Part shown: positions 1-26,152 of the stretch, one piece after another
How the letters are laid out: the number at the start of each line of letters is the position of its first letter
How positions within the stretch are numbered: position 1 is the stretch's first letter
NCBI GenBank assembly: GCA_035301185.1
Contig: DATGUT010000033.1
Location: 1 to 26,152 of the forward strand
Origin: Salinisphaeraceae bacterium
GTDB taxonomy: Bacteria; Pseudomonadota; Gammaproteobacteria; Nevskiales; Salinisphaeraceae
Length of the DNA stretch: 26,152 nt
Reading direction: 5' to 3'
Position numbers and translations under genes: made by a program
Notes under the pieces: model-generated
Databases searched by the model: none
Told to the model about the DNA's origin: nothing
What the model saw: only the letters and a program-made list of their open reading frames with translations

Positions 1-87
1 CAAAACGGATTCAGTTTGGCGCCGCGAAGGCTAGCACAGCATTATCTCTGGTGCGAAGCAGACGCAAGCGTAGTATCAGGGCATGCC

Positions 88-558
88 CTAGTGGGTCGCG
101 GCGGGTTGCTCGGCGTGCAGCAGCGCCTCCATGTGCGCGAACGCCTCGTCTTCGCCGTTGCTCGACAGGATCATCATGACGACCCATTTCAATTGTTCAA
201 CCGTGATCGCGCTGTCGTCGTTGTCGGCCAGTGCCAGCAGGCGATCGATGACGGTCTCGCGCGCGGCAGCCGTCAGCACGCCGCAATGCTGCAGCCGCGC
301 CAGATAGCCCTGGCAGGCCGGCGACAGCAGCTGCTGTTCAAGTGGGCTGTACAAACGCAGCGCCTGGTCGTCCGGGCGCGAGCATAAGGTCTGGCGGTCG
401 GCCTGACTGGCGCGGATCCAGCTCAGCGCATCATCGATTTCCTCGGGGAAGAAGCCCGCCTCATTCAGATCAGCACGCAGGCGCGACGCGTGCGCACTAT
501 CCGGCATGGGAAAGTGTTCGAACAGATAAAGCAGCACGTCGAGCAGGTTTTCGTTCAT
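88..558 (-). CDS. smg: Smg / DUF494 family protein
   Basis: MNENLLDVLLYLFEH start, AGF..EEI..AL.W, LRLYSPLEQ and LKWVVMMIL motifs; canonical position downstream of dprA. ATG at 558 preferred over the GTG at 564. Confidence 0.9.
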   Translation of the reverse strand: MNENLLDVLLYLFEHFPMPDSAHASRLRADLNEAGFFPEEIDDALSWIRASQADRQTLCSRPDDQALRLYSPLEQQLLSPACQGYLARLQHCGVLTAAARETVIDRLLALADNDDSAITVEQLKWVVMMILSSNGEDEAFAHMEALLHAEQPAATH

Positions 559-713
559 GGTCACTCATTAAAATGAATTAGCGCGTTGCGGCCGTGCCAA
601 GCGGCCGGGTGGCGACAAAGGCTCGCGCTAGTGTAGCCAGATGCAGCTGCCCGCGACAATGCAGCCGCGTCAACCGCCGGCCGCGGCGGGTCGGATTCGC
701 TGCGCCGCGAACT

Positions 714-1826
714 TCATTGCGCCCGCATGTAGGCGCCGCCTGGCATGGTGACGACCTGGCCCTGCAACTCCAGGATCAGCAGGGTCGAGGCGACGGCATC
801 GGCCGGCCAGCCGGTGCGCTCGACCAGGTCGTCAATGCGCGCCGGTGCGTGGCCCAGCGCCGCCAATAATTGCTCGTCATCGCTGCTCAGGTCTGCACCG
901 GTCGCTGCGGATGCAGCGTCGCTGTCGCCGGCCGGCGCCTGCAGCTCGCTGCCGGCCTGGGCCAGCGTCGGCAGGATGTCTTCATACACGTCGGCGGCGG
1001 TTTCCACCAGCTTGGCGCCTTCGCGGATCAGCTGGTGACAGCCGCGCGCCAGCGGGTTGTGCACCGAGCCGGGCACGGCGAACACTTCGCGTCCGGCCTC
1101 CAGCGCCATGCGCGCCGTGATCAGCGAGCCGGAGGCGCGCGCCGCCTCGATCACCAGGGTGCCGGCGCTGAGTCCGGCGATGATGCGGTTGCGCCGCGGG
1201 AAGTTGCCGCGCGCCGGCAGCGTGCCGAGATTGAATTCGGACACCAGCAGGCCGCTGGCGGCAATACGCTCCGCCAGTTTCTTGTTGGCCGCGGGATAGA
1301 CGCGATCGAGGCCGGTGGCGCACACGGCAATGGTCATGCCATCGGCGGCGAGCGCGCCTTCGTGCGCGGCGGCATCGATGCCGCGCGCGAGGCCGGAGAC
1401 GATGACAAAGCCACTGCTGGCCAGCTGGCCGGCGAAATCGCGCGCGTGCGCGACGCCGGCCGGGGTCGGGTTGCGGCTGCCGACGATGGCGATGGCCGGG
1501 CGCGTGAGCAGCTCGCTGTCGCCGATGGCGTAAAGCCACAACGGCGCCTGCTCCAGCGCTGCCAGGGCGGCTGGAAAATGCGGATGCGCGGGGGTCACCA
1601 GCGCATGCCCGTCATGTTCCAGCCACGCTTCGGTGCGCTCGATGAGCGCCGTATCCGGCTGGCCGCGGTGCGCGTGCAGGTTGCGTGGCAGGCCGAGCGC
1701 GGCCCAGCCGGCGGCATCGCCGTGCAGGGCCGCTGCCGGACTGCCATAGTGTGCCACCAGCCGAGCGGCGCGGGTGGCGCCAATCCCGGGTATGCAGGCC
1801 AGTCGTATCCAGTCGCCGGTGCTCAC
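714..1826 (-). CDS. dprA: DNA-processing protein DprA (Smf)
   Basis: AIVGSRNPT, VSGLARGIDAAAH, FPRRNRIIAGL, SGSLITA and GREVFAVPG motifs; C-terminal winged-helix-like tail; GTG start. Confidence 0.96.
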   Translation of the reverse strand: MSTGDWIRLACIPGIGATRAARLVAHYGSPAAALHGDAAGWAALGLPRNLHAHRGQPDTALIERTEAWLEHDGHALVTPAHPHFPAALAALEQAPLWLYAIGDSELLTRPAIAIVGSRNPTPAGVAHARDFAGQLASSGFVIVSGLARGIDAAAHEGALAADGMTIAVCATGLDRVYPAANKKLAERIAASGLLVSEFNLGTLPARGNFPRRNRIIAGLSAGTLVIEAARASGSLITARMALEAGREVFAVPGSVHNPLARGCHQLIREGAKLVETAADVYEDILPTLAQAGSELQAPAGDSDAASAATGADLSSDDEQLLAALGHAPARIDDLVERTGWPADAVASTLLILELQGQVVTMPGGAYMRAQ

Positions 1827-1832
1827 TACAGG

Positions 1833-2969
1833 CTAGGCGCCGGGGGCGCGCACCAGATCATGTTTGCGCACCGGATGCGAGGCGTCGAGGATAATGCCGA
1901 GACTGAGCTTCTGGCCGACATCAAATACCATGAGCACGCCAGTGGTTAGTGCCGGCAATTCAACCATATCCTTTTGGATTGGATCCTGTACCCTGGTCGG
2001 CATGCGCAGGATTTGCAGCAGATTGCCGCGCCGCAGGCCATCCTGCTCGCCGAGATTGAGGATGACAACCTCGTACTGGCCGAGAATCATGGCGTCGCTG
2101 TAGGTGGCGATGATTTTGCCAGCCACGGGCTGCGTCGGCGCGCGCAACTCGAAGTCGCTGACTTCGATGCGCGTGCGCGCCGGCAGCAGGCGATCACCGG
2201 GATGGGTTTCGCGCTTGCTGCCTGTGATGCGGCCAGTGGCGATATCGGCGCCGCGGTCGATGATCTGCAGGCGGCCCGTGGGCAGGGCCAGAATGCCGAG
2301 TTGCTGGCGCTGGTCGAGATCGTACAATGGCTCGTCCGGATGCACGATATCGAGCTGCAGCGGATCATCGGCACGCAGGCCGCGAATGAAGGCCAAGGTG
2401 CGCTCGCCGCCGATCAGGTGGCCATTCTTGAAGCTGACGATATGCGGCGCCTGCGCCAGTTCTTCCTTGGACAGTACGTAGGGCGCGTTGAGCATGGCCT
2501 CGATGGCCGCGGCTGGAATCGTGGCGATCGGCTGATCGAGCGGCGACTCGCGCACGCGTGGCGAGAGTATCACGGCCGGCCGCTGGTCGACATTGGTCAG
2601 CAGCAGCACGTCGCCTGGATAAATCAGATGCGGATTCCTTATATCCTGGTTTTCGTACCATACTTCCGGCCAATACCAGGCCCTGTCCAGGAAATGATTG
2701 GCGATGTCCCACAGCGTATCACCTTCCTTGACCACATAGCGCAGCGACGCATCACTGCGCAGCGCCTGGCGCAATTGCGCGTCGCTGACCAGTTCGGCAG
2801 ACGGTGGCGCGGTTTGTCCCAGTGGCGTGATCGTGGCCTCATCCGCTGGATTGGCAGCGCGATCGGCGTCGGCGCGCGTGGCGCAGCCGCTCAGCGCCAG
2901 GCTGGCCAGCAGCGCGATGCCAGTGCATGCGAGCCTCGTGATCCGTCTTAAATCGTTATAATCCTGCAT
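1833..2969 (-). CDS. LysM peptidoglycan-binding protein, TsaP-like, probable lipoprotein
   Basis: LysM motif YVVKEGDTLWDIA...NPHLIYPGD; hydrophobic leader ending LSG-C29; conserved position between def and dprA. Start moved to ATG 2969 (MQDYND). Confidence 0.85.
   Translation of the reverse strand: MQDYNDLRRITRLACTGIALLASLALSGCATRADADRAANPADEATITPLGQTAPPSAELVSDAQLRQALRSDASLRYVVKEGDTLWDIANHFLDRAWYWPEVWYENQDIRNPHLIYPGDVLLLTNVDQRPAVILSPRVRESPLDQPIATIPAAAIEAMLNAPYVLSKEELAQAPHIVSFKNGHLIGGERTLAFIRGLRADDPLQLDIVHPDEPLYDLDQRQQLGILALPTGRLQIIDRGADIATGRITGSKRETHPGDRLLPARTRIEVSDFELRAPTQPVAGKIIATYSDAMILGQYEVVILNLGEQDGLRRGNLLQILRMPTRVQDPIQKDMVELPALTTGVLMVFDVGQKLSLGIILDASHPVRKHDLVRAPGA
2957..2962 (+). promoter_or_regulatory. 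Perfect TATAAT, possible sigma70 -10 for def
   Basis: TATAAT at 2957-2962, about 120 bp upstream of the def ATG, inside the first codons of the antisense LysM gene; no good -35 seen. Confidence 0.3.
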
Positions 2970-3080
2970 TGCAATGTGCCCCCCTTGGCAATTTTGATTA
3001 TTCTGCGTGCCGAAGCTGCGGCATGGTGCCAATCAGCAACCGCTACGGCCCCGACGCAACCCCAATACGACAAGTAATAT

Positions 3081-3590
3081 ATGGCGATTCTCGAGATTTT
3101 GCACTTCCCCGATCCGCGCCTGCGCGAGCAGGCGCAGTCTATACAAGTTTTTGATGACGCGCTGTCGCGCTTCATCGACGACATGTTCGAGACCATGTAC
3201 GACGCCCCTGGTGTCGGCCTGGCCGCGACCCAAGTCGGTGTGGCCCAGCGGGTGGCGGTCATGGATTGCTCCGAAGACAAGAACCAGCCCATCGTCATGT
3301 GCAATCCCGAGATCATCGACATGCGCGAACTGGAAACCGTGGAAGAGGGCTGCCTGTCGGTGCCGGATCACTACGATCGTGTGCAGCGCTACAGCTGGGT
3401 CGCCTTCAAGGCGCAGGATCGCGCTGGCACAGCGTATGAGATGGAGGCCGAAGGCCTGCTCGCCCAATGCGTGCAGCATGAAACCGCGCATCTCAATGGC
3501 GAGCTGTATATCGACAAGCTGTCGCGGCTGAAGCGCGATCGCATCCGCCGCAAGCTGCTCAAGGCGCGGCGCCAGGCCGCCACGGGCTGA
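3081..3590 (+). CDS. def: Peptide deformylase
   Basis: All three PDF motifs: GVGLAATQ, EGCLS, QHETAHLNG. Confidence 0.97.
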   Translation: MAILEILHFPDPRLREQAQSIQVFDDALSRFIDDMFETMYDAPGVGLAATQVGVAQRVAVMDCSEDKNQPIVMCNPEIIDMRELETVEEGCLSVPDHYDRVQRYSWVAFKAQDRAGTAYEMEAEGLLAQCVQHETAHLNGELYIDKLSRLKRDRIRRKLLKARRQAATG

Positions 3591-3593
3591 GCG

Positions 3594-4517
3594 ATGCGCA
3601 TTGTCTTTGCCGGCACGCCCGAGTTCGCGCTGCCCAGCCTGGATGCGTTGGCCGCATCCGCGCACGAGCTGGCCGGCGTGCTCACCCAGCCCGATCGCCC
3701 GGCGGGGCGTGGGCGCAAGCTCACACCAACCCCGGTCAAGCAACGCGCGCTGGAGCTTGGTTTGCCTGTGCAGGAGCCGACCAGCCTCAAGCAGGCCGCA
3801 GCGGTTGCGGCCCTGCAAGAGTTGCAGCCGGAGGTCATTGTGGTGGTTGCCTATGGCTTGCTGCTGCCGCAGCCGGTGCTGGAGCTGCCGCGCCATGGTT
3901 GCATCAATCTGCATCCCTCGCTGCTGCCGCGCTGGCGTGGCGCGGCGCCGATCGAGCGCGCGGTGCTCGCCGGCGATGCAGAGACCGGCGTCAGCATCAT
4001 GCAGGTCGACAGCGGTCTCGACAGCGGTCCGGTGCTGCTCAGCCGCACGCTGGCCATCGAAGCTGGCATGACCTCGGGCGATCTGCATGCTCGCCTGGCC
4101 ACCATGGGCGCCGCGGCTTTGCTGCAGGTGCTTGCCGAGCTGCCGCGGGGGCTGCGCGCCACGCCACAGGACGAGGCCGCGGCGACCTATGCCGAGCGCT
4201 TGAGCAAACAGGAAGCGCGCATCGACTGGCAGACGGATGCCAGTGCCGTGGCGCGTGCCGTATGCGGTTACGCGCCGTGGCCGGTGGCATTCACCTTGCT
4301 CGACGGCCAGCCGCTGCGCATTTGGCGCGCCCAGGCCCTGCCTGGCACCAGCGCTGCCCCGGCCGGCACGGTCGTGGCCGCCGCGGCCGAGGGCATCGAC
4401 GTGGCCTGTGGCCGCGGCCTGCTGCGTGTGCAGGAGTTGCAATTGCCGGGCAAGCGGCGCATGGATGCCGCCAGTGCCGTCAACGGCCGCGCCTGGCTCG
4501 GGCTGCATTTTGACTGA
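3594..4517 (+). CDS. fmt: Methionyl-tRNA formyltransferase
   Basis: MRIVFAGTPEFA, TQPDRPAGRG, INLHPSLLPRWRGAAPI; follows def by 3 bp. Confidence 0.97.
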   Translation: MRIVFAGTPEFALPSLDALAASAHELAGVLTQPDRPAGRGRKLTPTPVKQRALELGLPVQEPTSLKQAAAVAALQELQPEVIVVVAYGLLLPQPVLELPRHGCINLHPSLLPRWRGAAPIERAVLAGDAETGVSIMQVDSGLDSGPVLLSRTLAIEAGMTSGDLHARLATMGAAALLQVLAELPRGLRATPQDEAAATYAERLSKQEARIDWQTDASAVARAVCGYAPWPVAFTLLDGQPLRIWRAQALPGTSAAPAGTVVAAAAEGIDVACGRGLLRVQELQLPGKRRMDAASAVNGRAWLGLHFD

Positions 4518-5808
4518 TGGCGCGGCGCCACGCGCTGCCGCCGCGCGTGCGGTGGCGGCAGTCATGGCTGCCGGGCGCAGCCTGGATGTCGCGCTGGCGC
4601 AGCAGCAACACAAGCTGTCTGACAAGGATCGCGCGCTCATGCAGGCACTGGCCTATGGCGTGGTGCGCGAGCATCGCTTGTTGTTGGCATTGCTGCAGCC
4701 GCTGCTCAAGCGCGCGCCGCAGCCGCTGTTGCAGGCATTGCTGCTGGTTGGCGTATATCAGCTGCGCGCCATGCGCATTCCAGCACATGCGGCGGTGCAT
4801 GCCACGGTGGCGGCGGCGCCGACGCTCAAGCTGGGCCGGGCGCGCGGCATGATCAATGCCGTGCTGCGCCGTTACCAGCGTGAGTACAAGCGCCTGGAAC
4901 AGGCATTGCCAGTGTCGCCGGCGGTGCGCACATCGCATCCCGACTGGCTGGTTGAGCGCCTCGGCCAGGACTGGTCGCAGCAGAGCGCGGCGCTGCTGGC
5001 GGCCAACAACGAGCCGGCGCCCATGCACCTGCGCGTCAATCGCCGGCGCACCAGCCGCAGTGCATATCTGCAGACATTGGCCGCCGCCGGCATCGATGCC
5101 GAGCCGGCCGCGCATGCGCCGGATGGTCTGACCCTGGCGCAGCCGCAGCCGGCCGCGACCCTGCCCGGTTTTGCCGATGGCACCGTATCGGTGCAGGACT
5201 GCGCCGCACAGCAGGCGGTGGATTTGCTGGCGCTCGCCGACGGCCAACGAGTGCTGGATGCCTGCGCCGCGCCGGGCAACAAGACGGCGCACATGCTGGA
5301 GCGAGCTGAGATCGATCTGCTGGCACTGGACGTAGCACCGGCGCGCCTGCAGACATTGCAGGCGAATCTGGCGCGCCTGCAGCTGCAGGCCACGGTGCGC
5401 ACGGGCGATGCCACCCGGCCCGCCGAGTGGTGGGATGGCCAGCCGTTCGCGCGCATCCTGCTGGATGCACCCTGCAGCGGCACCGGCGTGATTCGCCGTC
5501 ATCCCGACATCAAGTGGCTGCGCCGGCCCGGCGACATCCAGGCCGCAGTCCGGCGCCAGCGCCTGCTGCTGGATGCGCTGTGGCCGCTGCTGGCGCCGGA
5601 CGGGCTGCTGGTTTACGCCACCTGTTCGCTGCTGCGCGCCGAAGGTGCGGCCGTGGTGCAGGATTTTCTCGCCGCCACGCCGGCCGTCGCACAAGCGCCG
5701 ATCAGCGCAGCCTGGGGCGAGGCCGAAGCCGTCGGCCGCCGCATCGCGCCCGGCGCGGACGGTTGCGACGGTTTCTACTACGCCTGTATCCGGCGCCGTG
5801 CCGATTAG
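4510..5808 (+). CDS. rsmB: 16S rRNA m5C967 methyltransferase RsmB (Sun)
   Basis: NusB-like N-terminus, [32 protein letters not shown]. Probable TTG start at 4510 overlapping the fmt stop; start is inferred. Confidence 0.93.
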
Positions 5809-6590
5809 CTGTAGATGGCATCACGCACGACGACGCCGCGCTCGGCCAGATAACTCTTGGCTTGCTGCACGGTGATTTCGCGGTAATGGAAGATCGACGC
5901 CGCCAGCACGCCATCAGCATGGCCAAGCGCCAAGCCTTCGTATAAATGCTCCATCGTGCCGACGCCGCCGGAGGCAATTACTGGCACTTCCACGCGATCG
6001 GCAATGGCGCGCGTGAGTTCGAGATCAAACCCCGACTTGGTGCCATCCCTGTCCATGCTCGTCACCAGCAGCTCGCCGGCGCCGTAGTCGGCGAGCTGCT
6101 GTGCCCAGGCCAGCGCATCCAGACCAGTGGCCTTGCGCCCGCCGTGGGTGAATACCTCCCAGTGTGGAGCGGCTTCGCCGGCCGCCGCCTGTTTGGCGTC
6201 AATGGCGCCGACAATGCATTGGTTGCCATAGCGGGCGGCGGCTTCACGAATCAGCTCGGGATCGGCGATCGCCGCCGAATTAATGGCCACCTTGTCGGCG
6301 CCGCAGGACAGCAGCCGTTGAATGTCCGCCAGGCTGCGCACGCCGCCACCTACGGCGAGCGGGATGAAGATTTCGTCGGCCACGCGCTGCACCAGGTCGA
6401 ACAGCGTGTCGCGGCCCTCGTGACTGGCCGCGATATCGAGCAGGATCAGTTCGTCGGCGCCGGCCTGGTCGTAGCTGCGCGCCAGTTCCACCGGATCGCC
6501 GGCCTGCTTCAGATCGACAAAGCGCGTGCCCTTGACCACCTGGCCATTCTTGACATCCAGGCAGGGAATGATGCGTTTCGCCAGCGTCAT
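5805..6590 (-). CDS. hisF: Imidazole glycerol phosphate synthase cyclase subunit
   Basis: [37 protein letters not shown]; stop overlaps the convergent rsmB stop by 4 bp. Confidence 0.97.
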
Positions 6591-7327
6591 GCGTTTTCTG
6601 CTCCGGCAATCAGTTGCTGCGCGGCAGCGAAATCAAGCGTGCCCTCGTACAGCGCGCGGCCGATGATGGCGCCGCTGACACCGTCGCTTTCGGCATCCAG
6701 CAGGGCGCGGATGTCGTTGAGGTCGGTGACGCCACCGGAGGCGATGACCGGGATCGACAATTCCCTTGCCAGCGCCCGGGTGGCATCGATGTTGAGGCCC
6801 TGCATCATGCCGTCGCGGCGGATGTCGGTATGCACGATGGCGACCACGCCGTCCTGCTCGAACTGTTGCGCCAGTTCGGCGGCGGTGTTGCGCGACAGTT
6901 TCGACCAGCCGTCGGTGGCCACCTTGTCATCGCGCGTGTCCAGGCCGACGATGATGCGCCCCGGAAAGCCGATGCCGACATCGGAGACGAAATGCGGCTC
7001 CGACACTGCGCGCGTGCCGAGGATGATGAATTCGACGCCGAGGTCGAGATAGGTCTCGATGGCGGCTTCATCGCGAATGCCACCGCCGAGCTGCACCGGC
7101 GTGCTGCCAGCTGCCGCCACCATGCGTCCGATCAGCGCCTGGTTGACCGGTTCGCCGGCGCTGGCGCCATCCAAATCGACGATGTGAATGCGATCGGCGC
7201 CGGCCTCCACCCAGCGCGTGACCACGTTTTCGGGATTGTCATCGAACACGGTCACGTCGTCCATGCGCCCTTGGCGCAGGCGTACACATTGACCATCCTT
7301 GATATCAATTGCGGGAATCAACAACAC
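6587..7327 (-). CDS. hisA: ProFAR isomerase HisA
   Basis: [47 protein letters not shown]; 4-bp overlap with hisF. Confidence 0.97.
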
Positions 7328-7348
7328 GTCCGTTGCCTCATCTCATTG

Positions 7349-7993
7349 TCAGGCACGACCGTCCCATTGCAGGAAATTGGCCAACAGCTGCAGGCCCGGG
7401 GATTGGCTTTTTTCGGGGTGAAACTGCACGGCGAATACGTTGTCGCGCAGCATGGCCGAAGCAAAGCGCCGGCCATATTCGGTGGTGCCGATTATATGTT
7501 TGCGATTGTCTGGCACTACATAATAACTGTGCACAAAATAGAACCAGCTGTCGGGCGCCACGTCCTGCCACAGCGGGTGTCCTCGCTCCTGTCGCACTTG
7601 ATTCCAGCCCATGTGCGGAATCTTGCGGCGTATACCATCGGCATGCGCGGTTGCTGGCGAAAAGCGCAAGGCATTGCCGGGAAAGGCGCCCAATGCCTTG
7701 ATGCCTTCGTTTTCCTCGGAGTGTGTCATTAACGCTTCGATGCCCAGGCAAATGCCCATGAGCGGCTTGCGGCCAATGGTCTGCATGAGCATGGCATCCA
7801 GCTCCAGCCGGTGCAACTCTGCCATGCAATAGCTGATCGCACCAACGCCAGGCAACACCAGCCGGTCCATGTGCGCGAGTGCATCCGGATCATAGCTGAT
7901 CTCGATTTGCTCATCCGTGGCCACATAGCGCAAGGCGTTGGCAATGGAATGCAGGTTACCCATGCCATAATCGATGATTCCGACTGTTGCCAT
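7349..7993 (-). CDS. hisH: Imidazole glycerol phosphate synthase glutamine amidotransferase subunit
   Basis: IIDYGMGNL, LPGVG, GICLG nucleophile Cys, FYFVHSY, QFHPEKS. Confidence 0.97.
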   Translation of the reverse strand: MATVGIIDYGMGNLHSIANALRYVATDEQIEISYDPDALAHMDRLVLPGVGAISYCMAELHRLELDAMLMQTIGRKPLMGICLGIEALMTHSEENEGIKALGAFPGNALRFSPATAHADGIRRKIPHMGWNQVRQERGHPLWQDVAPDSWFYFVHSYYVVPDNRKHIIGTTEYGRRFASAMLRDNVFAVQFHPEKSQSPGLQLLANFLQWDGRA

Positions 7994-8039
7994 AGCAATA
8001 CTTGGTCAGATGGGATGTTTTTCGGGTGGGGTGGTGAGG

Positions 8040-8642
8040 TCAGAGCAGGCCTTTGGTCGAGGGCATGCTGTCGCCGAGGCGCGCATCGCGACCGATGGCC
8101 ATGCGCAGCGCGCGGCCGAAGGCCTTGAACAGGGTTTCTGCAATATGATGGCTGTTGGCGCCCTTGAGTGCGTCCATGTGCAGCGTGACGCTGGCATGGT
8201 TGGCTAGGCCCTGGAAGAACTCGCGCACCAGTTCGGTATCGAACTCGCCGATGCGATCGCTTGGAAAACTGGCATGGTAGAACAGGCCAGGGCGCCCGGA
8301 CAGATCGATGACCACGCGCGCCAGGGCTTCGTCCAGAGGCACGTAGGCGTGGCCATAGCGGGTCAGCCCGCTTTTGTCGCCCCAGGCCCGCGCCAGCGCC
8401 TGGCCAATGCAGATGCCGACGTCTTCGACCGTATGATGGGCGTCGATGTGCAGATCGCCTGTGGCCTGGATCGACAGATCAAGCTGGCCATGGCGCGCGA
8501 TTTGTTCGAGCATGTGATCGAAGAAGCCGACCCCGGTTGAGCCTTCGAAACGGCCGCTGCCGTCGAGATCGAGACTGATGCGAATATCGGTTTCTCGAGT
8601 CTGCCGTGCGATGCTGGCACGGCGGGCGATCATGTTGGTCAT
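8040..8642 (-). CDS. hisB: Imidazoleglycerol-phosphate dehydratase (monofunctional, no phosphatase domain)
   Basis: [40 protein letters not shown]. Alternative start at 8633. Confidence 0.96.
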
Positions 8643-8693
8643 AACCTGGTCATTGGCCTGTTTGGCAAACGCGCGATGATACGCGCAGCGCTC

Positions 8694-8699
8694 ATTCTA
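8694..8699 (-). promoter_or_regulatory. Candidate -10 (TAGAAT) for hisBHAF
   Basis: TAGAAT on the minus strand about 50 bp upstream of hisB in the 117-bp dtd-hisB gap; no convincing -35 at 17 bp. Confidence 0.35.
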
Positions 8700-8759
8700 C
8701 GCCAATTGCCGCGGCCTCGGCGGCAACAGATCCGGAGCCGTGCTGCACGAGCGGCGCAT

Positions 8760-9197
8760 TCAGCTTTGCAGCCAGAATGTGACCGGGCCGTCGTTGACGA
8801 GTGCGACTTGCATGTCGGCACCAAAGCGGCCCAGTGCGACCGGCACCGCTCCCTGGGCAAGCGCATCAGCGAACACGTTGAACAAATGCTCTGCCGGCGC
8901 CCCGGCCAGGGCGCGGGAAAAGCCGGGGCGATTGCCACGCCGGGTATCGGCGGCGAGCGTGAACTGCGGCACGGCGAGGATGGCGCCGCCGGCCTGGGCC
9001 ACGTTCAGGTTCATGCGGCCTTCGGTGTCACTGAACAGGCGATAGCTGCCGACGCGCTCGGCCAGGCGCCGGGCGCGGGCCTCGTCGTCGTCGCGTTCGG
9101 CGGCCACCAGCGCCAGGATGCCGCGCTCGATGGCGGCCACGGTTGTGCCGTCAATGGCAACAGAGGCACTTCGCACGCGCTGCAGCAGGGCAATCAT
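8760..9197 (-). CDS. dtd: D-aminoacyl-tRNA deacylase
   Basis: MIALLQRV start, QFTLAAD, GRFGADMQVALVNDGPVT; 145 aa from ATG 9197, overlapping the thrB stop by 4 bp. Confidence 0.95.
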   Translation of the reverse strand: MIALLQRVRSASVAIDGTTVAAIERGILALVAAERDDDEARARRLAERVGSYRLFSDTEGRMNLNVAQAGGAILAVPQFTLAADTRRGNRPGFSRALAGAPAEHLFNVFADALAQGAVPVALGRFGADMQVALVNDGPVTFWLQS

Positions 9198-10156
9198 GCC
9201 GGCTCCGGCAACAGAGCGGGCGGCATCGTCCGATGCAGGCGCAGCAAGCGTTCGTAAGGTGCGGGGTCGTGCATTTGGCTGGCATCGCCGTTTATCGGGA
9301 AATGGTAGTCGTAAAGACGTGAAGCCCAGAAGCGCAGCGCCGCGGCGCGCAGCATGGCCGGCCAGGCGCGCTGCTCGACCGCAGTCAGCGCGCGCTGCGC
9401 GCCGTAGGCGTGGATGAACGCCTGCCAGCGCGCGGGCAGGAAGCGGATGGCGGCATCGAAACACCAGTCGTTGCAGATGATGGCCAGGTCGAACAGCAGG
9501 TAGTCGTGGCAGGCATAATAGAAATCGATGATGCCAGAGACCCGATGGCCAGCGAACAAGACATTGTCGCGAAAAATGTCGGCGTGGATCACAGCCTGCG
9601 CCAGCTGTTGCCAGTCAGCGCTGGCGGCAAACTCGTTCTGCGCCGCGATTTCATCCTGCAGCAAGGCTGCGGTATCGGCATCCAGACGCGGCTCGAGCGC
9701 GGCCGCGGCCTCGCGTATCCAGGGCAGGCCGCGGGTATTTTGCTGGCGCACGGATAGTGTTTTCGCTGCCCTGTGCATGGCCGCGACCACTTCACCCAAG
9801 GCACGGCATTGGGCCAGGTCTGGCTGTTCGATACTCGCACCCTGCAGCAGATAGACCAGCGCCGCCGGGCGCTCGCACACGGTGCTTAGAAAACCGCCAT
9901 CGTTGCGCAGCACCGGATGCGCGCTGGGAATGCCGTGGGCCGAGAAGTGATCCATCACGGTCATGAAAAAAGGCAGGGCGGCGGCCGTCATGTGCTCGAA
10001 CAGGGTCAGCACCCAGCGGCCGTGGCTGGTGGTGACGAAGTAATTGGTGTTGGTAATGCCGCTGGCAATGCCCTCGAAGCCTTGCAGGCTGCCGATGTCG
10101 TATTGGGCCAGCAGCGTCTCCAGGTCGGCTCTTGTTATCTTGGTATAGACTGCCAT
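9194..10156 (-). CDS. thrB: Homoserine kinase, APH-fold (Pseudomonas-type ThrB)
   Basis: MAVYT start, GITNTNYF, VLTLFE, IHADIFRDNVLF, IIDFY, AALRFWASRLYD. Confidence 0.92.
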   Translation of the reverse strand: MAVYTKITRADLETLLAQYDIGSLQGFEGIASGITNTNYFVTTSHGRWVLTLFEHMTAAALPFFMTVMDHFSAHGIPSAHPVLRNDGGFLSTVCERPAALVYLLQGASIEQPDLAQCRALGEVVAAMHRAAKTLSVRQQNTRGLPWIREAAAALEPRLDADTAALLQDEIAAQNEFAASADWQQLAQAVIHADIFRDNVLFAGHRVSGIIDFYYACHDYLLFDLAIICNDWCFDAAIRFLPARWQAFIHAYGAQRALTAVEQRAWPAMLRAAALRFWASRLYDYHFPINGDASQMHDPAPYERLLRLHRTMPPALLPEPA

Positions 10157-10157
10157 G

Positions 10158-10472
10158 TCAGGACAATTGCTTGCTGGCGCGTTTGCGGAACACCCGCATT
10201 TCCTTGACTGCCTGGTTGTCGCCGCGGGCTTCGGCCACGGCTATGCCCTGGTCGAAGACTTCTACCGCGCGCGCCGGCTCGCCGCTGGCGGCCAGTGCCT
10301 GGCCATACAGTTTCCAAGCGGCGGAATAGTCTGGATCGTGCTCCACGGCCGCGGCCAGGTGTTCTGCCGCAGCCTGCGGCGCATCTTCCTGCAGCAGGAT
10401 TTCGCCCAGGGAAAAACGCAGCAGCGCGTTATCGCGCCCGGCGGCGAGCATGGCTTCAAGTTTTTCTTTCAT
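10158..10472 (-). CDS. Small tetratricopeptide-repeat protein (104 aa)
   Basis: DNALLRFSLG, AAEHLAAAVEHDPDYSAAWKLYG and GDNQAVKEMRVF pattern; ATG at 10472, 5 bp after the trkH stop. Confidence 0.85.
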   Translation of the reverse strand: MKEKLEAMLAAGRDNALLRFSLGEILLQEDAPQAAAEHLAAAVEHDPDYSAAWKLYGQALAASGEPARAVEVFDQGIAVAEARGDNQAVKEMRVFRKRASKQLS

Positions 10473-10477
10473 AGGTA

Positions 10478-11935
10478 TTACTGTCGCCAGAAGGTTGGCG
10501 TGAAAATAACAAGCAGGGTAAACATCTCCAGTCTGCCCATGATCATGGCCAGACTCAGAATCCATTTTGACAGAATCGGCAAGCCGGCAAAATCGGTGCT
10601 GGCCCGGGCCAGCCCCACGCCCATGTTATTGATGCAGGCGGCAACTGCGGAAAAAGCGCTGACTTCATCGACCCCATTCGCCAGCAGACAAAGAAACATG
10701 ATCACGAACACCGCGACGTAAACCGCAAAAAACCCCCAAACGGCCTGAATGATGCGATCCGGCACGGTTTTGCCGCCGAGTTTGATCGGGATTTTCGCGT
10801 TTGGATGCACCAGCCGATTGATTTCGCGCAGCCCCTGCTTGGCCAGCAGCAGGAAGCGCACCACCTTCATGCCGCCGGTGGTACTGCCGCCGCAGCCGCC
10901 GACAAAGCAGCCGAGCAGCAAAAACATGGGAATGAAGCTCGGCCAGCTGACATAATCCGCCACCGTCAGGCCGGTGGTCGTGCCAAACGAAATGGCCATG
11001 AAGACGGCCGCCAGCAGAGCCTGCGGAAGCTGCGTGTAGGTCGCCGAAAACAGCAGAATCAGGGCCACGAACAGGGATACGATGACGACCATGACGAGAT
11101 AGGCGCGCGCTTCCGGGTCGCGCACGTAAATGCTCGGATCGGCATGGCGCCAGGCGGTAAAGTGCAGGCCGAAATTAATGCTGCCCAGCAACATGGCGAA
11201 GATGGTGACCAGCTCGATGGCTTGCGAATTGAAATGGCCGATGGAAGCGTCGTAGTTGGCGAAACCGCCGGTGGCAATGGCGGAAAAGCCGTGGCTGACT
11301 GCATCAAACGGGCTCATGCCGGCGCTCCAGAACAACAGCACGCACAGCAGTGTCAGCGCCAGATAAATGTACCACAGGGCCTTGGCCGTTTCGCGAATGC
11401 GCGGCGTCAGCTTGGTGTCCTTGACCGGTCCCGGTGTTTCCGCGCGATACAACTGCATGCCGCCGATGCCGAGCATGGGCATGACCGCCACCGCGAGCAC
11501 GATGATGCCCATGCCGCCCATCCAGTGCAGCAGCTGGCGCCAGAACAGGATCGCGTGCGGCATGCCATCCAGCCCGCTCAACACGGTTGCGCCGGTGGCG
11601 GTGAGCCCGGACACAGCCTCGAACATGGCATCTGTAAGGGTCAGTTCTGGCGTTGTGGCAAGCAGCAGCGGCAGAGCGCCGAAACTGCTGAGCACGACCC
11701 AGAACAGCACCACGACCAGGAAGCCGTCGCGAATCTTGAGATCACGCCGAGTTTTGCGCACCGGCAGCCAGACCAGCGTACCCGCGGTCAGGGTAATGGC
11801 AAATGAGGCGGCGAATGTCTGCGCGCCGCCTTCACCATAAAACAATGCCAGCAGCAGCGGGATCAGCATGCTGGTCGAGAACAGCATGAGCAGGGCCCCC
11901 AGAATATGCTGGACGGTGGCAAACTGGTGCTTCAT
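10478..11935 (-). CDS. trkH: Trk potassium uptake membrane protein TrkH
   Basis: Multiple TM segments, pore-loop glycine motifs (TATG, TGGF, TTTG, NNMG), [27 protein letters not shown] 11935 preferred. Confidence 0.95.
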
Positions 11936-12030
11936 ATCGACATCCGGCGCCCCCAAGGCACGGCAACAAGCGATCGGGCGCTATGCGCATTGCCCGGCAT
12001 GGTGGCCGCAGCGCCAATGACCGTGCAATC

Positions 12031-13449
12031 CTACAGGAACGAGGGGCTGACCTGAAACAGGCGCTCCACGCGGCTGACATGGCGCTTTTCGGTGACGAAC
12101 AGAACCACATGGTCGCCGGATTCGATGACCGTGTCATGATGCGCGATCATGACCTTGTCGCCGCGCACAATGGCGCCGATCGTGGTTGTTGGTGCGGGCT
12201 TGTTGTCTTGGGTGCGATTGTGCTTGTCTTTGGGCAGGTCGATTTCATCGATGCGCCGGCCGACGATGCGCGAAGTGCTGCGCTCGCCGTGGGCGATGGC
12301 TTCGATCGCTTCGGCGGCGCCGCGGCGCAGCGTGTGCACGCGCGCTATGTCGCCGCGGCGCACGTGTGCCAGCACGGCGCTGACAGTCGCCTGCTGCGGT
12401 GAAATGGCAACGTCGATCTGGCTGGCATTGGATTCGATCAGGCTGGCATAAGAGGGCCGATTGATCAGCGCCATGGTCTTGCGCGCGCCGAGTTTCTTCG
12501 CCTGCATGGCCGACAGGATGTTGACCTCCTCATCGTTGGTCACGGCACAGAACACGTCCACATGATCGATGTTTTCCTCCAACAGCAGGCTTTCATCGGC
12601 GGCATCGCCATACAACACGGTGGTGCGATCAACCTGCTCCGACAGCGCCGTCGCGCGCTTGCTGTCGCCCTCGATGAGTTTGACCCGGCAGCGCTTTTCC
12701 AATTCTTGTGCGAGCCGGGTGCCGATATGACCGCCGCCGGCGATCATGATGCGCCTGGCGACCTTGTTCTTGCTTTGCAGCGCGCGCATGACGCGTTTGA
12801 TGTTGCTGGTGGCGGCGACGAAGAAGATCACGTCGTCCGTTTCGATGACTGTCGTGCCTTCCGGCACCATCGGTTTGCCGCGCCGATAAATGGCCACCAC
12901 CCGGGTTTCCAGGTGCGGCAAGACCTCGCCCAGGCTGCGCAATTCGCGCCCGACCAGAGGGCCGCTGTAATAGGCCTTGACGCCAACCACGCGGATGCGC
13001 CCGCCGGCGAAATCCACGACTTCCAGCGCACCGGGAAACTCGATCAGCCGGCGAATGTTGATGGTGACCAGCTCCTCGGGGCTGATGAACATGTCCACCG
13101 GGATTGCATCCAGGGCGAACAGCTGTTTTTCCCTGGTGTATTCCGTGGCCCGAATGCGCGCGATCTTGGTCGGCGTCTGGAACAGGGTGTAGGCCACTTG
13201 GCAGGCGATCATGTTGGTTTCGTCGGCATCGGTCACGGCGATGACCATGTCGGCATCACCGGCGCCGGCATCGTGCAGGGTCTGTGGATATGAAGCAAAA
13301 CCTTCGACCGTCTGCACATCGAGCCGATCCTGCAGTTCATGCAGCAGCGCCACATTGGTGTCGACAATGGTTATGTCGTTGTTTTCGCTGGCAAGGTTTT
13401 CGGCCAGCGTGGCACCCACGCGGCCCGCGCCGAGGATAATGATTTTCAT
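12031..13449 (-). CDS. trkA: Trk potassium uptake regulatory protein TrkA (two RCK units)
   Basis: [12 protein letters not shown] and second Rossmann motif IAGGGHIG; [11 protein letters not shown]; RCK_C domains. Confidence 0.96.
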
Positions 13450-13520
13450 GGCCTGGCCACATTAGAGCGCTGTCTGGCGCTATGCAACCATGGTCATATA
13501 CGCAACCCCGAAATTAAGCG

Positions 13521-13526
13521 TAGAAT
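13521..13526 (+). promoter_or_regulatory. Candidate -10 (TAGAAT) for hisI-hisE
   Basis: TAGAAT in the divergent trkA/hisI gap, the same hexamer as upstream of hisB; no clear -35. Confidence 0.3.
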
Positions 13527-13557
13527 GGCAGGTCAACACACGCAATCGAGACTGCGC

Positions 13558-13995
13558 ATGCCTGTCGCTGGGGATACTCCTGCAGCCGCTTCTGCCGCTA
13601 CCTGCCTGGACGCAGTGGCCTGGGATGAGCGCGGCTTGGCGCCAGCCATAGCCCAGGATGCCGGCAGTGGCCGCGTCTTGATGCTGGCTTGGATGAACCG
13701 CGACGCGCTGGCGGCGAGCATCGCCAGCGGTTTCGCCACTTATTGGTCGCGTTCGCGCGCCCAGCTCTGGCGCAAAGGCGAGAGTTCCGGCCACCGACAG
13801 CGCATCGTCGATATGCGCCTGGACTGCGATGGCGATACATTATTGCTGCAGGTGGAACAAATGGGTGGCATTGCCTGCCATACTGGACGTGCGTCCTGTT
13901 TTTATCGGGCGCTGGATGCAGCCGCAGGCGGCGATTGCTGGACAGTGCGCGACCCGGTGTTGAAAAATCCTGACGATATCTATTCCCATGAATGA
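13558..13995 (+). CDS. hisI: Phosphoribosyl-AMP cyclohydrolase
   Basis: [40 protein letters not shown]. Start uncertain (ATG 13525 or 13558). Confidence 0.93.
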
Positions 13996-14335
13996 CTCCG
14001 GCATTATGATGCAGCTTGACCGCCTGCTGGCCGAACGCCGCCGCAGCGCGGATCCCGCCGCCAGTTATACGGCTTCCCTGTATGCGGCCGGCACGGCCGC
14101 AATCAATGCCAAAGTGGCGGAAGAGTCGGCGGAAGTGATCGAGGCGGCGCAGCAGGCCGATGGTGCCGGCGCGCAGGAACGCGCACATCTGGTGTACGAG
14201 GTCGCGGATCTGTGGTTTCATTGTATGGTGTTGTTGCAGGCGCATGATTTGAGCGTGGCCGATGTGCAGGCGGAATTGGCCCGGCGCTTCGGCATCTCTG
14301 GTTTGGCGGAAAAGGCGGCGCGGTCCGCGCGCTGA
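13988..14335 (+). CDS. hisE: Phosphoribosyl-ATP pyrophosphohydrolase
   Basis: [36 protein letters not shown]; 8-bp overlap with hisI. Confidence 0.95.
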
Positions 14336-14422
14336 CGATGATATCGGCTGTCCACCAAGAGAAATCCGCAGGCCGGAAACACAGAATGGCTGCTGTGCTC
14401 AGGGCATGCAGCACGATGATAT
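14335..14422. repeat. 10-bp direct repeat ACGATGATAT at 14335-14344 and 14413-14422
   Basis: Exact match read from the sequence in the hisE-tatA gap. Confidence 0.7.
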
Positions 14423-14444
14423 TCCTTGGATGTAGAGGTTAATT

Positions 14445-14714
14445 ATGGGACTTGGCGGAATTAGCATATGGCAGCTTTTGATCCTGCTGGCCATCGTGGT
14501 GATGGTATTTGGCACCAAGCGGCTGCGGAACCTGGGTGGTGATCTCGGCAGCGCGCTGAAGGATTTTCGCACGGCGATGAAGCAGGATGACGATGAATCC
14601 GGCGATGCGACACCGGAACAGTCCGGTACCCAGGAGTCGCGGGTGATCGACCAGGATCCGGCCGACAACACGGCGCAAACGGACAAGACGGCCTCCCACG
14701 ATCGCTCTTCCTAG
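14445..14714 (+). CDS. tatA: Twin-arginine translocase TatA
   Basis: [13 protein letters not shown]...[14 protein letters not shown]; GAGG RBS. Confidence 0.96.
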
Positions 14715-14720
14715 GCGACC

Positions 14721-15110
14721 ATGTTCGATATCGGCTTCTGGGAACTTACGCTTGTTGCCGTAATTGCCTTGATCGTGCTCGGACCGGAGCGTCTGCCGGG
14801 AGCTGCGCGCACGCTCGGCAAGTGGGTGGGGCGTGCGCGGCGCTACGCCAATACCTTGACCAGCGAACTGGAGCGCGAAGTCGATGTGCAGGGCTTCAAG
14901 CAGGAAATCAACCGTGCCCGCGACAACGTCGAAGCGAGTACCAGAGAAGCAGTCAAGGATCTGGATGATGTCGAAACCGGCACTCGCGATGTACTGGATG
15001 ACATCAACAGAGCGGCCGATAACATGGATGACGAGCAAACGTCGCCGCAGGTCGCCACAAATACGGATAACTCGGAAGCTTCTGCTGTAACGGAAAAATC
15101 GACTAAATGA
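14721..15110 (+). CDS. tatB: Twin-arginine translocase TatB
   Basis: MFDIGFWEL...LGPERLP. Confidence 0.95.
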   Translation: MFDIGFWELTLVAVIALIVLGPERLPGAARTLGKWVGRARRYANTLTSELEREVDVQGFKQEINRARDNVEASTREAVKDLDDVETGTRDVLDDINRAADNMDDEQTSPQVATNTDNSEASAVTEKSTK

Positions 15111-15895
15111 GTCACAAGCAAAACGCGCCGGAAGATCGCGAACAGCCGCTGATGGCGCATTTGCTGGAATTGCGCAGTCGGCTGTTGCGCGCCGTGGTGG
15201 GTATTTTGATCGTGTTCATCCCGGCTGCTTTTTATGCCTCCGAACTTTATACCTGGCTGTCAGGGCCGCTGCTTGCGCAACTGCCGGAGGGCGGCAGCCT
15301 GATCGCCACCGGCGTGGCCGCGCCGTTTCTGGCGCCATTCAAGCTGGCCATGCTCACCGCGGTCGTGATTTCGCTGCCATGGACGCTGTACCAGATCTGG
15401 GGCTTCATCACCCCCGGCCTGTATGCCCAGGAACGGCGCCTGATGACGCCGCTGCTCATCTCCAGCACTGCGCTGTTCTATCTTGGCATGGCGTTTGCCT
15501 ATTTCGTTGTGTTCCCGGTTGCGTTCAACTTTTTCGTCTCGTTCGCACCGGCCGGGGTCACCGTCGCCACCGACATCTCTTCGTATCTGGATTTCGTGCT
15601 CGGCATGTTCATCGCCTTCGGCGTTGCCTTCGAGCTGCCGATTGCCATTTATCTATTGGTCTGGGCAGGCATGGTCACTCCGCGCGCGCTACGCAGCTAC
15701 CGCGCCTACGTCCTGGTCGGCGCCTTTGCCGTCGGCATGCTGCTCACGCCGCCCGATGTCATCTCCCAGACTCTGCTCGCCGTGCCCATGTACCTGCTGT
15801 ATGAAATCGGCATTTTCGCCGCTGCCAAACTGGTTCCCGGCATGCGTGAGGTCGAAGCCCAGCAGGATGAACAACGCCAGCAAGGTGACGGCTGA
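15107..15895 (+). CDS. tatC: Twin-arginine translocase TatC
   Basis: PLMAHLLELRSRL, FITPGLYAQE, FELPI, LLTPPDVISQ; six TM segments. Confidence 0.97.
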   Translation: MSHKQNAPEDREQPLMAHLLELRSRLLRAVVGILIVFIPAAFYASELYTWLSGPLLAQLPEGGSLIATGVAAPFLAPFKLAMLTAVVISLPWTLYQIWGFITPGLYAQERRLMTPLLISSTALFYLGMAFAYFVVFPVAFNFFVSFAPAGVTVATDISSYLDFVLGMFIAFGVAFELPIAIYLLVWAGMVTPRALRSYRAYVLVGAFAVGMLLTPPDVISQTLLAVPMYLLYEIGIFAAAKLVPGMREVEAQQDEQRQQGDG

Positions 15896-15909
15896 GCGGG
15901 TGCTGCATT

Positions 15910-15943
15910 TGCGCAGGCCGCGCACGACGGCGCAGCCTGCGCA
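15910..15943. terminator. GC-rich hairpin between convergent tatC and the orphan gene
   Basis: 9-bp inverted repeat TGCGCAGGC / GCCTGCGCA; no clear U-tract, so it may not be a classical intrinsic terminator. Confidence 0.45.
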
Positions 15944-15954
15944 GGAATCAGCGG

Positions 15955-16638
15955 TTATTCCTCAACATCGTATTGCTTTTCCAGAGTCGTTTTTTGCCCA
16001 TCCGGAGCGGTCTGGATGACGGTCAGGAAAGCTCGCATGTCAAAGGCATCAGGTGTGTTAATTCCTCCCAAGGGAAGCATTGCCTCCCAGCTATTGTCCG
16101 TGGCCACTGTTTTGATCCACGGGCCGTAATGCGCTGACAGCAGCTCACTGTCTAGCGGATTGGTCGGCTTGCGCCACAGCCAGCCAATCGAAATCCACAC
16201 CCTGCTCTCCGGCGTGCCAACACCTTTGATTCTAAAACCCTCGCCGTCCGGTATTAGCACGGTGTCATGGCTGTTGGCCGGATGAGTGATGGCGAAATCG
16301 GGCGGCGTTGCTGCGGGAAGAGGCCTGCGGCGGCGGGCCTGCTCGCTAATTTCCGCTTGTTTCTCGCGGCTAACCGTTGGTAGATTCTGCCTGGCATCTA
16401 TGCTGGGCGATTTCGGTGCGCGGATGATCTCCGCCCCTCGTGGCGGCTTTATCTTGGCCGTCTTGTCAAGGAATTTTTTCTTTTTCATCTTCATTTCCCG
16501 CATGAAGTCTTCCTTTAGCTTTTCCTCCTGCTCCGCTTGCTGCTGCCTGTGTTTTATGGTCGTCTTGTCGGCGGCATTTGCCATCAGTGATGCAAACATC
16601 GCCAGCACAAGCGCAGCCATGAATATCCCTTTTCGCAT
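15955..16638 (-). CDS. Hypothetical secreted protein (227 aa), possible C-terminal Ig-like domain
   Basis: ATG 16638 gives MRKGIF + hydrophobic core + ANA-A signal peptidase site; a 60-nt line counted at 50% GC; a long open frame in lower-GC DNA is unlikely to be a shadow ORF. Confidence 0.75.
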   Translation of the reverse strand: MRKGIFMAALVLAMFASLMANAADKTTIKHRQQQAEQEEKLKEDFMREMKMKKKKFLDKTAKIKPPRGAEIIRAPKSPSIDARQNLPTVSREKQAEISEQARRRRPLPAATPPDFAITHPANSHDTVLIPDGEGFRIKGVGTPESRVWISIGWLWRKPTNPLDSELLSAHYGPWIKTVATDNSWEAMLPLGGINTPDAFDMRAFLTVIQTAPDGQKTTLEKQYDVEE

Positions 16639-16740
16639 CTCGTGTAACCTTCGCAGTGATAAAGTTCGACTATAACGTCGGCAGGCGGGCCTTCGCGCCG
16701 TCCATTTGAAGGGGGTGAGCAGGAAATCCCCGGCAAGCGG

Positions 16741-16750
16741 CAATATATTG
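16741..16750. promoter_or_regulatory. Perfect palindrome CAATATATTG, candidate operator
   Basis: 10-bp AT-rich palindrome 36 bp upstream of the crotonase start in a divergent intergenic region. Confidence 0.35.
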
Positions 16751-16786
16751 GCGGACAAGCAATTATTTCTACATTAGGAGCTGAAC

Positions 16787-17590
16787 ATGTCGCTACCCGC
16801 AACAACGCATCTACACATCGAGCGCGAGGCCAGCGTGCTGCATGTGACCCTGAATCGGCCCGAAGCGCGGAACGCGTTCAATACAGCCATGCTCGACGAC
16901 GTTGTGCGCTTATTTCAGGCTATTCGCGACGATCGCACGATCCGCACCGTGCTCATGCGCGGCGCCGGCGGCTTCTTCTCCGCCGGTGCCGATCTCAAGG
17001 AAGTCGCGCAGACACGCGCCAGTGACAACAAGCGCGAGGCCATGCTGCAATTCAATCGCCGCTTTGGCGCGCTGGTACGCCAGGTGGAAAGTGCACCGCA
17101 GGCCGTGGTCATGGTGGTCGAAGGTGCGGCGCTTGGCGGCGGTTTCGGGCTGGCCTGCGTATCCGACATCGCCATCATCCACGCCGATACCAAAATGGGC
17201 ATGCCGGAAACCCGACGCGGCCTGCCGCCGGCACAGATCGCGCCGTTCGTGGTCAATCGCATCGGCCTGACCGCGGCGCGCAAGATCGCCGTCTGCGGCG
17301 ACATGTTCGACGGCGCCGAAGCCGTGCGCCTCGGCGTTGGCCAGTATCTGGCGCGTAGCGATGCCGACCTCGAACAACATCTGGACGACGTGCTGCAGCG
17401 CATCCGCCGCAGCGCCCCCGGCGCACTTGCCGCCACCAAAGCCATCATGCAGCGCGTCGGCAAGATCGACATGGATCAGCTATTGGACGAAGCGGCCGAA
17501 GCATTCACCGACTGCGCACTCGGCGAAGAAGGCGCCGAAGGCACGCAGGCCTTCATCGACAAGCGCCCGCCCGCATGGGAGCAGCAATAG
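16787..17590 (+). CDS. Enoyl-CoA hydratase/crotonase, AtuE-like (isohexenylglutaconyl-CoA hydratase subgroup)
   Basis: TLNRPEARNA, FSAGADLK, GAALGGGFGLACVSD, MPET..GLPPAQIAPFVV.RIGLT.AR, which closely matches recalled Pseudomonas AtuE; strong AGGAG RBS. Confidence 0.85.
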   Translation: MSLPATTHLHIEREASVLHVTLNRPEARNAFNTAMLDDVVRLFQAIRDDRTIRTVLMRGAGGFFSAGADLKEVAQTRASDNKREAMLQFNRRFGALVRQVESAPQAVVMVVEGAALGGGFGLACVSDIAIIHADTKMGMPETRRGLPPAQIAPFVVNRIGLTAARKIAVCGDMFDGAEAVRLGVGQYLARSDADLEQHLDDVLQRIRRSAPGALAATKAIMQRVGKIDMDQLLDEAAEAFTDCALGEEGAEGTQAFIDKRPPAWEQQ

Positions 17591-17611
17591 CCGCCGCACA
17601 GGCGCCAAAAC

Positions 17612-17687
17612 TGGAGCGGCGAACCGGGATCGAACCGGCGACCTCAACCTTGGGAGGGTTGCGCTCTACCAACTGAGCTACCGCCGC
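17612..17687 (-). tRNA. tRNA-Gly (anticodon CCC)
   Basis: 76-nt cloverleaf: acceptor GCGGCGG/TCGCCGC, D-arm GCTC/GAGC, anticodon stem CAACC/GGTTG with loop CTCCCAA, T-loop TTCGATC, discriminator U and encoded CCA. Confidence 0.96.
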
Positions 17688-17700
17688 TCTCGGGCAATAA

Positions 17701-17709
17701 ATATTAGCA
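17701..17709 (-). promoter_or_regulatory. Extended -10 promoter (TGcTAATAT) for tRNA-Gly
   Basis: TGn-TAATAT on the minus strand ending 13 nt before the tRNA 5' end. Confidence 0.5.
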
Positions 17710-17931
17710 TCGTTGGTGTCGCTTATGCGACTGGTCGACCTATATCAAGTACAGGGATTGTCCAGTGGGTGTCTGATAATCAACAGCCTGCGCAGTGTGA
17801 TGGCGAGCGCAGCGGCAACAATTCTTGTACTGGCCGTTGCTGCGCCGAAGGGCGATGCTTTGCCAAGCTATTGCAAGCCTTAGTCGGCTCGTGCACGATT
17901 ACAAACTGTTTATTTGCAGGTGTTCAAGGGT

Positions 17932-18837
17932 ATGGCATACAACAGCGAGAGCAAACTCATAGATGGCAAGGCAGTTGCCGCGGGACTGCAGAACCAAGTA
18001 ACCCAGCAGGTGCATGCTTTGATTGCGGCGCATGGTATTACTCCTGGTCTTGCTGTGGTGCTGATTGGTGAAGATCCGGCCAGCCAAGTCTATGTGCGCA
18101 ACAAGCACCGGCGCTGTGTTGCCGCCGGCATGAACTCATATGAATACAATCGAGCGGCAGACATTTCACAGCAGGAGTTGTTGACGCTGATCGCGGAACT
18201 GAATGCCGATCCTCGCGTTCACGGCATATTGGTTCAATTGCCGTTGCCAGGGCATATTGATAGCGCCTCTGTGCTGGCCACCATAGACCCGAACAAGGAT
18301 GTCGACGGCTTCCACGAAATCAATACCGGGCGTCTTTGGAATGGCGGCGACGCCCTGGTTCCATGCACGCCCAAGGGTTGTATTGTATTGTTGCGACATG
18401 CGCTGGGCGATGATCTTTCCGGCTTGAATGCCGTCGTTCTGGGGCGCTCGAACATCGTTGGTAAACCCTTGGCCAATCTGCTGTTGCGCGAGAACTGTAC
18501 GGTAACCATTGCACATTCGAGAACGCGGGATCAGGCTGGGCTATGTCGCCAAGCGGATATTGTTGTCGCGGCCATTGGTCGACCGGGAACCGTACGCGAA
18601 GACTGGATCAAGCCTGGAGCAGCTGTAATTGATGTCGGCATCAATCGAATCGAGGACGACAGCGACGGAAAAACACGCTTGGTTGGTGATGTGGCCTTCG
18701 ATGAAGTGGCTCCCATAGCCGGCGCGATTACGCCGGTTCCTGGCGGTGTTGGCCCCATGACCATTGCCTGCCTGTTGGATAACACCCTCATCGCGGCTTG
18801 TCGGCAAAATGAAATTGCTGTCCCCTGCGCTTCCTGA
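17932..18837 (+). CDS. folD: Bifunctional methylene-THF dehydrogenase / methenyl-THF cyclohydrolase
   Basis: [61 protein letters not shown] 17932 with AAGGG RBS. Confidence 0.96.
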
Positions 18838-18910
18838 GGTAAAAATACATCTGCTGCAGAATTGATGCTGCAATGAATTCGAAGAAAAATCCACCAACCT
18901 TGGCTGTACG

Positions 18911-19524
18911 GTGAGCGAATGGCGGCGAATCAAATGGACTGAATTTGATCGCAAAGCGGCTGTCGATTACCAAGGCGGACGGGAGGCGCTTCAATCGCGA
19001 AATACAAGCAAAGCTCTTGCCACTGTTGCTGGACTCGGGGGCTCGCATAGTCAGTCTGTATTGGCCTTTCAAGGGAAGAGTTCAACCTTCGAGGGCTGGT
19101 GCAGGGTCTTCATGAGGAAGGGCTTGGCGTTGTGCTGCCCGATGTAGTCGCATCGAGGCAACCATTGGTGTTCCGGCCATGGCAACCTGAGATGGATGGC
19201 GTCTACGGCATACCAGTACCGGATACGGATGAGGAAATCTGGCTGGAAGCGGTGGCCGCTCCGGCACTTGGATTCGATGATGAGTGCCACCGACTCGGTT
19301 ATGGCGGCGGCTATCATGATCGTACCCTGGCCAGGTTGCAGTCGGTGAAGCTCGTTGTCGGTGTCGGTTTTGATCTGTGCCGTCTCGATACAATCCATCC
19401 GACCAGCCACGATATCCCGATGGATCGGATCGTTACCGAATCCGGCATATACGCGCCATGGAATGACAGATCAATATCGGAAGACCCGATGCCTTTATAC
19501 GCTGCACCATGTGTGTGGCTTTGA
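18911..19524 (+). pseudogene. 5-formyltetrahydrofolate cyclo-ligase (YgfA/MTHFS family), frameshifted
   Basis: Three consecutive frames join into VSEWRRIKWTE / LIAKRL...IVSLYWPFKG / EFNLRGL...RLGYGGGYHDR...PMDRIVTE, with extra bases at about 18944-18946 and 19077. True start unclear, possibly near 18873. Confidence 0.85.
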
Positions 19525-19551
19525 GTCTAACCACTAAAGAAGGAGCTGGAC

Positions 19552-21249
19552 GTGTCCAGTGCAAAGCAATCCAAAGAAATGAAATCCGATATCGAAATCG
19601 CCCGCGTGGCGAGTTTGAAGCCAATTCGCGAGATAGGAGAAAAGATTGGTGTTCCATGGGAAGCGATGGTTCCCTATGGGCATACCAAGGCCAAGATACG
19701 CTTGGATTACATCCAGGAAATCGCTGATCGCCCCAATGGCAAACTGATACTGGTTACCGGCATCACGCCCACGCCTCCCGGCGAGGGCAAGACCACGACG
19801 GTTGTCGGGCTATCCGATGCGCTCAACCGGATTGGGGAGAATGCCGTTTCCTGCACCCGCGAACCGAGCCTCGGCCCTGTTTTTGGCATGAAGGGTGGCG
19901 CCGCTGGTGGCGGCTATGCGCAGGTGGTTCCCATGGAAGATATCAACCTGCATTTTACTGGCGACATGCACGCTCTTGGCATGGCGCATAATCTGCTGGC
20001 GGCGCTGATTGACAATCATATCCATCAGGGCAATGCACTTGGCATTGATACCCGCCGCGTCACCTGGCGTCGCGTCATGGATATGAACGACCGTTCACTG
20101 CGCGAGATTGTGAGTGGACTTGGTGCCGGCAATGGTGTGCCGCGCGAAAGCGGCTTCGATATCACCGTTGCTTCCGAAATCATGGCCATCTTGTGCCTGG
20201 CGACTGATATCGACGATCTGCAAAGGCGGCTGGCAAGCATCGTGGTCGCAGAATCGACAGAGCGCAAACCCATAACCGCAGCCGATCTGGAGGCCGACGG
20301 CGCCATGACCATGCTGCTCAAGGACGCGCTCATGCCCAATCTGGTGCAGACGCTGGAAAACAATCCGGCATTCATCCATGGCGGGCCCTTCGCCAATATT
20401 GCTCATGGCTGCAACTCGGTGATGGCTACGCAAACTGCCTTGAAACTTGCCGACTATGTGATTACCGAGGCCGGATTCGGCGCCGATTTGGGCGCTGAAA
20501 AATTCTTTGACATCAAGTGCCGCAAGGCAGGTCTGAAGCCTGATGCGGCCGTTGTCGTGACGACGGTGCGAGCCCTCAAGATGCATGGCGGAGTGGCACT
20601 CAGCGATCTCAAGGTCGAGAACGTCGAAGCACTGCGCGAAGGCTGTGTGAACATGCAACGACATGTCGAAATCGTGCGCCGTTTTGGTATCGAGCCGGTT
20701 ATTGCCGTTAATCGCTTCCCCACTGATACCGAGGCGGAAGTCGATGTCATTCGCGAAGCAGGGGCGGCTCTGGGTGTCGGGGTTGCAGTTTGCACCCACT
20801 TCAGCGACGGTGGGGCAGGTGCTGAAGACCTGGCGCGAAAGGTGGTGCAGGTGGCTGGGCAGGGCGGTGAAAATTTCCAGTTTCTCTATGATGCCGAGGC
20901 CCTGACCCTGCGTGAAAAGGTCGAGACTATTGCCAAGGAGCTCTACCAGGCCGACGGCATTGCGGTGGAATCAGCGGCTGAGCGTCGTTTCCAGGCACTT
21001 GAAAAGGCCGAATACGGCCATCTGCCAGTGTGTATTGCGAAAACGGAAAAGAGTTTTTCCAGTAATCCGAAACTGCTGGGAGCGCCAACAGGCCATACGC
21101 TGGCTGTTCGTGAGGTACGACTTTCTGCTGGTGCCGGTTTTGTGGTTGTCATCTGCGGCACGATGATGACCATGCCGGGGCTGCCGAAGAAACCGGCCGC
21201 CAGTGGCATGGGCATCGGTGCGGATGGCGAGATTTACGGCTTGTCCTGA
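19552..21249 (+). CDS. fhs: Formate-tetrahydrofolate ligase
   Basis: [27 protein letters not shown]-loop, [37 protein letters not shown] start with AGGAG 6 nt upstream. Confidence 0.97.
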
Positions 21250-21258
21250 ACAGCTATC

Positions 21259-21305
21259 GATGCCAGAGACACTGCCGCTGCCGATAAGCAGTGCTTGTTG
21301 GCATC
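21259..21305. terminator. Nested hairpin between convergent fhs and the ICL/PEPM gene
   Basis: Outer stem GATGCCA/TGGCATC and inner stem CACTGC/GCAGTG; no strong U-tract. Confidence 0.4.
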
Positions 21306-21353
21306 ATCGCGCCGAGTCCAGACCGGGTCTGCAACCTTTCGGAGAGGACTCAT

Positions 21354-22199
21354 CTAGCTTGTCTGCCCCGGCTCATTCGACTCGGCAAACAGCGAACCCA
21401 GGTCACTGTGAGTGACCTTGTTGTCGAGCATGTCAAGGCGGCCGGCGGCGAGCTTTTCGGCGGCTCTGGCGAAACCGCTCCAAGCGGTCAGGGAGAGGGC
21501 GCCGCCGGTGCTGATGCGGCGCACGCCGAGCTCGGCCAGGGTTTGCAAGCCGAGATGCGCAGCCGGCCCCAGCAGCACGTTGACCGGTTTGGGTGCGACG
21601 GCCTCCACCACGGCTGCAATCTGCTCGCGGGTAGACAAGGCCGGGGCATACAGGCAGTCGGCGCCGGCTTCGCCATAAGCCGTCAGGCGGCGCAGTGTCT
21701 CGTCCAGATCCGGCTGGCCAACCAGAAAGCACTCGGCGCGGCCGACCAGCAGCACGTCTTCGTCGGTCGCATCAATGGCTTCGCGGGCGGCGTGCATGCG
21801 TTCCACCGCTTCGGCAAAGGAATAAAGGGGGCTGGCCGGATCGCCGCTGGCATCTTCGATGGACAGCCCCGACACACCCGTGGCCACGCAGCGGCGCACG
21901 TTGTCCTGCAGGGTGGGCAGGTCGCGCGCATGGCCGTCCTCAAAATCCGCATTCACTGGCAAATTGGTGGCGGCGACGATTTCACTACAGTGCTGCAGCA
22001 CTTCGTCCACATGCACAGCGCCATCGGCCTTGCCGCGAGAGAAAGCGTAGCCGGAACTGGTCGTGGCCAGCGCCTTGAAACCGGCCTGGGCCAGCCAGCG
22101 CGCCGCGCCAATGTGCCATGGATTGGGCAGGATGAAACAGCCGCTTGCGTGTAATTGTCGAAAAGCGGCATGGCGCGGAGCGAATTGGGAAGTGGACAT
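21354..22199 (-). CDS. Isocitrate lyase / PEP mutase superfamily protein, substrate unknown
   Basis: FRQLH..GCFILPNPW, ALATTSSG, PVNADFEDG, LSIED, AGADCLYAP, GVRRISTG. ATG 22199 preferred. Confidence 0.88.
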   Translation of the reverse strand: MSTSQFAPRHAAFRQLHASGCFILPNPWHIGAARWLAQAGFKALATTSSGYAFSRGKADGAVHVDEVLQHCSEIVAATNLPVNADFEDGHARDLPTLQDNVRRCVATGVSGLSIEDASGDPASPLYSFAEAVERMHAAREAIDATDEDVLLVGRAECFLVGQPDLDETLRRLTAYGEAGADCLYAPALSTREQIAAVVEAVAPKPVNVLLGPAAHLGLQTLAELGVRRISTGGALSLTAWSGFARAAEKLAAGRLDMLDNKVTHSDLGSLFAESNEPGQTS

Positions 22200-22315
22200 A
22201 TCGGTAACCATTGCAATGCGGGATGGATAATAAAGTCTGGCGAGCAAGGCATTAAAAGCATCTCTGTCCAGTACTGTAAACAGAATGGCGCCGCGCTGCA
22301 GCCCTTCGCGACTGC

Positions 22316-22350
22316 CCGAGATTGCCAGGCGCAGTATGTGTTAATCTCGG
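22316..22350. repeat. 8-bp inverted repeat CCGAGATT / AATCTCGG, 19-nt spacer
   Basis: Read directly in the 330-bp spoVR to ICL/PEPM intergenic region. Confidence 0.6.
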
Positions 22351-22530
22351 CTGCTGAAATTGCTGCGGAGAATGGCGCATGGCCCGCCGGCGCCCCGAGA
22401 TGCGAGCACGCATTGCCGCCTTCTTCGCTGGCAAACCGCGACAAGCCATGACCGCGCCGGCGGAACATGTAACCGCTATGCATTTGCGCAGGCACGAGGT
22501 GCTGTGACTGCGTGCGGGCAAGCAACCCGC

Positions 22531-23928
22531 TCAGGTCGGAATTTCGAGCATTTTCTCGTCGCCATCCGCATCCACGGTTTCCAGCGCAACAGGCCGACGC
22601 CAGACACGGGCGATGTATTCCAGCACTTTTTGCGCGCGCTCGAGGTCGAGCCCACGGCCATCGGTGGCGTGGTCGTGGTACAGGACCAGGCTGCCATCGC
22701 TGCCCATCTCCACAGCCTGGATGTGGGGAGCAGCAAAATTGAATCGGGGAGCAATGAGCTGCTCGCGCAGGGTGTCGATGTCGTTGTTGTCATCAATGCG
22801 GATGCGGGAGCCGGCACTGGTGCGACGCTGTCGGTAGCCGAACAATTGCAGCTCTTCGGCCAGTTGCTCGTCCAGGTGGTTGCGCACGAAACTGAAATCG
22901 TCCTCTTCGGCACGGATGCGCAGTGCGGCATCGAGGCCTTGATGCTCGATGATGTGCTCCCACATGGCGAAGCCGACGTGATAGGGGTTGATGGCCAACG
23001 CAATCTGGTTGTCGCCGGCAAAGGGGCGAATGACGTCGGAATGGGATTTGATGGCATCCAGATAAACCGCATCCGGTAGAAAATCGGCTTCCCGCAGCAG
23101 GCGGGCATGCCAGTAGCTGGCCCAGCCTTCGTTCATGATCTGGCAGGCGAATACGGGGTAGAAATAAAAGGATTCCTCGCGCACGGCAAGAAAGATGTCG
23201 CGCTCCCAGCCTTCCATGTCCGGCGCATGGCGGGCGATGAACCACAGCAGGTCGGATTCCGGCTGCGGCGGGATCGGGGCGCGCCGGTATTGTGGCGGTG
23301 GCTCAGGTTTGACTTCACCGGGCAGTTCGGCGAAACGGGCGCCGAAGCCGGATGGTTTGGGTGGTGTTTTCGACTTGATGTGGGTCGGATAATCGGGCCG
23401 GTGCAACGGTTGCTCGACATCGATGTACTGCTCCAGCGCCAGTGCGGCATCGAGCACTGCTTCGACCCGCTGCCGGCCATGCTCGTCGATGGCGGTTTGG
23501 ATGCTGTGCGCCCGCTCCGCGGCTTCGGTGACAATGTGGTAGCCGACCTGTTGCTGCATGCGCGCGAACAGGGCGTTGTTCTTGGAGAAATCCGCATGGC
23601 CGAGAACATGCGCCGTGACCAGCGTATTCTCCGCGAGGCCATTGTCGCTGACCAGATAGGCACGGTTCGGATTGCCTGGAAACACCACTTCGAAAATGTG
23701 CGAGCCACCCATGCGGTGCTGCACGTGCTGATGGATGTAGCGCACGCCGAACGACCAGTGCGGCATGCGAATGGGCAGGCCGTAAACGGCAACCTCCATC
23801 ATGAAGGTGTTGGGCACCAGCTCGAAATCGACCGGATAATAATCCAGCCCACTGTCTCTTGCCAGCGCTTCTATTTGTGGTGTGAATAGGGCCAGTTGTT
23901 CGTGGCTCTGATCAGCAGCGGGTTGCAT
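22531..23928 (-). CDS. SpoVR / YcgB family protein
   Basis: YGLPIRMPHWSFG, FEVVFPGNPNRAYL, AHVLGHADFSKNN, QIMNEGWASYWH; third gene of a prkA-DUF444-spoVR operon. Confidence 0.92.
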   Translation of the reverse strand: MQPAADQSHEQLALFTPQIEALARDSGLDYYPVDFELVPNTFMMEVAVYGLPIRMPHWSFGVRYIHQHVQHRMGGSHIFEVVFPGNPNRAYLVSDNGLAENTLVTAHVLGHADFSKNNALFARMQQQVGYHIVTEAAERAHSIQTAIDEHGRQRVEAVLDAALALEQYIDVEQPLHRPDYPTHIKSKTPPKPSGFGARFAELPGEVKPEPPPQYRRAPIPPQPESDLLWFIARHAPDMEGWERDIFLAVREESFYFYPVFACQIMNEGWASYWHARLLREADFLPDAVYLDAIKSHSDVIRPFAGDNQIALAINPYHVGFAMWEHIIEHQGLDAALRIRAEEDDFSFVRNHLDEQLAEELQLFGYRQRRTSAGSRIRIDDNNDIDTLREQLIAPRFNFAAPHIQAVEMGSDGSLVLYHDHATDGRGLDLERAQKVLEYIARVWRRPVALETVDADGDEKMLEIPT

Positions 23929-23931
23929 GAC

Positions 23932-25119
23932 TCAGGCCTCCACGCCATCTTCGGCCGTTGCCTGTTGTTGAAAGAAGCGGCGAATCGCGTCCCAGATATC
24001 ATTGTCAGTGTGTACTGTATAGGTATCGACGGCATAATCACGCGCTTGCAGCGAGCGGAACAATTGGCCCGTTTCCGAGCGCCCTGATTCGTGCGGATTC
24101 TGCGGTGTTTCCACGAATCCCATGAAATTGCTCATGCCGGCCAGGCGACACAGCAGGGCATCGGCCTGATTGCGATCATCAGCAAAATTGTCACCGTCCG
24201 AGGCGTAAAACACGTAATGGTTGAAGCGGCTCGCCGGATAGCGCTGGGTAAAGATATCAAGCGCGAGCCGGAAGGCGCTGGAGGCGATGGTGCCGCCGGT
24301 GGCGCTGACCTGGAAGAATTCCTCTTCGGTGAATTCCCAGGCTTCGTTGGTGTGGGCGATGAATACGATCTCCAGCGCATTGCCATATTGCCGGCGCAGG
24401 CCCTGCACAGCCCAGAAGAAGAATGCCTTGGCAAGCTTGCGGCGCTCGGCGTCCATTGAAGCGGATACATCAAGCACCAGCGCAATCACTGCATCGGTGG
24501 CCGGCCGCTGGCGGCGAGCGAGCTGTCGATAGCGCAGATCCTCGTCGCTGAACGGCACGCCTTCGGGATTGGCGTGGCGCCGCTTGATCGCCTCCTTGAG
24601 GGTGCGCCGGCGATCAAGGCGGGCGTGGGGGCCGTGGCGACCCCAGCCTTCGCGCACCAGTTCTTCATCCTTGACTGCGTCGGTGGCGAGCGGCTTCAGA
24701 TCGGGCAGCTGCAGTTCGGACCACAGCCAGTCGACGATGTCCTCGATTTCCAGTTCCAGTAAAAAACGCAACTCGCCTTCACCGCTGCCGCCGGCTCCTG
24801 CCTGCCCCGCGCCTTCGCGGCGCCCCTGGCGGTATACCGAGCCGGGTTTACCGTCGCCCTGGCCGACGCCACTTTGTTCCTCGGAGGAGCGCAGGCGAAA
24901 GCGGTAATGCTCGAGAAAACGCACTGGTATTTGTACGGTGCGATGCGATGGACGGCTGAGAACATCGGTGCCGGCAATCAGGTCGGGCAATTCCTTGCGC
25001 ACCGATTCGCGAACCTTTTCGTTGTGGCGCAGCCAATCGCGGGCGCCGCGCGAGAATAGGTCATACCAGCGGTGTGCGTGGGCCAACTCCGATGGCTTGT
25101 TGCGCCCTTGCCTTGTCAT
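23932..25119 (-). CDS. DUF444 family (YhbH/YeaH) vWA-domain protein
   Basis: GVGQGDG, Gly-rich linker, LQLPDL, EDLRYR, MIDAS residues DVSAS...T...SDGDN. Confidence 0.92.
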   Translation of the reverse strand: MTRQGRNKPSELAHAHRWYDLFSRGARDWLRHNEKVRESVRKELPDLIAGTDVLSRPSHRTVQIPVRFLEHYRFRLRSSEEQSGVGQGDGKPGSVYRQGRREGAGQAGAGGSGEGELRFLLELEIEDIVDWLWSELQLPDLKPLATDAVKDEELVREGWGRHGPHARLDRRRTLKEAIKRRHANPEGVPFSDEDLRYRQLARRQRPATDAVIALVLDVSASMDAERRKLAKAFFFWAVQGLRRQYGNALEIVFIAHTNEAWEFTEEEFFQVSATGGTIASSAFRLALDIFTQRYPASRFNHYVFYASDGDNFADDRNQADALLCRLAGMSNFMGFVETPQNPHESGRSETGQLFRSLQARDYAVDTYTVHTDNDIWDAIRRFFQQQATAEDGVEA

Positions 25120-25147
25120 GCCGGGCCTCGCTGCAATTCCTGCGCCG

Positions 25148-26152
25148 TTATTCCTGCGCCAGCAGGGTGGTGACGTAATTCAACGCCTCGTGCGCGCTGT
25201 GCTGGTCATAGCCATAATCATCGACCAACCGCTGCTCGACCGCCGAGATCTTCTCTTGGGTCTCAGCATCCGGACGGGCGCTGGAGGTGACCAGGCGCAG
25301 CACGTCGCGGCGCTCTTCGAACAGGTATTGCTCGATGGCCTCGCGCAGGCGGGCATGCTCGGACAGGGTGAACTTGTCGCCGCGCTTATAGGCGCTCATG
25401 GCCTTGCGCACGATTTCCTGGCGGAACGAAGTCTTGCCCGAATCGGAGATGCTGATCTTGGTTTCCACATTGCGCAGGAAGCGCTCGTCGGCGTCCCGCT
25501 CCTCGCCGGTTATCGGATCCTCGATCTTGCGCCGGTCCAGCACGGCCTCGACTTCATCGAGGTATTTTTCCAGCAGCTCCTGGGCCTCGTCCTGGAACGA
25601 CACGAACAGAGCCTTATGCACGTCTTCCTTGACCCAGCGGTTGTAGAATTCCTTGCGCGTGGTCACCAGGAAGTCGGTCCACTCTTTCTTTGTGCGTGCA
25701 TCCATGCGGGCATCGGATTCTATTGCGTCCTTGAGGGCGAGCATGACTTCCATGGCCGTCAGACTCTTGCGCTCGGAGCGACTGATGGCGCCTGCCAGGG
25801 CGTTGACCACGAAGCGCGGCGAGACGCCGTCCATGCCTTCGTCGGGCTGTTCGCGCTTGATGCGCTCCGCTTCGCTGTCGGAGATGCCTTCCACGGTTTC
25901 GCCGGCATGGATGCGCAGCTTCATCGCCGGTTCCAGGTCGGCCCGTTCGGAGGGCTTGAGCCGAGTCAGGATGGCGAACACGGCAGCTACGGGCAGGGCA
26001 TGCGGATCCAGATGAACTTCGCGAAACGATGGCGTGGCCGAGGTCAGCTTGTGGTAAATGCGAGCCTCGTCCTTGTAACGCAGGGTATAAGGCACTTGCA
26101 CGATGACCATGCGATCGAGCAGGGCTTCGTTTTCCTTCTCCTGCAGGAAGCG
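25148..26152 (-). CDS. prkA: PrkA family AAA+ protein (annotated serine kinase), C-terminal part, 5' end outside the window
   Basis: Frame is open to the window edge (RFLQEKENEALLDRMVIVQVPYTL); DEGMDGVSPRF, EDPITGEE and RLREAIE motifs. Confidence 0.92.
   Translation of the reverse strand, partial: RFLQEKENEALLDRMVIVQVPYTLRYKDEARIYHKLTSATPSFREVHLDPHALPVAAVFAILTRLKPSERADLEPAMKLRIHAGETVEGISDSEAERIKREQPDEGMDGVSPRFVVNALAGAISRSERKSLTAMEVMLALKDAIESDARMDARTKKEWTDFLVTTRKEFYNRWVKEDVHKALFVSFQDEAQELLEKYLDEVEAVLDRRKIEDPITGEERDADERFLRNVETKISISDSGKTSFRQEIVRKAMSAYKRGDKFTLSEHARLREAIEQYLFEERRDVLRLVTSSARPDAETQEKISAVEQRLVDDYGYDQHSAHEALNYVTTLLAQE

Follow-up and report, generated by a model that had tools for sequence, protein, structure and literature searches.

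An inversion of nine housekeeping genes, dated to the ancestor of the Salinisphaeraceae, parts trkA from rsmB and hisF from hisI

Introduction

In E. coli, Pseudomonas, and other Gammaproteobacteria, the genes def, fmt, rsmB, and trkA form a single cluster. A second cluster, found in many Proteobacteria, consists of hisI-hisE-tatABC together with hisBHAF, the latter being known as the histidine "core" (PMC10138114). Both clusters are cut in the locus described here. The window analyzed comprises 26,152 nucleotides of Salinisphaeraceae bacterium (contig DATGUT010000033.1 of assembly GCA_035301185.1). It keeps def-fmt-rsmB and trkA-trkH intact, but trkA is detached and faces away from rsmB, 7.6 kb further on. 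Similarly, the order and tight spacing of hisB-H-A-F are retained, as is hisI-hisE-tatABC, but the cut coincides exactly with the 3' end of the core, so that hisF is parted from hisI and the pathway genes now form two halves that are read from different places in opposite directions. Many other Gammaproteobacteria carry an insert of 4.2 to 4.3 kb between rsmB and trkA; the taxonomic order to which the Salinisphaeraceae belong lacks it. A search of the literature on inversion, gene order, or synteny in Salinisphaera found nothing on the trkA/hisI-rsmB/hisF locus.

Results

Gene layout of the window and its two junctions

All gene names given for the window in the original prediction were matched by NCBIfam assignments. 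The features are listed by position, strand, and identity.

3081-3590, plus strand: def, NCBIfam peptide deformylase equivalog; not moved by the inversion
3594-4517, plus strand: fmt, NCBIfam Fmt equivalog; not moved by the inversion
about 4522-5808 (start approximate), plus strand: rsmB, NF008149 RsmB, E 9e-151; last gene left of the left breakpoint
5805-6590, minus strand: hisF, NCBIfam equivalog
6587-7327, minus strand: hisA, NCBIfam equivalog
7349-7993, minus strand: hisH, NCBIfam equivalog
8040-8642, minus strand: hisB, NCBIfam equivalog
5805-8642, minus strand: hisF-hisA-hisH-hisB, the histidine "core"; inverted as a unit, order the same in all relatives
about 8760-9197, minus strand: dtd, TIGR00256; middle of the inverted block
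9194-10156, minus strand: thrB, alternative-type homoserine kinase, NF003558; middle of the inverted block
10158-10565, minus strand: small TPR protein, weak TPR-type matches; middle of the inverted block
10478-11956, minus strand: trkH, NF008020 TrkH; formerly downstream of rsmB
12031-13449, minus strand: trkA, NF007032 TrkA; former rsmB neighbor, now the far end of the inverted block
about 13558-13995, plus strand: hisI, NCBIfam equivalog; not moved
13988-14335, plus strand: hisE, NCBIfam equivalog; not moved
14445-15895, plus strand: tatA/tatB/tatC, NCBIfam equivalogs; not moved

The NF008149 alignment begins at residue 96 of the rsmB ORF (4237-5808). Upstream, def-fmt-rsmB is preceded by dprA and a gene for a LysM protein, which is the usual order. 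The inverted block, 5805-13449, spans 7.6 kb and holds nine housekeeping genes. Both of its junctions are present in the sequence as originally described. At junction A, rsmB (plus) and hisF (minus) meet tail to tail with a 4-bp ORF overlap (5805-5808), the rsmB stop TAG occupying 5806-5808 and the minus-strand hisF stop TAA 5805-5807. At junction B, trkA (minus) and hisI (plus) diverge from a 108-bp spacer (13450-13557), which lies between the minus-strand trkA ATG at 13447-13449 and the likely hisI ATG at 13558.

A repeat search of the window found no long inverted or direct repeat bracketing the block; the best inverted pairs were 21 to 38 nt long with 70 to 86% identity, and none was located at both ends, 5805 and 13450. 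No insertion sequence (IS) or recombinase gene lay beside either junction, all ORFs from 3081 to 15895 belonging to housekeeping families. Repeat search and gene assignments therefore agree with the earlier observation that the block ends carry neither an IS nor a long repeat. With regard to a repeat- or IS-mediated inversion, no inverted IS or long-repeat copies were present at the breakpoints in the window, although ancient repeats could have decayed.

The unflipped order in relatives

The original prediction held that reversing 5805-13449 would restore two canonical gene junctions. The resulting order matched, gene for gene, locus L001 of G024, an uncultured Salinisphaerales bacterium from a sister family (f7) of the same order. 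In G024 the predicted run is co-oriented on one strand as def-fmt-rsmB-trkA-trkH-TPR-thrB-(1.7 kb)-dtd-hisBHAF-hisIE-tatAB(C), and the nine block genes are identical in content and internal order to those of the window, with thrB and dtd 1.7 kb apart. The same long co-oriented run was found in three distant gammaproteobacterial loci (L026, L027, and L085) and in part in two more (L041 and L065), so that unflipped relatives clearly exist. More broadly, the def-fmt-rsmB order was the same, and rsmB preceded trkA on the same strand, in >60 gammaproteobacterial loci, the latter including Enterobacterales and Pseudomonas, while in 7 outgroup genomes hisF was directly followed by the hisI-hisE-tat genes, co-oriented with it. 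From the 7 other families of the order, 12 genomes were compared, and neither flipped junction occurred in any of them. The arrangement hisBHAF-hisI-hisE-tatABC had been called the usual betaproteobacterial order; it does occur in the outgroups, but the lineage itself, Salinisphaeraceae, belongs to the Gammaproteobacteria.

Distribution of the flipped form

The family sample comprised 31 species representatives from 7 genera, including Salinisphaera and Spectribacter. The divergent trkA/hisI junction was seen directly in 28 of the 30 species other than that of the window; one of the remaining two was consistent by the position of tatC, and the other had a contig break there. None of the 30 carried the unflipped form. 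Tail-to-tail rsmB and hisF were found on one contig in 27/30. In G003, G005, and G007, rsmB no longer adjoins hisF, and secondary rearrangements must therefore be assumed in these genomes. At the rearranged junction of G005, an IS200-like Y1 transposase lies beside hisF; this was the sole transposase found at the junctions of the relatives examined.

In a maximum-likelihood tree of 10 concatenated proteins, built solely from genes of the inversion locus, the 10 flipped genomes formed one clade (100/100), requiring one change. The TrkA of G007 (L017:10276-11667), whose translation has one stop, was left out of the alignment. The synteny comparison thus confines the flipped form to a single clade, and together with the outgroup order this bears out the proposal that one inversion, with its ends at rsmB|trkA and hisF|hisI, split both clusters. 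The inversion is ancient, dating to the ancestor of the whole family, and is of an ordinary kind. The opposite polarity, in which the window order would be ancestral and the co-oriented order derived, has in its favor only the symmetry of an inversion. It has next to no likelihood given the same-strand rsmB-trkA and hisF-hisI pairs across many gammaproteobacterial orders and in all 7 other families of the order that keep them, the restriction of the flipped state to one derived clade, and the general state of HisF, which lacks the extension described below.

The weakly supported sister of the family on the tree was G022 (91/95). Its two clusters are on separate contigs, and the contiguous ancestor was therefore inferred from G024 and the distant Gammaproteobacteria rather than from the immediate sister. 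Four outgroup families have def..trkH(-TPR-thrB) and dtd..tatC as clusters on different contigs, which makes an ancestor with separated clusters conceivable and, with it, an origin of the layout in at least two steps, by separate translocations or by a much larger inversion from which material was later deleted. Both junctions would also result if a large inversion had used these two break sites, and Spectribacter and G001 have 3.8 to 4.4 kb of extra genes between dtd and thrB (a TRAP transporter in Spectribacter G006). However, these extra genes vary from lineage to lineage and seem to have been inserted later, and thrB and dtd are linked in unflipped G024 and in distant Gammaproteobacteria, as they are, directly, in the window, Salinisphaera, and genus g4. 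With this linkage shared, one reversal of a contiguous ancestor accounts in a single event for both junctions, for what the block contains, and for the HisF scar, and the multistep origin appears improbable.

A C-terminal extension of HisF and the position of the breakpoints

Junction A includes a feature specific to the family.

5805-5822, minus strand: last five sense codons of hisF plus the stop; family-specific tail, overlapping the rsmB stop by 4 bp

All 10 family HisF sequences examined end in ..VRD[AP/L][IVL][YS][RS] followed by the stop, whereas all 7 readable outgroup sequences end in ..[VM]R[AQRGL] and the stop, without an extension (the end in G022 was not readable). The family tail thus amounts to one replaced residue and four added ones. 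In G006, the codons Y-R-stop that end hisF lie in antisense to the codons Q-R-stop that end rsmB. By this sequence comparison, the four-residue extension is a scar of the inversion. The breakpoints were narrowed to about 10 to 20 bp at the hisF end and to <70 bp in the trkA/hisI spacer.

A breakpoint duplication, in the form of an inverted relic of the rsmB 3' end at junction B, was considered and rejected, being significant in only 3/9 genomes. The idea arose from the reverse complement of the hisI -10-like element described below, which resembles the rsmB codons F-Y-(Y)-A and whose distance from trkA is similar to that in the outgroups. When the junction B spacer of each of nine genomes was locally aligned to its own rsmB tail and compared with 500 shuffles, nominal p values of about 0.02 to 0.05 were obtained for G006, G009, and G016, and 0.09 to 0.6 for the other six. 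The match in G006 and G009 was an exact 11 nt, and that in G016 was different and gapped.

Independent support for the junctions and a single orientation

The genome containing the window is a metagenome-assembled genome in 363 contigs, estimated as 85% complete, a degree of fragmentation that could raise the suspicion that the junctions are artefacts of assembly. However, Logan contigs from two separate metagenome studies bridged both junctions at >99% identity (run X1, records 1 and 8; run X2, from the other study, records 9 and 15), and the complete single-contig genomes G006, G037, and G040 carry both. The chance of an artefact is accordingly negligible.

Another explanation, touched on in the original prediction, is that the block works as a programmed invertible element: a site-specific recombinase would switch the expression of trkA/hisI or place rsmB/hisF under antisense control. 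The segment is small and has promoter-bearing ends, and a rare minority orientation would be compatible with the contig data, since the X1 and X2 contigs, which showed no strand-changing joints, are blind to such a minority. However, the block ends lack inverted repeats, and no recombinase gene lies within the block or next to it. The orientation was also the same in every scorable family genome, across 7 genera, and in the contigs of both studies, and the HisF coding scar is fixed and would be lost in the other orientation. A switch is therefore very unlikely, and the arrangement is regarded as fixed.

Candidate promoters in the trkA/hisI spacer

The following features were defined at junction B.

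13450-13557, no strand: junction B spacer, probably for the most part the old rsmB-trkA spacer turned around
13459-13487, minus strand: candidate trkA promoter, TTGCAT, 17 nt, TAATGT; ends 9 nt before the ATG
13518-13526, plus strand: GCGTAGAAT, candidate new -10 element for hisI-hisE-tatABC; family-specific conservation

The origin proposed for the spacer is based on spacer lengths, those between rsmB and trkA in the outgroups being 11 to 177 nt and that between hisF and hisI in G024 being 10 nt. A strict sigma-70 consensus scan found no promoter at either junction, and neither candidate passed its threshold. Upstream of trkA, TTGC(A/C/G)-N17/18-TA..GT could be aligned in 6/7 family genera and in the unflipped outgroups G021 and G030. 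The Salinisphaera version was degenerate (TTGCGC, a longer spacer, and TACACT), and the motif was absent from G001 and from the outgroups G024, G022, and G027. The candidate promoter ends only 9 nt from the ATG, which implies a very short or absent leader.

Upstream of hisI, G[CG]GTAG[AG]AT was found in 9/10 distinct family loci, representing 6/7 genera, but not in 7 outgroups; in the window it matched twice against 0.14 expected. We infer that GCGTAGAAT may be a new -10-like element driving hisI-hisE-tatABC. It had been suggested that both trkA and hisI would need a new divergent promoter region. For hisI, this agrees with the presence of a family-specific element. For trkA, the promoter-like motif probably travelled along in the inversion, and because two unflipped outgroup families have it as well, a new promoter was probably not needed.

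The rsmB/hisF overlap

Overlap of rsmB and hisF was still observed in the window genome and in 3/4 Spectribacter species, while other genera have a spacer of 0.1 to 5.3 kb. The overlap in Spectribacter measures 10 bp, and the spacer in Salinisphaera 0.8 to 5.3 kb. A terminator scan of both junctions of the window found no terminator-like hairpin at the overlap, the only such site being a weak hairpin inside the trkA coding sequence, and the RNA fold of 5740-5880 did not exceed shuffled sequences in stability (z = +1.2). In G001 and G011, too, scanning of the spacer between rsmB and hisF revealed no terminator. Transcription may therefore read through at the rsmB/hisF overlap.

Discussion

Very probably, a single reversal of trkA...hisF in a contiguous ancestor took place on the Salinisphaeraceae stem and was inherited as a fixed rearrangement rather than as a switch. 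The ancestor would have had the co-oriented run def-fmt-rsmB-trkA-trkH-TPR-thrB-dtd-hisB-hisH-hisA-hisF-hisI-hisE-tatABC, of which trkA...hisF would have been flipped in one step. The left break is placed at most about 10 nt past the rsmB stop, and the right break would have fallen at the hisF stop codon, within the hisF-hisI spacer of about 10 nt. Removal of the hisF stop by the flip would let the hisF reading frame run on for a few codons over the antisense strand of the rsmB end, giving the conserved four-residue extension. The entire old rsmB-trkA spacer, together with the trkA-proximal promoter-like motif, would have been relocated to become the divergent trkA/hisI spacer. Severed from hisBHAF, hisI-hisE-tatABC would now be read from the new -10-like GCGTAGAAT on the opposite strand of that spacer, and the orientation has passed unchanged to all sampled genera.

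How the inversion was absorbed at its two scars can be suggested only tentatively from the sequence. At one scar, a GCGTAGAAT promoter for hisIE-tatABC may stand back to back with an older, near-leaderless trkA promoter. At the other, the terminator-free rsmB/hisF overlap might produce colliding transcripts and an antisense coupling of the rRNA methyltransferase with the histidine core, a conflict that other genera could have relieved by gaining a spacer. This combined reading is possible but somewhat doubtful.

The locus is a clean, well-resolved example of how two operon-like clusters, both deeply conserved, can be broken by a small inversion that is tolerated afterwards. The coding sequence of one gene was slightly extended at its end, a promoter-like element moved along with its gene, and another appears to have been born in the recycled spacer. 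Divergence of trkA from hisI, together with the HisF tail, provides a simple marker of Salinisphaeraceae membership, and the culturable Salinisphaera and Spectribacter could serve for studies, at this locus, of how promoters are born and how convergent genes come into conflict.

The inversion reveals no new kind of system. With the invertible segments Hin, Gin, Fim, and the shufflon, the window shares only the bare reversal of a segment; it has no inverted repeats, invertase, or second orientation, and it consists of nine housekeeping genes. Its closest counterparts are the small, fixed local inversions that serve as clade-marking rare genomic changes, which it resembles in the single reversal of a few genes, the unchanged content, the clade-wide inheritance, and an outgroup order that explains both junctions. 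It differs from them in that the breakpoints can be placed to within about 10 to 20 bp and <70 bp, and in that a HisF coding scar and a conserved new promoter-like element were left behind, with no repeat or mobile element at the break.

Gene order and junctions

Gene identities were assigned by NCBIfam scans of the ORFs in the window, and these matched every gene name given in the original prediction.

Genes around the block, identified by NCBIfam scans (coordinates, strand, gene)
3081-3590, plus, def
3594-4517, plus, fmt
about 4522-5808, plus, rsmB
5805-6590, minus, hisF
up to 8642, minus, hisA, hisH, and hisB
about 8760-9197, minus, dtd
9194-10156, minus, thrB, alternative type
10158-10565, minus, small TPR protein
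10478-11956, minus, trkH
12031-13449, minus, trkA
about 13558-13995, plus, hisI
up to 15895, plus, hisE and tatABC

At one end of the block, the rsmB stop codon (TAG, 5806-5808) interlocks with the minus-strand hisF stop codon (TAA, 5805-5807), giving an ORF overlap of 4 bp. At the other, the start codons of trkA and hisI point apart with 108 bp between them. Both the tail-to-tail overlap and the head-to-head pair that had been proposed were therefore confirmed in the sequence. The longest ORF for the TPR protein shares 88 bp (10478-10565) with the 3' end of trkH, so the true start is probably further downstream; the trkH-TPR pairing is kept in many Gammaproteobacteria. The minus-strand ORF directly after tatC (15955-16758) gave no NCBIfam match.

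Both junctions were bridged by independently assembled public contigs from sequencing runs X1 and X2 (different study), X1 being possibly the source sample of the window. Records 1 and 8 of X1 span 4800-6488 and 12397-14600. Records 9 and 15 of X2, which show 12 and 7 differences, span 4800-8226 and 11690-14600. No strand-changing joints were reported in these contigs. The flipped layout also occurs in three family members whose genomes are complete on a single contig. Neither inverted repeats nor any other repeat pair bracketing the block was found in the window, and no recombinase gene was present among its NCBIfam-scanned genes. Misassembly is therefore excluded by the bridging contigs and the complete genomes, and a programmed switch is very unlikely, a rare minority orientation being beyond the reach of contigs.

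Distribution of the flipped form

The best relatives in a scan of named genomes with the TrkA alignment were Spectribacter acetivorans (the same contig as G009:C49) and a MAG of Salinisphaera (68% identity). Both genera belong to Salinisphaeraceae, Gammaproteobacteria, in the NCBI taxonomy, so the betaproteobacterial framing of the original prediction was wrong, although the gene orders that it gave hold in basal Gammaproteobacteria too.

The family was sampled with 31 species representatives from 7 genera. With trkA, hisI, and hisE as the query, trkA and hisI were adjacent in the same relative orientation as in the window in 28 of the 30 other species, and the unflipped form was found in none of the 30. 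The position of tatC in G003 is consistent with the flipped form, and the contig of G014 breaks exactly at the trkA/hisI junction. With rsmB and hisF as the query, the two genes lay tail to tail on one contig in 27/30. They abut or overlap in three Spectribacter species, and the fourth has a gap of about 0.3 kb. Gaps of about 0.09 kb and 1.8 kb were found in G001 and G002, respectively, and of 0.8 to 5.3 kb in all 21 Salinisphaera species; the genes were parted again in G003, G005, and G007. Neither flipped junction was seen in 12 genomes from 7 other families of the order. Ten proteins, all from the locus, were concatenated for a maximum-likelihood tree rooted on distant Gammaproteobacteria, in which the ten flipped genomes formed one clade (100/100), requiring a single change to the flipped state. 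The immediate sister was G022, weakly placed (91/95).

The rsmB/hisF junction is a hot spot of later insertions and rearrangements. It holds SIMPL/DUF541 and AAA_28 genes in Salinisphaera (G016, L010:13088-15860) and a DinB-type polymerase gene in G002 (L015:4816-6463). An IS200-like Y1 transposase gene adjoins hisF in G005 (L019:3756-4265), with rsmB on another contig, and lptF-lptG adjoins it in G007 (L017:1838-3993). Inside the block, the thrB-dtd link is direct in the window, Salinisphaera, and genus g4 and broken in some genera, by TRAP transporter DctQ/DctM genes in Spectribacter (checked in G006, L011:8365-12179) and by 4.4 kb in G001 (L012:8386-12837). G005 carries two tandem copies of trkH downstream of trkA (L018:5933-8862). 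The trkA match of G007 (L017:10276-11667) is about 20 nt longer than elsewhere, with one stop codon in translation, which could reflect a pseudogene, a sequencing error, or an alignment artefact.

Gene order in outgroups

To look for the unflipped form, with all genes co-oriented, positions 3000-16000 were compared at the DNA level with 30 relatives, and 20 loci were then mapped gene by gene. The predicted run was present, all on one strand, in G024, an uncultured member of a sister family in the same order: def-fmt-rsmB-trkA-trkH-TPR-thrB-(1.7 kb)-dtd-hisB-hisH-hisA-hisF-hisI-hisE-tatA-tatB-tatC. In four other families of the order, rsmB-trkA-trkH and dtd-hisBHAF-(I)E-tatABC were each co-oriented, on separate contigs. 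More widely, def-fmt-rsmB lay upstream of trkA on the same strand in >60 of 80 named gammaproteobacterial loci, often with a 4.2- to 4.3-kb insert, and the whole run through tatB or tatC was found in three distant MAGs (L026, L027, and L085). This distribution makes the co-oriented order an old and widespread one. Given this outgroup order and the single flipped clade, the original prediction was right that the block had been inverted. No report of this inversion was found in the literature searched.

The thrB-dtd gap of G024 (L001:10381-12135) contains an LpxL-like acyltransferase gene. The rsmB-trkA insert has a constant length of 4.1 to 4.6 kb (L024-L080, e.g., L026:5677-10001) in many other Gammaproteobacteria, including Chromatiales-like MAGs, Thioalkalivibrio, Thiodiazotropha, and Sedimenticola, and is missing from the order of the window, Enterobacterales, and Pseudomonas.

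Breakpoints and the HisF extension

The inversion cuts between rsmB and trkA and at the exact 3' edge of hisBHAF, the conserved core of histidine genes (PMC10138114). G024 has 10 nt between the hisF stop codon and the hisI start codon. Its rsmB-trkA spacer measures 177 nt, against 11 to 133 nt in other outgroups. Every HisF in the family ends in ..VRD-x-x-x-[RS]*; the tail is DAIYS in the window, DLVSR in G007, and D[AP][IL]YR in most of the others. The seven outgroup sequences whose ends could be read stop four residues earlier, at ..[VM]R-x*. The last codons of hisF in G006 (Y-R-stop) lie antisense to the last codons of rsmB (Q-R-stop). On the simplest reading, the right break would have removed the hisF stop codon and the left break would have fallen just after the rsmB stop, so that hisF would now terminate in sequence antisense to the end of rsmB. 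The extension is still present where spacer DNA was inserted later and so arose once. With the breaks so placed, the trkA/hisI spacer seen today (13450-13557) would consist almost entirely of the old rsmB-trkA spacer, reversed. The true breakpoints would fall no more than about 20 bp from 5805 at one end and in the interval from about 13488 to 13557 at the other, close to the predicted block of 5805-13449. A copy of the rsmB 3' end duplicated by the break was also sought at the trkA/hisI junction and was unsupported.

Promoter-like elements

Upstream of trkA, the motif TTGCAT-17 nt-TAATGT (13459-13487, minus strand) ends 9 nt before the ATG, with no Shine-Dalgarno-like sequence in between. It aligned in six of the seven family genera, in degenerate form in Salinisphaera (TTGCGC, a longer spacer, and TACACT), as well as in G021 and G030, which are unflipped outgroups. 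It was not present in G001, G024, G022, and G027, and it failed a strict consensus promoter scan. Because of the alignment with unflipped outgroups and across family genera, trkA probably already had a promoter of its own when the block was inverted, and this was carried along, with a very short or absent leader.

Upstream of hisI, GCGTAG[AG]AT (13518-13526 in the window) was kept, across six genera, in 9 of 10 distinct loci of the family and was absent in 7 outgroups. All but one or two of its 11 matches in 393 kb of family loci, both strands, were the hisI element. As judged from this conservation, it fits a family-specific candidate -10 element for hisIE-tatABC. The dtd-hisB spacer, upstream of hisB, holds another exact copy of GCGTAGAAT (8694-8702, minus strand), 13 nt before GCGTATCAT (8672-8680, minus strand). 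The latter lines up with a -10-like element that most relatives keep upstream of hisB (G.GTAT[CT]AT in the family and GAGTATCCT in outgroups). Thus, similar GCGTA..AT elements precede both his sub-operons in this genome. Since no terminator-like structure was found at the rsmB/hisF junction, the two transcripts would have to run into mutual antisense in the genomes where these genes overlap.

Comparison with known systems

The inversion is useful as a neat marker of the clade and as a natural experiment, on a small scale, in the birth of promoters and the overlap of convergent genes. The block failed every defining test of a programmed invertible element and, on the sequence as it now stands, of an IS-mediated inversion; it is an ancient, fixed evolutionary inversion, an ordinary kind of event.
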